Origin: Saccharolobus solfataricus P2 | GTDB lineage: Archaea > Thermoproteota > Thermoprotei_A > Sulfolobales > Sulfolobaceae | Length of the DNA: 64,000 nt | NCBI RefSeq assembly: GCF_000007005.1 | Contig: NC_002754.1 | Direction: 5' to 3' (one strand) | Shown: in pieces, positions 1-64,000 of the stretch | Layout: each line of letters starts with the position of its first letter | Numbering within the stretch: the first letter of the stretch is position 1 | Translations under genes and position numbers: made by a program | The notes under the pieces: generated by a model | Database searches by the model: none | What the model saw: the letters and a program-made list of their open reading frames with translations, nothing else | What the model was told of the DNA's origin: nothing

Positions 1-701
1 TGGAAAGAGGCAAAAGGCTTGATACTGATAAGGGAGTAGTATTTTACGACAATTTAATAGGTCTTGAATATGGTACCTCACTAACCTTGAAAACTGGTGT
101 TAAAGCCTACTTACTAAAACCTACTATCCAAGATCTCTACTCCAAAGGGTTAAAGAGACCCTCACAAGTTCTATATCCTAAAGATATAGGATACATTTTA
201 ACTACCCTTTCACTAAATCAAGTAAAGACAGTTATCGAAGCTGGAACTGGTTCTGGATTTCTTACAATCTCCTTAGCTTTAAGTTTAAGTGAGAACGCTA
301 AGATCTATACTTATGATATAAGAGAAGATATGCAAAAAGTAGCTAAATTTAACGCAAATGTGTTGGGTGTTCAAGATAGGATAGTATTCAAATTGAAGGA
401 TATAAGGGAAGGTATAGACGAGAAGGAGGTAGACGCAATTTTTCTAGATATGCCCGATCCATGGAACGCCATACCAAAGCTTTATGAGTCTCTGAAACCT
501 TCGTCCACCATAATTATATTTGTTCCTACAGTAAATCAAATAGAGAAAACATACTTCGCAATGAAGAATTCTGGAATTATAGATATTCATGTAGAGGAAC
601 TTATCTTGAGGGAGTATCAAGTTAAAGAGAACGCTATAAGGCCTAGAAATATAGGTATCATGCATACGGGTTTTATTATTAGGGGAAGAAAATCAATATA
701 A
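1..701 (+). CDS. trmI: tRNA (adenine-57/58-N1)-methyltransferase, 5'-truncated by window edge
   Basis: Frame is open from position 3 ([11 protein letters not shown]...), so the true start is upstream of the window. EAGTGSG SAM motif, [14 protein letters not shown] and ILREYQV..RP motifs of TrmI/GCD14. Confidence 0.9.
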
Positions 702-722
702 GGTACTGTTATTGGAGTATAT

Positions 723-1058
723 TTGATGAGTGAAGTTAAGTTTAACGCATATTCTAAAGCGATAATGGAGTTTGAGGATGAAATAAAGAGAATAAAGAAA
801 GAGATAGCAGATGATAGTAAAAGATTAATCACCCTTTCGGATTCTTATCTTTCTGAGTTAAGGGCAACTGCTGAGAAATCATTAGGAGATGTTCAGAAAT
901 TATTGAACGATGAGAAAAAAAGGCAGTTAGATGAGATAAGAAATAAATATATTTCAGAACGAGAAAAACAATTAGAGGAGATAAGAAAAGAGGCTGAGAA
1001 GAATATCGATAAGGTTGTAAATGAGGTTATAAGGCAACTATTAGGTGTCTTTAAATGA
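723..1058 (+). CDS. Coiled-coil protein, probable A/V-type ATPase peripheral stalk subunit H (G-like)
   Basis: 111 aa, E/K-rich, all-helical. Ends IRKEAEKNIDKVVNEVIRQLL. 4-bp ATGA overlap with the next gene. Confidence 0.55.
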   Translation: MMSEVKFNAYSKAIMEFEDEIKRIKKEIADDSKRLITLSDSYLSELRATAEKSLGDVQKLLNDEKKRQLDEIRNKYISEREKQLEEIRKEAEKNIDKVVNEVIRQLLGVFK

Positions 1059-2035
1059 GTTATGCGATCTATTCTTTTATACATTCAATTTCCAGAACGC
1101 AAAAGGTTTCATTATTAACAAAAGGTTTAGTTAATGAATTAATAAGTAGTGAAAGTTGGAATAATGTTGCCTCTCTGCTTAAAGAAAGGGGAATAATTGA
1201 GGAACAACCAGCTAGTTTAGAAGATTTTGAATACATGCTCAAGTCTAGATCTCTTACACTATTAGAAAAGATAAGGAATTACTTTTCAATTTTTAGAGTA
1301 ACCTATAATATAGTTGACCTATATATTTATATGATATCTCTAGACGAATTGAAAAACATAATAGTTAGTATAGTTAACGGCACTGGTAATGGAAATAGTA
1401 ATAAAATAAGATTTTTTAGAAAGTACTTTGATCAAATACCATCTTCACTTGAGGAATTAATGAATAGTTTTAAGGGAAATGTATACGCTAATGCACTTTC
1501 ATACGCCATTAAGGATGGACAGGGAAAAAATATATCCTATCTTCTATCGCTACTTGATATCTATTTCATAAAGAAACTATCAGAGATTATAGAAGGTTTC
1601 AAGGGAGATTGGAAAAGCCTTGCTGAAAATATAATATGTTATTATAAAGATTACTATTCAATATCATTGGCAATTAAACATAAAACAGTAGAGAATACTG
1701 TTTGTAAAATCGGTACCGAGATACTTAAAGATCTCTCTTCTTCCACAAGTGATGCTGAAACACTTGATATTTTAAGACGAACTCAATACTCAAAGCTACT
1801 TAACGTAAATAGCACTTATGGGGCGCTCGCTAGCATGTATAGAATAGCGAGAATCAACGCCAGGAAGAACTCAGAGCTAGTATTTATGAGTTCTCCATTT
1901 AACCCTGCCTTAGCATTAGCATTAGCAGAACTAATACGTCTTGATACGGAAGATATAATAAGTATAGCGAATGCGAAAAGCCTACGATTAAAGGAAGAAA
2001 AAATTAAGAATATGCTATCCTTCGAGATCATATAA
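1055..2035 (+). CDS. A/V-type ATP synthase subunit C (AC39/V0-d family)
   Basis: 326 aa helical. N-terminal SRTQKVSLLTKGLVNELISSESW and C-terminal LIRLDTEDIISIANAKSL..EKIKNML match the family pattern. Confidence 0.65.
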   Translation: MSYAIYSFIHSISRTQKVSLLTKGLVNELISSESWNNVASLLKERGIIEEQPASLEDFEYMLKSRSLTLLEKIRNYFSIFRVTYNIVDLYIYMISLDELKNIIVSIVNGTGNGNSNKIRFFRKYFDQIPSSLEELMNSFKGNVYANALSYAIKDGQGKNISYLLSLLDIYFIKKLSEIIEGFKGDWKSLAENIICYYKDYYSISLAIKHKTVENTVCKIGTEILKDLSSSTSDAETLDILRRTQYSKLLNVNSTYGALASMYRIARINARKNSELVFMSSPFNPALALALAELIRLDTEDIISIANAKSLRLKEEKIKNMLSFEII

Positions 2036-2344
2036 TATTTTCTCGTCCACTATATATTCGTCATCTTCTTTTATTATGGTCGATTCAGGTATCTGTGGGG
2101 GATTTGGCATATTTTCTATTGGTTTAGTTTTACCTAAATATATCCATTTCAATTTGCCCCCAATTTTCTCTAATTTGTACCAATATTTCCCAATATAGAT
2201 ATATCTTTTACCATTTTTATATACAATATGATAAGGTTTTAGATAGACACCATATTCCTTTATCTTCGTATTATATTCGTAGACCATTACTTTAAGTTTG
2301 TCAATAATCATATCGAATTGCTTTTCGTTTACCTTAACTCTCAT
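2015..2344 (-). CDS. Hypothetical basic, Tyr-rich protein
   Basis: Start refined to MRVKVNE. Contains [21 protein letters not shown]. Confidence 0.7.
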
Positions 2345-2401
2345 AACTATCATCTTTATTTTTATTATTTAAAATGCAATGATAATAATGGTCGATATTA
2401 C

Positions 2402-3382
2402 ATGCTCTACAGACGCATAGGTGATACTAACATTACGGTATCTGAAATAGGTATAGGGGTATGGAGTTTGGTTACCGATTGGTGGGGAGCTGATACAAAT
2501 AAGGCGGAGGATATAATAAGAAGGGCGTATGAAGTCGGAATTAATTTTTACGACACCGCGGACACCTATGGAGAGGGTAAGGGCGAGGAAATTATTGCAA
2601 AAGTTTTAGAGACTAAGAGAGATAATATAGTAATATTAACTAAAATAGGATATGACTTTTATCATAAAGAGGGAGGTAAGATACGACAAAGATTTGATAT
2701 ACCATATCTTGAATTTGCTTTAAAGAGATCCCTAGAAAGATTAAGAACAGACTATATTGACATACTTATGATTCACAATCCTAAGATGAATGCTATCAAA
2801 AATCTAGAGATCCTATCTTTTCTTAGATCGTTAAAGAAAGATGGAATAATAAGAATGTATGGTGTCGCATTAGGCCCAACATTGGGTTGGGAAGAGGAGG
2901 GAATTGAGGCCATAAATATGGGTTACGAAAGTCTCGAGTATATATATAATATCATTGAGCAAAGACCAGGGAACAAGTTCCTAAAGTACGAGAAAGTAGG
3001 CCATATAATAAGGGTGCCGCATGCTTCTGACGTTCTAAATGAGGACAAATGGCCACTAATTTCTGATCCTAAGCTTCATAGGTCGTTAAAGGATATTAAA
3101 TGGCTAAATGAAGGAATCAAGAGAAGCTTAAAATTAAAGGAATTTGCAAGTTCTAAAGGAATGACGTTATCTGATCTAGCACTGAAGTTTATCCTCTCTA
3201 ATAAGAACGTATCCACAGTGATTCCTAATATAACTTCCATAAATGAATTGGAGAAATATGTAAAAGTTGAGAATTTGTCAATTCTTACTGAAGATGATTT
3301 AAAATATATTGGAGAATACTATAGGAAATATTATGAAGATCTAAATGAGGATAGTATAAAAGAAACTTTAAGGTATAAGTAG
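2402..3382 (+). CDS. Aldo/keto reductase
   Basis: Start refined to [29 protein letters not shown] and [16 protein letters not shown] motifs. Confidence 0.92.
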
Positions 3383-3410
3383 GTTATTTTATTAATTACT
3401 ACTTATATAT

Positions 3411-3989
3411 TTATTCTTTTTCAGTATAACTCTCTAAGAATTCTGCAAATTTAGCAAAAGCCCTTGCCCTATGAGAGTACCTATTTTTCTCCTCTAATGA
3501 CATCTCTGCGAAAGTTCTCTTTTCTCCTTCAGGTATAAATATAGGGTCAAATCCGAAACCTAAATTACCTCTAATCTCTTCAGAAATAGCTCCCTTTACG
3601 ATCCCAATAAATGTTTTAATTATTTTTCCGTCAGTAAACGTTAGTGCAGTCATAAAATAGGCAGACCTATCTTTTATTCCTTCGAGCAATTTTAGTATAC
3701 CTTTAAGCCCTATTGTATTCTTAACAAAATTAGTATAGGGACCAGGGAAATTCTGTAATGCTTGCACGAATAATCCGCTATCATCTACTATTAATGGCCT
3801 CCTAAATATCAAATATGCCAAATTTGCTGCAGTTCTAGATATTTCTTCTAAGTCATCACTTTGTATTTCTATTTTCTCTCCTCTCAGATGCTCTAACTCT
3901 ATATTAAAATTCTTTGCAATTTCCTTCAGCTCTATAAATTTATTTTCATTATTCGTTAATACTCCTATTTTTACGCCTCTCCTCAACAT
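3411..3989 (-). CDS. rdgB: Non-canonical purine NTP pyrophosphatase (RdgB/HAM1)
   Basis: TNNENK, DDSGL...FPGPYT, GFGFDPIF and SHRARA motifs. Confidence 0.95.
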   Translation of the reverse strand: MLRRGVKIGVLTNNENKFIELKEIAKNFNIELEHLRGEKIEIQSDDLEEISRTAANLAYLIFRRPLIVDDSGLFVQALQNFPGPYTNFVKNTIGLKGILKLLEGIKDRSAYFMTALTFTDGKIIKTFIGIVKGAISEEIRGNLGFGFDPIFIPEGEKRTFAEMSLEEKNRYSHRARAFAKFAEFLESYTEKE

Positions 3990-4620
3990 ATCTACCTCTC
4001 ATCCTAATATCCTTTACTAGTTCTAATATCTCATCAGTCTTTCTTCCCATGATTTTTCTGTAACCCTCTATAAATGCATCGTATATTATATCTTTAAAAT
4101 CAGAATGTACACTTTCTAAAGATCTCAGAAATACATGCAAATCTGTTGCGAAATCCTCCTCATCTTGAGTTCTTCTTGATAAGCCGAAATCTATTATGAA
4201 GATATCGTCATTTGTAGAGCTTAAAATTAGGTTATTGGTAGTTAAATCACCGTGTGCTATTCCAATATTATGCAACTTTCCCGTAAGTTCCCCTATTCTC
4301 TTCCCAATATTAGGCAACAATTGTGTAGGATTATTTGTGTTTATAATATCTTTTACTATCTCTCCTTCTATATATTCAATTACCAATAAATAATTATTAG
4401 GATCTATAAAAAGTACTGCGGGTACGTTCACGTCATTTTTCAGTGCAGTATAAATTATCTTTGCTTCTAGTATTGTCCTCTCATAGTTAATTTTGTGATC
4501 TAGTTCTGGATTTCTATAACTTTTCTTGATCCTTTGCTTAAATATTGCATGTATGCCTAAAAAATACCCTTCATATATGTTGGATTCTGCGCCACGCTTA
4601 ATTAACCTTAATTTCTCCAA
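3949..4620 (-). CDS. bud32: KEOPS kinase Bud32
   Basis: [13 protein letters not shown] and IDFGLS kinase motifs, C-terminal RGRY; adjacent to kae1. Confidence 0.95.
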
Positions 4621-5586
4621 GGAATATCAACCTCATCTACTCTCCATCTAGGCCTTATGTATGATTTATCAACGTCAATAAATACACCTTTAGATGCAGC
4701 TAACATACCGGCATAGGCTATCATCGCTCCGTTGTCTCCCGCAAATTCTGGAGGTACTATTTTGATTTGTACATTCCACTCTTTTCCTAACTCTTCTAAT
4801 TTTTTTCTCAAACTCACACTTGCTGCTACTCCTCCAACTATCATTAATTCCTTCTTTGAGGTAAGCGCTAATGCCCTTTCCGTAGCCTCTAACAACATGT
4901 CAAATGCTATTTCCCTTACTGAGTAACAAATATCTTCTAACTTTTCCTTGCCAACAACCCTTAAAGCTGCTGTAAGTAATCCGGAAAATGACATATCTTG
5001 ACCTTTAACAACGTAAGGTAATTTAAGCAATTTATTTCCCTTCTCTGCACAAATATCAATTACATGTATTCCATTTATAATATACGGTGGTGCCAAGCTC
5101 ACCTCTCTTACAAATACATCCATCATGTTTCCTAATGCAATATCTAATGTCTCCCCAAAAACCCTAAATCTTCCTTTATAGAAAGTGGTTATTATCGTAT
5201 TTCCACCTGAGAGGTATAAGATTAGAGGATCTCTGGCTTCAGTTGTTAAATACCCTATTTCAATATGTCCTATACCATGGTTTACTGGCACTAGTTTCTT
5301 ATTATATTTCAATGCTATTGCTCTCGCTAGTGTAGCTCCAACTCTCAATGCTGGTCCTATACCTGGCCCTAAAGCTACCGCTATATAATTAATATCGTTT
5401 ATACTAATTTTAGCCTTCTCTAAGGCTCTTCTTAATATAGTAGCTGAGACCTCAGCATGATGTTTTAATAGATCCCAGGCTCATACCCCTTCTTAGGATA
5501 AGTATCCTTCATCGCCAATATATAAGGTGGCGATCTCTACTATCTACGCCGAAGGTGTGAGCAGTGACTCATACCTAATACAACAT
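4608..5586 (-). CDS. kae1: tRNA t6A biosynthesis protein Kae1; first ~110 nt broken by many 1-nt deletions (probably sequence error)
   Basis: One open frame 4608-5480 ([50 protein letters not shown]). The N-terminal TAHTFGV codons and an ATG at 5586 are visible upstream in shifting frames. Confidence 0.9.
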
Positions 5587-5588
5587 AT

Positions 5589-5780
5589 TTATCTTTTCTT
5601 AGAAGCGCCTATAAACTCAGTGTAACCACACTTTCCACAAGACCATCTTTCATTTGGTTTTAGGTGATGAGCCATTATACTTCCACATCTAGGGCATTTC
5701 TTATTTTTCAGCTTTACCTTATTCCCTTCGATCACGTAATAAGTCCTTACTATTGCTTTAACCTTTTGCTCCTTGGCCAC
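5589..5780 (-). CDS. rps27ae: 30S ribosomal protein S27ae (eS31)
   Basis: CPRCG...CGKCG zinc ribbon; GTG start giving [11 protein letters not shown]. Confidence 0.95.
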
Positions 5781-6120
5781 CTTTGCTTCCTCCTTTCTTT
5801 TGTTTAGTTCCAGCATCTCTATCTAATAAATATTTTGGCTCAACTTTCTCTAATATTTCACGGGATTTATAAATATGTAATTTCACGTTACTTATGCCAG
5901 CTCCATAGCTTGTAGATATCTTTCTTACCACTACTAAGTTTTCTTGGGAACCCAAAGCTTGAATTATTGCCTTTATTATATCTTTCCTGGATGGGGTTCC
6001 GCTCCCCATATGATAAACTTTTAATGAGATTTCACGCCTACCTATGACAGAATTTTGCATATCCCTTTCTATAATCCCTTCAGCCTTATCTGAGATCTTC
6101 ACTTTAGCTTGAGACTCCAT
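5758..6120 (-). CDS. rps24e: 30S ribosomal protein S24e (eS24)
   Basis: [18 protein letters not shown] and [21 protein letters not shown] motifs. Confidence 0.95.
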
Positions 6121-6186
6121 TCTATTTCACCATTTTTAAAAATACGTATCAATTTAAGGTTTACTGTTTTAAACGTTATCGCTTTA

Positions 6187-6990
6187 CTAAGCCCTTATTT
6201 CGCTTTTTAGGAGATCCTTAGTGATCTCCCCCGCTACCGCTTTACCAGAAAGTACCATAGCTCCAAATATTGGCCCCATTCTAGGTAATCCCTTTACTTC
6301 GGTAACTGCCATTCCGGTAGCGTATAAACCTTCTGCAACCTTTCCAGTGTTAATTACTGTTAATTCTTCAGCCCTTTCGCTATATGCTGATTTTTCGCCA
6401 GGAATAACTATTCCTAATTCTGGTATTTTTCTCGCAGCTACTGATATTACTTCAGCGTCATGACCAGTTGCGTCAACTACAGCTTTAGCTGAAATAAATA
6501 TAGGATCCACATGAAGGCTTGCCATTTGCGTTGCTGTCCACTCTACTGCCACTCCAGCTACTCTTAAAGGATTCTCTCTAAATATTACATCATCTACGGT
6601 AACTCCATGAATTATTTTAGCACCAGCATCTATCGCGGCAGTGGCTAATTTGGCCATGAATTCAGCCGAATCCACAACGTAAACTCCCTCTTCTACTTCC
6701 TTTAACCTTATATTGACTTCTCTTAGAATCTCGTCTGCGGGCTTTTCTATTATTAATTTATGGAATAGCATTGCCCCTCCGCCTATTCCTCCGCCGAAAC
6801 TTAACCTTCTCTCAAACACTAGCGTCTTTAATCCAGCTTTAGCTAGGTAGTAAGCTGCAGATAATCCAGATGGTCCTGCTCCTACTATTACAACATCAGA
6901 CTCTACAAATTGGTACCAATCTTCCATTGTTTCCTTAATTATGTACCTACTTATCTTGACTTCATCTACTTGCTTAATTTTAACTTCCAT
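6187..6990 (-). CDS. thi4: Thiazole synthase Thi4, His (non-Cys) type
   Basis: GAGPSG, GGGIGGG, HVDP, DATGH and [10 protein letters not shown] motifs. Confidence 0.95.
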
Positions 6991-7002
6991 AATCTAAAAT
7001 GA

Positions 7003-7033
7003 TATAACTTGCTTATAAATTAACTTTTATAAT
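7003..7033. promoter_or_regulatory. Divergent thi4/TRASH promoter with overlapping TATAA-N5-TTATA and TTATAAA-N6-TTTATAA palindromes
   Basis: TATAA 7003-7007 / TTATA 7013-7017; TTATAAA 7013-7019 / TTTATAA 7026-7032. Confidence 0.45.
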
Positions 7034-7079
7034 GTTATACATAGACAAGGTTTTTTTATAGCCAGAACGAGTGATAAGT

Positions 7080-7289
7080 ATGCCATTGCAATTAAATACT
7101 AGTACGGTTACGTTAAAGTGCAACTGGTGTGGTACTATCATAAAGGAAAATCCAATAGTAGTTAAAACATGTTGTAATAATAAACCGTGGGTTTTTTGTA
7201 GTAATAGGTGTTATCAACAATGGTTAGCGGAATGGTTAAGGAAGCAGGAACAAAGAACAGGAGGGAAAAAACAAAGAGGATTATTATAG
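7080..7289 (+). CDS. TRASH/YHS-type metal-binding protein
   Basis: CNWCG...CC...FCSNRC motif. An alternative GTG start exists at 7071. Confidence 0.75.
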
Positions 7290-7837
7290 GGATAAGTGGG
7301 GCAAGTGGAACAATATACGGTATTAGGACTGTCCAATTTCTAAATGAGCTTGGTTATGAGATACATATCATAATTTCTAAAAGTGCGGAGAAAGTAGCAC
7401 AAAAGGAACTAGGTATCAATTTAATCAATGAACTGAAGAAGTATTCCTCTTATATTTATAATCAATCCCAGATCGAAGCTTCACCTTCTAGTTCAAGCTT
7501 TTCCATAACTTCAAAAGGTATGATTATCATTCCATGTAGTATTAAAACTCTTGCAGAAATTGCAAATGGTATTGGATCGAATCTTCTATCCAGAACTGCA
7601 TTAAATTTCATCAGAACAAATAAAAGGTTAGTTCTAGTAATTAGGGAAACCCCATTAGGTGCTATAGAACTTGAAAATGCCCTAAAGTTAGCTAGATTGG
7701 GGGTTTATATAATGCCAGCTTCTCCTGCCTTCTATATCTTACCAAAAAACATTGATGACATGATTAACTTCATTGTAGGCAAGGCTTTAGACTTACTGGG
7801 AATAAAGCATGATATATACAAGAGATGGAAGGGATAG
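7232..7837 (+). CDS. ubiX: Flavin prenyltransferase UbiX
   Basis: [27 protein letters not shown] and RWKG motifs. Confidence 0.92.
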
Positions 7838-8002
7838 TATGAAAACCTCTAATCCTAGTAGCAGTTTTCTGAAAACAACGCGTAATATAAACTGTTCATA
7901 TTCATAATCCAAATTAGAGCATTGGTCTAATGTTAAATACTTGGAATTATTTTTGTAAAAGATTTTGTGTTCCTCATAGACTAATATCCCATTATCATTC
8001 AT
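7793..8002 (-). CDS. Hypothetical protein, possibly the 3' part of a disrupted longer gene
   Basis: 69-aa ORF; coding-like fragments continue upstream to an ATG at 8172 that follows a TATA box. Confidence 0.35.
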
Positions 8003-8198
8003 TTCCTCTCTGCCTTTTTTGGAGATTTTACTTAGTACCTTTAATCATCTTCCTTTTATAGAACTATCTCCATAACTGATTTAATTCTAGTCTTTCATTG
8101 AGTAATTTAATTTCTAGATTTTTAAAAATGTGTACACTTATCTATGTTCTACAAGCTTTCTATACACATCATTACAATCCTTAACTTATAAAATAGAG

Positions 8199-8588
8199 TC
8201 ATAAGACATCTAATCCTTTTTTGCCAAATTTCTTAGATATTATCTCTTTCATTTTATCGTCGTAATCCTCTTTTTCAAGTTCTTTTTCAATTTCATTATC
8301 CCTTTCATTCTTCTTGTTAATGGCAAATGCGCATTTGTTACCAGGTAATAGTGCTCTCTTTTCACAATAAGCGTATTGGCATTCACCAGTTATACATACA
8401 TCTCCTACCCATCTGCAATAGCCGACTTTGTATGGATTCCCTTTTGCGTATTTTACTTGAACTAATAGTGCTCTCTTATTACACCTGAAATATGGACACA
8501 AATAGTTACACTTATCTCCTAAAGGCATTGGTTTCTGCTCATCAGTAAAGGAGGGCTGTCTTTCAAAGCCTCTATTTCCGTTCCTCAA
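8199..8588 (-). CDS. Cys-rich hypothetical protein (8 Cys, likely metal-binding)
   Basis: CNYLCPYFRC...CRWVGDVCITGECQYAYC...C followed by an acidic/basic tail. Confidence 0.75.
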   Translation of the reverse strand: MRNGNRGFERQPSFTDEQKPMPLGDKCNYLCPYFRCNKRALLVQVKYAKGNPYKVGYCRWVGDVCITGECQYAYCEKRALLPGNKCAFAINKKNERDNEIEKELEKEDYDDKMKEIISKKFGKKGLDVL

Positions 8589-8628
8589 ACTACTTATACC
8601 CCCAAACTTTTAGACAATCATATTAAAC

Positions 8629-9177
8629 TTACATTTTGACCCATTTAAACATTATGTATCTTATACCTTCACTTTTACGATCCACTAGAGCCAATACTAA
8701 TCTCTTTTTAGTGCTATGTGAGACTCTACCGAAACTCAATAGTTCATGAGGTGTGATTTCCTCATCAATATCAACAGCAATAACGACATAGGGTGCATGT
8801 TCTAATCCTGGCCCTAATGTATATACCGCAAAGTCCGCTCCATACTTTACTCCAGATCTAACTATAAATCCTTTTTCCCTTAAGTCTTCATAAACTTTGT
8901 ATAAGATCTCGAATTTATTAATCTTCATTGCACTATATTCATATAATTTCTTATACTCAAGAAGGTCGCCATTTTTATCCACAACATTAATTAAACCCTT
9001 CTTAGTTAGATATACACTTTCAATTAGTGACAATTCCAGAGGTCTAACTATATCTTTAGGGCCTTTTGGCTTAGAAATTCCTATGGGTTTTCCATAGAAA
9101 CCATTTGAATAAAGGTATCTTGACTCATCTATACTTGGAACTAGTACTTTAGATCCTACCAATAAAGCTTTTACCAT
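8629..9177 (-). CDS. endA: tRNA splicing endonuclease, catalytic subunit
   Basis: VRSGVKYGADFAVY, HAPY and RVSHSTKK carry the catalytic Tyr/His/Lys. Confidence 0.95.
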   Translation of the reverse strand: MVKALLVGSKVLVPSIDESRYLYSNGFYGKPIGISKPKGPKDIVRPLELSLIESVYLTKKGLINVVDKNGDLLEYKKLYEYSAMKINKFEILYKVYEDLREKGFIVRSGVKYGADFAVYTLGPGLEHAPYVVIAVDIDEEITPHELLSFGRVSHSTKKRLVLALVDRKSEGIRYIMFKWVKM

Positions 9178-9825
9178 CTACATCCTCTCATATGCGATAT
9201 AGGTTATATTGTCAGCAGAACTCTTCAATAGATCCTCACTATCTTCTAATCTGTCAGCTATATCTTTAAGTAACATTATATATGAGAAGTCAGCGAGCTT
9301 CTTCTCAAATAGTGCTAATTCTAAACTCCTATACAATTCATCTATTTCTTGCTCCAATTTTATTACGTTACGTGCATTTTCATAGGAATTTTTCGGGTTG
9401 ACAGATAGTAATCTTAATGCCTCTATGAAATAGGTAATAGATGTAATTATTTTTTCACAGATAACTATAAGTAATCTATTTATTACGTTGTCAATATTCA
9501 TTTGTTTAGATAGTATAACACTTAGCCTATATGTAGCAGCGTCTAGGTTTTGTGAAACTTTCTCTAAATTATTCAATATTTCTACATATAAATCCTTATC
9601 TAATAATCCTTCTCTTATTTTGAATATATATTCACCTAATCTGTATTTGCTAACCTCTATATCGTTTTTTATACCGTTTACCTTAGAATAGATTTGCATT
9701 GCATTTACATTTGAATTACTGGTATTAGATAGGAATTCATACAAAACTCTAGTTTCATCCAATAATTTTAATGATATTTGTTGCAATTGCTCCTCTATTG
9801 CAAGTGTAGCTATTCCTTCACCCAT
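9178..9825 (-). CDS. DUF47/PhoU-like helical protein
   Basis: [10 protein letters not shown] and [11 protein letters not shown] repeat halves typical of DUF47. Confidence 0.8.
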
Positions 9826-9850
9826 TGTGAGTTAAAACAGTCATTAAAGT

Positions 9851-10255
9851 TTAAAAATTAAGATGTGACACACTATTCATAATCTTTTCTATTTGTTCTA
9901 AATCTTTATCTATTTCAATATTTACCCCCTTTCCTTTCAAATAATTATTCAGATTATTTAGAAGTTCTTTTTCATCCTTTAATCCCACTATTACCAAATA
10001 ATTAACTAAACCAAGCGCTTCTTCTTTAATTTGATTATCGGTTGTTTTATCTATATTTTGGATTATAACTTCTAATCCTTGGAAGAGTTCTTTTCTAACT
10101 CTTCTCATCCTCCTAACCAGTCTAGTAGCTTTTCCTATGTCAGGGTTGGGAAAAGCTACCAAATTCTCTAACTCATTCAAATATTCAGTATGATCATTTA
10201 TTATTGTTTCAAAATCAAATAATACTCTACTTATTACCATATCACTTTCATTCAT
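9851..10255 (-). CDS. Hypothetical helical-bundle protein
   Basis: 134 aa ORF overlapping the upstream gene by ATGA within an operon. Confidence 0.75.
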   Translation of the reverse strand: MNESDMVISRVLFDFETIINDHTEYLNELENLVAFPNPDIGKATRLVRRMRRVRKELFQGLEVIIQNIDKTTDNQIKEEALGLVNYLVIVGLKDEKELLNNLNNYLKGKGVNIEIDKDLEQIEKIMNSVSHLNF

Positions 10256-10608
10256 TTATAAGCCCTCGCAGTTACCGTACTATTATCTTCTATGCCCAAT
10301 GTAACCAGATCTTGAGGATTAGCCCAGACCTCTAATTCTGGTATCCCCTCTTGCAATATAGCTTTTAATCTTATTCTTTTCCCTTTAACTGATATTTCAA
10401 TATTATCAGTAATCCCTAGATCTTTTGCTAATTTCGATGAAATTATTGCAAACCCCTTATCAACATCGTTTCTTTTTCTGATCTTGATTCTTTTCTCCTT
10501 TGGTGGGGCTTTGTTCCCCTTTAATGCTGAAGCTGGAGGTATAACACTAACAAGGGTTTTTATATCAACCTTTTTCTCCTCTTCCTTTTCATTCTCGTTA
10601 CTACTCAT
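10252..10608 (-). CDS. Stand-alone double-psi beta-barrel protein (Cdc48/VAT N-domain-like)
   Basis: Two pseudo-repeats, [21 protein letters not shown] and [22 protein letters not shown]. Confidence 0.55.
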
Positions 10609-12325
10609 TACTATCATTCACCTCAATTCCAATCTTATTAAAGGCTTCCCCTCTAAATAACTTTTCTAGAGAAATCTTAAGATCATCTATTTTAACTCTA
10701 ACTTGCTTCCAGCTATCCCTATCCCTTATTGTTACGCTGTTATCTACTAGTGTCTGAGGATCAACTGTAATAGCAAAAGGTATACCAATCTCATCAGCTC
10801 TGGCATATCTTCTTCCAATACTTCCAGAATCGTCGTATAACACTTCATATTTTTCGGAAAGACTTTCTCGTATTTCCACTGATTTTCTAATTAGTTCTTC
10901 TCTCTCCAGTAGTGGAAAAACTGCAATGTCATAAGGAGCCAGATGTCTAGGTAAGGATAGTAAAACTCTGCCCTCTTTTTCCTTGTATGCACTTAATATC
11001 GTTAAGAATAATGTCCTTTCCACACCGAATGAAGGCTCTACAACATGTGGTATGAAGTGCTCACCGTGAACCTTCTCTTCTCTCTCAACAATATTTATGA
11101 ACTCACTTAAAGGTTTGTCATCTATCATCACGTTGTTTCTAATCATTTGTTCAATTTCCTCGGCGGATTTCCCATTTAACAGTTCCATGATCTTTTTTCT
11201 TAGTTCCTTATCCTTTAATTTAGTATTGTTAACTATAACAGTCTTCTTTTTAATCATTTTAGGTTCTTTATATTTTCTGAAAATAGTCAAATCTTGTCCA
11301 CTATATTTCATATGTCTTGATAAATCATAATCTCCTCTATATGCATGACCAGAAATCTCAACCTTTATACCATTAATTACAGCTATTTGGTCGAAAGTCT
11401 GTTTAGAATAATGTGCTCTTTCGTAAGGTAACTTTTCCTCAAAATAAAATTCATTAATACCTAACGCCTTGACAAAACTCGATGCTACAGCCATCCAATA
11501 TGCCATCCAAGGCTGGATAATGATTTTTTCTCTTACGCTCTCTTCTAACTTGAACTCTTGTGGTTTACCATCTTTTTCCTTTTCACTTGCAGTCAAAATA
11601 TTGAGCTTAGTATCCTTAAATCTATACAACGGTATATTTTCAATATTATTATCCTCTGGGTCTATGAAAAACTCAATCTCCATTATGGTGAACTCCCTCA
11701 TTCTTATTAGTCCTTGTCTAGGTGAGATTTCATTTCTACCTACTTTCCCTATTTGAGCTATTCCAATAGGTAATCTTTGCCTAGTAGCCTCGTATACGCG
11801 TTTAAATGCAGTGAACATCCCTTGAGCAGTCTCTGGTCTAATGTAACCTAAATTACCAGTATAAGGACCTATGTTAGTGGTAAAAAGTAAATTAAACAAT
11901 CTTACTTCTCCCAACTCGCCCCCACAATATTGGCATCTTATGTTGTTTTCTTTTATTATCCTCGTTAGTTCTTCTGGCTTAAGACCCTCTACGCTTTTCT
12001 TTAATATGTCTTCGATTAAATGGTCAGCCCTATATATTCTTTTGCAATTATTACACTCCACGATAGGATCTGTAAAACTTTCTACATGCCCACTAGCTTC
12101 AAACACTTTAGCTGGTCCTATCATTGGACTTTCTATTTCTACTACAAAATCGCCATTATCCTTCACGAAATATTTTCGCCATAGCTCTACTATTCTATTT
12201 TTAATCCTTACACCTACTGGTCCTATGTCGTAGAATCCCGCAACTCCTCCGTAAATTTCATACGATAACCAAAATATCCCTCTTCTTTTAGCTAAGTCCA
12301 ACACTTTATCTATTACTTCACTCAC
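10601..12325 (-). CDS. glyS: Glycyl-tRNA synthetase (archaeal/eukaryotic type)
   Basis: [31 protein letters not shown] and [13 protein letters not shown] motifs. Confidence 0.98.
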
Positions 12326-12377
12326 AACTCTCTAACATTACAACAAGTTTATAAAGTTCTATGACCAAGATTAACGA

Positions 12378-13271
12378 GTGAGCGATGGAAGATTACTTTA
12401 TTTAAATGAGAATAGTAGGAAATTTGCTGGATTTAACAAGGAAAAATCCCCATTTGTAATAATTGGAATACCTATGGACATTACGAGTAGTTATAGGCCT
12501 GGAAGTAGATTTGCTCCGTCTTCAATTAGAGAATCGGCTCAATATATTGAATTTTATTCAATACGAAATGATGTAGATATGGGGGAAATAGGTTTCAATG
12601 ATGTAGGTGATATAATTCTACATCCTTCAAACGTTGAGGAGAATTTAAGTAGAATATCCAGTGTGATTAGTTATTTCCAAGAAAGTGGGAAGATCACTAT
12701 TTCTATAGGAGGAGAGCATACAATAACCGCGGGAATAATAAAGGGGACTAAGAGAGAAGGATTATGCCTAGTTAGCTTCGATGCACATTTAGATTTAAGA
12801 GACGAGTATATGGGATATAGATATGATCACGCTTGTGTTATGAGGAGAATATCTGAATATGGTGTGAAAATTATTGAAGTCGGTACTAGGGCAGTTAGTA
12901 AAGAGGAAATAGAATATGCTAAACAAAAGGGTATACTCTTCTTCACCCCTCAGCAAATTAGACTTTTAGGAGTCAAGGAAACTGCAAGAAGAATAATTAC
13001 CTCAACGCAAGAATGTAAATCGCTCTATATCTCAGTTGATATGGATGGGATAGATCCAGCTTATGCACCCGGCGTAGCAACACCAGAACCAGATGGATTA
13101 GACCCCACTAACCTGTTAGATATTATTAACTTAATTGCAGATAAAAGAGTTATAGGGTTTGATATTGTGGAAGTTTCTCCTTCTTATGACACCTCAGGAA
13201 TAACTAGTGTATTGGCTTCCAGAATAATTCTGGAGACAGCAGCTACAGTTTATAAAGCTAGATCGCTTTAA
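12378..13271 (+). CDS. speB: Agmatinase (agmatine ureohydrolase)
   Basis: GGEHTIT, DAHLD, DMDGIDP and PGVATPEP arginase-family motifs. Confidence 0.92.
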
Positions 13272-13404
13272 CTATTTTTATAGTAGGCTTTCTAACCATA
13301 AATATTATTTTGTAACCGCAGTATGGACATCTTACACCTGGCAATACTTTTAATTGTTCATCTGTAAACGTCTTCCAGCATTTACCACATCTATAGACTG
13401 CCAT
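13258..13404 (-). CDS. rpoP: RNA polymerase subunit Rpo12 (P), 48 aa; absent from ORF track
   Basis: Hand translation: [48 protein letters not shown]. Confidence 0.97.
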
Positions 13405-13499
13405 AGCAACATTTACTTTACGATAACGTTTATAAGCTTATCTGATAAAAAAGGATAGAAAGATTAAAAGGGGAGTGTATATAAAGATAATTTCTGAGA

Positions 13500-13793
<294 letters not shown>

Positions 13794-13804
<11 letters not shown>

Positions 13805-14723
13805 GTATTGATATTTTTAGCTCTTGTGTTAACTCTTTATATCTGTTTCTCACAGTAACTTCCGTGACACCTGCAACTTGAGCTATCTCTTTTTGCGTTC
13901 TTCTTTCATCATGTAGTAATGATGCTATATAAATTGCAGCCGCAGCTAAACCAGCTGGATCTTTACCAGCAGTTAACCCAGAACCTTTCGCCTTATCTAT
14001 AATTTCAGCCGCCGTTTTCATAACAGCTCCGCTTAGACCTAACAAGTTAGCTATTCTAGTTACGTAATCCTTGGGATCACTTACTGGTACACTAACATCT
14101 AGTTCTCTAAGTAATAGTCTATAGCATCTCGCTACTTCCTTTCTATTAGCCTTAGTATATTGGGCTATCTCATCCAAAGTTCTGGCCAACTTCATTCTTC
14201 TACATGCAGCGTATATTGCAGCTGCTACGACGCTTTCTATACTCCTTCCCCTCACTAATCCTTTCTCTACTGCTTTTCTATAGATTAATGCAGCCTCATC
14301 TTTAACTGATTTTGGTAAGTTTAGTAAATTCCCAATTCTTTCTAGTTCATTCATAGCTTGTGCTAAGTTTCTATCTATGGAAGATTGAATTCTCGCTCTA
14401 ATTTGCCACTTTCTCCATCTCAATGCCTCAAGTCTTCTCTTAGGGTCTAAAGTTCTTCCCATAGCATCCTTATCTTTCCAGTCTATAAGAGTGGATAAAC
14501 CCCTATCGTGAATAGTATTGTTTAAAGGCCCTCCAACTCTGCTTCTCTTTTCTTTCTCCTCTGGCGTGAAGGCCCTCCACTCTGGCCCTTGATCTATAAT
14601 TTTATCTTCTAAAACTTCTCCAGTTTCAGAGCAAATGTACTCCCCCCTCTCTGCATCAAAGATAATCTTATCAGGAGGGCAAGGAGTGGATACGGATTTA
14701 TTTTCTTCAGACAAATACAACAC
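13794..14723 (-). CDS. tfb: Transcription initiation factor TFB (main paralog)
   Basis: Zn ribbon (CPPD..CSETG), B-reader PEWRAF, two cyclin repeats ([23 protein letters not shown]). TTG start preceded by GGGGTG. Confidence 0.97.
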
Positions 14724-14882
14724 CCCAATTATATATAGCCACGAATAGTAAACCTTTTAAACTTTTCTGTTTCCTTACTTATAAATCTTTCTCCCATGTT
14801 CCCCATTATTTATCTAAAAATGAGAGAGGTCAGTATAAATTAAGCGTTAAGCTTAAATGATAAGTTAGAATAGTATAGAATT

Positions 14883-14955
14883 AGCCGGGTAGTCTAGTGG
14901 TCAAGGATCCAGGGCTTTGGCCCCTGGGACCAGGGTTCGAATCCCTGCCCGGCTA
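14883..14955 (+). tRNA. tRNA-Gln(UUG), intronless, CCA not fully encoded
   Basis: Acceptor stem AGCCGGG/CCCGGCT (A1-U72), anticodon arm CAGGG-CT TTG GC-CCCTG, T-loop GGTTCGAATCC. Confidence 0.97.
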
Positions 14956-15196
14956 CCTCTCGGCTAATTTAGTTTTGTTCTTCTTTACCTTTTTGAATAT
15001 AAAATTTATATTGATTGAAAGGTCTTTTTACCTATATTAGACTAGTTTAATGTAATTTAGTAATATTACGAAGGTAACAGAAAAACCATAATATACTAGC
15101 TTTTACTAACGAGAGTTAAGATTAACTTAAGTAATGTTGAGAGGTCGTTTACGAGAGGAAAAAAATAAATACCTTGCGTTATCATTATTAAACAGT

Positions 15197-15276
<80 letters not shown>

Positions 15277-15344
15277 ATACTTTTTTATTTGCTGTCGTTA
15301 TTTATTTCTCCAAGACTTAATTTATTAGAAGTTTATAATTCTCG

Positions 15345-15398
15345 TTATGATGAGCCTCGTAGTTAATGAAAGGTGAATGAAGGTCTTGAGTGCTGAAT
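15345..15398 (+). ncRNA. Box C/D guide sRNA; predicted targets tRNA-Val(UAC) U34 and tRNA-Leu(CAA) C34
   Basis: C ATGATGA 15347-53; guide GCCTCGTAGTTA; D' ATGA 15366-69; C' GTGAATGA 15373-80; guide AGGTCTTGAGTG; D CTGA 15393-96. Intergenic. Confidence 0.85.
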
Positions 15399-15451
15399 TT
15401 TAATTGTTAGTAGATAAGTTTAAGTAGTATAAGTTTAGAGGTAATTATGTA

Positions 15452-16036
15452 ATGCTGTTATACGTCGTAATAAAGACTCCTAATTTGCTTCAGTTTCCAG
15501 AATTTATTCCTAAAAAGGTTACAGTTAACATTCTGGATATAAGGGTTGATGGGGAGAAAGGTAAGCTACTTCTCGAGATACGTGGAGACGAAACCAGCGC
15601 TAAGCAAGTTTGTGAAGAACCTATTAAAGTTTCAAAGTATAAATTTATCTGTACAAATTATATTTCAAGTGAGTTACTTAAGATTTTATCGCAATATACT
15701 ATAATGAATGGTGCTTTAACAGATGATGGAATTTTTTGGACTTTAATACTAAACGGTTATACAGAGCTTAGGGAATTACTTAACTCGCTAATAGACATTA
15801 CAAAAGAAGTTAGAGTTTTAAAAGTTGTGAAAGCTGAAAAGAAAGATGCAATAACTGCAAGGCAGGAGCAAATACTAAGGATTGCATTAGAAGCTGGATT
15901 TTTCGACTATCCTAGAAGAATAGGATTAAAAGATCTGGCTAAAAAGTTAAACATCAGTCCATCTAGTCTAAGTGAAATTATAAGAAGAGCTGAAAAGAAC
16001 GTAATTACAGCTTATTTTGAAGAGAGGGAACTATGA
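15452..16036 (+). CDS. Transcription regulator with C-terminal HTH_10 (Bat-type) domain
   Basis: ITARQEQILRIALEAGFFDYPRRIGLKDLAKKLNISPSSLSEIIRRAE. Confidence 0.88.
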   Translation: MLLYVVIKTPNLLQFPEFIPKKVTVNILDIRVDGEKGKLLLEIRGDETSAKQVCEEPIKVSKYKFICTNYISSELLKILSQYTIMNGALTDDGIFWTLILNGYTELRELLNSLIDITKEVRVLKVVKAEKKDAITARQEQILRIALEAGFFDYPRRIGLKDLAKKLNISPSSLSEIIRRAEKNVITAYFEEREL

Positions 16037-17013
16037 AACATGGAGGATACCCTTGGAAAAATGGAAAACCAGCTTTAGACGTTAAAGATTTTAGCGTGAA
16101 TCTTAATCCTATGGGTGTACCTAAGTTCATTGAGGAATTAATTAATGAAGCCGTAAAACTTAAAGTATACGCGTATTATCCTCCTCAAAACCTTAGAGAG
16201 ATAAAAGGTATAATTGCCGAAATTTACGGAGTTAATGAAGATTTAGTAGGAGTTTTCAATGGTGCTTCCGAGGTCATTAGTATACTTGACGAGAACTTCA
16301 CTGTTCCACAGCCTAATTACAGTGAATATAAATTTCATAGCTATTATTTTGCAGAAGAACATGAAGACGAATTTGTTTTCGAGTTAAATCCAGGTAGGAT
16401 ATTAACTAGCAATCCAAATAATCCTACCGGATCTTTAATCAAATTAGACGAAATTGAGGAATTTCTTATAAATGAGAAAAACGAACTTATTCTAGATGAG
16501 TCATTTATTGATATAAGCTTGGCGGAAAGCGCGACTAAGCTAGTCAACGAATTCAACAATTTGACAATTATAAACTCATTTACGAAGAGCCTTGCAATTC
16601 CAGGATTGAGATTTGGTTTTTCAATAGGACATAAAAGTAAGGAACTGGAAAAACGTGTACCAATTTGGCGGATTAACTCTATTACCTATTATGTTATATC
16701 TAATTTAAATCCTAAGGAAGTAAGGTCTTTTTTTGTGAATAGCAAAATTAAGGTGAAGGAAATTTACGATAAAGTAGATGGCGTGAAGAAGCTGTTCAAA
16801 ATGTATAAATCTTACGCGCCGTTTTTTCTAGTAGAATTTAAAATTCCCACGAGCCTGATTAACGATGAACTAATTAGAAGATGTAAATGCTATATAAGGG
16901 ATGCTAGTAACTTTTTAGGGTTGAGGAATACCCATGCCAGAATAGCTTTGAAGAATGAGGTTATAGAATTGATTAATAATATAAATGAAATTATATCTGA
17001 AAAAGAAAGTTAA
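16033..17013 (+). CDS. PLP-dependent class I/II aminotransferase (HisC/CobD-like)
   Basis: DFSVNLNP, NPNNPTG, LDESFIDI and SFTKSLAIPGLRFG motifs. Confidence 0.85.
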   Translation: MKHGGYPWKNGKPALDVKDFSVNLNPMGVPKFIEELINEAVKLKVYAYYPPQNLREIKGIIAEIYGVNEDLVGVFNGASEVISILDENFTVPQPNYSEYKFHSYYFAEEHEDEFVFELNPGRILTSNPNNPTGSLIKLDEIEEFLINEKNELILDESFIDISLAESATKLVNEFNNLTIINSFTKSLAIPGLRFGFSIGHKSKELEKRVPIWRINSITYYVISNLNPKEVRSFFVNSKIKVKEIYDKVDGVKKLFKMYKSYAPFFLVEFKIPTSLINDELIRRCKCYIRDASNFLGLRNTHARIALKNEVIELINNINEIISEKES

Positions 17014-17447
17014 GCCCATACATACTTTAGACTAGTTATAAATCTTACTACAAACCCGGATACAATTCCAATGAAATTTGTTAGGACTAGGGTGAAGGTT
17101 GAAGCAGCGAGTTTACTAAAGAACAATATAAACACCGCATCAGAAATAGAAGAAATATGCAACAAATATACCAATAAAACCAATGCAACAATATACTGGA
17201 CTATATTTCCAAGGTAAGAAGATCCATGGAATTTTAATAAACGATTAAGGTACGAATTATTCCTCTTATCTTTGAATGTCCATATATCATTTAAGACGAA
17301 ATTAAAGATGAGTGAAATCTCGATTGCAATGGCTAGAGAAACCCCAATTGGTATAGTCTTAGAGGCTAAAACGTAAGTGACTTCATTTACAATTGTGCCT
17401 AAACCACCAACTAAAGCAAACTTAGCGAGCCTGATTAGTAATGACAC
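17010..17447 (-). CDS. GtrA-family membrane protein
   Basis: KFALVGGLGTIVN and FNFVLNDIWTFKD motifs. Confidence 0.85.
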   Translation of the reverse strand: MSLLIRLAKFALVGGLGTIVNEVTYVLASKTIPIGVSLAIAIEISLIFNFVLNDIWTFKDKRNNSYLNRLLKFHGSSYLGNIVQYIVALVLLVYLLHISSISDAVFILFFSKLAASTFTLVLTNFIGIVSGFVVRFITSLKYVWA

Positions 17448-17484
17448 AAAAATAGTTATCTGCCCAAACTAATAAATAAATTCC

Positions 17485-18195
17485 CTATGGTTTAACAGTA
17501 TAGTAAACTCTCTTTCTCCCTTTCCCTTTGTTTTCAACTTTAAGTAATACTATTTCTCCTATTTCCTTGGTATTCTTAACGTGAGGTCCACCATCAGCTT
17601 GGATATCTATACCCGGAATCTCAACAATTCGCCATATGGGAATCTGTGGTGGATTTCTTCCAGCTAGTTTCACTATAGCTGGTATCATTAGAGCTTCTTC
17701 CCTAGGTAGAAAATAGATCTTCAACTCTATGTCTTTTTTGATTATTTCGTTAGCTTCATTTATTAACTCAATAAGGGTATCTTTATTTTCAACATTAAAA
17801 TCGTCCTTAGCTTGTTCTGGGCTAATGTGCCCTCCGGTTATCAAAGCTCCGAATTTTCTATAAGCCAATGCAGCGACTATATGCGAAGCGGTATGTAATC
17901 GCATCATTCTATATCTTCTGTCCCAATCTATTGTGCCTATAACTTTTTCATTAACATTAAGGGAACCATTTTGATCTATCTTATGTAAAATCTCTCCGTT
18001 TTCTCCCCTTTTTACCTCAGTAACGCTTATTCTCTCCCCTTTCTCATTGACTAGGAATCCAGTATCGTTATCTAAACCTCCTCCACCTGGATAAAAAGCT
18101 GTCTTATCAAGTATTACGTAGTTACCTTCTATCCTAACTACTCTTCCCTCGAATTCTTTAATGTAAGAATCCTTTAGATAGAGTTCTTCTGTCAT
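17485..18195 (-). CDS. alaX: Alanyl-tRNA editing protein AlaX-M
   Basis: TAFYPGGGG, HTASH and ADGGPH zinc motifs. Confidence 0.93.
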   Translation of the reverse strand: MTEELYLKDSYIKEFEGRVVRIEGNYVILDKTAFYPGGGGLDNDTGFLVNEKGERISVTEVKRGENGEILHKIDQNGSLNVNEKVIGTIDWDRRYRMMRLHTASHIVAALAYRKFGALITGGHISPEQAKDDFNVENKDTLIELINEANEIIKKDIELKIYFLPREEALMIPAIVKLAGRNPPQIPIWRIVEIPGIDIQADGGPHVKNTKEIGEIVLLKVENKGKGRKRVYYTVKP

Positions 18196-18468
18196 TTAGT
18201 TTAACTTGTTACCTTGTAATATAAATATTCCATTCTTGTGCTTGTAAGTTAAGGTTAATGGGTCTATCCTTATTGGTAACGATATCACTTTAATTATTCG
18301 GTTATTTATCGAATCAGTTATATAAATCTTGTTTCCGTCAGTATTTATCTTTACTCTATTATATTCTAGTTCTTTCCACCTAAGATCTAAGTATATTACC
18401 ACGTTATCAGTTGATACGAAGATGTCGTATTCTGGATCTTCATCTTCTTTAATGAACGTGTTTGGCAT
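18196..18468 (-). CDS. Small HSP20/CS-like beta-sandwich protein
   Basis: 90 aa, ending [27 protein letters not shown], which resembles the alpha-crystallin C-terminus. Confidence 0.5.
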
Positions 18469-18556
18469 ATTACTTATTTCCGATTCTAATAATTTAAACT
18501 CTTCACATTATGTGTTTGATCTTATAAGAGTTGATGAGGTAAGATATATATTAGCC

Positions 18557-19183
18557 ATGCTCGGAAAGGATTTTCAGAAAATGTGGGGTTATGAGGAAAA
18601 TAAATTTAAAATAAAGGGCTCTAAAGAGCCCTTAAAATACAAGTTGGTTCAAGCTCACTATAAAATCAGCTCCATGATAAGTAGGCTTGACGCTTACATT
18701 TCCAGAATGCAAGAAAGAGATAAAATATTATTTGAAAGAGTCGTAGAAGCACAAATGTCTAAGGATACACAAAGAGCAGCAATGTATGCTAATGAGGTAG
18801 CTGAAATTAGAAAGATTTCCAGACAATTATTAACAACTCAAATTGCCTTAGAGCAAGTACAACTTAGATTAGAGACAGTAACTGAGTTAGGAGATGTGTT
18901 CGTAAACTTGATCCCAGTATTGGGTGTTATTGGTGAATTGAAGTCTGCCTTAAGAGGTATAATGCCTGAAGTTTCGTTAGAACTGACAGAATTAGGAGAA
19001 GGATTACAAGAAATAGTTACCGAGTCTGGAGAATTCACAGGTATGGGATCTTACGCAGCAGCATCTTCACCAGAGGCAAGGAAGATATTGGAAGAAGCAT
19101 CTGTTGTTGCTGAACAGAGAATGAAGGAGAAGTTCCCAGACCTACCTGTCGGTACCGGATTAGCCTCTAAATCTAATTCCTAA
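18557..19183 (+). CDS. cdvB1: ESCRT-III paralog (Snf7 family), probably CdvB1
   Basis: Start refined to [38 protein letters not shown] and [22 protein letters not shown] motifs. No long C-terminal extension. Confidence 0.85.
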
Positions 19184-19247
19184 CCCTTGTAACCGCATAT
19201 TTCACTTAATTTTAACCTTTTATATTTTCATGTATTTTCTTACTACA

Positions 19248-20390
19248 ATGCCAGATGAATTTACTGTAACTCCTTGGGAAGTTAAGGGTAAAGTTGATTA
19301 TGATAAACTAATTGTTCAATTTGGTACTCAGAAAATTACAGAAGAGCTGAAACAAAGAATTAAGAACTTAGCTGGGGATTTGCATGTCATGCTCAGGAGA
19401 AACGTATTTTTTTCTCATAGGGATTTAGATTTAGTTTTAAATGACTATGAGAAAAGTAAAGGATTCTTCCTATATACTGGAAGAGCGCCTTCCTTAGGTA
19501 TGCATATAGGACATCTGATACCATTCATATTTACCAAATGGCTACAAGAGAAATTTAATGCTAATTTATACATTGAGATAACTGACGACGAGAAGTACAT
19601 GAGAAATCCAGAATTTACATTAGATCAAACTAGGAGTTGGGCTTACGATAATATTTTAGATATAATCGCTGTTGGCTTTAATCCCGATAAAACGTTCATC
19701 TTCCAAGATACAGAGTACATAAGGAATATGTATCCTATAACAGTGAAAATAGCAAAGAAGCTGACGTTTTCAGAAGTAAGAGCTACTTTTGGATTAGACG
19801 CATCCTCAAATATAGGTCTCATATTTTACCCAGCCCTACAGATAGCTCCTACCATGTTTGAAAAGAAGAGATGTCTAATACCAGCCGGTATAGATCAAGA
19901 TCCCTATTGGAGATTGCAAAGGGATATAGCGGAAAGCCTTGGGTATTATAAGGCTGCGCAGATACATAGTAAATTCCTTCCCCCACTCACGGGTCCAGAG
20001 GGCAAGATGAGTTCTTCAAACCCAGAAACGGCAATATATCTTGTAGATGATCCTAAAACCGTGGAAAGGAAAATCATGAAATACGCATTTTCAGGGGGAC
20101 AACCCACAATAGAGTTACATAGGAAATATGGCGGAAACCCGGAAATAGATGTTCCCTTTCAGTGGTTATATTACTTCTTTGAGGAGGATGATAATAGGAT
20201 TAAGGAGATTGAGGAGGAGTATAGATCAGGCAAGATGTTAACCGGTGAGTTAAAACAGATATTAATAGACAAACTAAATAATTTCTTAGAAGAACACAGA
20301 AGAAGGAGGGAAGAAGCAAAAGAACTTGTACATGTATTTAAATATGATGGTAAATTAGCTAAGCAGATGTGGGAGAAGATTCACGAATAG
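19248..20390 (+). CDS. trpS: Tryptophanyl-tRNA synthetase
   Basis: VTPWEV, HIGH, GIDQDPY and KMSSS motifs. Confidence 0.98.
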   Translation: MPDEFTVTPWEVKGKVDYDKLIVQFGTQKITEELKQRIKNLAGDLHVMLRRNVFFSHRDLDLVLNDYEKSKGFFLYTGRAPSLGMHIGHLIPFIFTKWLQEKFNANLYIEITDDEKYMRNPEFTLDQTRSWAYDNILDIIAVGFNPDKTFIFQDTEYIRNMYPITVKIAKKLTFSEVRATFGLDASSNIGLIFYPALQIAPTMFEKKRCLIPAGIDQDPYWRLQRDIAESLGYYKAAQIHSKFLPPLTGPEGKMSSSNPETAIYLVDDPKTVERKIMKYAFSGGQPTIELHRKYGGNPEIDVPFQWLYYFFEEDDNRIKEIEEEYRSGKMLTGELKQILIDKLNNFLEEHRRRREEAKELVHVFKYDGKLAKQMWEKIHE

Positions 20391-20811
20391 GTCTATATAA
20401 ACCCATTTTCTTTAAGTGATACACCACGAGATTAGTTGAAATATTGAGCTCTTTTGCGATCCTATATATACTATTTCCTTTAATATACTCTTCTCTTATC
20501 TTCTCTATTTCCTTTGCATCCAACTTTCTTCTCTTTTTACCTAGATTGTATTTTTTAAGAATTCTTAATACGGTATTAAAGTTGATATTTAATTCCCTAC
20601 TTATCCTATTTGCACTATAACCTTGTTTACCCATTTCTATGATTTTTTGTATTTTATCGTTAGGCACTTTTCCCCTGAAATTAACCTTAGCCTTAATTAG
20701 CATTCTACGAACCTTGGAATAACTTAACCCTAATTGATTTGCAATCTCTCTAATACTTAATCCTTCTTCATACATTTTCTTAACTTTTTCAATGTTTTCT
20801 TCCTCGCTCAC
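20359..20811 (-). CDS. Protein with three tandem helix-turn-helix repeats
   Basis: GLSIREIANQLGLSYSKVRRML / GYSANRISRELNINFNTVLRIL / GNSIYRIAKELNISTNLVVYHL. Confidence 0.85.
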   Translation of the reverse strand: MSEEENIEKVKKMYEEGLSIREIANQLGLSYSKVRRMLIKAKVNFRGKVPNDKIQKIIEMGKQGYSANRISRELNINFNTVLRILKKYNLGKKRRKLDAKEIEKIREEYIKGNSIYRIAKELNISTNLVVYHLKKMGLYRPIRESSPTSA

Positions 20812-20866
20812 GAGTTATGTGTATACTAAACCAATTATATTAATCTTTTCCCAAAATCTATGTAAG

Positions 20867-21589
20867 ATGATAAAAATAGGTACATGTGGATTTACGAGAA
20901 AGCATTTCAATTATTTTGATGTTCTTGAGGTCCAAGAGACTTTTTACAACTTCTTATCAGAAGAAAGGCTAAATAAATTGAAGGAACTTTCTATACGGAA
21001 TAAAGTTGAGCTAACTATTAAGGCTAATCAGATAATTACACATGAATATAATAGAATTACATATAAGAGATTTAAGAAAATTATTGGGGACGTCAAAAAC
21101 TACGGATATTTTAGACCAACTAAAGAAGTTATGCAAGCTCTGGAAATCACATTAAATGAAGCAAAATTTTTAAATTCTAGGATTATAATATTTCAGACAC
21201 CTCCATCCTTTGCACCAAATAATGAAAACATAAAAAATCTTAAAGACTTTTTCAGTATTCTAGATAAATCATTTATCTATGGTTGGGAGCCTAGAGGAGA
21301 ATGGAATCAAAATCATGAAGTTCTGCTTAAAATATTTTCTCAAATTGATGTAATTCACGTAGTAGATCCATTCAAAAACAAGTCAGTAGATGATAAGCAA
21401 ATTAGATATTTTCGACTTCACGGTTTAGGATCCAGCGAAGTTAATTATAGATATAAATACACTAAGGCTGATTTGGAGAAACTAAAGGAATATGTGTTAT
21501 CTGAAAGGAAAGAGCTAATTTACGTCCTTTTCAATAACGTTTACTCGTTTGATGACGCTTTAAGTTTTAAAAGGATGATTGAAGGATAG
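20867..21589 (+). CDS. DUF72 (YecE-like) TIM-barrel protein
   Basis: IKIGTCGF, EVQETFY, FQTPPSF, WEPRG, YFRLHG and FNN motifs. Confidence 0.88.
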   Translation: MIKIGTCGFTRKHFNYFDVLEVQETFYNFLSEERLNKLKELSIRNKVELTIKANQIITHEYNRITYKRFKKIIGDVKNYGYFRPTKEVMQALEITLNEAKFLNSRIIIFQTPPSFAPNNENIKNLKDFFSILDKSFIYGWEPRGEWNQNHEVLLKIFSQIDVIHVVDPFKNKSVDDKQIRYFRLHGLGSSEVNYRYKYTKADLEKLKEYVLSERKELIYVLFNNVYSFDDALSFKRMIEG

Positions 21590-21597
21590 TCTAATAA

Positions 21598-22158
21598 ATG
21601 TTACTCACTTACTTGGGCTTAGGAATTATTCTTGGTTTATCCATGGCTGCACCTCCCGGACCGGTTAATGCAATGATCGCAAATGAGTCTATGAAATCGT
21701 GGCTTCATGGAAGTAGTATTGGGGCGGGAGCAATGACAGCTGATTTAATTTTCTTTATAATAGTTTACTTCATTCAAGGATACATCCCTACACCAATTAG
21801 AAATGCCCTATATATAATAGGTGGTATTTTCATGTTATATTTATCGTACTTAACAATTAGAGCTAAAATGCCTTCTAAGTCCATAAAAGGAAATTATTTC
21901 ATAGGACTTTCCATGGGTTTAACTAATCCATACCAAATAAGTTGGTGGATTACTGTTGGAATTTCCATTATCAGGTCCCTTTCAATTTTAATAATACCGG
22001 GATTTTTTGTTGGTATACTAATATGGATAATAGCTTTTCCGAAGGCAGTAAATATGTTAGGATCAAAATACGTCAAGTATGTAAAGGTAATTTCATCTGT
22101 AATATTAGTCATATTCGGTGTCTACTTATTATACGAGGGTATTCTAAATGTTATCTAA
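21598..22158 (+). CDS. LysE-family translocator
   Basis: [14 protein letters not shown] and [11 protein letters not shown] motifs; about 6 TM segments. Confidence 0.88.
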
Positions 22159-22873
22159 GCAGGAAATAAGAGAATTAATATGGAGAAAATTAGAGGAGGG
22201 AAATATAGCACTGTTTCCGAGGCCAGTTTACGGTAGGATTCCTAATTTTAAAGGAGCCGAAGAAGCTGCTTTAAACTTAGTAAAGTGTAAAGAGTTCGAA
22301 AACGCCGAAATAATTAAGGTTAACCCTGATTCCCCACAATATAAGGTAAGAGAAATTGCGTTGAGACATAAGAAAAAGGTTCTAGTCCCTACTCCTAGAT
22401 TAAGAGGAGACTTCTTTTTATTAGATCCTTCTAGAATTTCACCTTCTGATATACCAAGAGCTTCTAGAATATCCGGCTTTGAAAAATATGGAATAAGGAT
22501 AAGTTTAGAAGATATAGTGAGGGTTGATTTCATGGTAGCTGGATCTGTGGCTGTTGACATAAATGGAAATAGGGTTGGCAAAGGTGAAGGATATAGTGAG
22601 TTGGAGTTTGCAATTTTAAGGGAGCTTGGTAAGGTAGATGAGAATACCCCTATTGCAACTACTGTTCATGATGTACAAATAGTTGATGAGATACCCTCAG
22701 AACCTTTTGATGTACCAGTTGATATAATTGCAACTCCCTCTAGGCTTATAAGGGTTAATAGGAAAAGAGAAAAACCAAAGGGAATTTACTTAGAATATTT
22801 AAGTAAGCAAAAAATAGATAATACACCTTTGTTGAGGGAATACTTAAAGAAAAGAGGATATAATAGTATGTAA
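22148..22873 (+). CDS. 5-formyltetrahydrofolate cyclo-ligase family (MTHFSD-like)
   Basis: [25 protein letters not shown] and DVPVD motifs. Confidence 0.85.
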
Positions 22874-23194
22874 ATCTTTACAAGTTTCTTCTGATCTTTT
22901 AATAAGTTTTTTCTTTAGCTCCTCTTTATTGATACGGTATAAGAACTTTGGTCTTCCTCCTCTACTCACACTAGTTTTCTCTTTTTCTACTAATCCAGCA
23001 TCAGCTAACTTCTTTAGTATTAGACTTGCCCTACTCTTGCTTATTCCTAATTCTCCAGCTATTGCATCTACATCTTTTCCAGTCTCACTACTTACTATCT
23101 TTATGAAGGCATCTACATCTGCCTCTGATAGACCATAGGCTACTATTAAGAACCTTTTCAATAAAAAACTTTTTTCGCTAATTTCAATACTCAA
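22844..23194 (-). CDS. smj12: Lrs14-family winged-helix DNA-binding protein (Smj12/AbfR1 type)
   Basis: [39 protein letters not shown]; 116 aa. Symbol assigned from memory. Confidence 0.75.
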
Positions 23195-23292
23195 TAAACT
23201 TTCACCAATCTTTATTTAATATTTTTTTATTTTTAAGTTTTTCCTTCATTAACCCTCAATTTTTTATTTGCATTTATATAATAAATATTATC

Positions 23293-23511
23293 ATGAGTGC
23301 AGAGTTAAAACGCAAAATAATTGACATCGTATCTAAAGGTGATAAAACGTCCACACAAATAAGGGATGAACTAATTCAAATGGGGGAGGAGATTAATTTA
23401 TTGGAATTTAGAAAAGTTCTAGCGAATTTAGTTAGAGAAGGACTATTAGAAAAATATCCAGTTTATAATGAAAGGAAATTTTATTTTCGACTTAAGTCAA
23501 AAAGCTATTGA
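23293..23511 (+). CDS. Small winged-helix protein
   Basis: 72 aa; EFRKVLANLVREGLLEK followed by a beta-wing. Confidence 0.7.
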   Translation: MSAELKRKIIDIVSKGDKTSTQIRDELIQMGEEINLLEFRKVLANLVREGLLEKYPVYNERKFYFRLKSKSY

Positions 23512-24395
23512 TTGGATTCAACAATTTTAATTACTTTGTCAGCTATATTTAAGAATTCTTTAGAAGTTGGACTGTCTGGATGTTTCAAAAAGAAGGGTTC
23601 TCCAGCATCATTAGCTTCTGCTATGGAAGGATCAAGAGGAACTTGACCTAAAAGGTCTACTCCCATTTCCTCTGCCATTTTCTTACCTTTACCTTCTCCA
23701 AATATATAATAGACTTTCCCATCACTTGGGCATACAAAATGGCTCATATTTTCAACTACACCTAATATTTTTGTGTTTACAGTTCTAGCGAAATTTATTG
23801 ATTTCTTAACAGCTAATGTGGAAACTTCAGATGGTATTGTAACGATAACAAATCCTGTAATGCCAGGAACTAATTGAGCAATGGACAAAGCTTCATCTCC
23901 AGTCCCTGGGGGCATATCTATTATCAGATAGTCCAATTCTCCCCAATTAACGTCACCTAGGAATTGTTTTATCGCTGAATGTTTTATGGCTCCTCTCCAT
24001 ACTACTGGCGTATCGTCTCTAGGTAATAGAAAATCTATGGAAACAACTTTTATTCCGAAAGGCCCTATAACTGGATTTATTCCCTTATCATCGGCAGTTA
24101 ACATTTGTCCTCTAACGCCTAACATTTTTGGCACTGATGGTCCATGGAAATCAACATCTACTATACCTACTTTTCTACCGCTCGCAGCTATAGCCATTGC
24201 TAGGTTAGATGAGACAAATGATTTACCAACTCCACCTTTTCCACTAACTACTCCAATCTTATATTTTATATTTTTCATCTTCATTTGTACTTTTAGATCA
24301 ACAGCTTGAACTTGTTGGTTAACCTTTCTTAAATCACGAGGCTGTCTTTGAGGTTGTGGCTGAGGATTTTGAATTCTAAAAGGATTACTGCTCAT
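23505..24395 (-). CDS. apbC: Mrp/ApbC/Nbp35 Fe-S cluster carrier ATPase
   Basis: SGKGGVGKS, VVWRG, DMPPGTGD and ENMS..VCPSD motifs. Confidence 0.93.
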   Translation of the reverse strand: MSSNPFRIQNPQPQPQRQPRDLRKVNQQVQAVDLKVQMKMKNIKYKIGVVSGKGGVGKSFVSSNLAMAIAASGRKVGIVDVDFHGPSVPKMLGVRGQMLTADDKGINPVIGPFGIKVVSIDFLLPRDDTPVVWRGAIKHSAIKQFLGDVNWGELDYLIIDMPPGTGDEALSIAQLVPGITGFVIVTIPSEVSTLAVKKSINFARTVNTKILGVVENMSHFVCPSDGKVYYIFGEGKGKKMAEEMGVDLLGQVPLDPSIAEANDAGEPFFLKHPDSPTSKEFLNIADKVIKIVESNQ

Positions 24396-24959
24396 CTAGA
24401 TATCATTCTCATAGGAGCTAATAATCTTATCTAATTCCTCTAAAAATCTTTGTACTTTTGTATCAACTAACCATTCTATTGGTCCATCACATTGTTTATT
24501 TAGTATTTTATTTAATATTTGTTCTGTACTCATTTCTGTGGTATCTACTTCACACACCTTATCCTTAAAGGCTTCTCTAGCCTCTTGTGAGATCACTCCT
24601 AGAATTTCTGCCTCCACGTTCTCAGCTACTTTTATATCAGCCCAACCCCTTCCTTTTAGTTCATTATATAGAGAAAAAGGATTCTTCCTAAGGACAACTA
24701 CTAAGTCAGCGGTAGATACCAATGAAGGGTATATAGTTTCAATCACGAGATGGCTAGTTGAAATAATTTTCTCTAATTCTTCCTTTACTTTATCCTCGTC
24801 TATTATATAACTTTGCCTAAGTTCATCATATTCCGTATAAAGTTTATTTTCTATAACAAATTGGGAAAGAGAAAGATAGTTTAGATTAAGCGCCTCAGAA
24901 AGTTTCTTTGAAGCTACGGTTTTTCCCACACCGGGTGTGCCAGTCACTATTATTATCAT
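24396..24959 (-). CDS. Atypical adenylate kinase (AK6/Fap7/hCINAP family)
   Basis: [10 protein letters not shown]-loop and [12 protein letters not shown] motif. Confidence 0.85.
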
Positions 24960-25120
24960 TGCTTCACTGCTAATATCGTTTCAATTGCAAATAAAACTAT
25001 TGAAATCCCAACAAGGGTTATCTTCACAGCTCTATCTGCCTCACTTTTGATAATTTCATACAAACCGTATGGGAGCATTAAGAATCCTATAATTAATAGT
25101 ATTTCCTCTACTAATATCAT
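24956..25120 (-). CDS. 54-aa two-TM membrane protein; absent from ORF track
   Basis: [54 protein letters not shown]. Starts 2 nt after the rhomboid stop; ATGA overlap with the AK6 gene. Confidence 0.75.
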
Positions 25121-25122
25121 AA

Positions 25123-25707
25123 TTATTTTATTGTCCTTCCACTCCTTATAAGGTAATAGACAACTGCGTACATAATACCTCCCAAAATACCTCCGATATG
25201 AGCAACAACGTTCACATTAGGGAATATTAAATCACTAACTCCAAATACTGATACTAAAAATACAAGACCATAAACCCCTAGATTATCCTTTTTTAAGAAA
25301 TCGTAAAACGTGTAGTAACTTAATAATCCAAATATTCCCCCAGACGCTCCCGAGCTTAGTGTAAAAGGACTATAGAATATTACAGTTAGTAGATTTCCTA
25401 GAATACCAGCTAGGATAAATATACCATATTCATGTTTTCCCGCTCTACTACCAAAAATTAAATATATAACATATAATGAAATAAAATTAAATATAAAATC
25501 AACAAAGCTATTAGTTATAAATATTGATGTGAATAGTTCGGAATAATACCCTTTAATTACTAAGTAGTTTAATTGTTCTAGATAATATAATGAGGTAGAA
25601 TCTATAAAAGTTGCTAATAAACCTACCATAAAACCCAAAGTAACAAGAAACATTAAGAAAAAAGTTGATATACCTATTATTTTTTTTATTATCACTTTAT
25701 TCACCAT
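25123..25707 (-). CDS. Rhomboid intramembrane serine protease
   Basis: SGASGG catalytic Ser motif and AHIGG catalytic His; start refined to MVNKV. Confidence 0.9.
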   Translation of the reverse strand: MVNKVIIKKIIGISTFFLMFLVTLGFMVGLLATFIDSTSLYYLEQLNYLVIKGYYSELFTSIFITNSFVDFIFNFISLYVIYLIFGSRAGKHEYGIFILAGILGNLLTVIFYSPFTLSSGASGGIFGLLSYYTFYDFLKKDNLGVYGLVFLVSVFGVSDLIFPNVNVVAHIGGILGGIMYAVVYYLIRSGRTIK

Positions 25708-26309
25708 TATAGAAATGTTAGTGCGAATGCAATGATTATCAATACTGCCCACACTATCATGTTCCATCTAAAGATCTTTAATCCGTCTAAAACCCAGAAT
25801 GGAAGCAAGTTAAAGAATGCTACCCAGAAGTTAAACCTAGCTAATTCAAAGAAAAATAAGCCAACAAGGCTAAAAGGCACTAACGATGCACCAATAAGGC
25901 CAACAAATCCTACTATTATGTTAGTTAGAGGTCCAGCTAGAGCTGTTTTTCCCTCAACGTCTCTATTAAGAAGGCCACAAGATATTGATGTGTATCCCGA
26001 AAAGAAAACTAAGATACCTACGAAGCTACCAATTATATTCAGTATTAACGTTGTCCAAAACCCTGAAAAACTTAAAGTAAATCTAGAGAAACAACCATAT
26101 CTTCTCGCAGCTTGTCTGTGGCCTATTTCATGTGGTATTATAGCTAATAATGCTACGATATATGGTATGATTATACTACCTATTGGATCTGAAAGTATTG
26201 ATGTTGGGCGTATATAAGCTACTGCTAAAGATAAGGCAGCAAGTAAAAAGGAAGTGATCTCATTTAGGTTGGCGAATCTCCATTCTAAGTATCTTATATC
26301 CCAAGACAT
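25707..26309 (-). CDS. Site-2 protease-like (M50) intramembrane Zn metalloprotease
   Basis: HEIGH, AGPLTN and NLLPFWVLDG motifs. Confidence 0.9.
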   Translation of the reverse strand: MSWDIRYLEWRFANLNEITSFLLAALSLAVAYIRPTSILSDPIGSIIIPYIVALLAIIPHEIGHRQAARRYGCFSRFTLSFSGFWTTLILNIIGSFVGILVFFSGYTSISCGLLNRDVEGKTALAGPLTNIIVGFVGLIGASLVPFSLVGLFFFELARFNFWVAFFNLLPFWVLDGLKIFRWNMIVWAVLIIIAFALTFL

Positions 26310-26311
26310 AC

Positions 26312-26935
26312 CTATCTTATTAATCTTAACAACTCTGAGGGTATTAAATTATTGCTTACATATCGAATGTTTGTACTATCTATTTTCCATAATAACGCTT
26401 TTTTGTCATTACTGATGGTTGCCATGTAAATATTTCCACTTAAGTTTATTATCCCTTCAAATATTATGTCAAATAATCTTTTGAAGGAATTAAAGGTATC
26501 AAAGATTACTGATCTATACATAAATGGCATCGTAATTTTTAGACAAATATATCTTTTTGCTAAAATTTCAATTAAGTCCTTAGAGAAATCGTTATAGAGT
26601 TCAGGTCTCAATAACGTTATTTGCGCATTTCCTTCAACGTTTATAATTATAACTAACATTTTTCTTGTCTGATTAGTTGTGGATATCCATATCTCAAATA
26701 TCCTTAGGACGTTCTCACACTCATCACTTATCTTTTTAGCTGGCAAGAAAAAAGAATAAGTTCCATTATTTTGAGTTACAGCATCTATTAGTCCCTCTGC
26801 AAAAAGTTTCGATGAGACCCCTATTAAGGACAATTCCTTTTCAAGCGAAGGATTTAATTCTACTACATGCCCATCACTTGTAAGTACCTTTCTCCCTATA
26901 CCTTGTAGGTAATCTACAGTGACTTCGAATCTCAC
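26312..26935 (-). CDS. Hypothetical soluble protein
   Basis: 207 aa ORF ending 2 nt before the S2P start. Confidence 0.7.
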   Translation of the reverse strand: MRFEVTVDYLQGIGRKVLTSDGHVVELNPSLEKELSLIGVSSKLFAEGLIDAVTQNNGTYSFFLPAKKISDECENVLRIFEIWISTTNQTRKMLVIIINVEGNAQITLLRPELYNDFSKDLIEILAKRYICLKITMPFMYRSVIFDTFNSFKRLFDIIFEGIINLSGNIYMATISNDKKALLWKIDSTNIRYVSNNLIPSELLRLIR

Positions 26936-26954
26936 AAAAATAAAATAGTGTACA

Positions 26955-27113
26955 TTAAACTTTTATATATTTTGCGTATATCTCTGCATTTAATTCCATG
27001 TTCTTTGCCAATACTTTTTCGAGTACTTGTTTATCCTCAGCGGATGGATTATAATTCTTTATGATAGATTCGATTTGTTCCAACAGCCTTAATACATCTT
27101 GTATACTTTCCAT
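26955..27113 (-). CDS. 52-aa helical hypothetical protein; absent from ORF track
   Basis: MESIQDVLRLLEQIESIIKNYNPSAEDKQVLEKVLAKNMELNAEIYAKYIKV*; fills the gap before the MMPL gene. Confidence 0.55.
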   Translation of the reverse strand: MESIQDVLRLLEQIESIIKNYNPSAEDKQVLEKVLAKNMELNAEIYAKYIKV

Positions 27114-27140
27114 GATTTTACTTTATGCTTAATCTAAAAA

Positions 27141-29654
27141 ATGGTTACCAATGTAAAATTGGTATTTCCACAATACTTTTTACTGTATATAAAGTCTAGG
27201 AATAATGTGAAGAATGGCCTTGTATCGTTGGTATTATGGTTATTACTGATTATGATATTATTGCATTTTGCAATTAAAACTCCTAGTTTATTTACGTATT
27301 CGGATTCCCCATTCTTGTCAAGCAGCGTACAAAGTGTAAGGGCTGATAAGATAGTAACCAATTACTTTCACATTGGCAACGTTGATAATCTGTATATTAT
27401 TATCAATTCCTCGTCTTATAACCAAGCTTTACAAGAAATTTATTCTAATTTATATCTCCTTAATAACGCTACGGTGATAACTCCCAACGGTTACGTTAGC
27501 ATGCTTAAGACAGAGTATCTCAGCTACCTTGGCTTAAATGAGAAGAATTTCTCATCTACGATAAGCCAGTTGTATGAGAATTTGACTCGTTTGAAACTTT
27601 ATTTAATTTCAAATTTTCAATACTTTGAATATCAGTTAAATATTACATTTGGTCTTCCACTTCATAATTTCACTAGTAACATATGCCCTACCTATAAGGA
27701 AAATTTTGATAAAGTTAATGGAAGTTTACTAGAGAAAGCTAGATATGCGGGATACTTAACCTTTAAAGATCCATTTCTTTTCTACTTTGGATTTAATAAT
27801 TACACTAATTACACTTTGGCATTAAAGTTTTTGATACAGTTTAATAACTACACTAGTCTAATCGAAAGGATACTTAAAACTCAAAACATAACGTCTGTTA
27901 ATGAAAGCAATGTGATTTTTAATAATATAACTACAGCCTTTAACTCATCCTTTCATAAGGGTACTTTATGGCTTTTCATTATAAATGTTCCTAGCAATGA
28001 AAGCCTAACAAATATTAATCAATTTACTGAAAGTCTCAGAAACGCCTATGTAATAGGTCACCTAGCGTATTATGCACAATCCGCATATTATACTCAAAGT
28101 AACGTTGAAATTATAGATATAACTACAATTATTCTTGTAATGATATTACTAATACTGTTAGTTAGATCAATTGTTCCAATTCTGATTTTAATATCTAGTG
28201 CTGGTACTAGTCTTTTATTAGCTTATGGTCTCATGTACATGGAAACGCTTCTAGGTTATAAGATATATTATATTTCGGGTTTGGTTGCACCTCCAATTGT
28301 ATTTGGTCTTAACATTGACTATGGCATATTACTCATATATAGATATTTTGAAGAAATTAATAAAAATAATTTAGATGCTCTCCTATATGCGCTTAAAAAT
28401 TCAATAAAAGGTATACTATTAAGTGGTATTAGTATCACGATTGGGTTCTCCAGTTTTATCCTTTCCCCTTCTGCACTACTTCAAAACATAGGAATAGCGT
28501 TAGTGACATCTTCCATTTCAGCATTAATACCAGCAGTTTTCTTTACGTACACGTTATTGCTCTTAATCCCTCAAAGATATCTTAGTTTTCCTAGACGAAA
28601 ATTACCGAGTATTACGGATATAAGGCAAAGGTACTTATATAAGCTTTCCAACTTTGCAGTAAGGCACAATAAGTTATTAGTAATTCTTATGCTAGTTTCT
28701 ATCGTTATCTTTATCTTTTATTTTCCTTCTATACACACCAACGTTAATATAGATGAAATATTACCTCCCCATGCAAATTCACTTGTAGGTACAAAGGTTC
28801 TTAATCAACTTTACAATTATAGTATAGACTATATTATATTGTATGGAAGCCCTAAGGCTAACTACACTCTCATTTATAATTTAACTAAAACTCTTATAGA
28901 TCAAGGTAACTTAGTTTATGGACCAATGTCCTTAGGTTCTCAGATCATTGTCAATAATAGCAACTTATATGATCACTTTCATCAAGGAAATTACACCTTG
29001 TTGATAATTTACCTAAAGTACCCTGTATTTAGCAATGGCGCTATAAATTTAACAAATTGGCTCATAAGCAAGGGATTCCTAGTTGGAGGGGATAACGCAC
29101 AAAGAATAGATATCGTTAATAATACCGTTAGTACTTATTTTAGCTATACTTTACCACTTACTATAATTTTAATTGTCATTTACCTCTTCATGATTCTCGG
29201 ATCTATTCTACTTCCCTTGAGGTTATCCTTAACTGTAGGTCTAAGCTCATTATTGGGAGCATTTACAGTGGCATTAGTATATAACTCGCCATATTGGCTA
29301 TCCCCACTTGTAATTTTTGCCCTTCTTTTCAGTTTAGGTATAGACTATGATATGTTCATAATCATAAGATTATTTGATGAGATGAAAAACGACGATGACA
29401 TAAATAGTGCTATAGTAAGATCGGTAGAAAATACTGGATTAGTAGTAACTACTTGTGGTTTGATTTTAGCCGGAGCCTTTTTCTCATTGATGGTGGCAAA
29501 TATGAGATTCTTACAAGAAATAGGTCTAGGTGTAGGAGTCTCAATACTGTTTGATACTTTTGTAGTTAGGCCTATTCTAGTACCTGCAATTATTTCAATT
29601 CTGAAAAAATATAATTTTTGGCCATTTAAGGCGAGAAAATTTCTTTATACTTAA
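27141..29654 (+). CDS. MMPL/RND-family transporter
   Basis: Two halves with GLNIDYGILLIYRY and GIDYDMFIIIRL motifs, TGLVVTTCGLILAG, and a large N-glycosylatable extracellular loop. Confidence 0.9.
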   Translation: MVTNVKLVFPQYFLLYIKSRNNVKNGLVSLVLWLLLIMILLHFAIKTPSLFTYSDSPFLSSSVQSVRADKIVTNYFHIGNVDNLYIIINSSSYNQALQEIYSNLYLLNNATVITPNGYVSMLKTEYLSYLGLNEKNFSSTISQLYENLTRLKLYLISNFQYFEYQLNITFGLPLHNFTSNICPTYKENFDKVNGSLLEKARYAGYLTFKDPFLFYFGFNNYTNYTLALKFLIQFNNYTSLIERILKTQNITSVNESNVIFNNITTAFNSSFHKGTLWLFIINVPSNESLTNINQFTESLRNAYVIGHLAYYAQSAYYTQSNVEIIDITTIILVMILLILLVRSIVPILILISSAGTSLLLAYGLMYMETLLGYKIYYISGLVAPPIVFGLNIDYGILLIYRYFEEINKNNLDALLYALKNSIKGILLSGISITIGFSSFILSPSALLQNIGIALVTSSISALIPAVFFTYTLLLLIPQRYLSFPRRKLPSITDIRQRYLYKLSNFAVRHNKLLVILMLVSIVIFIFYFPSIHTNVNIDEILPPHANSLVGTKVLNQLYNYSIDYIILYGSPKANYTLIYNLTKTLIDQGNLVYGPMSLGSQIIVNNSNLYDHFHQGNYTLLIIYLKYPVFSNGAINLTNWLISKGFLVGGDNAQRIDIVNNTVSTYFSYTLPLTIILIVIYLFMILGSILLPLRLSLTVGLSSLLGAFTVALVYNSPYWLSPLVIFALLFSLGIDYDMFIIIRLFDEMKNDDDINSAIVRSVENTGLVVTTCGLILAGAFFSLMVANMRFLQEIGLGVGVSILFDTFVVRPILVPAIISILKKYNFWPFKARKFLYT

Positions 29655-30546
29655 CTGATATATTTATAATCTTTTTTACAACATCTAATGGATCTCTGCC
29701 AAAAACATAAGTGTTGGCCTCAATACCAGTACCGCCCAAATGTATTACCACATCTGTACCTTCATCAAATACTGCAGCTATTGTTTCGGCTATTCTTTCA
29801 TTGCCTAGGTCGTTCTGAGGACCTACTTTCTTAAATTTATAGCCAATTTCCTTCAATATCATTTCCACTTTCTCATCATACTTGATATTCATAACTGACC
29901 TCACAGCGGGATGATTTTTCATCACTGATAATAGTACCTTAGCTAAATGCTTGCTTCCTCCCCACATTGGTTTAGAAGCAGGTGTTGGTAGGTTTCTAAT
30001 TTTAGTTATTCTCCCTGGAATTGCAAGCACATCTTCTTCCCTCTTAGCGTTGGCTTTTGCAAAGGCTAAATTGCTTAGAACTTCTGGGATTAATTCCGCT
30101 ACAGACTCGTTTTGAAGCATTGATAGTGCAAGTTCCATCATTTCCTCTTCATTCTCCTTGTACAAACTTTTACAAATGTCGCAATCAACAGGAATTTCAC
30201 TATCAATCATTTTGTGGTATTTACAGAATTTTAGCCTACTTAAATTGGAAAGGAAAAACACACTGATATATTGCATTACTTGTTTAGGGTCACCATTTAT
30301 TAGTAATTGCGTAAGTTTATCTAGAAAATCGTCTATTTCTTCACGTGTTAATCCCAAATTCTGTAATCTTTTAATGTACGAATTTTCGTCTTCATCTAAG
30401 TATTGTTTCACTGCTGGTTGGCTAACTCCTAATAGATTAGCAATTCTCGTTTGACTCATATGTAGTTCCCTAAGTCTTTTAGCCTCTAATACCCTAATTG
30501 ATGTTATGAATATGTCATCAAATATTGATAGTGGTGATTTTAGCAC
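29626..30546 (-). CDS. HTH + ThiN-domain protein (ThiR-like thiamine regulator)
   Basis: [22 protein letters not shown], then a ThiN-like domain (LIPEV.SN, IPGRI, GGSKHLA, RSVMNIKY). Confidence 0.8.
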   Translation of the reverse strand: MLKSPLSIFDDIFITSIRVLEAKRLRELHMSQTRIANLLGVSQPAVKQYLDEDENSYIKRLQNLGLTREEIDDFLDKLTQLLINGDPKQVMQYISVFFLSNLSRLKFCKYHKMIDSEIPVDCDICKSLYKENEEEMMELALSMLQNESVAELIPEVLSNLAFAKANAKREEDVLAIPGRITKIRNLPTPASKPMWGGSKHLAKVLLSVMKNHPAVRSVMNIKYDEKVEMILKEIGYKFKKVGPQNDLGNERIAETIAAVFDEGTDVVIHLGGTGIEANTYVFGRDPLDVVKKIINISVKYKEIFSP

Positions 30547-31264
30547 AATAGTAAGATTGAGATCAAACAAAAATTACTTTCTGAATAGAGAGTTAACGTT
30601 TGCCGCAATTGATGGAACCTTCTCTGACATTATTTTGGAAGGAGAGAAAGGAGGTTATATAGTAATAGGCATAATCAAAGGCAGAATATTTAAGGATTTT
30701 AAATTTACTATAGAAGATATTTCAGTTGATGATGAGCTGTGCATTTGTGAAGCAGAGAAGAGAATGAGAGAACTAGAATACTACAATATAAAGGAAAATG
30801 AAGTTGATCTAATATTTTTCGATAGAAAACTGTCATTTGATAAATCTTTAGGTATTTCGGTTCCTAAAAATTCCATTGGAATTGTAAAGGATTTTGATAT
30901 AGTAAAAAGAGAAAATTTGAACAATGTAGAAAACCCCCCTTGGCTAGTAATTAATGAAAAACATGATGAAACGATTTATGGATATTTTAAACTGTTTCCC
31001 TCCTCATGGGTATTCTACATAGAGTCTCAAGTTTTTGTAGAAAATCCGGAAGAATTGCTTTCTCTAATCTATAATCTAGGAAGGGAGCCAATACCAGAAG
31101 CTTTAGGGTATAATTATCCATTGTTTTTAGCTGATAAGTTAGTGAAATATTACAGAAATAAATTAAGCAAGTTCATAAATGTCACCAGTTTGCAAAGCAA
31201 TATTAGATACAGAGAATTTAGAAGTTGGATTGAGAGATTAAGAAATGATGGAAAGTATTTTTGA
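30506..31264 (+). CDS. NurA-like nuclease
   Basis: AAIDGT, MRELE, LIFFD and [10 protein letters not shown] motifs; start uncertain because it overlaps the ThiR 5' end. Confidence 0.7.
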
Positions 31265-32993
31265 AGTAGAAGAGGGAAAGCTAAGAGAAGCCAAAATAAT
31301 AACTAGGCAAACTTCTGATGGCAGGGGTACAATATCTTTTAGAAATTATATAGTAGAATTCCCCTTCTCGCTAAAGGATAAATTAGGTATAGGAAAATTG
31401 CTTGCTGTAAATACAATAAAGGAAAATTACTATCTGATTTTAGAAGTTGCAGATATTATTCCGATGCATTATGGTATGATAAATCTGGACTCTACAATAC
31501 CTAAGGAGATTAGAAATGAAATCATGAAAAAAGTTAGTGAAAGTTGGTATTCGAACGATGAGAAAGAAATATGGATAGATTCAATAACTTATCCTTTGGG
31601 ATATATTCTCGAAATAAATTCGAACAATATTCAATTTAAAAAAGGATATTTCCCACCTCTATTGGGTTCCTCAGTAAAGATTTTAAATAAAAAGGCGTAT
31701 GCGTCATTTGTCTGTGCAAATAGTAATGTAAGTTTAGGAAACATTCTACATGAACAACTTTCTTTAGATATAAATTTAGAAAAAGCAATAAAGTATCACC
31801 TAGGTATTTTCGCTTTTACGGGCTCGGGTAAATCAAATTTAGCATCCTTGATAGCAAGAAAAGTGTTAGATAACCTACCCGACACTAAAGTTGTAATATT
31901 TGACGTATCAATGGAGTACGCAATACTTCTCTTAGATAAGTTGCTTGAAGTTCCATCTAGAGTTATAAGCTTAGATAGAGTTCCCCCTAATCCAGCTGAT
32001 GCGAGTAGAAAATTTTTAAGAAGTCACGTGATTCCTGACGACATTATAGATATTAGAGATAAGATAAAAAAAAGTGCAGAAATTCTACATCAAAATGGGA
32101 AAATGAAACAGTTATACGTTCCACCTGAAGGTTTTACTTACTTAACTTATGCCGATTTAATAGATCTAGTCAAAAAGCAGATAGAAGATAAATATACTGC
32201 AATATCGCAGAAACCACTACTCTATACTTTCCTAAGTAAGTTAGATAATTTCATGAGAGAAAGGAAATTGACAGTGGATGATATCATAGATGACTCTATT
32301 AATAATTTATTGGATGAAATAGAAAACTTAGGAAAAGATGCGCATTTAAAGGAGAATTCGTCACTGTTTACATTTATATCTGGTATAAGAGCATACATCT
32401 CACTCGGCATCAGAGAAACTGAAGATTATGATATAGAAAATTTAGCGATTGAAATTTTGGATTCTTCCAGGGACTCACCTAGATTATTTATTTTAGAACT
32501 CCCTAACTTAGAAGAGGGAAGGCAAGTAGTTGCGACTGTAATTAATCAAATTTACAATAGGAGAAAGAGAATGTATTCCGACAATCCTAAAGTACTATTC
32601 ATAATAGATGAAGCTCAAGAGTTTATACCTTATGATACCAAACAGAAAGATAAAAGTGAAGCCTCAAGCACTGCCATAGAGAAATTGCTTAGACATGGAA
32701 GAAAGTATCACTTACATTCACTAATAAGTACTCAAAGACTAGCTTACCTAAACACTAACGCACTGCAGCAGTTACACTCTTACTTCATAAGCACACTTCC
32801 TAGGCCGTACGATAGACAATTATTAGCTGAAACTTTTGGAATTAGTGATATGCTCTTAGATAAGACCCTAGAACTGGAACCAGGGCAATGGTTATTAGTA
32901 AGCTTTAAGTCGGCTCTCCCTCATGATGTTCCAGTATTCTTTGCCGCTGAGAACAATCTAGATTTATTAAAGGATAGAATAAATAAGCTATGA
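31245..32993 (+). CDS. HerA/FtsK-family ATPase (HAS barrel + DUF87)
   Basis: FTGSGKS Walker A, IIDEAQ Walker B, RHGRKY arginine finger, STQR. Confidence 0.9.
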
Positions 32994-33257
32994 CTGTACT
33001 TCTATTTCTTCCAAATTTTGATCAGCAAAGGCCTTGTAAGAGCTCTTAGACATAATTAGAATTGTAAGGTTTATCTCATCAGTATGTTTGTATACCTCAT
33101 CATAAATTGCATCTATTAGTTTAGACTTTTCTTTGCAATTAGCCGTTCTAACTATGATTAGATAGTATGCACCACTTTCATCTTTAAAAAGGTGAACTTC
33201 GCCATCTTTATTTAGTTCCCTTGCCTTCTTATATGCAGTCAGAATAGCGTTTTCCAT
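32988..33257 (-). CDS. Hypothetical 89-aa protein (possibly a degenerate nucleotidyltransferase fold)
   Basis: ORF with its own TATA (ttataa ~33272). GEVHLF..YYLIIV..INLTILI pattern. Confidence 0.65.
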
Positions 33258-33272
33258 ATAATACTAATTAAC

Positions 33273-34178
33273 TTATAAACTAATATATCCAGCGACTCTT
33301 GGTTTTCCCTGTCTGACGTTAACGTTTAAGACAAGTATCCTATTGTCAACAATAGGTATTGGAACAGATGACATAATCTTAGCTTTTTGATTATCGACTT
33401 TTATATTAGCTGCAATTCCATGACCCTTAACTATTATGTGATTTTGACCTTGATTTATAGTGGACCATTTGTAATTAGTTATTTGTCCTTCTATTTCCTT
33501 TACAACCTTAACATTTGGCTTAACCAAATACAGTAAATCTTCTATTTCCTCTTCTTTTACGTTTTTCAGAGCAAACCCTATTCTAACTCCGGTTGAAACA
33601 CTCTTTTGATCCTCATCTAAAACTTGAATACTCTTTATTTCAACCTCCTTATTATAAGGTAACGCCACTAATTTCTCATGAACTTCAACATTGGTAAATG
33701 AGAATCCAGTAACTACGGTTCCAACACCTTTGACTGTGAATACTCTATCTACATATACTATTCCCTTATCCTCCTCTTCGGTCTCGCTTAAGTCTGGAAT
33801 ATCATTATATAGATCGAATTTAGTAAAGGAGCTTAAAGAGCCTAAAATATTATTTATTTTACCTTGATCTAAGTTGGATATTACTATCTTGTTATGCGTA
33901 TTTAGAGAATCAATTAAAAGTGCTAGCTCTCCATCCATCCACGTTAAAGTTTCTGGTATATATAATATTGCAGTCGACGAGAGTGATAATGCTTCAGCTA
34001 AATCTATAATTTTTTCCGGATACTCTGTAGTCAATAGGATTGATCTAATGTATTCCCCCTTTTTTCTATAATATATTTTTGTCTTGGCGGTTTCATGAAG
34101 CTTACCTAGTTTTTCGGCTATCCCAGTTAGTTTATTCTTATCTGACGATAAGACTGTAATTATACTCCCGTAATACAT
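33273..34178 (-). CDS. SelB-like elongation-factor homolog with degenerate G domain
   Basis: EF-Tu/SelB domain II motifs VDRVFTVKGVGTVVTG, EIKSIQ and RIGFALK; no GxxxxGK(S/T). Confidence 0.8.
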   Translation of the reverse strand: MYYGSIITVLSSDKNKLTGIAEKLGKLHETAKTKIYYRKKGEYIRSILLTTEYPEKIIDLAEALSLSSTAILYIPETLTWMDGELALLIDSLNTHNKIVISNLDQGKINNILGSLSSFTKFDLYNDIPDLSETEEEDKGIVYVDRVFTVKGVGTVVTGFSFTNVEVHEKLVALPYNKEVEIKSIQVLDEDQKSVSTGVRIGFALKNVKEEEIEDLLYLVKPNVKVVKEIEGQITNYKWSTINQGQNHIIVKGHGIAANIKVDNQKAKIMSSVPIPIVDNRILVLNVNVRQGKPRVAGYISL

Positions 34179-34228
34179 ACGCTCACCTTAATATAAAGTT
34201 TATAAAGCTTATAACAAAAGATTAACAT

Positions 34229-34510
34229 ATGAAGTTAATTGCGGCTGGTCTCACATTAATATTTCTTGGTTTCATCCTACTCTTCCTAGGTGTAGTATTG
34301 CAAGTTCAAACTCCCCAGACAACTACTTCATCTTCTCCGCAATTCGCAGGATTAGTGTTATTAGGACCAATTCCAATAGCCTTTGGCAATGTCCCACCAT
34401 CGGTCTTAAGTAACCTAATTATAGTAGGTGTTGTATTTACCATAATAATGTTAATCATCTATTTAATAATGTTTATAATTGGAAGAAAAACTACCAGAGC
34501 TCCATTTTAG
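34229..34510 (+). CDS. DUF131 (TIGR00304-like) membrane protein
   Basis: [14 protein letters not shown] motif between two TM helices. Confidence 0.8.
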
Positions 34511-35598
34511 TTAGGAATTATTAAACTTCTTATTGCCTCTCCTTGCTCCAATAATTTTACTGCCTCGTTAATTTCTTCTAATCTGAACTTTCCAGTCACT
34601 AACGCAGTAGGGTCATATTTTCCCAATTTTACAAGTTCAATAAGTCTAGGCATATCTACTCTAGGCCTCCCTCCATAGTCTCCTATGATTTTAATACCCC
34701 CTCTAACTATACTTGCTATCCTAATTGGAATTTCAGCAGTAGTTGGAGGTAATCCCACTAGTACTACCTTTCCTCCTATTCTAACCATATCTAAAGACAT
34801 TTTCACTGTTTCCGTAGTTCCTGCTACTTCTATTACAACATCCGGCCCTCCTCCAGTAATATTCTTAACAGCTCTAACAACATCAGTCTCTTTAGAGTTA
34901 ACTACATCACTAGCTCCTAGCTCTAACGCCTTTTCCAATTTCCATTTTCTAGTCCCGACTGCTATTATCCTTCCGGCACCAGCAATCTTTAACATCTGTA
35001 TCACAGACAATCCTACACCGCCAACTCCAATTACAGCAACTGTTTCACCAGGCTCTATTTTAGCGGAATTTACAGCACCATAAGCAGTTAAACCTGCACA
35101 ACCCAATACTGCAACCTTTCTTAAATCCAAATCTTCCGGAACTTTAGTTAATGCAGTATAAGGTACCATTGCGTATTCTGCAAATCCTCCTCCTAAAAAT
35201 GCCCTTATCGGAGTTCCATCCTTAAAGTGTAATCTAGTTGTACCATCTAGTAATGTCCCATTTAGTCTATTTTTCGCAAAGACTTCACATAAATTCTCCT
35301 TTCCCGTTATACAATTTTTGCATTTACCGCAGGGATGAATAAATGCTGATATAACCCTATCGCCAGGTTTAAAGTCTGTAACGTTATTTCCTACCTCCTC
35401 TATAACACCAGCTATTTCATGTCCCGCAATGACTGGTGGAGGGACTGGAGTTTTTCCTTCAAATACATTTACATCTGAATGACATAAGCCAGTTGCCTCA
35501 ATTCTAATCTTTGTTTCACCTACCTTAGGTTCATCTATTTGAATATTATCCTCAATAATTAATGGCTCATTATATTTATACAATATTGCTCCTTTCAT
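34507..35598 (-). CDS. Zn-dependent alcohol dehydrogenase, probably succinate semialdehyde reductase (3HP/4HB cycle)
   Basis: CHSD, GHE, CGKCKNC..C and GVGGVG motifs. Closely resembles the Metallosphaera enzyme as I recall it ([28 protein letters not shown]). Confidence 0.8.
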
Positions 35599-35677
35599 TA
35601 GTATAAGGTACAGTATAATCATATTTAAACATTTCTAAACATCTCCCTTTATAACTGCGAAAACTATTCATTATATC

Positions 35678-37012
35678 GTGGTACGATTACGATACTTTAA
35701 ATGTTTATTACTATCCGATTTTTCAGCTCCCGGTTTAAGCTGGAATGATGAGTTTAAGTGCTATATAGGCCAAGCAAACAAGTATCGAGAAGTCCTTTAT
35801 TACTATAAGAGGTCTCACGTTGAAGTTGAGGATAGCGTCCTAGAGTTATTACCTTTTCCTTTGATTGTAGATCGAATAAAATTAAGGGAATATCAGCAAG
35901 AGGCTTTGAATGCATGGTTAAAGAGTAAGCTAGGGATAATAGTGATTCCCACTGGAGGTGGAAAAACTGTAATAGGATTGAAGGCCATAGCTCTGATTAG
36001 GCTTGCTACACTAATAATAGTGCCTACAATCGATTTATTACAGCAATGGTATGAAAATATAAGAGAGTTACTTGGAGTTGAGGCGGGGAGGGTAGGGGGA
36101 GGATATGATGAACTTAAGGGAATAACCGTAATTACGTATGATTCAGCGTACACTCAGCTAGAGAAAATAGGAAATAAATTTGGATTAGTAATTTTTGATG
36201 AAGTTCATCATCTACCTTCAGAAGGATATTCCATAATAGCTCAAGGTTTAGCTGCCCCATATAGATTAGGCTTGACTGCTACGCCAGAAAGAAGTGACGG
36301 AAGACACAAACTGTATCCATCACTCGTTGGGCCCTTAGTATATAGGATTACAGTTTCTAACCTAGTCGGAAAATATCTTTCAAGTTTTGAAATTCAACGT
36401 ATATACGTAAATCTCACTGAAGACGAAGAGAAATTATATAGGCACTATAGAGGAATCCTAAAGAAATTTTTATCTCAACGTAATCTTAAGTTAAAGTCAT
36501 TGAATGATTTCAATAGGCTACTTAGGCTAGCAGTTAAGGATAAGGAAGCTAGAGAGGCATTATTAGCATGGCATGAAGCTCTCAAGATAGCTGTAAATTC
36601 CAAGGCAAAGTTAGAGAAGCTTAAAGACTTGCTCAAGGAGCTAAATGGTGAGAAAATTATAATATTTACTAGAAATACGTCAATGGTATACGAGATATCA
36701 AGACTATTCTTAATTCCTGCAGTTACATACAAGACGAATAAGCAAGAAAGGATAGAGATTCTGGAGAAATTTAGATCTGGAAAATACAATGTAATAGTAA
36801 CTTCTAGTGTCCTCGATGAAGGTATTGACGTTCCAGATGCTTCTATTGGTATAGTTCTAGGAGGTTATGGAACCTCTAGGCAATTCATACAGAGGTTAGG
36901 TAGAATCTTAAGGAAGAAAGAGAATAAAAAAGCTAGATTGATAGAAATAATAACTAAAGGTACTAGTGATTATAATTTAAGTAAAAGGCGAAGACAAAAT
37001 GCTAACCTCTGA
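35678..37012 (+). CDS. xpb: XPB-family helicase (Bax1-associated copy)
   Basis: PTGGGKT, DEVH, TATPER, GIDVPDA and QRLGRILR motifs. Confidence 0.93.
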   Translation: MVRLRYFKCLLLSDFSAPGLSWNDEFKCYIGQANKYREVLYYYKRSHVEVEDSVLELLPFPLIVDRIKLREYQQEALNAWLKSKLGIIVIPTGGGKTVIGLKAIALIRLATLIIVPTIDLLQQWYENIRELLGVEAGRVGGGYDELKGITVITYDSAYTQLEKIGNKFGLVIFDEVHHLPSEGYSIIAQGLAAPYRLGLTATPERSDGRHKLYPSLVGPLVYRITVSNLVGKYLSSFEIQRIYVNLTEDEEKLYRHYRGILKKFLSQRNLKLKSLNDFNRLLRLAVKDKEAREALLAWHEALKIAVNSKAKLEKLKDLLKELNGEKIIIFTRNTSMVYEISRLFLIPAVTYKTNKQERIEILEKFRSGKYNVIVTSSVLDEGIDVPDASIGIVLGGYGTSRQFIQRLGRILRKKENKKARLIEIITKGTSDYNLSKRRRQNANL

Positions 37013-38456
37013 TCTAGCTAGGTTTAAGATAGAAAATCAGAGGATAATTCCACTATTTGCTACAGATTCTGACATAGATGTAGCAAAGGAAGTCATTGAC
37101 ATGTTTAAAATAGGAGCAAAAGTTGGTGATATTCTAGAAGATTTAAAATATTTATCTAAAATATATGATTATAAACTAGTCAAGGGATTAGGGAAAATTT
37201 ATCTAAGATATTGTATCGTTGAAAGTGCGACTAAGATCGATTATATAGAATTGCGTAGGCAATTATTTAGTAGGGGTCCAGTATTAGAGGAGAACGATAA
37301 GGAGAGAGTATTAAAAGAGGTCGGTGACCTTTTTCACGTTGATCCCATAAAGGCTATGTATGAAGACCTTGACGTTGAAAAGAAAATAGTGGAACTCCCT
37401 AAATTTTCTCCAGAAGATCTATTAAAAATATATAATCTTTCCCTTTTGCAAACCATTATTTTCAACGCGTATAAGGTTACAGTTTCCGTTAGTGATGGCT
37501 GGAAAGAAATCGCGAGAAGAATAAAAATGCTAGGATTAATGTATTTAGCGTATGAAAATCCGCTTAGAATAGAGATTTTTGGTCCATTGTCCCTAGTAAA
37601 GATGACAGAGAAATATGGGAGAAATTTAGCTGCATTAGTACCGTTTTTAGTCTCTAAGAATAAGTGGACTATTATAGCTGATATAGTTTTAGGCAAAAAT
37701 AAAAGAAGAACCTATAGACTGGAACTCTCGAGCGGCTATTCTAAACTCTTTAAGTATATTAATGATGAAGAGATGGAAAAGAGGTTTGATAGTTCAATTG
37801 AGGAAAAGTTTTACGAGGAGTTCAGAAGGGTCATAAGGGATTGGAATATAGTAAGGGAACCAGAACCTATAGTGATAGAAAAAAGGCTTTATTTTCCGGA
37901 TTTCGTACTTAGTAAAGGTAATATCAAAGTGTATGTAGAGATAATGGGATTTTGGACTAAAGAATATGTAAATTCTAAGATAGAGAAACTGAGAAACTTC
38001 AAATATCCGATTTTAGTTCTCTTGAATGAAGAGCTTTCATACGAAAATTACATACCGGATACTTTAAATGTAATAAAATTTAAGAAAAAAATTGATATAG
38101 GTAAACTGTATTCAGCTTTAAGAGGCTTTCAAGCAAATGTTAACGAGGATATCGACTTAAGTGATGTTAATGACGATATTATCTTGATTAAGGAGCTGTC
38201 TGCCAAATATAATGTTAATGAGAAGATAGTTAGAAGCAAGTTGATGCAAAGACCTGATTATATAGTACTTAAAAATTACGCTATAAAGAAAACGTTTATA
38301 GAAGAGCTAAAAAAGGAAGATTTCTCAAATACGCAACTTTCTTCATTAGTTAACAAATATGGAAATTATATAGTTGACATTATAGATTATCTAGGTTATA
38401 AAATTGTCTGGAAAAACATTTCCGATGCAATTGTAGAAAAGATCAAAGAGGTTTAA
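36999..38456 (+). CDS. bax1: Bax1 endonuclease (DUF790)
   Basis: MLTSDL, GPLSL..TEKYGRNLA, FDSSIE and PDF..EIMGFWT motifs; overlaps xpb. Confidence 0.9.
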   Translation: MLTSDLARFKIENQRIIPLFATDSDIDVAKEVIDMFKIGAKVGDILEDLKYLSKIYDYKLVKGLGKIYLRYCIVESATKIDYIELRRQLFSRGPVLEENDKERVLKEVGDLFHVDPIKAMYEDLDVEKKIVELPKFSPEDLLKIYNLSLLQTIIFNAYKVTVSVSDGWKEIARRIKMLGLMYLAYENPLRIEIFGPLSLVKMTEKYGRNLAALVPFLVSKNKWTIIADIVLGKNKRRTYRLELSSGYSKLFKYINDEEMEKRFDSSIEEKFYEEFRRVIRDWNIVREPEPIVIEKRLYFPDFVLSKGNIKVYVEIMGFWTKEYVNSKIEKLRNFKYPILVLLNEELSYENYIPDTLNVIKFKKKIDIGKLYSALRGFQANVNEDIDLSDVNDDIILIKELSAKYNVNEKIVRSKLMQRPDYIVLKNYAIKKTFIEELKKEDFSNTQLSSLVNKYGNYIVDIIDYLGYKIVWKNISDAIVEKIKEV

Positions 38457-40029
38457 AGGCTAACCTGAATAACCAGTAGATCGCCTTTATCACTCCCGTC
38501 GTGTTATTGAGATTGATACTTGCGAAAGTGTACGCATATTTCCCTTGTGTCTCTTTTAGTTGTTTAAATACCCATTCAATGCTGTAGAATATTTTGTCTA
38601 TCATGTATTGGACAGTCCTTTGAGCGAATTTGTTCTTGATACCTCCAGTGAGAATTGGTATCATCTCTCTCGTTATCTGTAAATCGTATTTCCACGATAT
38701 GTATAGTACATCCCAATATCTGGTGGGCATTTTTTCTAACACTGGAAATGGATTATTTCTTATATAAGAAACTCCCATAGGTATGACCGGCAATGGGAAT
38801 ATCCAAGCTTTAAGTTTATGATCAATTATGGACTGAACTAAATCAATTGATTGATCAACATCTTCATTTGTCTCCTCTGGATAACCTATTGTCATAGTGT
38901 AACAAGGATAGATGTAATTATCGTTCATTATCGCAGTCGCATCAAGTATGACATCTTTCCACTCTCTAGGAGTCCAAGGGAATGGCTTTGCTCTCATGTA
39001 CTTACTTAGTATCTTCTCACTTCCACTCTCTAGTCCAACCACTGGAGCAGCAGCTCTATCCTCATCATATCTTGCAATCTCAGACATAGCCTTTACTGTT
39101 TGTGGACTACTTCTAACAGCTGGGGCAGAGATATGTGGAAACCATATCCCATCTACTCCCATATTCATGGTTTCGGTAAACAACTTTGTAATAGCTTCGT
39201 GATTTACCCTCAACTTCTGTGAACCGTACAGTAGGACATCATCAGTTATAAATTCAACCCTCTTTACACCAGCCCTCATGTTAACTTCAACTTCCTTCTT
39301 CACAACGTCTAATGGTATCGTTCTAAAGGTTTCAGGGGTTATTGGACAGAATTGACATCCTCTTGGACATCCTCTGGTTATTTGAACTTCCCCTAGTCTT
39401 GCAGGGTTTATTATTGGTGGTATTTCATTTACCTTTGGATTCTTGCCATAGACAACTTTAGGGACTTCTTGTCCATCAATTATGGATTTTACAACTCGTG
39501 GTAGATCTGCTTCAGCTTCTCCTATGAATATAACATCTGCCCAATCCTTATTCTCCTTGGTTAACTCCCAGCTCCCTGGCCCACCTACTATTACTTTAAA
39601 ATTATACTTTGACTTAAGCTTCGAGATCTTTTCTCCAAATTCTTCGAAATATTTGGCTGTCCATGTAGGACCACCTCCAAATATCATACTTAACTTAAAG
39701 CTAACTGGATTTAGGCCAAAGGGATCATGAACTGTTAATCCCACTACTTTAGTCTTCTGGTTTATTGCTTTCTCTAGTCTGTGCGGAGGTATTACTACAA
39801 CGCTATCGAATCCCGCATGAACAAGCGTACTTTCTACTTTTCTAAGAGCGTACGGTGCTACTATTGCTCTTCCTTCAGAATCCACTGGGACATCTGGAGT
39901 GAAGAATCTATCCATAAAGAATTTGGGTATTAGTCTTGATGGCATGCAAGCTACATAACCTAATACACTTGAACCCCCATAATCTGTAAAAGACCCTTTA
40001 TCCGCGGTTAATATGATCTCCCATGCCAT
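38443..40029 (-). CDS. B12-binding-type radical SAM enzyme, probable GDGT ring synthase (Grs family)
   Basis: CPRGCQFC, N-terminal ILTADKGSFTDY..APYALRKVE, GGPG and GEAE motifs; 528 aa. Confidence 0.7.
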   Translation of the reverse strand: MAWEIILTADKGSFTDYGGSSVLGYVACMPSRLIPKFFMDRFFTPDVPVDSEGRAIVAPYALRKVESTLVHAGFDSVVVIPPHRLEKAINQKTKVVGLTVHDPFGLNPVSFKLSMIFGGGPTWTAKYFEEFGEKISKLKSKYNFKVIVGGPGSWELTKENKDWADVIFIGEAEADLPRVVKSIIDGQEVPKVVYGKNPKVNEIPPIINPARLGEVQITRGCPRGCQFCPITPETFRTIPLDVVKKEVEVNMRAGVKRVEFITDDVLLYGSQKLRVNHEAITKLFTETMNMGVDGIWFPHISAPAVRSSPQTVKAMSEIARYDEDRAAAPVVGLESGSEKILSKYMRAKPFPWTPREWKDVILDATAIMNDNYIYPCYTMTIGYPEETNEDVDQSIDLVQSIIDHKLKAWIFPLPVIPMGVSYIRNNPFPVLEKMPTRYWDVLYISWKYDLQITREMIPILTGGIKNKFAQRTVQYMIDKIFYSIEWVFKQLKETQGKYAYTFASINLNNTTGVIKAIYWLFRLAFKPL

Positions 40030-40240
40030 AATATTATATTTTACTTTCCTACTATAAAAAGTATTCATTATAGGGCGTATAAAAGAGTAATATTTAATTT
40101 ATGTAAACTTTTTTATTGTATATAGAATTATACTAAAGCTTGGAACTATTACGTCTAATTACTTTTAGCTAGTTAAATGTAAACAATCTTACTATGTGAG
40201 AAAGTTAAAAAGGGAGGCATATAAATTAAATAATATTAAG

Positions 40241-41338
40241 ATGTTACAGCAAGATGTTAAATATTCTGAAGAAGTGATAGAGGCTGAATTTTCAGTTGAA
40301 GGGTATAGCCTCATCGATTATAAAAGATCTTATACGTTAAGTCGAGCTTTAGTTAATGGTAAATGGATAGTTTATGATGGTAACAGATTAGAGAGTAGTC
40401 AAAAAATAAAGGAGTTTGAAATTTGTGAAGACTTTTATCATGAATCAGTGAAGGCGTGGCCGAATAAGGAAAAGTATTCCAGACTCTTCACTAATATTAA
40501 ATTAAATGAAGATGACCAACTAAAAGTTATAAGCAAGAAAATTTCAAAGTCTATCTTAATTCACGATGTTAAGGAGTGCCGCGAAGAAAAAGTAGTAAAC
40601 TATGTAGAGTATAACGATTTAAATTTCTCATATGCTGGTAACCCTAAAGATATACCGTCAATTGTAGAATATTTAAGGGCAAGTCAGTCCCAACTTACTT
40701 CTCCATCTAGACAAGTCTTAACTGAGAGTGGCAGACTAACTTTCATATTAGATTCTGAAATAGTAGCCTCCATTTTCCATTACGTTCTTAGGAATTTTTT
40801 AAATGGTAACTCACCTAAGTTGAAATTAAATGAAAAAATATCAAGTGAAATTACAATTTATGATAATCCATTAAATTCATTCTCCTCATCCTTTTCAGTC
40901 TTTGATGATGAGGGAGTAAAAACAAAGAAGAAAGAGATTATTGGAGATGGGATAATTACAAATTATTTAGGAACACTTACTTCAAAGTACGGTGAAGCAG
41001 GGAACGCACGAGGTATTTTACCAAAACCAGATTATTTCTCCTTAGAAGTAAAGCAAGGAGACTGGTCTCTTAATGAACTAATTGATGAAAGTAGAGGGGC
41101 GTACATTGCCATGGGTGTTAAGAAGTCGGAATTAATACGTAATAGTATTAGAATAACTCCGAGAAGTGTAGTTAAAATAGGCCAAGGACAAATATTCTTT
41201 AGGGAGATTGCAATTCCACTTCAAGAACTGGTTACAATTGATGCTGTTACTAGAGAGAATAGAGGGGTATTTATTGACGAGGAACATGGAGGTGTAACTC
41301 CATACGTAAGAATGAAGGTAAGAGCGATATTGTACTAA
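40241..41338 (+). CDS. TldD/PmbA-family protein (degenerate)
   Basis: [30 protein letters not shown] and GNARG motifs. Confidence 0.75.
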
Positions 41339-41370
41339 AGCAAGATATAATAAATGCATATGATAATATA

Positions 41371-41919
41371 GTGTATAGAAGAAAGCCTAATCCTTATGTC
41401 AAATTGATAAATGGAGATAAGATTATTGATGTAGGTTGTGGATCTGGTCAAAATTGTGACCAATTTAAGGGAAGACTAGTTATTTGCTTAGATCTTTCAC
41501 TAAATCAATTAAATCAAGCTCGTAAAAAAGGATGTCAAAATTTAGTACAAGCAGATATGGAATATTTACCATTTAGAGATTCATCAGTTGATTCTCTAGC
41601 CTATATAGCGTCTCTTCATCATTTGAGAGATCCATCTCAAGCTTTAGGGGAAGCTCAAAGGGTGCTAAAAGATAAAGGTGAAATACTGGTTACTGTATGG
41701 TTAGTACAACTAAAGTTTTTCTTCTTAAGAAGATATATAATCAAGAGAAGTCTCATAAACGGCAAAGAGGTTAGACGTTTCTATAGACTTTATTACCCTT
41801 GGGAATTAAAGCGAATAATGGAAAGCAAGGGTTTCGTTACAAAAATCTATAAGTTATATAGAGTAAATAGTTTATTGCCAAATAATTCCCTTTATTACGG
41901 TATCAAATCAACTGCTTAG
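41371..41919 (+). CDS. Class I SAM methyltransferase, Trm9/AlkBH8-like
   Basis: DVGCGSG, IASLHH and VRRFYRLY motifs; convergent with elp3. Confidence 0.7.
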
Positions 41920-43324
41920 ACATATAAGGACCTTCTTTTACATAGCCTCTTTTAGCATAGTATTCTCGAGCACCTATTCCAGATAAAACAGAAATTTTCC
42001 GCATATCGAATTCCTCTCTCGCAATCTTTTCAGCTTCGCTTAATAACTTACTTCCATACCCCCTATGTTGGAAACCCAATTCATCCCAGCTTCCTATAGG
42101 TACTTCTATCCCGTATACGTGAAGTTCTCTTACTATGGCCGTCTTTCCATCTATCTCTTTTCTATGAGCCTTATTTGATGTTATTCTTAATCGTAAATAA
42201 CCTATTAAAATCTCTTTTTCATCCTCAAAAGATAGGAAAATTTCAGTACCTTCACTTGCTTCATAAACTTCCTTGTAAAGATGAATTTTAGTATGATCTG
42301 GTAATAATCCCCTATGTTGCCACATCATCCCAACTTCCCTAAATCTAATTTCATTAATCTTAATTCCTTTCTCCAAGACCTTTTTCTCTACCAATTCTCT
42401 TAAGTTTCCCTTTTTGTTACCATCTAAGATTACATTAGCAGGAATATCTCTTTGTATTCTCATCACTCTAACCCATTTAGGAATATATCTATACATTTCA
42501 GATATTAATTCAATTAAAGTCTCCGTACCATAAGGCTTATATAATCCCCTTCTCCATAAATTCGCTAACGGCGCAGTTTCAACTACTAAGGTAGGATATA
42601 TTTTCAACATATCCGGCCTAAAATTAGGATCAGAAAATATTGTCTTAAATGCCTCCAGATCCTTATCAGGATCTGATTTAGGAAGACCAAGCATTACATG
42701 ATAGACCACTTTGAACCCTGAATCCTTCAGTATTCTAGTAGATTCTATGGAATCTTTTACGGTATGACCCCTATTGGTGAACTTTAAAATGTCATCGTAT
42801 ACAGTTTGCACTCCTAATTCAACTTTGGTTGCACCTAATCTTAGCATTTGATCTGCGTGCCACTCCTTAGCCCAATCCGGTTTCGTTTCAATCGTCATTC
42901 CTACACAACGTACTTCTGCCTTTTCGTTTTTCACTTGTGCATCTTCTAAATATACAAAAGAAGGTTTATCATAACTAGGAAATCTATTCATAGCCTCTAA
43001 GGCATAGGTCACAAACCAATCTTGATAATCTATGGGTAATGATAGGAAAGTACCACCCATTATTATTAACTCTACTTTACTTGGAGTATGTCCATTCTCA
43101 ACATATTGTCTTAATCTTGACTGTACTTGATGGAATGGATCATAATCGTTTTCTATTGCCCTCATTAAAGTGGGTTCTCTACCATAGTAGCTTTGGGGGG
43201 TATCCACATCTACTCCTCCGGGACAGAATACACACTTTCCATGCGGACAAGAATGCGGGTGAGTCATTATCGATACTATCGTAACGCCAGAAAGCATTCT
43301 AGTTGGTTTCCTTATTACTTGCAT
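41903..43324 (-). CDS. elp3: tRNA U34 carboxymethyltransferase Elp3
   Basis: [30 protein letters not shown] and QHRGYG motifs (radical SAM + KAT). Confidence 0.96.
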
Positions 43325-43400
43325 TAAACTATACTACTCTTTATTCATATTTAGGACTTACTGTGTTAAAACTTTAATATTTCCAGTAAGGTTATAACTT

Positions 43401-44033
43401 ATGAGAAAAGCAGTAATATTTGACCTAGATGGCACTTTAGCGAATACGGATGAAGTTCACAAATTAGCTTGGGAAATTGCTTTACGAAAACTGGGATATG
43501 ACGTTAAAGTGGATATTAGATATTTGCTTGGTAGGAAAACGATAGACATAGCAAAGATTTTGATTGGGGAGAGTCATGCGGAAAAATTGGCTTCTGTAAA
43601 AACCGAAATTTATAACGAATTAGTGAAAACTTTGGCAAAACCTAAACCTTGCGTAATGGAGCTAATAAATCGTTTGAGAGATGTGGAAATACCTATTGCA
43701 GTGGTAACCTCGTCGATGCGTAACTCTGCTGTTCAAGTTTTAAAGGTAATTAATGTAGAACCAGATGTCCTAATTACAGGGGATGATGTTAAACTAGGAA
43801 AGCCTAATCCTATGCCGGTAATAGAGGCAATTAAAAGATTAAATGTAGATCCTAATGAAAGCGTAGGAGTAGGAGATACAATCTATGATGTAATGGCATA
43901 CTATTCAGCTGGAATAAGGGAGATTATAGTGGTAAGGAGTAGTGTTCCTCTAAATGTAGAAGAGGCAAGAAAGTACGATGCAAAGATATTGGATTCATTA
44001 TGTGAAATATCGGATTGGTTTGAATTATTTTAA
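43401..44033 (+). CDS. HAD-family phosphatase
   Basis: FDLDGTL, GKPNP and VGDTIYD motifs. Confidence 0.92.
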   Translation: MRKAVIFDLDGTLANTDEVHKLAWEIALRKLGYDVKVDIRYLLGRKTIDIAKILIGESHAEKLASVKTEIYNELVKTLAKPKPCVMELINRLRDVEIPIAVVTSSMRNSAVQVLKVINVEPDVLITGDDVKLGKPNPMPVIEAIKRLNVDPNESVGVGDTIYDVMAYYSAGIREIIVVRSSVPLNVEEARKYDAKILDSLCEISDWFELF

Positions 44034-44109
44034 TACTATCTAACCTCCCACTCGAATGAAAACAAAGTTTTTAATCTCACAATACGACTTTTCTTATAAG
44101 GATGGGAAA

Positions 44110-44394
44110 ATGTTAACAAACCCTTACGATTGGATCATAATACTAGTAGTAATTGCTGTACTATTCTTTGGAGCATCCAAAATACCAGAACTATTTAGAT
44201 CGATGGGGAGAGCTGTTGGAGAGTTCAAGAAGGGTAGAGTAGAGGCCGAAATGGAGTTGCAGCAAATGCAAGCACAAAACCTTCAACAACCGTTAGTTCA
44301 ACAACAGCAACCTAATGTTCAAGACCTAGAGAAACAAATAGCCGAATTACAGAAACAGTTAGAGGAGTTAAAGAAATCTAAGCAGAATCAATAA
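44110..44394 (+). CDS. tatA: Twin-arginine translocase subunit TatA
   Basis: LFFGASKIPELFRSMGRAVGEFKKG followed by a Gln-rich tail. Confidence 0.93.
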   Translation: MLTNPYDWIIILVVIAVLFFGASKIPELFRSMGRAVGEFKKGRVEAEMELQQMQAQNLQQPLVQQQQPNVQDLEKQIAELQKQLEELKKSKQNQ

Positions 44395-44430
44395 AATAAT
44401 AAATACTTTTTTTACTTAGGTGAGATAGGA

Positions 44431-44748
44431 ATGATTAGCAACTTAAGTGACTTTTTAGTAGTGGTAGTTGTGTTTATACTGTTGATGGCCGGAGATAAAA
44501 ATGCTGGAAATACCACTAAGTCAATAGGGAGGTTTTTAGGTGAAATAAGGAAAAGACAAAACGAATTCAAGAACGAGTTAATGAGGGAATTGAATAGTGT
44601 AGAGGCTACTAATAACACTCCTTTTACTGGGTCTAATTTCAAATACGTAAAGGTTACAAATCAAGAAAGAGTTAAAGAATTAGAGGCTCAAATAAAACGA
44701 TTACAAGAGGAATTGGAGAGGCTGAAAGCTAGTGACGGAAAGAACTAG
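44431..44748 (+). CDS. Divergent TatA/TatB-like protein
   Basis: N-terminal TM, amphipathic KSIGRFLGEIRK helix; lies between tatA and tatC. Confidence 0.65.
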   Translation: MISNLSDFLVVVVVFILLMAGDKNAGNTTKSIGRFLGEIRKRQNEFKNELMRELNSVEATNNTPFTGSNFKYVKVTNQERVKELEAQIKRLQEELERLKASDGKN

Positions 44749-45616
44749 AGAGGTTGAAAAGCTTGAAGAAAGACCTTTAATAGAACATTTGAGAGAATTG
44801 GCGTACAGATTAAGGAGAATTTTAATTGCTCTCGCAATAACTTTTATGATATATTTCATGCTGGGTTTAGAATTAGTTAGAGTATATTTACCTTATCCAT
44901 TCTTTGGTCTTAAATACGTTTTAGCGGAAGTTCCCGTTTTATACCCATCTCTATTTGATAGTATATCTGTACAACTGACACAGCTTTTCATATATAATGA
45001 GCTACCTAAAGGCGTGAAATTGATAATCATAAATTTGTTCGATCCACTTTTCGCATCCTTTTATATTTCCCTGTATCTGGCAATATTTACTACAATCCCT
45101 ATCATTGTAAGGGAAATTTGGGCATTTGTAGCTCCAGGATTATATGAACATGAGAAGAAACTTTTCAAGAGTATAATATTTCCTGCCTTTTTATTGTTTG
45201 CCTTAGGTTCTGCCTTTGCTTACTTTCTTCTTATTCCCTTAATGTTAAGAATAATACTCTTATATGCTACTGCTTTAGGTTCTGCAGTGGAGCCAACTTT
45301 AGGCCTAAGGTCCTTTGTAAGTACAGTAATGACATTGCTAATTGCTACTGGATTGTCTTTTGAACTACCCTTAATAATGGGCGGCTTAACGGGCGTTGGA
45401 GTTGTAAAGTCAATTACGTGGCTTAAAAATTGGAGATGGGGAGTTCTAGTATCCTTTATTATCGCATGGATAATTTCACCAGGTACAACTGGAGGTATAA
45501 TAGAAACAGTAATAGGAATAACCTTATCTACCCTATATTTTATTGGTGCATTAATAAGTAAGTTTATGGAAAAGGGTAGGAAGAAAGAATCCCAGAAAAC
45601 TTTGGAAAGAATTTAG
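44732..45616 (+). CDS. tatC: Twin-arginine translocase subunit TatC
   Basis: PLIEHLRELAYRL, FVAPGLYEHEK and FELP motifs. Confidence 0.95.
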   Translation: MTERTREVEKLEERPLIEHLRELAYRLRRILIALAITFMIYFMLGLELVRVYLPYPFFGLKYVLAEVPVLYPSLFDSISVQLTQLFIYNELPKGVKLIIINLFDPLFASFYISLYLAIFTTIPIIVREIWAFVAPGLYEHEKKLFKSIIFPAFLLFALGSAFAYFLLIPLMLRIILLYATALGSAVEPTLGLRSFVSTVMTLLIATGLSFELPLIMGGLTGVGVVKSITWLKNWRWGVLVSFIIAWIISPGTTGGIIETVIGITLSTLYFIGALISKFMEKGRKKESQKTLERI

Positions 45617-45728
45617 AAAAATTACGTGATTCGGTTTATGAAGTTTTAACCATACGACTAAGGCAGCCGATAGAATAAACTTCAATTTAATATTTTCTTA
45701 TTCTAACTGAGCCAAAAAATTTATAGTT

Positions 45729-45743
45729 TGGATAGTCTATCCA
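45729..45743. promoter_or_regulatory. Perfect palindrome TGGATAG-T-CTATCCA between TATA and ABC operon start (candidate operator)
   Basis: TTTATA at 45720-45725, ATG at 45750. Confidence 0.6.
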
Positions 45744-45749
45744 GACATT

Positions 45750-46706
45750 ATGCCAAGCGTAAAAGCGATTGGTACGATAGTAGCTATAATTATAGTAGTG
45801 AGTGTAATTTCCGTCTACTATTATTACAAGAGTTCTTCTACATTACAACCGGCTACTGTTAACAATAATCTTAGAATTGTATCATTAGCACCTAGTGATA
45901 CACAAATTCTAATAAGTTTAGGCTTAGGTAAATATATAGTGGGAACTGATTACTATTCATACCAGTTATTGCAATCTCTTAACCTCACAAAGGATATACC
46001 ATCTAATATTACAGTGTTTTCTCAAATATCTCCTCCAAATATTTCTGGCCTGCTACTATTACATCCAACGGTTATTGTAGTTGAAAAAGGGCTTATAGGA
46101 AGTTACATAGAGCAAATGAAAGAAGCTGGACTTAACGTCTTAATTACGAATAATGATTTTGCAAGTACCTATTCCCAGATAGAAAATTGTATATTAAAAG
46201 TAGGAGAGTATTTTAATGTAACTAGTAAAGCTCAACAGTTAATAGATTGGATGAATCAGAAAATAAGCGATTTCTCTACTGCAGGAAATGTAAGCGTAGC
46301 TTATTTATTATGGATATGCCCAGATTTAAGTTTCTACACCGCTGGCGGGAACGTTTTTATAAATAGCATAATTGTTCAAGCGGGCGGTATTAACGTTTTT
46401 GCGAACTACTCTGGCTATCCATTATTAACCCCGTCACCACTATTGATAATAAAACCCTCTGTCGTAATTGCGCAGGAAGTATATAATTTAACTTACACCA
46501 ACTACTTAATTTCCCAATATAAGGGAATAAATAGTAGTAATCTCTATATAATAGGAAATCTAGCAACTAACCTATTAAATGAACCAGGACCACTTTCGGT
46601 GTATTCCATACAAGTTATTAAACTCATAATTGAGGGAAAGGCGCCACATTTCATTTCAGACAATTGGGTGATAAACAATCTTAATGTAACTCTGCCGGTG
46701 TTTTAG
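45750..46706 (+). CDS. ABC substrate-binding protein, iron-siderophore/cobalamin (BtuF-like)
   Basis: RIVSLAPSDTQIL, YTAGGNVFINSII..AGG and EPGP motifs. Confidence 0.88.
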   Translation: MPSVKAIGTIVAIIIVVSVISVYYYYKSSSTLQPATVNNNLRIVSLAPSDTQILISLGLGKYIVGTDYYSYQLLQSLNLTKDIPSNITVFSQISPPNISGLLLLHPTVIVVEKGLIGSYIEQMKEAGLNVLITNNDFASTYSQIENCILKVGEYFNVTSKAQQLIDWMNQKISDFSTAGNVSVAYLLWICPDLSFYTAGGNVFINSIIVQAGGINVFANYSGYPLLTPSPLLIIKPSVVIAQEVYNLTYTNYLISQYKGINSSNLYIIGNLATNLLNEPGPLSVYSIQVIKLIIEGKAPHFISDNWVINNLNVTLPVF

Positions 46707-47693
46707 ATGGTTCGTTTAAGTGGTATTTTTTTAATTATAGGATTTATTATTTCGTTTTTGCTTGGGTTACTCTACGGTGATGTTACTATACCGATTAGCG
46801 AGATTTTCCATCCTAGCGGAGTTTACGCTTATATATTGCTTAACATAAGATTACCTACCTTAACTGTGGCAATTCTCATAGGTGCAATCTTATCCACATC
46901 TGGGGCAGTTCTTCAGATGTTATTGAGAAATCCACTCGTAGATCCCTATATAAGTGGGACAGCATCTGGTGGGGCTTTTGGGGCAGTTCTTACGTATTTA
47001 CTGCTGATGCTTAATTTGCCCTTTTCATGGATAATATACTTCCAACCTTTGGTAGCATTCTTCACTGCAACGCTAGCAACCTTGATAACCATAATGATTG
47101 GAAAGAAATCAGGATATCTTGGTCTTGTGATTGGTGGTGTTTTAGTCTCGTTCATTTTCTCATCTCTGGTAACGGTCATATTATCAGTAATGAGCGCTAA
47201 ATATCCTCAAATACCCCCACTTACCTTTTGGCTCTTGGGAGATATTAGCGTAGTTGGCTGGTTTAATGCCATAATATTATCATTATTTGCCATTCTCTTA
47301 CTTTACTTTAGCCTATCAAATTCTAGATTGATAGACTTACTATCAATAAGTGATGAGATTAGTTATTCTCAAGGGGTAAATCCTAATAAGCAGAGAGTCT
47401 TCTGGCTATTATTCATAAGTCTTGTAGTAGCTTACTGTGTTTCAATAGCCGGTATTATAGGATTTTTAGGCATAATAGTTCCACATATTATTAGGAGATT
47501 AATTGGAGGAAACACAAGCCAGCTAGTGATGTATTCCTCACTATTAGGTTCAACAATCTTAATTCTAAGTAACATTTTATCTCATGGTATATTTGGTTAT
47601 TTTATTCCTCTAACTGCGCTTCTTTCAATCATGGGAGCTCCAATAATGATATTCGCGTTGGTGAGAAAAGATGTTAACGTTGAGGAATATTAG
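46707..47693 (+). CDS. FecCD/BtuC permease
   Basis: IRLP, RNPLVDPYISG and GFLGIIVPH motifs. Confidence 0.92.
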   Translation: MVRLSGIFLIIGFIISFLLGLLYGDVTIPISEIFHPSGVYAYILLNIRLPTLTVAILIGAILSTSGAVLQMLLRNPLVDPYISGTASGGAFGAVLTYLLLMLNLPFSWIIYFQPLVAFFTATLATLITIMIGKKSGYLGLVIGGVLVSFIFSSLVTVILSVMSAKYPQIPPLTFWLLGDISVVGWFNAIILSLFAILLLYFSLSNSRLIDLLSISDEISYSQGVNPNKQRVFWLLFISLVVAYCVSIAGIIGFLGIIVPHIIRRLIGGNTSQLVMYSSLLGSTILILSNILSHGIFGYFIPLTALLSIMGAPIMIFALVRKDVNVEEY

Positions 47694-48330
47694 TGTAAGA
47701 TTAGGAGGCAAATTAATTTTGTCAAGCATTTCTTTTAGTGCAGTAAAAGGTATTAATGTGATTTTAGGACCAAATGGAAGTGGTAAGACTACGCTACTAA
47801 GAGCGATAATTGGGATGATAAAGTATGATGGTGAAATAAGAGTCGATGGTGAAATATCATACGTTCCAGCTGAGTTTTTCTCTCCTAGTATGAAAGTTCT
47901 AGATGTATTAAAAGCAGGTAGAAAAAGGGCTAATTATGAATCATATATAAAGGAGTTAAATGTGGAGAAGTTTCTTGAGAGAGATTTCTCCACCTTAAGC
48001 TCTGGTGAAAGAAAACTAATCTTAGTAACAAAGGCTCTAGCTGAGGGAGACAATGTAATAATGGATGAACCTCTTTCAAATCTTGACGTTAAAAATAAAT
48101 TCTTTGTGATGAATATTTTAAAGAAGTTTAACCATAAGACCTTTCTGATTACTTCTCATGAGCTAGAAACTTTAAGGTATGCTGATAAAGCTATCGTGAT
48201 CAATAAAGGAAAATTGGAATATGATGGAGGAGTTAGCGATCTTTCTGACGATCTACTTTCCAACGTATATGGTATAAAGTTCAAAAAAATACAAGTTGAC
48301 GGTAAAACATTCTTTAATGTTACGGGATAA
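47671..48330 (+). CDS. ABC ATPase (FecE/BtuD-like)
   Basis: GPNGSGKT, LSSGE, MDEP and SH motifs. Confidence 0.92.
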   Translation: MLTLRNISVRLGGKLILSSISFSAVKGINVILGPNGSGKTTLLRAIIGMIKYDGEIRVDGEISYVPAEFFSPSMKVLDVLKAGRKRANYESYIKELNVEKFLERDFSTLSSGERKLILVTKALAEGDNVIMDEPLSNLDVKNKFFVMNILKKFNHKTFLITSHELETLRYADKAIVINKGKLEYDGGVSDLSDDLLSNVYGIKFKKIQVDGKTFFNVTG

Positions 48331-48400
48331 TAAGCGTTTAAAGGGAGGCAGAGTAATTTGTATTTGTAGTTAAAGCTTATGTTTCGATTAGATCACGATG

Positions 48401-48443
48401 TAGTTAAGTTTTCATTAGGTTGCAAATTTTTATAACTTAACTA
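48401..48443. repeat. 10-bp inverted repeat TAGTTAAGTT...AACTTAACTA between convergent operons
   Basis: Arms at 48401-48410 and 48434-48443. Confidence 0.5.
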
Positions 48444-48470
48444 TGTTTTCATCAAAGAAATTAATTAAAT

Positions 48471-49244
48471 CTAACTTATCCTACCTATAACGTATTTTTC
48501 AGTTAACTCGTTTTTTGGCGAGGTAAATATTTCATTAGAAGATCCCCATTCTACTAATTCTCCATTGTATAAGAAGGCTACATAATCAGCAACTCTTGCG
48601 ACTTGCTGAGGATTATGTGACACAATAACTATAGCTATTTCATTTTTTAGCTCCGTTATTAATTTCTCGATAGCTTGAGAATTAACTATATCAATCATAG
48701 ATGTAGGCTCGTCCATTAAAAGTACTTTTGGCTTAAGCGCAAGTGCTCTGGCTATTGTTAATCTTTGTTGTTGTCCACCTGAGAGTTGAGAAGCTGGACT
48801 ATTTAGCCTATCATATACTTCTTTCCATAGCCCTACCTTTCTTAAGCACTCCTCCACTATTTTCTTTATTTCCCTTTTCTCTTTGATCCCGTGTGACTTT
48901 AGCGGATATGCTATGTTATCATAAATGCTAAGATGTGGAAATGGATTAGGCTGTTGAAATACCATTCCTACTTCTTTTCTAAGTTTTATAGCATCTATTT
49001 GAAAGATATCTTTGCCAAAATATAGAACCTTTCCATCAACCTTTATTTTACTATCATAGATCTCTATTAATCTATTCAAAACTTTTAATAATGTTGACTT
49101 TCCAGAACCTGAAGGCCCCATTATACCAAATATTGAATTATTAGGTATTTTAATAGTGATATCTTTCAGTATAGCTTTATCGTTTATATATAAATATAGT
49201 CTAGATATGTTAAATACGTCCTCTGCGCTTTTTCCAGCTTCCAT
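48471..49244 (-). CDS. pstB: Phosphate ABC ATPase
   Basis: GPSGSGKS, VFQQPNPFP, LSGGQQQRL and DEPTS motifs. Confidence 0.95.
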   Translation of the reverse strand: MEAGKSAEDVFNISRLYLYINDKAILKDITIKIPNNSIFGIMGPSGSGKSTLLKVLNRLIEIYDSKIKVDGKVLYFGKDIFQIDAIKLRKEVGMVFQQPNPFPHLSIYDNIAYPLKSHGIKEKREIKKIVEECLRKVGLWKEVYDRLNSPASQLSGGQQQRLTIARALALKPKVLLMDEPTSMIDIVNSQAIEKLITELKNEIAIVIVSHNPQQVARVADYVAFLYNGELVEWGSSNEIFTSPKNELTEKYVIGRIS

Positions 49245-49284
49245 TACGTTCTACTCATACTTCTATTTTTAATATATAAAAAGA

Positions 49285-49334
49285 TAATCTATATAATCTA
49301 TATATTCTACTATATCTTATTGAGAATACTATAT
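49285..49334. promoter_or_regulatory. Repeated CTATAT motifs in the pstB/pstS divergent promoter
   Basis: TAATCTATA x2 in tandem (49285-49302); CTATAT at 49289, 49298, 49310 and 49329. Confidence 0.45.
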
Positions 49335-49389
49335 ATTATATACAATATGTTTATAATCCTACTTCTAGTAGTTAATCTCAAGATAGGTC

Positions 49390-50607
49390 ATGAAAGGGTT
49401 TTCAACTTTGGCAGTTGTGATAATATTAATAATAGTTGTTATTGCAGTGGCAGGGATTTTTTTCGTGATAAATTCCCAAGGTGGTCATAACACTACAACT
49501 ACTTCAACAAGTTCATCTTTTTCTACTTCGTCACAAGCTTCATCATCTCAAACTACAGCCTCATCACAAATTTCGGCAAGTATTATAGCTGGTGGTTCTA
49601 CTTTTGTTAATCCATTAATGCAAGTGTGGATTAAAGATTTCCAGTCAAATTATAATGGAATTCAAGTAACTTATAGTGCAGTGGGTAGTGGAGCAGGAGT
49701 GAATAATTTCTTACAAGGTGCCTATGACATAGGAGCTACAGATGTTCCTCCGCCCAGTAATTTGTATCAGCAATTAACTCAAAAATATGGTGAAGTTCTC
49801 ACAATCCCTGATGTTGTAGGTGCAGTGGATATAATATACAATATTCCAAGCTTTTCTGGTACCTTGAACTTAACAGCTGATGTTTTAGCAAAGATATACT
49901 TAGGGCAAATTCAATATTGGGATGATCCAGCAATAAAAGCATTAAATCCCCACTTTAATTTCACTCATCAAAAAATAATAGCAGTTCATAGAAGTGATGG
50001 AAGCGGCACTACCTTTATCTTTACATATTGGCTTTACACCTCATCTCAATCTTGGAGGAGTTCAAATGTTAGTTATGGTTATACCGTTAACTGGCCGGTA
50101 GATAAACTTGGAAACGGATTAGGAGGTAAGGGAAGTGATGGAGTTACAGCATATGTTTCTCAAAATCCTTATTCAATAGGCTATGTTGAGGCACAGTACG
50201 CAATAGCGAAGAATTTAACTCCAGCGGCCGTATTAAATCCATCCACAGGCGATTATGTTTTACCAACTCAAGCTTCAATTGAGACCGCAATTCAAAACGC
50301 TAATTTATCTTCGCTTCCTTCTTCATTGACAAGAGATTTGTCTCAATATCTTTCAGTCTTCTTAAACGTTAAAGCACACAACGCTTATCCTATAGTGACG
50401 TTTTCATGGCTAGTTATTAAGGTAAATTATACCGATAAGTCTAAGGCAGAAGCGATTTACTTATTTTTGAAGTATATTGCAACTACTGGACAGACTGAAT
50501 TACCATCGGGGTATATTGAATTACCATCAAATATTCAACAATTAATTCTACAAAATCTTAAGCTAATATCATATAATAATACGTCTGTTTATACCTTGGT
50601 GAGCTAA
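49390..50607 (+). CDS. pstS: Phosphate-binding protein PstS
   Basis: GSGAG, RSDGSGTT and IGYVE motifs; N-terminal TM plus Ser/Thr linker. Confidence 0.95.
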   Translation: MKGFSTLAVVIILIIVVIAVAGIFFVINSQGGHNTTTTSTSSSFSTSSQASSSQTTASSQISASIIAGGSTFVNPLMQVWIKDFQSNYNGIQVTYSAVGSGAGVNNFLQGAYDIGATDVPPPSNLYQQLTQKYGEVLTIPDVVGAVDIIYNIPSFSGTLNLTADVLAKIYLGQIQYWDDPAIKALNPHFNFTHQKIIAVHRSDGSGTTFIFTYWLYTSSQSWRSSNVSYGYTVNWPVDKLGNGLGGKGSDGVTAYVSQNPYSIGYVEAQYAIAKNLTPAAVLNPSTGDYVLPTQASIETAIQNANLSSLPSSLTRDLSQYLSVFLNVKAHNAYPIVTFSWLVIKVNYTDKSKAEAIYLFLKYIATTGQTELPSGYIELPSNIQQLILQNLKLISYNNTSVYTLVS

Positions 50608-50609
50608 AA

Positions 50610-51494
50610 ATGATAACAATTAAAAGAAAAAGAGAAAAATTTTTTTATTTTCTACTTATACCTTCATCTGTAGTAGTCTTTACTTTTATATTGATACTGA
50701 GTGTATTAGTGTATAATTCTATTCCTATTTTAGAGAAAGTTGGTCTTTCGATTTATACTAAAAATATATGGAATCCTATTTACGATCAGTATGGTGGTTT
50801 AGCAGCGATTTACGGTACGATAGTAACAAGTGTGTTAAGCGTAATGATATCTATCCCATTTGCTACTGCTTTTTCCATTTTTGTTAATGACATTTCTCCA
50901 AAAAAAGTTAAAAGTTTTCTAGTTAACCTGTCAGATCTTCTGGCGGCTTTTCCTACAGTGCTATATGGATTCTGGGGTCTTCTATCACTTGGCCCATTTT
51001 TATCTCGCACATTATTTACGTTTCTAAGCTCTCACGTTGGGCTTCACCAAACTACTAATGGACCTAGTATATTACTGGCCTCAATAATATTGGCAATTAT
51101 GATAACACCTTTTGCATCTTCTCTCATAAGGGAAGTTTACTTTCAAGTTCCTAGGTCCTTTGAGGAAGCTGTGTATTCTCTAGGGTTAGGTAAGTGGGAG
51201 TTAATTACGCTGAAGCTTTCCTACATTAAAAAGGCTTTCTTGGGCGCATATGCATTAGCATTTGGAAGAGCAGTTGGAGAAACTGTGGCAGTAAGCCTTA
51301 CAATAGGCAATGTATTAAACATTTCACCGAACCTATTTGAACCGGGTTATACGATATCATCTTTAATTATTAGTCAGTTTGGAACTGCGTATGGAATCCA
51401 GTATAATGCAATGTTTGCACTTGCGTTATTTCTTGTTGTAATAGGATTCATATTTGTAATAATCTCTAAATTAATCGTGAGGATGAGATCTTGA
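50610..51494 (+). CDS. pstC: Phosphate ABC permease PstC
   Basis: AAFPTVLYG and GRAVGETVAV motifs. Confidence 0.93.
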   Translation: MITIKRKREKFFYFLLIPSSVVVFTFILILSVLVYNSIPILEKVGLSIYTKNIWNPIYDQYGGLAAIYGTIVTSVLSVMISIPFATAFSIFVNDISPKKVKSFLVNLSDLLAAFPTVLYGFWGLLSLGPFLSRTLFTFLSSHVGLHQTTNGPSILLASIILAIMITPFASSLIREVYFQVPRSFEEAVYSLGLGKWELITLKLSYIKKAFLGAYALAFGRAVGETVAVSLTIGNVLNISPNLFEPGYTISSLIISQFGTAYGIQYNAMFALALFLVVIGFIFVIISKLIVRMRS

Positions 51495-52309
51495 GAAGAA
51501 AAGATACTGTAATTGTCTCCCTTATAACATTATTAGTTATATTATTTTTACTTCCTATAACATTTCTTTTATACACTGTAGTTGTAAATGGATCAAAGGT
51601 TATAATTAGTTATGGACCTAGATTTTTTATAGATTTGCCTCCAAATCCCGGCGAGGGATTAGGCGGTATAGGTCCAGCTCTAGAAGGCTCTTTATACATG
51701 GTCTCATTAGCAGTGCTAATCTCAGCTCCTATCTCCATATTTACTGGAGTTTTTTTATCGTTCTTCGAAAGGTCAAAAATAGCTAGTTTAATTAGAGCAA
51801 GTTTAGAGCTAATGGTGGAATTCCCAACTATTGTCATAGGTATAGTCATATTCACAATTCTAGTTGTAGAAATTGGTTTAGGATTAAATGGGATTACGGC
51901 CGCTATGGCATTAGCAATTGTCATGTTGCCCTATTCAACTATACAAATTAGCGAAGCCCTAAGAATCCCAAAGAAGCTTTACGAAGAGGTCGCCTACTCC
52001 CTCGGTTTAACCACCTGGCAAGTAATAAAATTAGTCATGTATATAGGAAGAAGAGGAATAATAAATGGTCTATTAATAGGCTTCGCAAAAATAATAGGCG
52101 AGACTGCTCCCATAATTTTCCTCACTTCTTCCACTGCTAACCTTTATATAAAGACTTTTAATACAGCTGTTACTGGAATTCCAGTAATGATATATAATTA
52201 TGCGTTTAGCGGCTACTCAAACTTAAACGAAGTAGCTTGGGGAGCATCTTTTGTATTAATAATTCTTGTTACAATAATATTTGTCGTAGTTAGAAAAATG
52301 GCAAAATAA
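51491..52309 (+). CDS. pstA: Phosphate ABC permease PstA
   Basis: PPNPGEGLGGIGPA, FPTIVIG and GETAP motifs. Confidence 0.93.
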   Translation: MRRKDTVIVSLITLLVILFLLPITFLLYTVVVNGSKVIISYGPRFFIDLPPNPGEGLGGIGPALEGSLYMVSLAVLISAPISIFTGVFLSFFERSKIASLIRASLELMVEFPTIVIGIVIFTILVVEIGLGLNGITAAMALAIVMLPYSTIQISEALRIPKKLYEEVAYSLGLTTWQVIKLVMYIGRRGIINGLLIGFAKIIGETAPIIFLTSSTANLYIKTFNTAVTGIPVMIYNYAFSGYSNLNEVAWGASFVLIILVTIIFVVVRKMAK

Positions 52310-52532
52310 GTTCACATTGTCATCATTGACCTACAAATCAATTAATTTAATTAACCTTCAAGAAGAGAAGGCATTAAACTGATTTACTTAATGTACGTTT
52401 AGTATATTAGGAAGAGAATTTATAGCTTAATAGTAATAATATGAATAAGTTTTATCATTTAACCCGTTCTTAGGTTCCTATATAATCAAAGCTAGCAAAC
52501 TTGTTATATACTTTAGATTCGTGATTAGTAGT

Positions 52533-53558
52533 ATGGTAAAAGAGGTTTGTATGAAATGCAGAAAGGAAAGGGAAAGTATATACGAGATTAAGTGTAACAA
52601 ATGCGGAGGACCATTCGAGATCCTGATAGATTTTGAATTTGATAAGAATTCTGAGAGAGGTTTTCCCTATAGTGAAAAGATTTTCCCTTACATCAAACAT
52701 TTCATATCCCTAGGAGAGGGAAGAACTCCATTAATTAAAAAGGGGAACATATGGTTTAAACTCGACTTCTTAAATCCATCAGGATCATACAAGGATAGAG
52801 GAGCAGTGACTCTGGTCTCTTATCTTGCGGAAAAAGGTGTAAAACAAATTAGTGAAGACTCTTCTGGAAATGCAGGATCAGCAATAGCTGCGTATTCTGC
52901 AGCTGCTGGTATTGAGGCATACATTTTCGTTCCTGAAACGGCAAAAGGAGGAAAACTTAAGCAAATAGAATCCTACGGTGCTCACGTTGTTAGAGTAAGG
53001 GGGAGTAGAGAAGATGTAGCAAAAGCTGCAGAGAATTCTGGTTACTATTACGCATCACATGTTTTACAACCTCAATTTAGAGATGGGATTAGAACTCTGG
53101 CATATGAAATTGTAAAGGATTTAGATTGGAAAATTCCTAATTATGTTTTCATTCCAGTATCAGCAGGAACTTTACTTTTAGGTGTTTATAAGGGGTTCAA
53201 GCACTTGCTAGATTCTGGTGTCATATCGGAAATGCCTAAAATCGTAGCAGTCCAAACAGAGCAAGTTATGCCACTTTGTGCTAAATTCAAAAAGATTTCT
53301 TACACACCACCAGACAAGGTTACCTCCATTGCAGACGCTTTAGTATCAACTAGACCATTTCTACTAGATTATATGGTAAAGGCTTCTAGTGAATGCATAG
53401 TTGTAAGCGATAATGAAATAGTAGAAGCTTGGAAAGAATTGGCTAAAATGGGACTGCTGGTAGAATATAGTTCTGCTACTGTATTTGCTGCTTATAAGAA
53501 ATACAGTGTTAACGATGCAGTATTAGTTTTAACCGGTAGCGGATTAAAGGTATTATGA
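52533..53558 (+). CDS. thrC: Threonine synthase-family PLP enzyme
   Basis: [30 protein letters not shown] and VLTGSGLK motifs. Confidence 0.85.
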
Positions 53559-54217
53559 AGATTTTTGTTGGAACCTCTGGCTGGACGTATGACTGGAATG
53601 ATGATGATACTTTAGAGTGGTATGTTAAGAATAGTGGGCTTAACGCAGTAGAGGTTAATATGTCGTTTTATCGATATCCTACAAGAAAACAAGTTGAAAG
53701 GTGGAGTAAATTTAAGGAGATTAGATGGATAGTAAAGGTAAATAGGAGAATCACGCACATGAAAAGGCTAAAAGATTTTCAGTCTTGGAAAGAGTTTCAA
53801 CAAATAGTTGACTCATTGAATCCAGATTTTTATTTGTTTCAATTACCACCAACTTTTAAGAGGAATTCAGAAAATGAGAAGAGAGTATTTCAATTTGCTG
53901 AAGTATTAAAGGATAAAATGGCCGTTGAGTTTAGGGACATTCAATGGTACTTAAAGCCCCTTAATGTTACTTGTGTAATTGTCTCAATAGATTCACCAAT
54001 AGGTACTTATGTTATAAAGAATAACGATTACATTTACCTAAGATTGCATGGAAGAGATGTTTGGTACACTTATGATTACTCTGAGAAGGAACTAAAGGAG
54101 TTAGCAGATAAAATAATCTCGTTGAATCCTAAGTACGTTTATGTGTTCTTTAATAACAATCATTGGATGCTTGATAATGGTAGATATATGCTTAAAATTT
54201 TAACTGAGAAATCTTAA
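53555..54217 (+). CDS. DUF72 protein (second paralog)
   Basis: GTSGW, EVNMSFY, FQLPP, YLRLHGR and FFNN motifs. Confidence 0.9.
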
Positions 54218-54220
54218 AGT

Positions 54221-54273
54221 GTGTGATGATAAGGGACCACATGGAGTGGTGAAGATAACTTACCCGTCTGAAT
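54221..54273 (+). ncRNA. Box C/D guide sRNA; D guide complementary to LSU rRNA CGGGUAAGUU
   Basis: C GTGATGA 54223-29; C' TGAAGA 54250-55; guide TAACTTACCCGT 54256-67; D CTGA 54268-71; D' degenerate. Intergenic. Confidence 0.85.
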
Positions 54274-54301
54274 ATTTAAGTTCCAGAGCATTTTGAAAAT
54301 T

Positions 54302-55126
54302 ATGGAAGATTTAACTATTGGAATATTAGGAGCTGGTAAAATAGGTTCTGCAATAGTAAGGGCAATAAGGCTAAAGTATCCTAGCATCCACGTAATTGCT
54401 ACTGCGAGAAAAGATGAGACTTTAAGAAATGTAAAAGATCTAGAGGTAGAGACTACTAAGGATAATAATTATGCAGTTAATAAATCAGATGTAATTATCT
54501 TAAGCGTTAAGCCTCAGCATTTTCCTACTGTTCTAAGGCAAGTTGGCATAGAGTCATGGAGAGATAAGGTAGTAATTTCAATAATGGCAGGAGTTAAGTT
54601 ATCTACATTATCTACCCTACTTAATAATGCTGAGGTTTATAGAGCCATGCCAAACATTAATGCAATAGTATATAAGTCTACTACTACAATTGCTGAGAAT
54701 AACGGGAAAAGTAGAGAATTAGTGGAGAACATATTTAAGACACTAGGTAACGTATACTGGCTTCCAGAAGAATACTTGGATATTTGGACTGCACTAGTAG
54801 GCAGTGGTCCAGCTTTTATATCTGAAATTATAGATGCGTTAAGTTTAGGTGCAGTTGCTTGTGGAATGCAAAGAGAGATAGCCTACAATGCGGTTTTGGA
54901 TATGATAAGTGGAACTATAATTATGCTTAAGGAGGGTAAAATAGATCATCCTATGCTATTACGTGATCAAGTGACTACGCCAGTCGGTACCACAATAAGG
55001 GGACTCATGGTTATGGAAGCTAAGAGCGTTAAGTCAGCGTTAATTGAGACAATAGAGGCATCATATAAGAGGGCAGTTGAAATAGGCAATGAGATTGACA
55101 AGAGTATTAGGAATAATAGCAAATAA
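54302..55126 (+). CDS. proC: Pyrroline-5-carboxylate reductase
   Basis: GAGKIG, SVKPQ, RAMPN, GSGPA and VTTPVGTTI motifs. Confidence 0.95.
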   Translation: MEDLTIGILGAGKIGSAIVRAIRLKYPSIHVIATARKDETLRNVKDLEVETTKDNNYAVNKSDVIILSVKPQHFPTVLRQVGIESWRDKVVISIMAGVKLSTLSTLLNNAEVYRAMPNINAIVYKSTTTIAENNGKSRELVENIFKTLGNVYWLPEEYLDIWTALVGSGPAFISEIIDALSLGAVACGMQREIAYNAVLDMISGTIIMLKEGKIDHPMLLRDQVTTPVGTTIRGLMVMEAKSVKSALIETIEASYKRAVEIGNEIDKSIRNNSK

Positions 55127-55180
55127 GGAGGTGATGATTAAGCTTAATAATAACATGCGAAAATAATTATTGCGCTCAAT

Positions 55181-57337
55181 ATGGATAAGCGTATAGCGAC
55201 AATCATATTGAGTATAGTAAATATTATAGGTATATTTGAATTTCCATTATACGAATCGTTCATAGGGTTCTTCTTTATTTCCTCCGCCTTGTCTATCCTT
55301 TATGAATCTCAACTGTCCTTGATTGTACCAACAGTTCTATTCGCATCATTAGTTTTATTACATATTATTACTATCCAATTACAAAAACTGATTATATTAT
55401 CTATTCTGATGTTGATCTCGATTATTGGGAAAAATAATAAATGGATTTATTCAATTCTTATAACCCTTGCGCCGGGTTTAATTATAAATAATCTCTACCT
55501 CTTATTAATTGTATTGGCATTACTGATTCCCCTATTAATAAAACTTGGAGGTGAACCAAGGGCTATAATCATTTCGGGTATTTTATATTTAATCTATTCC
55601 GGTATAATATTTCCAAATAATGAAGCACTAGCTAATCAGATTTCACAGATATCATACTTTTATCTAATGTTTGGAATAATAGGGATAATTGTTGAAGACA
55701 AAAGAATTACTAGAATTACGTTAAGAAAAATTCTCCCATATTTGTCTTTCATTCCCGCATCTTTTGCATCAATAATGTTAGGATACCCAAGCGATTCTTC
55801 CTTTATTTATTGGTCAGCAAGCTCATTTTATTTCTCCCACTTATACTTACCTTGGATATACGAAATAGGTTATAATTCAAATCAGCACTTAATAGCAAGT
55901 TGGTTTTTGGCTTATCTTTTAACACTTATCATAAAGAACCCTTTGATAACAGCAGAAGTGTTTCTGGGAATTTTTACATTCTTATCCGGTTTAATATCAT
56001 ATTATGTCTTTAAGAGGCTTAATTTGAAATATCCACTACTTTTCTCATTGCTATATCAGATTAATATATTTAATCCTATAATATCTCACTCAATTTCGGT
56101 TTTTTCATACGCATTTCTACCTTTAGTCCTATTCTTTGCATATAATAAGAATAAAGTACTCTATTCAATTCTAACGCTAACTGCAGCATCTTCTATCCCG
56201 ATCTTCATATCTACTCTGGTAATTCCATTAGTATACCGTAGGTATTACTTCCTATTATATGCTCTAGGTGTTAATGCGTTTTGGCTAATTCCCTTCTTAA
56301 TCTTTGGTTACGATAAATTCACATTTAACGTATCTAACATAGAAATTCTCATCTCAATTATCTTAGTTTCAATATCTGTTCTTTTATATCAACTGAGATT
56401 TAAAAATATCGAAATACTATATATGATTTTTATATCATTTGTTCTATTAATATTAGGAATAAATACTGGACCATTAATTCTTCTTGCTACTATTTTAACA
56501 TTAGGAAGTTTAAGGGATATTAGTATCCTTTACCTGACCTTGTTGAGTGGTCTAATTATTTTATCCGCTACTAGTTTTTCATACGGCGTAATTTCGGGTT
56601 ATGCAAATACTACGTTTTACACATACAATCTGCCTAATTTACCCAAACCCGGAGAGTATGGGTTTGGAATTACGACGTTAGTTAATGATCTTAATCTCAC
56701 CGCTAGTGGAATGCCCACCGAATCAATATCCTACAACGTTAGGTACTTTATATATAACTCACGTGTTATTGAGAATCCCCTATACTTTGGATTTCCAATT
56801 CCAGCGATACCTAACTACACTCCACAATTAACATTTTCATACATTTACTCAAATTCTTCAGTTAAGGTAATTTACTCACCTTTTAATAAACCATTAGGCC
56901 TTATGGTTTACTCTAACGTGACACCATCAAAAATTTCAATAGTGTTTCCAACGCGGATTGAGAACATTAGTGGAATAAAAGGTTTAGTAAAGAACTATAC
57001 AATTCAGATTATTACCAATACTTCCTTAACCATAATAGGAGGTAAAGTAACTGTAGATAATAAGTCAATCTTTTCATCCTACTATAAGCCTAAAATAGTA
57101 ACAAGTATCATGATTGGTGAAATTACTGAAGTTATAGATTCAAATTATTCAATTTACCTTCCGATACATGAGAGCTTAACTATTAACGGAAAAGTAGTAA
57201 ATCACCCAATAATTCTCCCTCCAGGTAAGTATACCATAGTGATTTCTGATGAAAAGATTGAATATGTGAGCTATGCTTCAATATTCCTAACTATAGTATC
57301 TTTAGTGCTATTAATAAGAAGGGGGATGAAAGTATGA
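55181..57337 (+). CDS. Polytopic membrane protein, possible GT-C-fold glycosyltransferase
   Basis: >15 TM segments. LPW..EIGY loop, YQINIFNP, YAFLP and NAFWLIPF patterns, then an extracellular domain and a terminal TM. Confidence 0.55.
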   Translation: MDKRIATIILSIVNIIGIFEFPLYESFIGFFFISSALSILYESQLSLIVPTVLFASLVLLHIITIQLQKLIILSILMLISIIGKNNKWIYSILITLAPGLIINNLYLLLIVLALLIPLLIKLGGEPRAIIISGILYLIYSGIIFPNNEALANQISQISYFYLMFGIIGIIVEDKRITRITLRKILPYLSFIPASFASIMLGYPSDSSFIYWSASSFYFSHLYLPWIYEIGYNSNQHLIASWFLAYLLTLIIKNPLITAEVFLGIFTFLSGLISYYVFKRLNLKYPLLFSLLYQINIFNPIISHSISVFSYAFLPLVLFFAYNKNKVLYSILTLTAASSIPIFISTLVIPLVYRRYYFLLYALGVNAFWLIPFLIFGYDKFTFNVSNIEILISIILVSISVLLYQLRFKNIEILYMIFISFVLLILGINTGPLILLATILTLGSLRDISILYLTLLSGLIILSATSFSYGVISGYANTTFYTYNLPNLPKPGEYGFGITTLVNDLNLTASGMPTESISYNVRYFIYNSRVIENPLYFGFPIPAIPNYTPQLTFSYIYSNSSVKVIYSPFNKPLGLMVYSNVTPSKISIVFPTRIENISGIKGLVKNYTIQIITNTSLTIIGGKVTVDNKSIFSSYYKPKIVTSIMIGEITEVIDSNYSIYLPIHESLTINGKVVNHPIILPPGKYTIVISDEKIEYVSYASIFLTIVSLVLLIRRGMKV

Positions 57338-58944
57338 AAGCACTACTAGCATTCATCGTATTATTACTTTCCCTTTCTGCACTGATAACCTCATCTTTCT
57401 CGATAGTGATAATATCACCTAACATAGTAAAGATTTTATCGTATGCACAAGTTGGGAATAATATTTACAGTAGTCCATTATGGTCCAACGGAACTGCAAC
57501 AGTGATTCATAATACGACTTATGAGTTAGTAGTAGGTTCTTCTTACAGTTATACTGTACAAGAAGTAAATTTTTCCAATTATTATAACTTCAATTACTCA
57601 ACTAAGTATAGCTATTTATCAGGCGTTCAAGCAGGGGCTATAATACTAGGTGGAAATGTAGATTTGAAAAAACCAGCAAATCAACAGCCGTATGTATTAA
57701 TTTATTCTGTAACTTCTGGCCAATTACTAGTAAAGACCCCTAACACTAAATTGAGAATTGTACTAAATAATCTACCTATTAGCGTAAGTGGTTTTCTTTC
57801 CATTCAATTTTCAAATGTAAATGGTAATTTAACAGTTGTCTATATTTCATTGAACGGCAACATTTCTAGATTAGTTTATATAACTCCTATACCTTGGTCT
57901 GAGGTGAAATATGCAGGTTGGTTTCAAAATTATGGTCTTTCCTACATATATTACATCACACTAGGTAAGTTTGCAGAAAGTCAACCGATGATAGCTGGAG
58001 AGACTTACTTATCACCAGATATTGTTAGCTCTCCAACATGGAAACTTGGAGTTGCCAAAATTATTAACATAACCCCAAATTACGAAACTGTAGAAGGTCT
58101 AGTAAGTGGTAGTTACGTGATTCAGTTCTACAATATGTCACGATTAAATTATCTCATTCTGACGGTTAACTTTACATATTATAATGGAAGTAATGTCGGG
58201 ATTGAACTTTTAGGAAGCAATTTGAATTTGACAAAACCTGATCTCTCACAAAAAGTTTATGCTCTGTTATATTCAGTAAATAATGGAGAATTGCAAGTTA
58301 AGTTACCAAACTCAGCTTTTAAGATTATCAACAACACTTTACCAGTTATTAGAGGAGGGTTATTGAATATAGTGTTTTTGAACAACAATAATAATATAAG
58401 TCTATATGAAATTATTAACGGTAGTAGAACATATTATTTAAACATTACTACACCAATACCTTGGTCAAACATAAGTTATATTGGATGGAGAACCGATAAT
58501 GGTATCTCAAGAATTTTCTTTGTTTCTCCAAATTTCATAATAGGATTACAAAGTCTTTTAACGTTCGAATTTTTAGGAAATAACGGCACTACTGTTCCGA
58601 ATCAAGAATTCTATATCTATATTGGCGATAATTTATCATCCTTGCAACTTTATTATAAAGGTTACACAAATTCAGATGGTCAATTTTCACTTCCATTACC
58701 AATAATATTTCCCTCATCAACGTCTTATGAATACGTAAGGATAGTTTGGATTAACTCATCTACGAACATAACCCTAATAATACCATTAATAAAAGGCGGG
58801 AGTAATTTCTATATTCCAGCCAATATTATATCAGTAGAGGAAAAAAGTATGGATGTGAATATCAACTATTATACACTATTCTTATTTATTGTACTCGCCT
58901 TCTTATTAGGTGCATATATTTTTACTAAAGGAAAACGCTTCTGA
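57334..58944 (+). CDS. Membrane-anchored surface glycoprotein with two tandem ~160-aa beta domains
   Basis: Signal peptide; repeats SSPLWSNG..TPIPWSEVKYAGW and SSPTWKLG..TPIPWSNISYIGW; many N-x-S/T sites; C-terminal TM + KGKRF. Confidence 0.85.
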   Translation: MKALLAFIVLLLSLSALITSSFSIVIISPNIVKILSYAQVGNNIYSSPLWSNGTATVIHNTTYELVVGSSYSYTVQEVNFSNYYNFNYSTKYSYLSGVQAGAIILGGNVDLKKPANQQPYVLIYSVTSGQLLVKTPNTKLRIVLNNLPISVSGFLSIQFSNVNGNLTVVYISLNGNISRLVYITPIPWSEVKYAGWFQNYGLSYIYYITLGKFAESQPMIAGETYLSPDIVSSPTWKLGVAKIINITPNYETVEGLVSGSYVIQFYNMSRLNYLILTVNFTYYNGSNVGIELLGSNLNLTKPDLSQKVYALLYSVNNGELQVKLPNSAFKIINNTLPVIRGGLLNIVFLNNNNNISLYEIINGSRTYYLNITTPIPWSNISYIGWRTDNGISRIFFVSPNFIIGLQSLLTFEFLGNNGTTVPNQEFYIYIGDNLSSLQLYYKGYTNSDGQFSLPLPIIFPSSTSYEYVRIVWINSSTNITLIIPLIKGGSNFYIPANIISVEEKSMDVNINYYTLFLFIVLAFLLGAYIFTKGKRF

Positions 58945-60187
58945 AATATCCTAATCTTACGTAATTATTTAGAAACTCGTTAAACTTGTTAACATATTCG
59001 ATAATAGGACAATTTATACATATTTCATCACTGTTTAAAATCTCTTTAGAATACCAGTATAGGATTGGATTAGCCAGTTCTATACGATTTGCCATTGTTC
59101 TCATCACTATTGGTATCGAGTAATTAATGTTAGTTTCTCTTTCTATTATATCCCTAGTTAACTTAGAGTAGTTACTCTTTGCGATGTAAGTGTTTAGTAA
59201 CTTCATTAATATATTATCAAAAAATAAATAATCATCGTCTTCCATCATATATAGTGAAGAATATATGTATTCATTTACTGTAAATACATTCTTTTCATGA
59301 AGTTCTCCAAGATTTATATCGCCAATCTGAACAGTATTTCCATCATTACTTCTTAAGAACAAACCAACTCTGATATCATTTCTCTCTAAACTATTTTTAT
59401 TATTTAGTATCTCAACTTCTTCGGTATGTAAATTACCTTTTTTACTTGCTGAGAACATCTTCACTCTATGCTTTACTAGTTTTAAATTTCTCTGTAACAT
59501 ACTGATAGAAGTTTGACCTAACACCTCAACATCGTTGTATAGCGCAGTGAAGAAAGTTAGGAATTTTCTATTTAAACTAATTGTAGAGAATGGATTCGAA
59601 TTATTAAATCTATCCAATTTAAATAACGAAAGGACGTTGTATACTGCTCTCATATCTCTAATTTTATATGGTGTAACTTGATTGTTTTCAATAATAATTG
59701 GTGAAGAAGATAGCGATTCTATAATATCTATTATGCCTAATTCCAATATTAAAGACAAGTATTTTCTATCACCTAAGTACAATAAAGGAATAACGTGTTT
59801 TTGTGGAATTTCGATTCTCTTATATTCGTCAATTGATGGTAGTCTCGGTGTCTCTCTCTTTTTTCTCTTTGGCTTTTCTTCTCCTCTTTCCTCTATGCAA
59901 TTCTCGAAGGAGACTTTTTGCGAGATCCTTAATTCTTCTATAGGTTGCGATATCATGCTTTCTATCTCATCTATTAGCTCGTATATTGCCTTGTGAACTG
60001 TGGTTCTAGTAAATCTTTTTGTTATCCTTCTAGCTATACCATCAATGCAGAGAATTGTAGTTAGCGTATGAGGATCTTCCTTGACTAGAACAATCGGTAT
60101 CCCCTTATTAGTCTCCAAGGCGGTAAGAGTTCCCTCCAGACCGTGTTCTACGACATATTCGAGGAGCCGATAGGATTCTTCTTTCAT
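58925..60187 (-). CDS. Hypothetical protein (420 aa)
   Basis: Long ORF with no family recognised. Confidence 0.75.
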   Translation of the reverse strand: MKEESYRLLEYVVEHGLEGTLTALETNKGIPIVLVKEDPHTLTTILCIDGIARRITKRFTRTTVHKAIYELIDEIESMISQPIEELRISQKVSFENCIEERGEEKPKRKKRETPRLPSIDEYKRIEIPQKHVIPLLYLGDRKYLSLILELGIIDIIESLSSSPIIIENNQVTPYKIRDMRAVYNVLSLFKLDRFNNSNPFSTISLNRKFLTFFTALYNDVEVLGQTSISMLQRNLKLVKHRVKMFSASKKGNLHTEEVEILNNKNSLERNDIRVGLFLRSNDGNTVQIGDINLGELHEKNVFTVNEYIYSSLYMMEDDDYLFFDNILMKLLNTYIAKSNYSKLTRDIIERETNINYSIPIVMRTMANRIELANPILYWYSKEILNSDEICINCPIIEYVNKFNEFLNNYVRLGYFRSVFL

Positions 60188-60243
60188 TTTACCCTTTTAT
60201 TATAGTTAACCATTTTTATACATGTTTTCCATAATTCCTTTAG

Positions 60244-60489
60244 ATGGAAACGGCATTACAGTTAGCGAGAAAAGGGAAGATATTATATGCTCTTATGTTC
60301 CTAAAGGATTACGTAACGGAAAATCAGGATAAATGGGATAATTCTATAGAAATATGTAGAGGACTTCTAAGTGCGATAATGAGCATGCCTTCACTAAACG
60401 ATGAGAGTTGGGGAATTTTTGTACCAACTATTAACTTAGATGACTTTGAAAAAATTATTTCTAGGGTAAATGAATGTATACGATATTAG
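60244..60489 (+). CDS. Hypothetical helical protein (81 aa)
   Basis: Divergent from the 420-aa gene and overlaps the next ORF. Confidence 0.65.
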   Translation: METALQLARKGKILYALMFLKDYVTENQDKWDNSIEICRGLLSAIMSMPSLNDESWGIFVPTINLDDFEKIISRVNECIRY

Positions 60490-61139
60490 CTTATACTGAC
60501 ACTATAGTTTTTAATGTTATTAGGAAAGCTGCATACGAAAATTTTTGTACAGTGTATACTATTAGATCCTATTCACCTTCAAAACTAGTAGCTTCCGTAG
60601 GTAATATTATGATTATTGTGAGTAGGAATAATAAGAGCGCTACCATAAGTGTAAAATGCGGAAACGCGAAAAAATCGTTTTATATCAAGGTAAACGAAAA
60701 TAGGATAAATTTTGATGGAAATGAAATGGACACTAACTTATTTATTTATCATATTTCATCAATTGAGAATGAGTTATATGAATATGTAAAGATTATAAGC
60801 GAAAAATGCAATATGCAAGAGATTTGCCATAAACAAAAGAAGGGAATAAAAGAAATTTTAGTTGAGGGTAAAAAGATAAATATTGGTGAAGAGATTAAGC
60901 ATAGTCTAGAGCAACTTTTAACAATACTCTATAAGAGAGAAGTTTCTGTTGAATGTAGTAAAAGTTCCTTATGTATTAAAAAAGTTATACTAACTAGGAG
61001 GAAAGTTTACATACAACTAGTGGATAGTGAAAAGGAAAATTATTGGTATCTTGAGCTGAATGATTTAATAAACAAAATGCCAGAGCACGCTCAGGAGATT
61101 CTTAATATTGAAGGACAAATTCGCGCTCAATCAATTTAG
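60474..61139 (+). CDS. Hypothetical protein (221 aa)
   Basis: ORF with normal composition; no family recognised. Confidence 0.7.
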   Translation: MYTILAYTDTIVFNVIRKAAYENFCTVYTIRSYSPSKLVASVGNIMIIVSRNNKSATISVKCGNAKKSFYIKVNENRINFDGNEMDTNLFIYHISSIENELYEYVKIISEKCNMQEICHKQKKGIKEILVEGKKINIGEEIKHSLEQLLTILYKREVSVECSKSSLCIKKVILTRRKVYIQLVDSEKENYWYLELNDLINKMPEHAQEILNIEGQIRAQSI

Positions 61140-61154
61140 TTTTCTCATTATCTT

Positions 61155-61844
61155 TTATAGTCTTGCGTGTAACCTTTCGAAGAAGCTTAAATCACCTAGA
61201 GATGAAATTAAGACTGTCTTTACTCCTATACTATCAAGCGAATTGATAATTGAAAATATCTCATTCTCTACAAAAGAAGGTTGATCGAGGCTTTTTACTA
61301 ATTCTCTATTCTTATCAGTCATTACTATTAAGTAAGGTATTGCTCTTTCAATAAGCTTTGGACCATAATACTTAATCTGATCTACATCTTTCATTCTAAG
61401 AACTAGGAAGAAATCGGCATTTGAATCCAATCTGGCCATAATTTCATTCTCATTTTTTCTTAAACTTATCATCATTCCGCTTTTTACACCATATTCTTTT
61501 GCCAAATTCACAGCCTCGTCTGATGACAAATAACCCACTTCTTTTCCGTATTTCGGTTTATCCCCCTTTGTGAAAGCTATTTGGGCATCTAACATCTTAG
61601 CGGTTATTGATAATGAACGGATAAATAATTCATTGACATCTAATAGCCTTTGGTTTATGATTATTGTTTTTCTGTCTAGAGATAGAGAATATCTAATTAA
61701 AGAAGCCACAAAAGTCGGTATAGGTGATGGCATACCCATGGGTGAGTCCGGTATATCAAATCCATCAAACGACGATAAAATTTTTATTTCATTTAGTAAT
61801 TTTTCCGGTTTTTTCTTGGGATGTAGTTCTACTAATATTTGCAT
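61155..61844 (-). CDS. MTHFR/MetF-like FAD-linked TIM-barrel protein
   Basis: VELHP, DIPDSPMG, QRLLDVN..IRS and FTKGDKP echo MetF motifs. Confidence 0.5.
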   Translation of the reverse strand: MQILVELHPKKKPEKLLNEIKILSSFDGFDIPDSPMGMPSPIPTFVASLIRYSLSLDRKTIIINQRLLDVNELFIRSLSITAKMLDAQIAFTKGDKPKYGKEVGYLSSDEAVNLAKEYGVKSGMMISLRKNENEIMARLDSNADFFLVLRMKDVDQIKYYGPKLIERAIPYLIVMTDKNRELVKSLDQPSFVENEIFSIINSLDSIGVKTVLISSLGDLSFFERLHARL

Positions 61845-61903
61845 TTAGAGAAGTAGTACAAATTTTAAGCTATATTTTTTTCCTTGAAGACTAATCATCT
61901 ATT

Positions 61904-62368
61904 GTGAGTCAAGAGAAAAAAGCCAAAAAAATTATTCTTCATTATCCTGATGATACACCAGCTGGATATATAGAGTATGCTGAGGGTTCTTCCTCAATTT
62001 ATGATAATGAGGGAAATTTTTTGTTTAAAGTGGAAGGAAAATTTCCGCCACAGCCCAAAAAATCGTCAGATTATTCATGGATAGAAAAAGTTTTAGAGAT
62101 GGGATTACAAGATTCAAGGAAGAGATTTATACTTTACGTTGCATCAAGATATTTAGTAAATGTAAAAGGCGTTAATGAAGATGAAGCCTTACAAACATTA
62201 AAAGAGTTCTATTACAAACTACAATCTGGGAAAGTTTACGAGTCTTGGTTAAAATCTGTAATAAACGGAGTTAAGAAGAAAGGATTGCTTCCTTGGTCGT
62301 TAAAGAGAATAGAGGAGAGGGATAAGGAAATGTACAATGAGATAATAAGAGTATTAAAAAATAGCTAA
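61904..62368 (+). CDS. priX: DNA primase non-catalytic subunit PriX
   Basis: 154 aa; DYSWIEKVLEMGLQDSRKRFILYVASRYLVNVKG..WLKSVI..PWSL. Confidence 0.9.
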   Translation: MSQEKKAKKIILHYPDDTPAGYIEYAEGSSSIYDNEGNFLFKVEGKFPPQPKKSSDYSWIEKVLEMGLQDSRKRFILYVASRYLVNVKGVNEDEALQTLKEFYYKLQSGKVYESWLKSVINGVKKKGLLPWSLKRIEERDKEMYNEIIRVLKNS

Positions 62369-62450
62369 ATTTCTTGAAAAACTTCACAATTAACAATTAA
62401 ATTATTTATACGCATAAACTTTATAACCTTAATTTAAGTATGGGGATATT

Positions 62451-62654
62451 ATGAAGGACAAGTATTCTGTTGTAACATGGCTATTGATACTAGTTCCTTT
62501 AACGGTATTCATCATAATAACAATATGGGTTATTGATTTGCTATTTTTAACTCCGCAGTGGAGGCAGGCAGTTCCAGCAGTTATAGGATTTGCAGTAGCA
62601 TTTTTAGGATTAGGAGTGTTTATAAGAGGCAAATTTGGAAAATTTGTATTTTAA
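62451..62654 (+). CDS. Small two-TM membrane protein
   Basis: 67 aa; TPQWRQAVPA loop between the two TM helices. Confidence 0.7.
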   Translation: MKDKYSVVTWLLILVPLTVFIIITIWVIDLLFLTPQWRQAVPAVIGFAVAFLGLGVFIRGKFGKFVF

Positions 62655-62666
62655 TTTTGCCAAAGG

Positions 62667-62721
62667 TATCATTACTTAAGACTTTCATCATTTTTCAGAC
62701 GCTGGCGAATCAATCATCTAA
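62667..62721 (-). ncRNA. Box C/D guide sRNA (minus strand); predicted target tRNA-Leu(UAA) U34
   Basis: Minus strand: degenerate C (TAGATGA/ATGATTGA); guide TTCGCCAGCGT; D' CTGA (62695-98); AAAA; C' TGATGA (62685-90); guide AAGTCTTAAGTA; D ATGA (62669-72). Confidence 0.7.
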
Positions 62722-62782
62722 CCTAAAATTATAGACAGAAAAATTTAAATCTTATTAGGGCTACCCTAATAATAGTGAGAAA

Positions 62783-63706
62783 ATGATAAGCATATCCACA
62801 CTACTAAATCCACCGGAAGGATTAACCATTTCAGAAATTCTTCTAATCTCAGTAATATTAGGTATGCTACATGGTGCAACTCCTGATGAACATACATGGC
62901 CAATAACGTTCAGCTATGCAATAGGTAAATATAGTTCAAAGGGAGGAATGAAAGCTGGATTTTTATTTTCCTTAGGTTTTACTATTCAAAGAGCATTTTT
63001 AACCACAATAGGTTTTATAGGTCTAGCAGCAATCTATGAAAAATACAATTTGGATGGTCCAGTATATACCATTGTCGGTATCGTTATGGCTATTGCAGGC
63101 TCTTATATCCTAAAAGGAAGATATTTGCATCTACCAATAGACGTTCTATTTAAAAGCAAATATCATAACACAAAAACTACTGGAGCAGAATTGCACGACG
63201 TGCCTTTAAAGATGACTATAGTTCATGGTCTAATTGCTGGTTTTGGTTTTGGAGCTTATGCTAGTATAATAACGTTTGTTTTAGCGCCTCAACTACCCTC
63301 AATAGTTTACGCACCATTACCTGGATTAATGTTTGGAATAGGGACAATGATTATGCAAATAATCTTTGGGGCTATATTTGGCAATATATTACGAGCAAAG
63401 AAGTTAACTGAGGAAAAAATATCATACGTTGCAAGGAAAACCGCGGGAAGAACGCTTTATTATGGTGGCTTAGTATTTACTATAGTAGGTTTGCTCATAA
63501 TAGGGTTCCCCATTATTGATAATTTTGCAATATCGACTGGAAATCCAATACCTAATCTTGATGCTATAGATATAGGATTTCTATTAGTGATCAGCGTTGT
63601 TGGTATCATAGGTATAAGTAGTATAATACTAGGAATTAAAGAGGCTACTAGGTTATCTGGTACAAACCAGAAACCGGGTAGCTTATCTGGATACAAAAAG
63701 TCTTAA
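62783..63706 (+). CDS. NiCoT/UreH-like multi-TM protein
   Basis: GMLHGATPDEHTW and VHGLIAGFGFG motifs. Confidence 0.55.
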   Translation: MISISTLLNPPEGLTISEILLISVILGMLHGATPDEHTWPITFSYAIGKYSSKGGMKAGFLFSLGFTIQRAFLTTIGFIGLAAIYEKYNLDGPVYTIVGIVMAIAGSYILKGRYLHLPIDVLFKSKYHNTKTTGAELHDVPLKMTIVHGLIAGFGFGAYASIITFVLAPQLPSIVYAPLPGLMFGIGTMIMQIIFGAIFGNILRAKKLTEEKISYVARKTAGRTLYYGGLVFTIVGLLIIGFPIIDNFAISTGNPIPNLDAIDIGFLLVISVVGIIGISSIILGIKEATRLSGTNQKPGSLSGYKKS

Positions 63707-63744
63707 GTTAAAACGTTTTTAAGATCGAAAGGTATTTTAGTTTT

Positions 63745-64000
63745 ATGTATAGTGATTTCTTCAACTCCATAGCTTTTAAATGGCAAGCGGAATGGGAGAA
63801 AAGTAAAGTATTCGAAACAAATATGGACTACTCTAAGCCTAAGTTTTTCATAACGGTTCCTTTTCCTTATACAAATAGTCCAATGCATGTAGGTCATGGA
63901 AGGACTTATATTACTGCAGATATTTACGCTAGATATTTAAGGATGAAGGGTTATAACGTATTATTCCCATTTGCTTTCCAATTTACGGGTACACCTGTTT
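63745..64000 (+). CDS. leuS: Leucyl-tRNA synthetase, 3'-truncated by window edge
   Basis: [47 protein letters not shown] (HIGH motif). Confidence 0.95.

What the first reader, a model, noticed from the sequence alone, without database searches (positions are those of the whole stretch)
15345..15398. Dual box C/D sRNA whose two guides both point at tRNA wobble bases
Seen: C/D'/C'/D architecture. The D guide pairs with CUCAAGAC, and the N+5 base (G15388) falls on C34 of a Leu(CAA) anticodon loop. The D' guide GCCTCGTA pairs with UACGAGGC, and N+5 (A15361) falls on U34 of a Val(UAC) loop. Established: the N+5 rule; archaeal C/D RNAs can methylate tRNA position 34; bacteria and eukaryotes use protein enzymes (TrmL, Trm7) for Nm34. 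Target tRNAs are not in the window, so their loops are inferred. The RNA may already be catalogued.
Basis: partly seen in the sequence, partly recalled or inferred. Interest (0 to 1): 0.72.

Follow-up and report, generated by a model that had tools for sequence, protein, structure and literature searches.

The report
Box C/D guide RNA targeting tRNAs
This is a real, expressed small guide RNA of the archaeon Saccharolobus solfataricus whose two 12-base guides line up on the first anticodon base of tRNAs, a known archaeal way of methylating tRNA; it is a new, previously unclassified member of a known kind.

Summary
The window is Saccharolobus (Sulfolobus) solfataricus P2, 372001-436000. The C/D'/C'/D layout at 15345-15398 is present, with two 12-nt spacers. 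Several lines show it is a genuine box C/D sRNA:
- It is conserved in three related species.
- S. acidocaldarius Sac-sR108 carries the same D guide.
- An unclassified ncRNA was mapped at window 15343-15387.

I recovered the real S. solfataricus tRNA-Val(UAC). The D' guide forms 8 Watson-Crick pairs plus one G.U, with N+5 on U34. That meets the 9-bp threshold only if the wobble pair counts, and the match is lost in a more distant Saccharolobus MAG and in S. acidocaldarius.

AGGUCUUGAG, the first ten bases of the D guide, is invariant in seven sRNAs from four genera. It fits tRNA-Leu(CAA) C34, a target already predicted in Pyrococcus. I could not retrieve that tRNA from this genome.

Unexpectedly, both guides also pair with one real pre-tRNA, Ser(CGA). 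The D guide covers C34 and the 5' splice site; the D' guide covers the 3' end of the intron.

Random guides place N+5 on a wobble base in about 0.1% of trials.

The parts
15343..15398 (+). box C/D sRNA (mapped 5' end 15343; 3' end inferred just before or within the T run)
   Evidence: ncRNA 8 is listed at P2 387343-387387 (+), which is window 15343-15387. Rfam C/D models align over 15343/15344-15397/15399. Conserved in three other Sulfolobaceae.
15347..15353 (+). C box AUGAUGA
   Evidence: Read directly. Invariant in all homologues.
15354..15365 (+). D' guide GCCUCGUAGUUA (12 nt; N+5 = A15361)
   Evidence: Pairs with the real S. solfataricus tRNA-Val(UAC) at U33 (G.U) and U34-C41 (8 Watson-Crick pairs). 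It also pairs with intron nucleotides 52-60 of pre-tRNA-Ser(CGA). Variants in relatives: GCCTCGTAGTTT, ACCTCGTAGTTG, TGCCTGTAGTTA.
15366..15369 (+). D' box AUGA (degenerate CUGA)
   Evidence: Aligned to the CUGA columns of the Rfam C/D models. NeqsR12 of N. equitans has the same D' variant.
15373..15380 (+). C' box GUGAAUGA (RUGAUGA with one inserted A)
   Evidence: Rfam alignments place an insertion here. It is GTGAATTT in S. tengchongensis and ATGAAGA in the MAG.
15381..15392 (+). D guide AGGUCUUGAGUG (12 nt; N+5 = G15388)
   Evidence: AGGTCTTGAG is invariant in Sso, E5-1-F, S. tengchongensis, the Saccharolobus MAG, Sac-sR108, IHOsR37 and NeqsR12. It pairs with real tRNA-Ser(CGA) 31-41 with C34 at N+5. 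Its perfect complement is CUCAAGACCU.
15393..15396 (+). D box CUGA
   Evidence: Read directly. Invariant in homologues.
15398..15401 (+). T run (TTTT), likely archaeal oligo-T termination signal (inferred)
   Evidence: Sequence. The role is inferred from general knowledge of archaeal termination and was not tested.
15317..15327 (+). A/T-rich TATA-like element TTAATTTATTA, about 16-26 nt upstream of the mapped 5' end (inferred promoter)
   Evidence: Sequence. A/T-rich blocks sit at a similar distance in E5-1-F and S. tengchongensis. The bacterial-type scan is not applicable.
15196..15273 (+). tRNA-Gly(GCC) upstream neighbour, followed by a T6 run at 15282-15287
   Evidence: ARAGORN and Rfam. 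In the Saccharolobus MAG the sRNA C box starts 6-7 nt after this tRNA, which suggests a tRNA-sRNA dicistron there.

Best explanation
Window 15343-15398 (+) encodes a genuine archaeal box C/D sRNA of Saccharolobus solfataricus. It is the counterpart of S. acidocaldarius Sac-sR108, with which it shares the D guide. By inference from the family, the RNA assembles with L7Ae, Nop5 and fibrillarin on its C/D and C'/D' motifs, and each 12-nt spacer selects the nucleotide paired to its fifth base upstream of D or D' for 2'-O-methylation. The D guide (AGGUCUUGAGUG) is the conserved, primary guide. Its most likely target is C34 of tRNA-Leu(CAA), and it may cross-react with C34 of tRNA-Ser(CGA) through one internal U.G pair. 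The D' guide (GCCUCGUAGUUA) most likely directs Um34 formation in tRNA-Val(UAC) in the S. solfataricus/islandicus/tengchongensis lineage, through a short duplex of 8 Watson-Crick pairs plus 1 G.U. Shown here: the boxes and spacers, conservation, a transcript, and complementarity to the real tRNA-Val(UAC) and tRNA-Ser(CGA). Inferred: RNP assembly, actual methylation, and the tRNA-Leu(CAA) target.
For: Architecture. Organism and coordinates. Expression: ncRNA 8 is listed at window 15343-15387. The S. acidocaldarius homologue Sac-sR108 was found by RNA-seq and is listed with a count of 2152. Conservation: boxes and D guide are kept in E5-1-F, S. tengchongensis and a Saccharolobus MAG while flanks diverge. 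In the MAG the sRNA directly follows tRNA-Gly. The first ten bases of the D guide are identical in Sac-sR108, IHOsR37 and NeqsR12, always in the same N+5 register. The NeqsR12 version, AGGUCUUGAGCC, is the 12/12 complement of GGCUCAAGACCU. Precedent: Pyrococcus sRNAs target N34 of tRNA-Leu(CAA), Leu(UAA), Met and Trp. Pyrobaculum sRNAs target C34 of Val and U34 of Gln and Thr. The real S. solfataricus tRNA-Val(UAC) is ...GCUGCC-CUUACGA-GGCAG... with no intron. The pairing pattern is '...uWWWWWWWW' with N+5 on U34. Chance of such a wobble hit on 11 real tRNAs is 7.5e-4 for D' and 1.6e-3 for D. An intron-containing crenarchaeal tRNA-Leu(CAA) (L235) reads GGCUCAAG|intron|ACCC, giving 9 Watson-Crick pairs with the D guide. 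The RNA has no stable self-structure (z = +1.5), as expected for an open guide RNA.
Against: The tRNA-Leu(CAA) of this genome was not retrieved, so the D target is inferred. The discoverers of Sac-sR108 assigned its D guide to 23S C1114, and the S. solfataricus rRNAs could not be checked. In the D'-Val duplex N+1 to N+3 are unpaired and N+4 is a G.U pair. From memory, published structures allow only about 10 bp (N+2 to N+11), which would leave about 8 effective pairs. The D' guide is not conserved beyond close relatives: the MAG has TGCCTGTAGTTA and Sac-sR108 has GCTCGGACGTAC, and neither fits a CUUACGAGGC loop. In Pyrobaculum about 80% of tRNA-targeting sRNAs have one guide with no target. 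D' pairs about equally well with the pre-tRNA-Ser(CGA) intron (-15.3 against -15.6 kcal/mol). All Rfam scores are below the gathering thresholds. No modification data for S. solfataricus tRNA-Val(UAC) or tRNA-Leu(CAA) were found.
Confidence: 0.6

Rival explanations
1. Exon-intron clamp on pre-tRNA-Ser(CGA). The two guides act together on one precursor. The D guide pairs with G31-U41 of the pre-tRNA, covering the anticodon loop, the 5' splice site and the first intron bases, with C34 at N+5. The D' guide pairs with intron nucleotides 52-60, just before the 3' splice site. Together they capture both strands of the central 4-bp helix of the bulge-helix-bulge splice motif (C32-G35 paired with C56-G59). 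This would expose C34 for methylation before splicing, or chaperone the precursor.
For: Real S. solfataricus pre-tRNA-Ser(CGA) (L284 c6218-6327). The D pattern is '.uWWWuWWWWWW' (11 contiguous pairs, 2 G.U). The D' pattern is 'W.WWWuWWWWW.' (9 contiguous pairs, 1 G.U), 20 nt downstream. A random guide hits this pre-tRNA at that quality in 0.6-0.8% of trials. Within the N+2 to N+11 window the D'-intron duplex has 9 pairs, against 8 for Val. The Sso and Sac D' guides both begin GC(C)UCG, mimicking tRNA-Ser(CGA) 31-35. The CUGCGAGGG intron motif recurs in a distant crenarchaeal tRNA-Ser(CGA) (L205). Duplex energies are comparable to the alternatives. Paired targets within 100 nt are the norm for rRNA dual guides.
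Against: All seven homologues have U, not C, opposite position 35, so the D guide is tuned to CAA rather than CGA. Methylating an intron nucleotide has no obvious use. The Val and Ser-intron targets share CGAGG in the same register, so one of the two may be a by-product of the other. This finding is post hoc, from a scan of only 11 tRNAs. No intron sequences were available from the species with divergent D' guides, so compensatory change could not be tested.
Confidence: 0.2
2. Single-guide sRNA. Only the D guide is functional, and the D' spacer is an orphan or decaying guide whose matches to tRNA-Val(UAC) and the Ser intron are fortuitous.
For: D' varies among relatives while D is invariant. 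The internal boxes are degenerate (AUGA, GUGAAUGA, and GTGAATTT in S. tengchongensis). About 80% of tRNA-targeting sRNAs in Pyrobaculum have one guide without a target. The Sac-sR108 D' guide has no rRNA prediction. The D'-Val duplex is short.
Against: A chance wobble hit of this quality has probability about 7.5e-4 on 11 tRNAs, which I extrapolate to roughly 3e-3 for a full set of about 46. The 12-nt spacer length is kept in all four Saccharolobus/Sulfolobus versions.
Confidence: 0.3
3. The D guide's real target is ribosomal RNA: 23S C1114 in the numbering of Dennis et al., as predicted for Sac-sR108. The tRNA matches would then be incidental.
For: The target-prediction sheet of PMC4644070 lists Sac sR108 with D target 23S C1114 and D' NP.
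Against: The same guide core in I. hospitalis has no rRNA prediction. In N. equitans it is assigned to a different site, 23S C2567. No common rRNA site therefore explains its conservation. The authors state that tRNA targets were not catalogued. S. solfataricus rRNA could not be examined here.
Confidence: 0.15
4. Not a functional RNA: a chance arrangement of box-like words in an AT-rich intergenic spacer.
For: The C...D word pattern alone is only about 3-fold enriched in the window. Rfam scores are below threshold.
Against: There is a transcript at the locus. Boxes and D guide are conserved across species with diverged flanks. An expressed homologue exists in S. acidocaldarius. Both spacers are exactly 12 nt.
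Confidence: 0.03

Closest known systems
Sac-sR108, box C/D sRNA of Sulfolobus acidocaldarius (Dennis et al. 2015, PMC4644070, Additional file 1)
   Same: Same C box and the same D guide (AGGTCTTGAGTA against AGGTCTTGAGTG) with an identical N+5 register. Similar length (about 53 nt). Expressed in RNA-seq.
   Different: The D' guide is unrelated in most positions (GCTCGGACGTAC). The genomic context differs: it is not next to the HTH_10 gene in S. acidocaldarius SUSAZ. Its published target assignment is 23S C1114, not a tRNA.
IHOsR37 (Ignicoccus hospitalis) and NeqsR12 (Nanoarchaeum equitans)
   Same: They carry the same 10-nt guide core AGGUCUUGAG with the same N+5 nucleotide. NeqsR12 also uses an AUGA D' box.
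   Different: In NeqsR12 the core sits in the D' spacer rather than the D spacer. The second guides are unrelated. The rRNA predictions are absent or inconsistent.
[quoted passage not shown] 2001, as summarised in PMC7994747 and PMC7668247)
   Same: Same mechanism and, for the D guide, the same predicted target: C34 of tRNA-Leu(CAA).
   Different: Different phylum. I could not compare sequences because the primary paper is not held. There each wobble target is described as having its own sRNA, whereas here two wobble targets share one sRNA.
Pyrobaculum sR45 (C34 of tRNA-Val), sR27 (U34 Gln), sR46 (U34 Thr), sR26 (C34 Trp) (Lui et al. 2018, PMC6009581)
   Same: C/D guides aimed at the wobble base, including a tRNA-Val. 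Each wobble guide has a single tRNA target.
   Different: The Pyrobaculum Val target is C34, not U34 of Val(UAC). [quoted passage not shown]
Intron-encoded C/D guide of pre-tRNA-Trp (Haloferax, Pyrococcus) and other C/D guidance acting on intron-containing pre-tRNAs
   Same: C/D-guided Nm34 formation on intron-containing precursors. This is the conceptual precedent for the pre-tRNA-Ser(CGA) exon-intron pairing seen here.
   Different: The present sRNA is a free-standing gene, not an intron. Its D' guide would pair with an intron rather than with position 39.

Membership tests
Archaeal box C/D sRNA (2'-O-methylation guide) | Terminal C box (RUGAUGA) and D box (CUGA) | tested here: met
   AUGAUGA at 15347-53 and CUGA at 15393-96. 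Both align to the box columns of seven Rfam C/D models.
Archaeal box C/D sRNA (2'-O-methylation guide) | Internal D' and C' boxes with short linker | tested here: met
   AUGA at 15366-69, a 3-nt linker, and GUGAAUGA at 15373-80. Both are degenerate but in the expected register.
Archaeal box C/D sRNA (2'-O-methylation guide) | Two guide spacers of about 12 nt and total length about 50-60 nt | tested here: met
   Both spacers are exactly 12 nt, and the C-to-D span is 50 nt.
Archaeal box C/D sRNA (2'-O-methylation guide) | Stable small transcript | tested here: met
   ncRNA 8 is listed at P2 387343-387387 (+) in the S. solfataricus RNA table of PMC4500138. The listed end, 15387, is short of the D box, so the exact 3' end is not established.
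Archaeal box C/D sRNA (2'-O-methylation guide) | Guide complementarity of at least about 9 bp to a stable RNA with the N+5 nucleotide paired | tested here: met
   D' against real tRNA-Val(UAC): 8 Watson-Crick pairs plus 1 G.U. D against real tRNA-Ser(CGA): 9 Watson-Crick pairs plus 2 G.U. Chance level is about 1e-3. The D'-Val case is marginal.
Archaeal box C/D sRNA (2'-O-methylation guide) | Binding of L7Ae, Nop5 and fibrillarin, and methylation activity | not testable with these tools
   Needs RIP/CLIP and in vitro reconstitution.
Archaeal box C/D sRNA (2'-O-methylation guide) | Score above a curated Rfam gathering threshold | tested here: not met
   The best score is sR5, 20.2 bits against 40. 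These Rfam families are individual Pyrococcus sRNAs defined by their guides, so failure excludes membership of those particular families, not of the class.
Sac-sR108 orthologue group | Shared D guide in the same register next to the D box | tested here: met
   AGGTCTTGAGT(G/A)-CTGA in both.
Sac-sR108 orthologue group | Shared D' guide or shared genomic context | tested here: not met
   The D' guides differ. There is no GGTCTTGAG match in the syntenic S. acidocaldarius SUSAZ locus L162.
tRNA wobble (N34) guide sRNAs | N+5 falls on position 34 of a real tRNA of the same genome | tested here: met
   U34 of tRNA-Val(UAC) for D' and C34 of tRNA-Ser(CGA) for D, both from S. solfataricus 98/2 and CP050869.
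tRNA wobble (N34) guide sRNAs | N+5 on C34 of this genome's tRNA-Leu(CAA) | not tested
   The gene was not retrieved.
tRNA wobble (N34) guide sRNAs | Nm34 present in the target tRNAs and dependent on the sRNA | not testable with these tools
   No modification map of S. solfataricus tRNA-Val(UAC), Leu(CAA) or Ser(CGA) was found. The S. acidocaldarius data cover other tRNAs.

The most novel reading that the evidence does not exclude
One 54-nt sRNA serves three wobble positions and doubles as a pre-tRNA chaperone. The D guide methylates C34 of both tRNA-Leu(CAA) and tRNA-Ser(CGA). The D' guide methylates U34 of tRNA-Val(UAC). On pre-tRNA-Ser(CGA) the two guides simultaneously capture the two strands of the bulge-helix-bulge central helix (exon 31-41 and intron 52-60), which would couple wobble methylation to the timing of splicing.
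Probability: 0.15. Interest if true: 0.65.

Novelty: new member of a known kind. Interest (0 to 1): 0.4.

Why it matters
RNA-guided 2'-O-methylation of the tRNA wobble base is established in principle for archaea. For Sulfolobales, however, the source I read lists tRNA targets from the public guide catalogue only for S. acidocaldarius: tRNA-Gln U34 and G18, and tRNA-Gly C50. The same source reports that several observed ribose methylations in S. acidocaldarius tRNAs still lack a guide or enzyme. Classifying the anonymous ncRNA 8 as a C/D guide, and re-reading Sac-sR108 as a likely tRNA-Leu(CAA) guide, gives concrete and cheap-to-test assignments for Nm34 in three tRNAs. The exon-intron pairing on pre-tRNA-Ser(CGA), if real, would bear on the order of methylation and splicing. 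It would also bear on whether dual guides act as folding chaperones on tRNAs as proposed for rRNA.

Tried and rejected
1. Rfam at gathering thresholds found only the two tRNAs. The sub-threshold C/D hits were used only to check box placement.
2. A full-text search for the guide strings found only unrelated papers.
3. The primary papers were not held: d'Orval 2001, Kaine 1983, Marck & Grosjean 2003 and Wurtzel 2010.
4. The Wolff 2020 supplement is a poorly machine-read PDF and gave no usable tRNA-Leu(CAA) row.
5. Four viral-contig scans for the tRNAs gave only phage tRNAs, chance matches or nothing.
7. I first followed synteny from Acidianus hospitalis (the TFE locus). That led to tRNA-Val(GAC) in S. 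solfataricus, not Val(UAC). The gap downstream holds an RNase P RNA-like region, not a tRNA.
8. The correct locus came from aCPSF1/FttA synteny.
9. Attempts to reach tRNA-Leu(CAA) failed. One look-up was wasted on a mis-set reading frame. Extending the tRNA-rich region added no new tRNA. The idea of using a multi-copy IS transposase to sample the genome was dropped because ten window ORFs showed no transposase.
10. The bacterial promoter and terminator scan is not applicable to archaea.
11. Duplex energies do not discriminate between the candidate targets.

Full report
**Identity of the window**

- The 194-aa HTH_10 protein encoded just downstream of the finding is found, residue for residue, in Saccharolobus solfataricus P1 (LT549890.1), 98/2 and CP050869.
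- Published P2 coordinates for SSO0446, SSO0447 and SSO0448 match the window ORFs with a constant offset of 372000. The window is therefore NC_002754 372001-436000.
- The finding lies in the 178-nt spacer between tRNA-Gly(GCC) (15196-15273) and SSO0447 (15452-16036).

**The observation**

- The sequence reads C box AUGAUGA (15347-53), a 12-nt spacer GCCUCGUAGUUA, D' AUGA (15366-69), linker AAG, C' GUGAAUGA (15373-80), a 12-nt spacer AGGUCUUGAGUG, and D CUGA (15393-96), followed by AUUUU.
- Seven Rfam archaeal C/D models align over the whole element with exactly these box assignments. All score below threshold (best 20.2 bits against 40). This is expected for families built around other guides.
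- The RNA has no stable fold of its own (z = +1.5), which is normal for an open guide RNA.
- The bare C...D word pattern is only weakly enriched: 4 matches against 1.33 expected. The boxes alone would not prove anything.

**Why it is real**

- The element is identical in three S. solfataricus strains.
- It is present upstream of the HTH_10 orthologue in Sulfolobus sp. E5-1-F, S. tengchongensis and a Saccharolobus MAG, with C, D and the D guide intact while the surrounding spacer has diverged or been replaced. It is absent from the same locus in Sulfolobus sp. A20.
- In the MAG the C box begins 6-7 nt after tRNA-Gly. This arrangement would allow a tRNA-sRNA dicistron, a known archaeal layout.
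- In S. solfataricus a T6 run follows the tRNA, and an A/T-rich TATA-like block lies about 16-26 nt upstream of the RNA. Independent transcription is therefore likely, but this is inferred.
- The S. solfataricus RNA table in PMC4500138 uses ncRNA identifiers from the Wurtzel 2010 transcriptome. It lists ncRNA 8 at 387343-387387 (+), which is window 15343-15387. No class or homologue is assigned. The RNA is therefore catalogued as a transcript but was not recognised there as a C/D sRNA.
- The supplement of Dennis et al. 2015 contains S. acidocaldarius Sac-sR108 (AATGATGA GCTCGGACGTAC ... GTGAGGA AGGTCTTGAGTA CTGA; count 2152). It has the same D guide.

**The D guide**

- AGGUCUUGAG is invariant in the four Saccharolobus/Sulfolobus versions, in Sac-sR108, in IHOsR37 of Ignicoccus and in NeqsR12 of Nanoarchaeum, always with the same nucleotide at N+5.
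- The Nanoarchaeum version is the perfect 12-mer complement of GGCUCAAGACCU, which reads as a Leu(CAA)-type anticodon arm (positions 30-41).
- rRNA predictions for these three published sRNAs disagree: 23S C1114, none, and 23S C2567. The authors state that tRNA targets were not compiled. A shared rRNA site is therefore an unlikely reason for the conservation.
- C/D guidance of C34 in tRNA-Leu(CAA) is already predicted for Pyrococcus.
- I could not obtain the S. solfataricus tRNA-Leu(CAA) gene.
- The nearest evidence is a crenarchaeal metagenomic tRNA-Leu(CAA) (L235) that reads GGCUCAAG|intron|ACCC.
- S. solfataricus tRNA-Leu(CAG) and tRNA-Ser(CGA) share the stem GUAGG/CCUAC, which would supply the U41 that the guide's 5' A demands.
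- Against real S. solfataricus tRNAs, the D guide's best hit is tRNA-Ser(CGA): GGCUCGAGACCU, C34 at N+5, 11 contiguous pairs of which two are G.U.
- Every homologue has U rather than C opposite position 35. I therefore read Ser(CGA) as a possible secondary substrate and Leu(CAA) as the selected one.

**The D' guide**

Finding the real tRNA-Val(UAC) took several steps.

2. A scan that left positions 37-43 free showed that crenarchaeal tRNA-Val(UAC) has GA, AC or AA at positions 37-38 in comparable numbers.
3. Synteny from Acidianus led first to tRNA-Val(GAC) in S. solfataricus. Its loop is CUGACAC and it does not match the guide.
4. aCPSF1/FttA is adjacent to a tRNA-Val in five Sulfolobales contigs: Val(UAC) in four of them and Val(GAC) in the fifth.
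5. Fetching the S. solfataricus aCPSF1 locus gave the gene: GGGCCCGTCGTCTAGCCTGGTTAGGACGCTGCCCTTACGAGGCAGAGGTCCTGGGTTCAAATCCCAGCGGGCCCA, with no intron.

The result:

- The D' guide pairs with U34-C41 (8 Watson-Crick pairs) and with U33 through a G.U pair. N+1 to N+3 face C30-C32 and are unpaired.
- The relatives E5-1-F and S. tengchongensis keep 9 and 8 of these pairs. The MAG guide (TGCCTGTAGTTA) and the Sac-sR108 guide do not fit this loop.

**Statistics**

- I used 11 real S. solfataricus tRNAs or pre-tRNAs and required at least 9 contiguous pairs, at least 8 of them Watson-Crick, with a Watson-Crick pair at N+5.
- A composition-matched random guide lands N+5 on a wobble base in 0.075% of trials for D' and 0.16% for D.
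- It hits anywhere in the set in 3-5% of trials.
- Both guides of one sRNA pointing at wobble bases is therefore very unlikely to be accidental, even allowing for post hoc selection.

**An unexpected second reading**

- The same scan showed that D' also pairs with the intron of pre-tRNA-Ser(CGA): UUACUGCGAGGG, 9 contiguous pairs with one G.U. This site is 20 nt downstream of the D-guide site on the same precursor.
- By my reading of the sequence, C32-G35 pair with C56-G59 to form the central helix of the bulge-helix-bulge splice motif. The two guides would each take one strand of that helix.
- A random guide matches this precursor at that quality in 0.6-0.8% of trials.
- Duplex energies are indistinguishable: D' with Val is -15.6 and D' with the Ser intron is -15.3 kcal/mol at 37 C.
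- The Val and Ser-intron sites share CGAGG in the same register, so one could be a by-product of the other. I keep this as a rival and as the most novel reading, not as the main explanation.

**Comparison with what is known**

- Mechanistically this is an ordinary archaeal C/D sRNA.
- Wobble-base guides are known or predicted in Pyrococcus (Leu-CAA, Leu-UAA, Met, Trp), Haloferax (Trp), Pyrobaculum (Trp, Gln, Val-C34, Thr) and S. acidocaldarius (Gln U34).
- New here: the classification of ncRNA 8; the tRNA reading of the Sac-sR108 guide family; a candidate guide for U34 of tRNA-Val(UAC); and two wobble guides sharing one sRNA. In Pyrobaculum most tRNA-targeting sRNAs use a single guide.

**Verdict**

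This is a new member of a known kind, of moderate interest. The missing pieces are the tRNA-Leu(CAA) and rRNA sequences of this genome and any modification data.

Noticed in passing
window 54222-54273 (+): A second likely box C/D sRNA: (A)TGATGA TAAGGGACCACA TGGA GTG GTGAAGA TAACTTACCCGT CTGA, with two 12-nt spacers. From memory, its D-guide complement resembles the conserved 23S rRNA segment CGGGUAAGUUCC. This was not tested.
   Followed up: no
L284 c6218-6327 (S. solfataricus 98/2; also L285, L286): Pre-tRNA-Ser(CGA) has a 24-nt intron (ACCUUUCCAGCGUUACUGCGAGGG) whose first four bases repeat the first four bases of exon 2 (ACCU). The splice position is therefore ambiguous from sequence alone. 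Both guides of the sRNA pair with this precursor.
   Followed up: partly
L284 2451-2552: S. solfataricus tRNA-Leu(UAA) has a 15-nt intron that begins ACCCCC. The precursor reads CUUAAGACCC, which matches the D guide better than the mature CUUAAGAUCC does (-15.1 against -12.5 kcal/mol), but with a G.U pair at the N+5 position.
   Followed up: partly
L004 (SRR1798093 contig) against window 15190-15273: In one sequencing-run assembly the tRNA upstream of the sRNA is tRNA-Gly(UCC) with different upstream genes (MacB/FtsX). The junction lies inside the tRNA gene, which suggests recombination between tRNA-Gly genes or a mis-assembly.
   Followed up: no
L155 11955-12224 and L284 12110-12366: Both S. 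solfataricus tRNA-Val genes, GAC and UAC, are overlapped on the opposite strand by SSV1-type integrase fragments. The two loci share 89% identity over 228 bp, which looks like remnants of integrated elements. Across Sulfolobales the two conserved tRNA-Val slots (after DUF2122 and after aCPSF1) hold UAC or GAC in either order.
   Followed up: partly
L155 14487-14795: A structured, G+C-rich non-coding stretch between Sec61-beta and an AsnC-family gene looks like the RNase P RNA. The P2 table lists RNase P RNA at 224710-225039 (-), which falls within this locus's range in the P1 record (219953-240489).
   Followed up: no
L235 c8213-8323; L247 3031-3132; L284 c13511-13601: ARAGORN mislabels intron-containing archaeal tRNAs. 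A tRNA-Leu(CAA) and a tRNA-Leu(CAG) are both called Ser(cga). A tRNA-Glu(CUC) with a non-canonical intron is called Ser(cga) in default mode.
   Followed up: yes
window 15418-15441 and homologous loci: The block TTAGTAGATAAGTTTAAGTAGTAT upstream of the HTH_10 gene is conserved even in Sulfolobus sp. A20, which lacks the sRNA. It is probably the promoter or operator of SSO0447.
   Followed up: no
L158 1-1858 (S. tengchongensis): In S. tengchongensis the sRNA is preceded by integrase fragments (Phage_integr_3, SSV1_ORF_D-335) instead of TFB and tRNA-Gly. The sRNA has therefore survived a rearrangement of its upstream flank.
   Followed up: no

Follow-up and report, generated by a model that had tools for sequence, protein, structure and literature searches.

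The minus strand of positions 62667..62721 in the DNA analyzed here (the window, 64,000 nucleotides of Saccharolobus solfataricus P2) is confirmed, on sequence grounds, as encoding a guide RNA of the known archaeal C/D box family that had not been assigned before. We consider it likely that this is a functional box C/D sRNA with a TATA box of its own, which directs two methylations on tRNA-Leu(UAA). This interpretation is based on how the gene is built, how it is conserved, and how its two guides match the tRNA gene we retrieved, all of which can be read directly from the DNA. It makes two specific and directly checkable predictions, Um34 and Um44 of tRNA-Leu(UAA), and gives a model archaeon a well-supported tRNA-targeting guide RNA with a target on one tRNA assigned to both of its guides.

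Anatomy and conservation of the guide RNA gene

The RNA is read from 62721 to 62667 as uuag-AUGAUUG-AUUCGCCAGCGU-CUGA-aaa-AUGAUGA-AAGUCUUAAGUA-AUGA-ua, and it is ~55 nt long, with approximate ends, and conserved in six genomes. All of its elements lie on the minus strand. The C box is the variant AUGAUUG (62711..62717), which keeps G3A4 intact and has U rather than G at position 6. It is followed by the 12-nt D' guide AUUCGCCAGCGU (62699..62710), the canonical D' box CUGA (62695..62698), invariant in the six genomes, the 3-nt spacer AAA (62692-62694) and the canonical C' box AUGAUGA (62685..62691). The 12-nt D guide AAGUCUUAAGUA (62673..62684) then leads to the D box variant AUGA (62669..62672), which also keeps G3A4, has A rather than C at position 1, and is invariant in the six genomes. 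Two guides of 12 nt and a total of ~55 nt agree with the dimensions of the family, in which guides are ~12 nt and whole RNAs 50-60 nt long. The self-structure of the sRNA is not significant (z = 0.58), and this lack of a stable fold is expected of a guide RNA.

In the standard C/D kink-turn, position 6 of the C box pairs with position 1 of the D box. The terminal boxes of the RNA deviate from the consensus RUGAUGA and CUGA at these two positions (U for G at C-box position 6, A for C at D-box position 1), and because the two pair together, the changes replace G6:C1 by U6:A1. AUGAUUG and AUGA still contain the two GA dinucleotides and the U.U position, and the U6:A1 variant is fixed in 6/6 genomes with the tandem G.A pairs and the U.U position unchanged, so that the terminal boxes retain what a kink-turn requires. 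Across the six genomes AUGAUU of the C box is invariant and its position 7 is G, U or A. The internal motif consists of CUGA, AAA and AUGAUGA, its boxes conserved, with the C' box varying as (A/G)UGA(U/C)GA, and its spacer variable. An earlier sequence-only reading of this locus had described canonical internal and degenerate terminal boxes; the terminal boxes do deviate, but they are not simply degenerate, given a compensatory U:A for G:C and GA dinucleotides that are kept. Off-consensus C/D boxes carrying such a compensatory pair can escape box-based gene finders.

General models and box searches would not identify this gene by themselves. At gathering thresholds Rfam reports two tRNAs only in the window, and the generic C/D matches are below threshold (snoPyro_CD, 17.5 bits, E 0.18, against a gathering score of 45; sR5, 12.8 bits), a test limited by the fact that archaeal C/D families have little in common beyond their boxes. 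A scan for the box architecture allowing 3 mismatches returned 4 matches in the window versus 0.5 expected in shuffles, and for this reason box architecture alone is only suggestive. What makes the sRNA more than a chance arrangement is the combination of three results: six genomes carry it at this locus, its two guides match a single tRNA, and substitutions in the guides occur at non-pairing positions only.

The gene is located in a 128-bp gap between two plus-strand frames, a 67-aa ORF (62451-62654) and a gene for an RcnA/UreH-like membrane protein (62783-63706), a gene type associated with nickel/cobalt efflux. The 307-aa product of the latter is identical in P1 (LT549890.1), CP033235.1 and CP050869.1. 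PriX is encoded upstream of the sRNA locus, and a 934-aa LeuRS starts at ~63745 on the strand opposite to the sRNA, in agreement with the earlier placement of the locus ~1 kb upstream of leuS. A TATA-like palindrome, ATTTAAAT (62743..62750, minus strand), is centered ~29 nt upstream of the C box and is kept as ATTTAAAT or AATTTAAAT across the genomes compared. From archaeal promoter geometry we infer that it is the promoter of the sRNA, and being palindromic it may also serve the divergent RcnA-like gene. Between this promoter and the start of the RcnA-like gene at 62783 lies another palindrome, TTAGGGTAGCCCTAA (62755..62769), which has the form TTAGGGT[A/T][A/G]CCCTAA in 6/6 genomes and is probably an operator for the RcnA-like gene, not part of the sRNA. 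Taken together, the palindrome and TATA box at 62743-62769 resemble an operator site beside a bidirectional promoter that the two genes share. A run of T directly follows the D box in S. shibatae and Sulfolobus sp. E5-1-F.

The six genomes compared are those of S. solfataricus strains, S. shibatae, Sulfolobus sp. E5-1-F, S. tengchongensis, a Saccharolobus MAG and Sulfolobus sp. A20. In all six the sRNA has this position, ahead of the RcnA-like gene and LeuRS, and two genomes of the E5-1-F type carry it. It is kept in Sulfolobus sp. A20 (L276), though the upstream neighbor there is an ABC transporter and not PriX. The block formed by the sRNA, the RcnA-like gene and LeuRS (62667-63745) is thus intact even where the upstream neighbor has changed, indicating that a tRNA-Leu guide RNA is persistently linked to the leucyl-tRNA synthetase gene, a linkage that may be coincidence. 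Identity of the sRNA between S. solfataricus and S. tengchongensis is ~87%, and the 3' flank diverges. All 19 of the guide positions predicted to pair are invariant in the six genomes, and D-guide nt 2-11 as a whole do not vary. Of the five guide positions that do not pair, four are variable (D nt 1, A/G; D nt 12, A/U/G; D' nt 1, A/G; D' nt 12, U/A). The probability that all 4 variable sites would fall among the 5 non-pairing positions by chance is P = 4.7e-4. The sequence-only reading, which had proposed a C/D sRNA here and regarded a guide that is not conserved as refuting it, is borne out on both points by the box read-out and this conservation. The membrane-protein gene of S. acidocaldarius and that of Sulfurisphaera tokodaii have another context and no sRNA copy beside them, and the GUCUUAAG guide is absent from the 61 C/D sRNAs sequenced in S. 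acidocaldarius.

Complementarity of both guides to tRNA-Leu(UAA)

ARAGORN, with introns allowed, finds no tRNA-Leu gene in the window or the neighboring loci, and the target was retrieved stepwise. Phage records, searched by BLAST for a generic tRNA-Leu of Crenarchaeota, first gave the attachment site of the fusellovirus SSV RH, which carries the 3' part of a Sulfolobus tRNA-Leu(GAG) and contains CGCUGGCGAA, the exact complement of the D' guide. A metagenome scan with the pattern CTTAAG...TGGCGAA...T-loop then gave many archaeal tRNA-Leu(UAA) genes, one of them on an S. islandicus-type contig beside rpl21e-rpoF-DUF655. Finally, the S. solfataricus orthologue of the DUF655 protein led to locus L273 and its tRNA-Leu(UAA). 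Several other leads were set aside: an ARAGORN call of "Leu(CAA)" in S. tengchongensis is an intron-containing tRNA-Met, pattern scans of viral contigs for crenarchaeal tRNA-Leu gave bacterial or chance matches only, or nothing, the supplementary tables of Wolff 2020 and Daume 2017 yielded no usable tRNA sequences, and a transposase, chosen as a multicopy entry point into the genome, has a single exact copy.

The tRNA-Leu(UAA) gene of S. solfataricus P1 (L273 9215..9116; Rfam tRNA, 45.8 bits) is GCGGGGGUGCCCGAGCCUGGUCAAAGGGGGCGGACUUAAG[ACCCCCAAGUAAGAG]AUCCGCUGGCGAAGGCCUGCACGGGUUCAAAUCCCGUCCCCCGCA, where the inner brackets enclose a 15-nt intron after G37. The same intron position and length are found in the S. 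islandicus-type contig and in S. tengchongensis, and S. acidocaldarius is without the intron. In 4/4 genomes the gene is divergently upstream of an rpl21e-rpoF-DUF655-ksgA cluster (L273 9116-9215, L274 2115-2214, L169 3065-3164 and L275 2008-2091). The segments targeted by the guides do not differ between S. solfataricus, the S. islandicus-type contig and S. tengchongensis. In S. acidocaldarius the variable arm is UGGCGUAGG, with which the D' match falls to 8 bp, and this shorter match and the missing intron fit the absence of the sRNA there. A natural comparison is thereby available: on one side three Saccharolobus-clade tRNA-Leu(UAA) genes with intron and matching variable arm, and the guide in six genomes of the clade; on the other S. 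acidocaldarius, in which the intron is missing, the variable arm does not match, and the sequenced C/D sRNAs include no such guide. It could be used to test whether tRNA introns and modification by guide RNAs are associated, as has long been proposed.

Nucleotides 2-11 of the D' guide, UUCGCCAGCG (62700-62709), form 10 contiguous Watson-Crick pairs, 6 of them G:C, with C41-A50 of this tRNA (C41-G42-C43-U44-G-G-C-G-A-A), with a duplex energy of -19.6 kcal/mol. The N+5 base is the A at 62703, which faces U44, the first nucleotide past the anticodon stem. Apart from this target and the antisense of the gene itself, ~125 kb of S. solfataricus DNA contain no matching run of 9 nt or more. The other guide of the sRNA, for which the sequence-only reading could name no target, matches the same tRNA. 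The 10-mer is also part of the tRNA-Leu(GAG) segment in SSV RH (L150, NC_005360.1 3898-4096), where the attachment site lies inside the integrase gene, and the D' guide could accordingly also reach U44 of that isoacceptor.

On the mature tRNA, nt 3-11 of the D guide pair with U39..A31 (8 Watson-Crick pairs and one G.U, -10.0 kcal/mol), and with the pre-tRNA all 9 pairs are Watson-Crick (A31-G37, ACUUAAG, followed by AC of the intron; -11.6 kcal/mol). The A at 62677 is at N+5 and faces U34, so that the placement of the wobble base of tRNA-Leu(UAA) at N+5, proposed earlier from the window only, holds for the real S. solfataricus gene. The full 12-nt target implied by that proposal does not, as the duplex comprises 9 bp (A31-U39) and guide nt 1, 2 and 12 face C41, C40 and G30 unpaired. 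A complement scan with CTTAAGACTT plus a T-loop, in one genome per species, gave 20 matches and none in Sulfolobales, since the real tRNA has UCC, or the ACC of the intron, at that place. The D-guide duplex is short and AU-rich, 9 bp with about -10 to -11.6 kcal/mol at 37 C for an organism that grows near 80 C. Complement runs of 9-11 nt recur several times by chance in AT-rich DNA, and part of the match is trivial because its CUUAAG core is palindromic. The D-guide match carries weight because it lies 1 nt from the unique D' target, in the same tRNA, and puts N+5 exactly on the wobble base. Between them, the 10 D' pairs and 9 D base pairs correspond to the ~9-12 nt of complementarity to a stable RNA, with a sensible N+5, that is characteristic of such guides.

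Other targets were considered and rejected. The complement of neither guide appears in the rRNA alignments of Dennis 2015 (S. acidocaldarius and others), in which alignment gaps could hide a match, and the D' guide does not fit positions 14-19 of the D-loop. A separate D-guide-like sequence, AAGTCTTAAGTT, spans the stop codon of the membrane-protein gene at window positions 63698-63709 (plus strand) as an 11/12 same-sense copy of the D guide. The minus strand there is an 11-nt complement of the D guide, found in S. shibatae too (L122 ~10918); this match may be due to chance, aided by the CTTAAG palindrome.

Sister guide RNA and other C/D sRNAs

The window contains a second C/D sRNA, called the sister here, on the plus strand at 15347..15396, AUGAUGA-GCCUCGUAGUUA-AUGA-aagg-UGAAUGA-AGGUCUUGAGUG-CUGA. 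It lies ~70 nt downstream of tRNA-Gly(GCC) (15196-15273), with which it is possibly co-transcribed, and tRNA-Gln(UUG) is encoded nearby at 14883-14957. Its D guide, AGGTCTTGAGTG (15381-15392), differs from that of the candidate, AAGTCTTAAGTA, at exactly three positions (2, 8 and 12), of which position 8 is N+5, precisely as the sequence-only reading had described. In the sister the N+5 position corresponds to C34 of a CUCAAGA anticodon loop; we predict that its target is tRNA-Leu(CAA), and that its D' guide also aims at U44, within (A)AC-U44-ACGAGGC of that tRNA. The two RNAs have the same architecture, D guides that are 9/12 identical, dissimilar D' guides, and off-consensus boxes in opposite motifs: in the sister it is the internal D'/C' pair that is a variant of U:A type (AUGA with UGAAUGA), and the terminal boxes are canonical. 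An origin of the two genes by duplication is plausible.

A counterpart of the sister is Sac-sR108 of S. acidocaldarius, whose D guide AGGUCUUGAGUA has 11/12 bases in common with it. This RNA is represented by 2152 RNA-seq reads and is 2^4.48-fold enriched in L7Ae RIP-seq; Dennis et al. 2015 evaluated it for rRNA targets only. Nanoarchaeum NeqsR12 has AGGUCUUGAGCC as its D' guide. Sac-sR108 and the sister share the architecture of the candidate and nearly its D guide (AGGUCUUGAGU[A/G] versus AAGUCUUAAGUA). They differ from it in their D' guides, which are unrelated to that of the candidate. In Sac-sR108 the N+5 base is G, for C34 of the CAA anticodon, whereas the candidate has A, and its terminal boxes are canonical while the internal ones deviate, which is the reverse of the candidate.

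The scan that recovered both Leu guides also found two more C/D-like arrangements in the window, at 6080-6132 and 29873-29924, both on the minus strand and with 3 mismatches each. Danan et al. 2012 reported 11 circular C/D RNAs from S. solfataricus, which do not include the 62667..62721 locus. One of these, sR133 (P2 442392-442417), was considered and probably does not correspond to the candidate. It fits a canonical C/D sRNA 7.7 kb downstream, outside the window (TGATGA-GTGGGGTCAGAA-CTGA-ACCC-TGATGA-ATTACCCTGCAA-CTGA, plus strand, L001 19814-19861, equal to L002 17594-17641), as P1 coordinates are ahead of those of P2 (by 19 kb at tRNA-Ser SSOt33); the latter sRNA is probably the published circular sR133. 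A weaker C/D candidate is present at L002 16347-16396.

Proposed mechanism, alternatives and known systems

In the mechanism we propose, the transcript would assemble with L7Ae, Nop5 and fibrillarin and direct ribose 2'-O-methylation at two sites of tRNA-Leu(UAA). The D' guide would form a GC-rich 10-bp duplex with C41-A50 that places U44 at N+5, and the D guide a 9-bp duplex over A31-U39 that places the wobble base U34 at N+5. The substrate may be the mature tRNA or the intron-containing pre-tRNA, on which all 9 D-guide positions would be Watson-Crick paired. The terminal kink-turn would be maintained by the intact tandem G.A pairs and by U:A in place of G6:C1. Since the U34 and U44 sites are 10 nt apart, they would be bound sequentially, not together.

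The alternative closest to this mechanism is a functional C/D sRNA that uses a single guide: the D' guide alone would methylate, at U44 of tRNA-Leu isoacceptors with CGCUGGCGAA, the D guide would be an orphan or an aid in holding or folding the pre-tRNA, and U34 would not be methylated by the sRNA. We regard this as unlikely. The D' duplex is indeed much the stronger (10 bp and -19.6 kcal/mol versus 9 AU-rich bp and -10 to -11.6 kcal/mol), its 10-mer occurs in Sulfolobus tRNA-Leu(GAG) at the SSV RH attachment site as well, and PMC7994747 describes the tRNA-targeting sRNAs of Pyrobaculum as mostly one-guide. However, an unused D guide would not be expected to keep nt 2-11 invariant in six genomes next to an nt 12 that takes three bases, to place the wobble base exactly at N+5, or to have a near-identical counterpart (11/12 bases) retained by S. 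acidocaldarius in Sac-sR108.

Two further explanations deny the RNA a function or deny that there is an RNA gene, and both appear very improbable to us. The locus could be a copy of the tRNA-Leu(CAA) guide gene that has lost its function and is decaying, its G-to-A changes and off-consensus terminal boxes reflecting AT-biased drift; all three bases by which its D guide departs from that of the sister are G-to-A changes, the terminal boxes are off consensus, and we found no expression data for the locus. Drift does not account for ~87% identity between S. solfataricus and S. tengchongensis beside a diverging 3' flank, for substitutions that spare every predicted pairing position, for box changes that are compensatory (U6:A1) and fixed in 6/6 genomes, or for a D' guide that is unrelated to that of the sister and yet a perfect 10-mer match to the same tRNA. 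Equally, the conserved block could serve regulation of the divergent RcnA-like gene at the DNA level, or be the 3' end of the convergent 67-aa ORF, as the intergenic gap of 128 bp and the adjoining conserved palindrome and palindromic TATA box might suggest. But the block is 60-115 bp upstream of the RcnA-like start codon, beyond both of these elements, its C/D'/C'/D spacing is exact, its two invariant 10-nt cores complement adjacent parts of one tRNA, and it persists in Sulfolobus sp. A20 with a different upstream neighbor.

The modifications predicted for the dual-guide sRNA have protein-catalyzed counterparts. TrmL forms Cm34 and cmnm5Um34 of tRNA-Leu in bacteria, and Trm7 forms Nm32 and Nm34 in eukaryotes; in yeast, Trm44 forms Um44 of tRNA-Ser, and class II tRNAs carry Um44. 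The chemical outcome and the tRNA positions, predicted ones in the case of the candidate, are the same, but these enzymes are stand-alone proteins that recognize tRNA shape, as opposed to RNA-guided fibrillarin, and the likeness is one of functional analogy only, not of family membership. RNA guides with related tasks are known from Haloferax volcanii, where a C/D RNA within the intron of pre-tRNA-Trp directs Cm34 and Um39, and sR-tMet directs Cm34 of pre-tRNA-Met. As may also hold for the candidate, the substrates of these guides are pre-tRNAs that still contain an intron; methylation proceeds sequentially at two nearby sites of one anticodon arm, and sR-tMet pairs across the exon-intron junction. 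The candidate differs in being a free-standing gene that would act in trans and not an intron, and in having its predicted second site, U44, outside the anticodon arm.

In Pyrococcus, C/D sRNAs target the wobble position of tRNA-Leu(CAA) and tRNA-Leu(UAA) (Clouet d'Orval et al. 2001, as cited in PMC7994747). As summarized there, they resemble the candidate in that the guide covers the anticodon loop, with nt 34 of the UUR-reading tRNA-Leu at N+5 and one sRNA per isoacceptor; they belong to a different phylum, and that summary reports no guide for U44. For tRNA-Leu(UAA) of P. furiosus, snoRNAdb predicts G47. Wobble guides are also known in Pyrobaculum, and dual guides on one tRNA for the tRNA-Trp intron (C34, U39) and S. 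acidocaldarius tRNA-Gln (U34, G18). A dual-guide sRNA of Sulfolobales, from a 2004 study cited in PMC7668247, has both guides on one tRNA, one of them at wobble U34, where Um34 was observed; the candidate differs from it in the tRNA and in the second site. With wobble guides for both tRNA-Leu isoacceptors in Pyrococcus and these other dual or wobble guides, the kind is already established. The analogy with TrmL, of which the sequence-only reading saw an RNA-guided equivalent here, is fair, but it is not new, given the Pyrococcus wobble guides mentioned in PMC7994747.

What appears to be unreported in the literature consulted is the gene itself, the U:A variant of the kink-turn, the second guide to U44, and the link with a lineage-specific intron. 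In the archaeal tRNA-modification papers searched we found no mention of Um44 and no modification map of Saccharolobus tRNA-Leu(UAA), and the S. acidocaldarius data are silent on this isoacceptor. A wider reading, which we offer tentatively and hold with rather less than even confidence, is that the sRNA provides RNA-guided Um44 in long-arm tRNA-Leu, as a counterpart of Trm44, acts on the intron-containing pre-tRNA-Leu(UAA), and that the Saccharolobus lineage gained the 15-nt intron, an A in place of U in the variable arm, and the guide. If true, this would link the gain of an intron to guide-RNA targeting.
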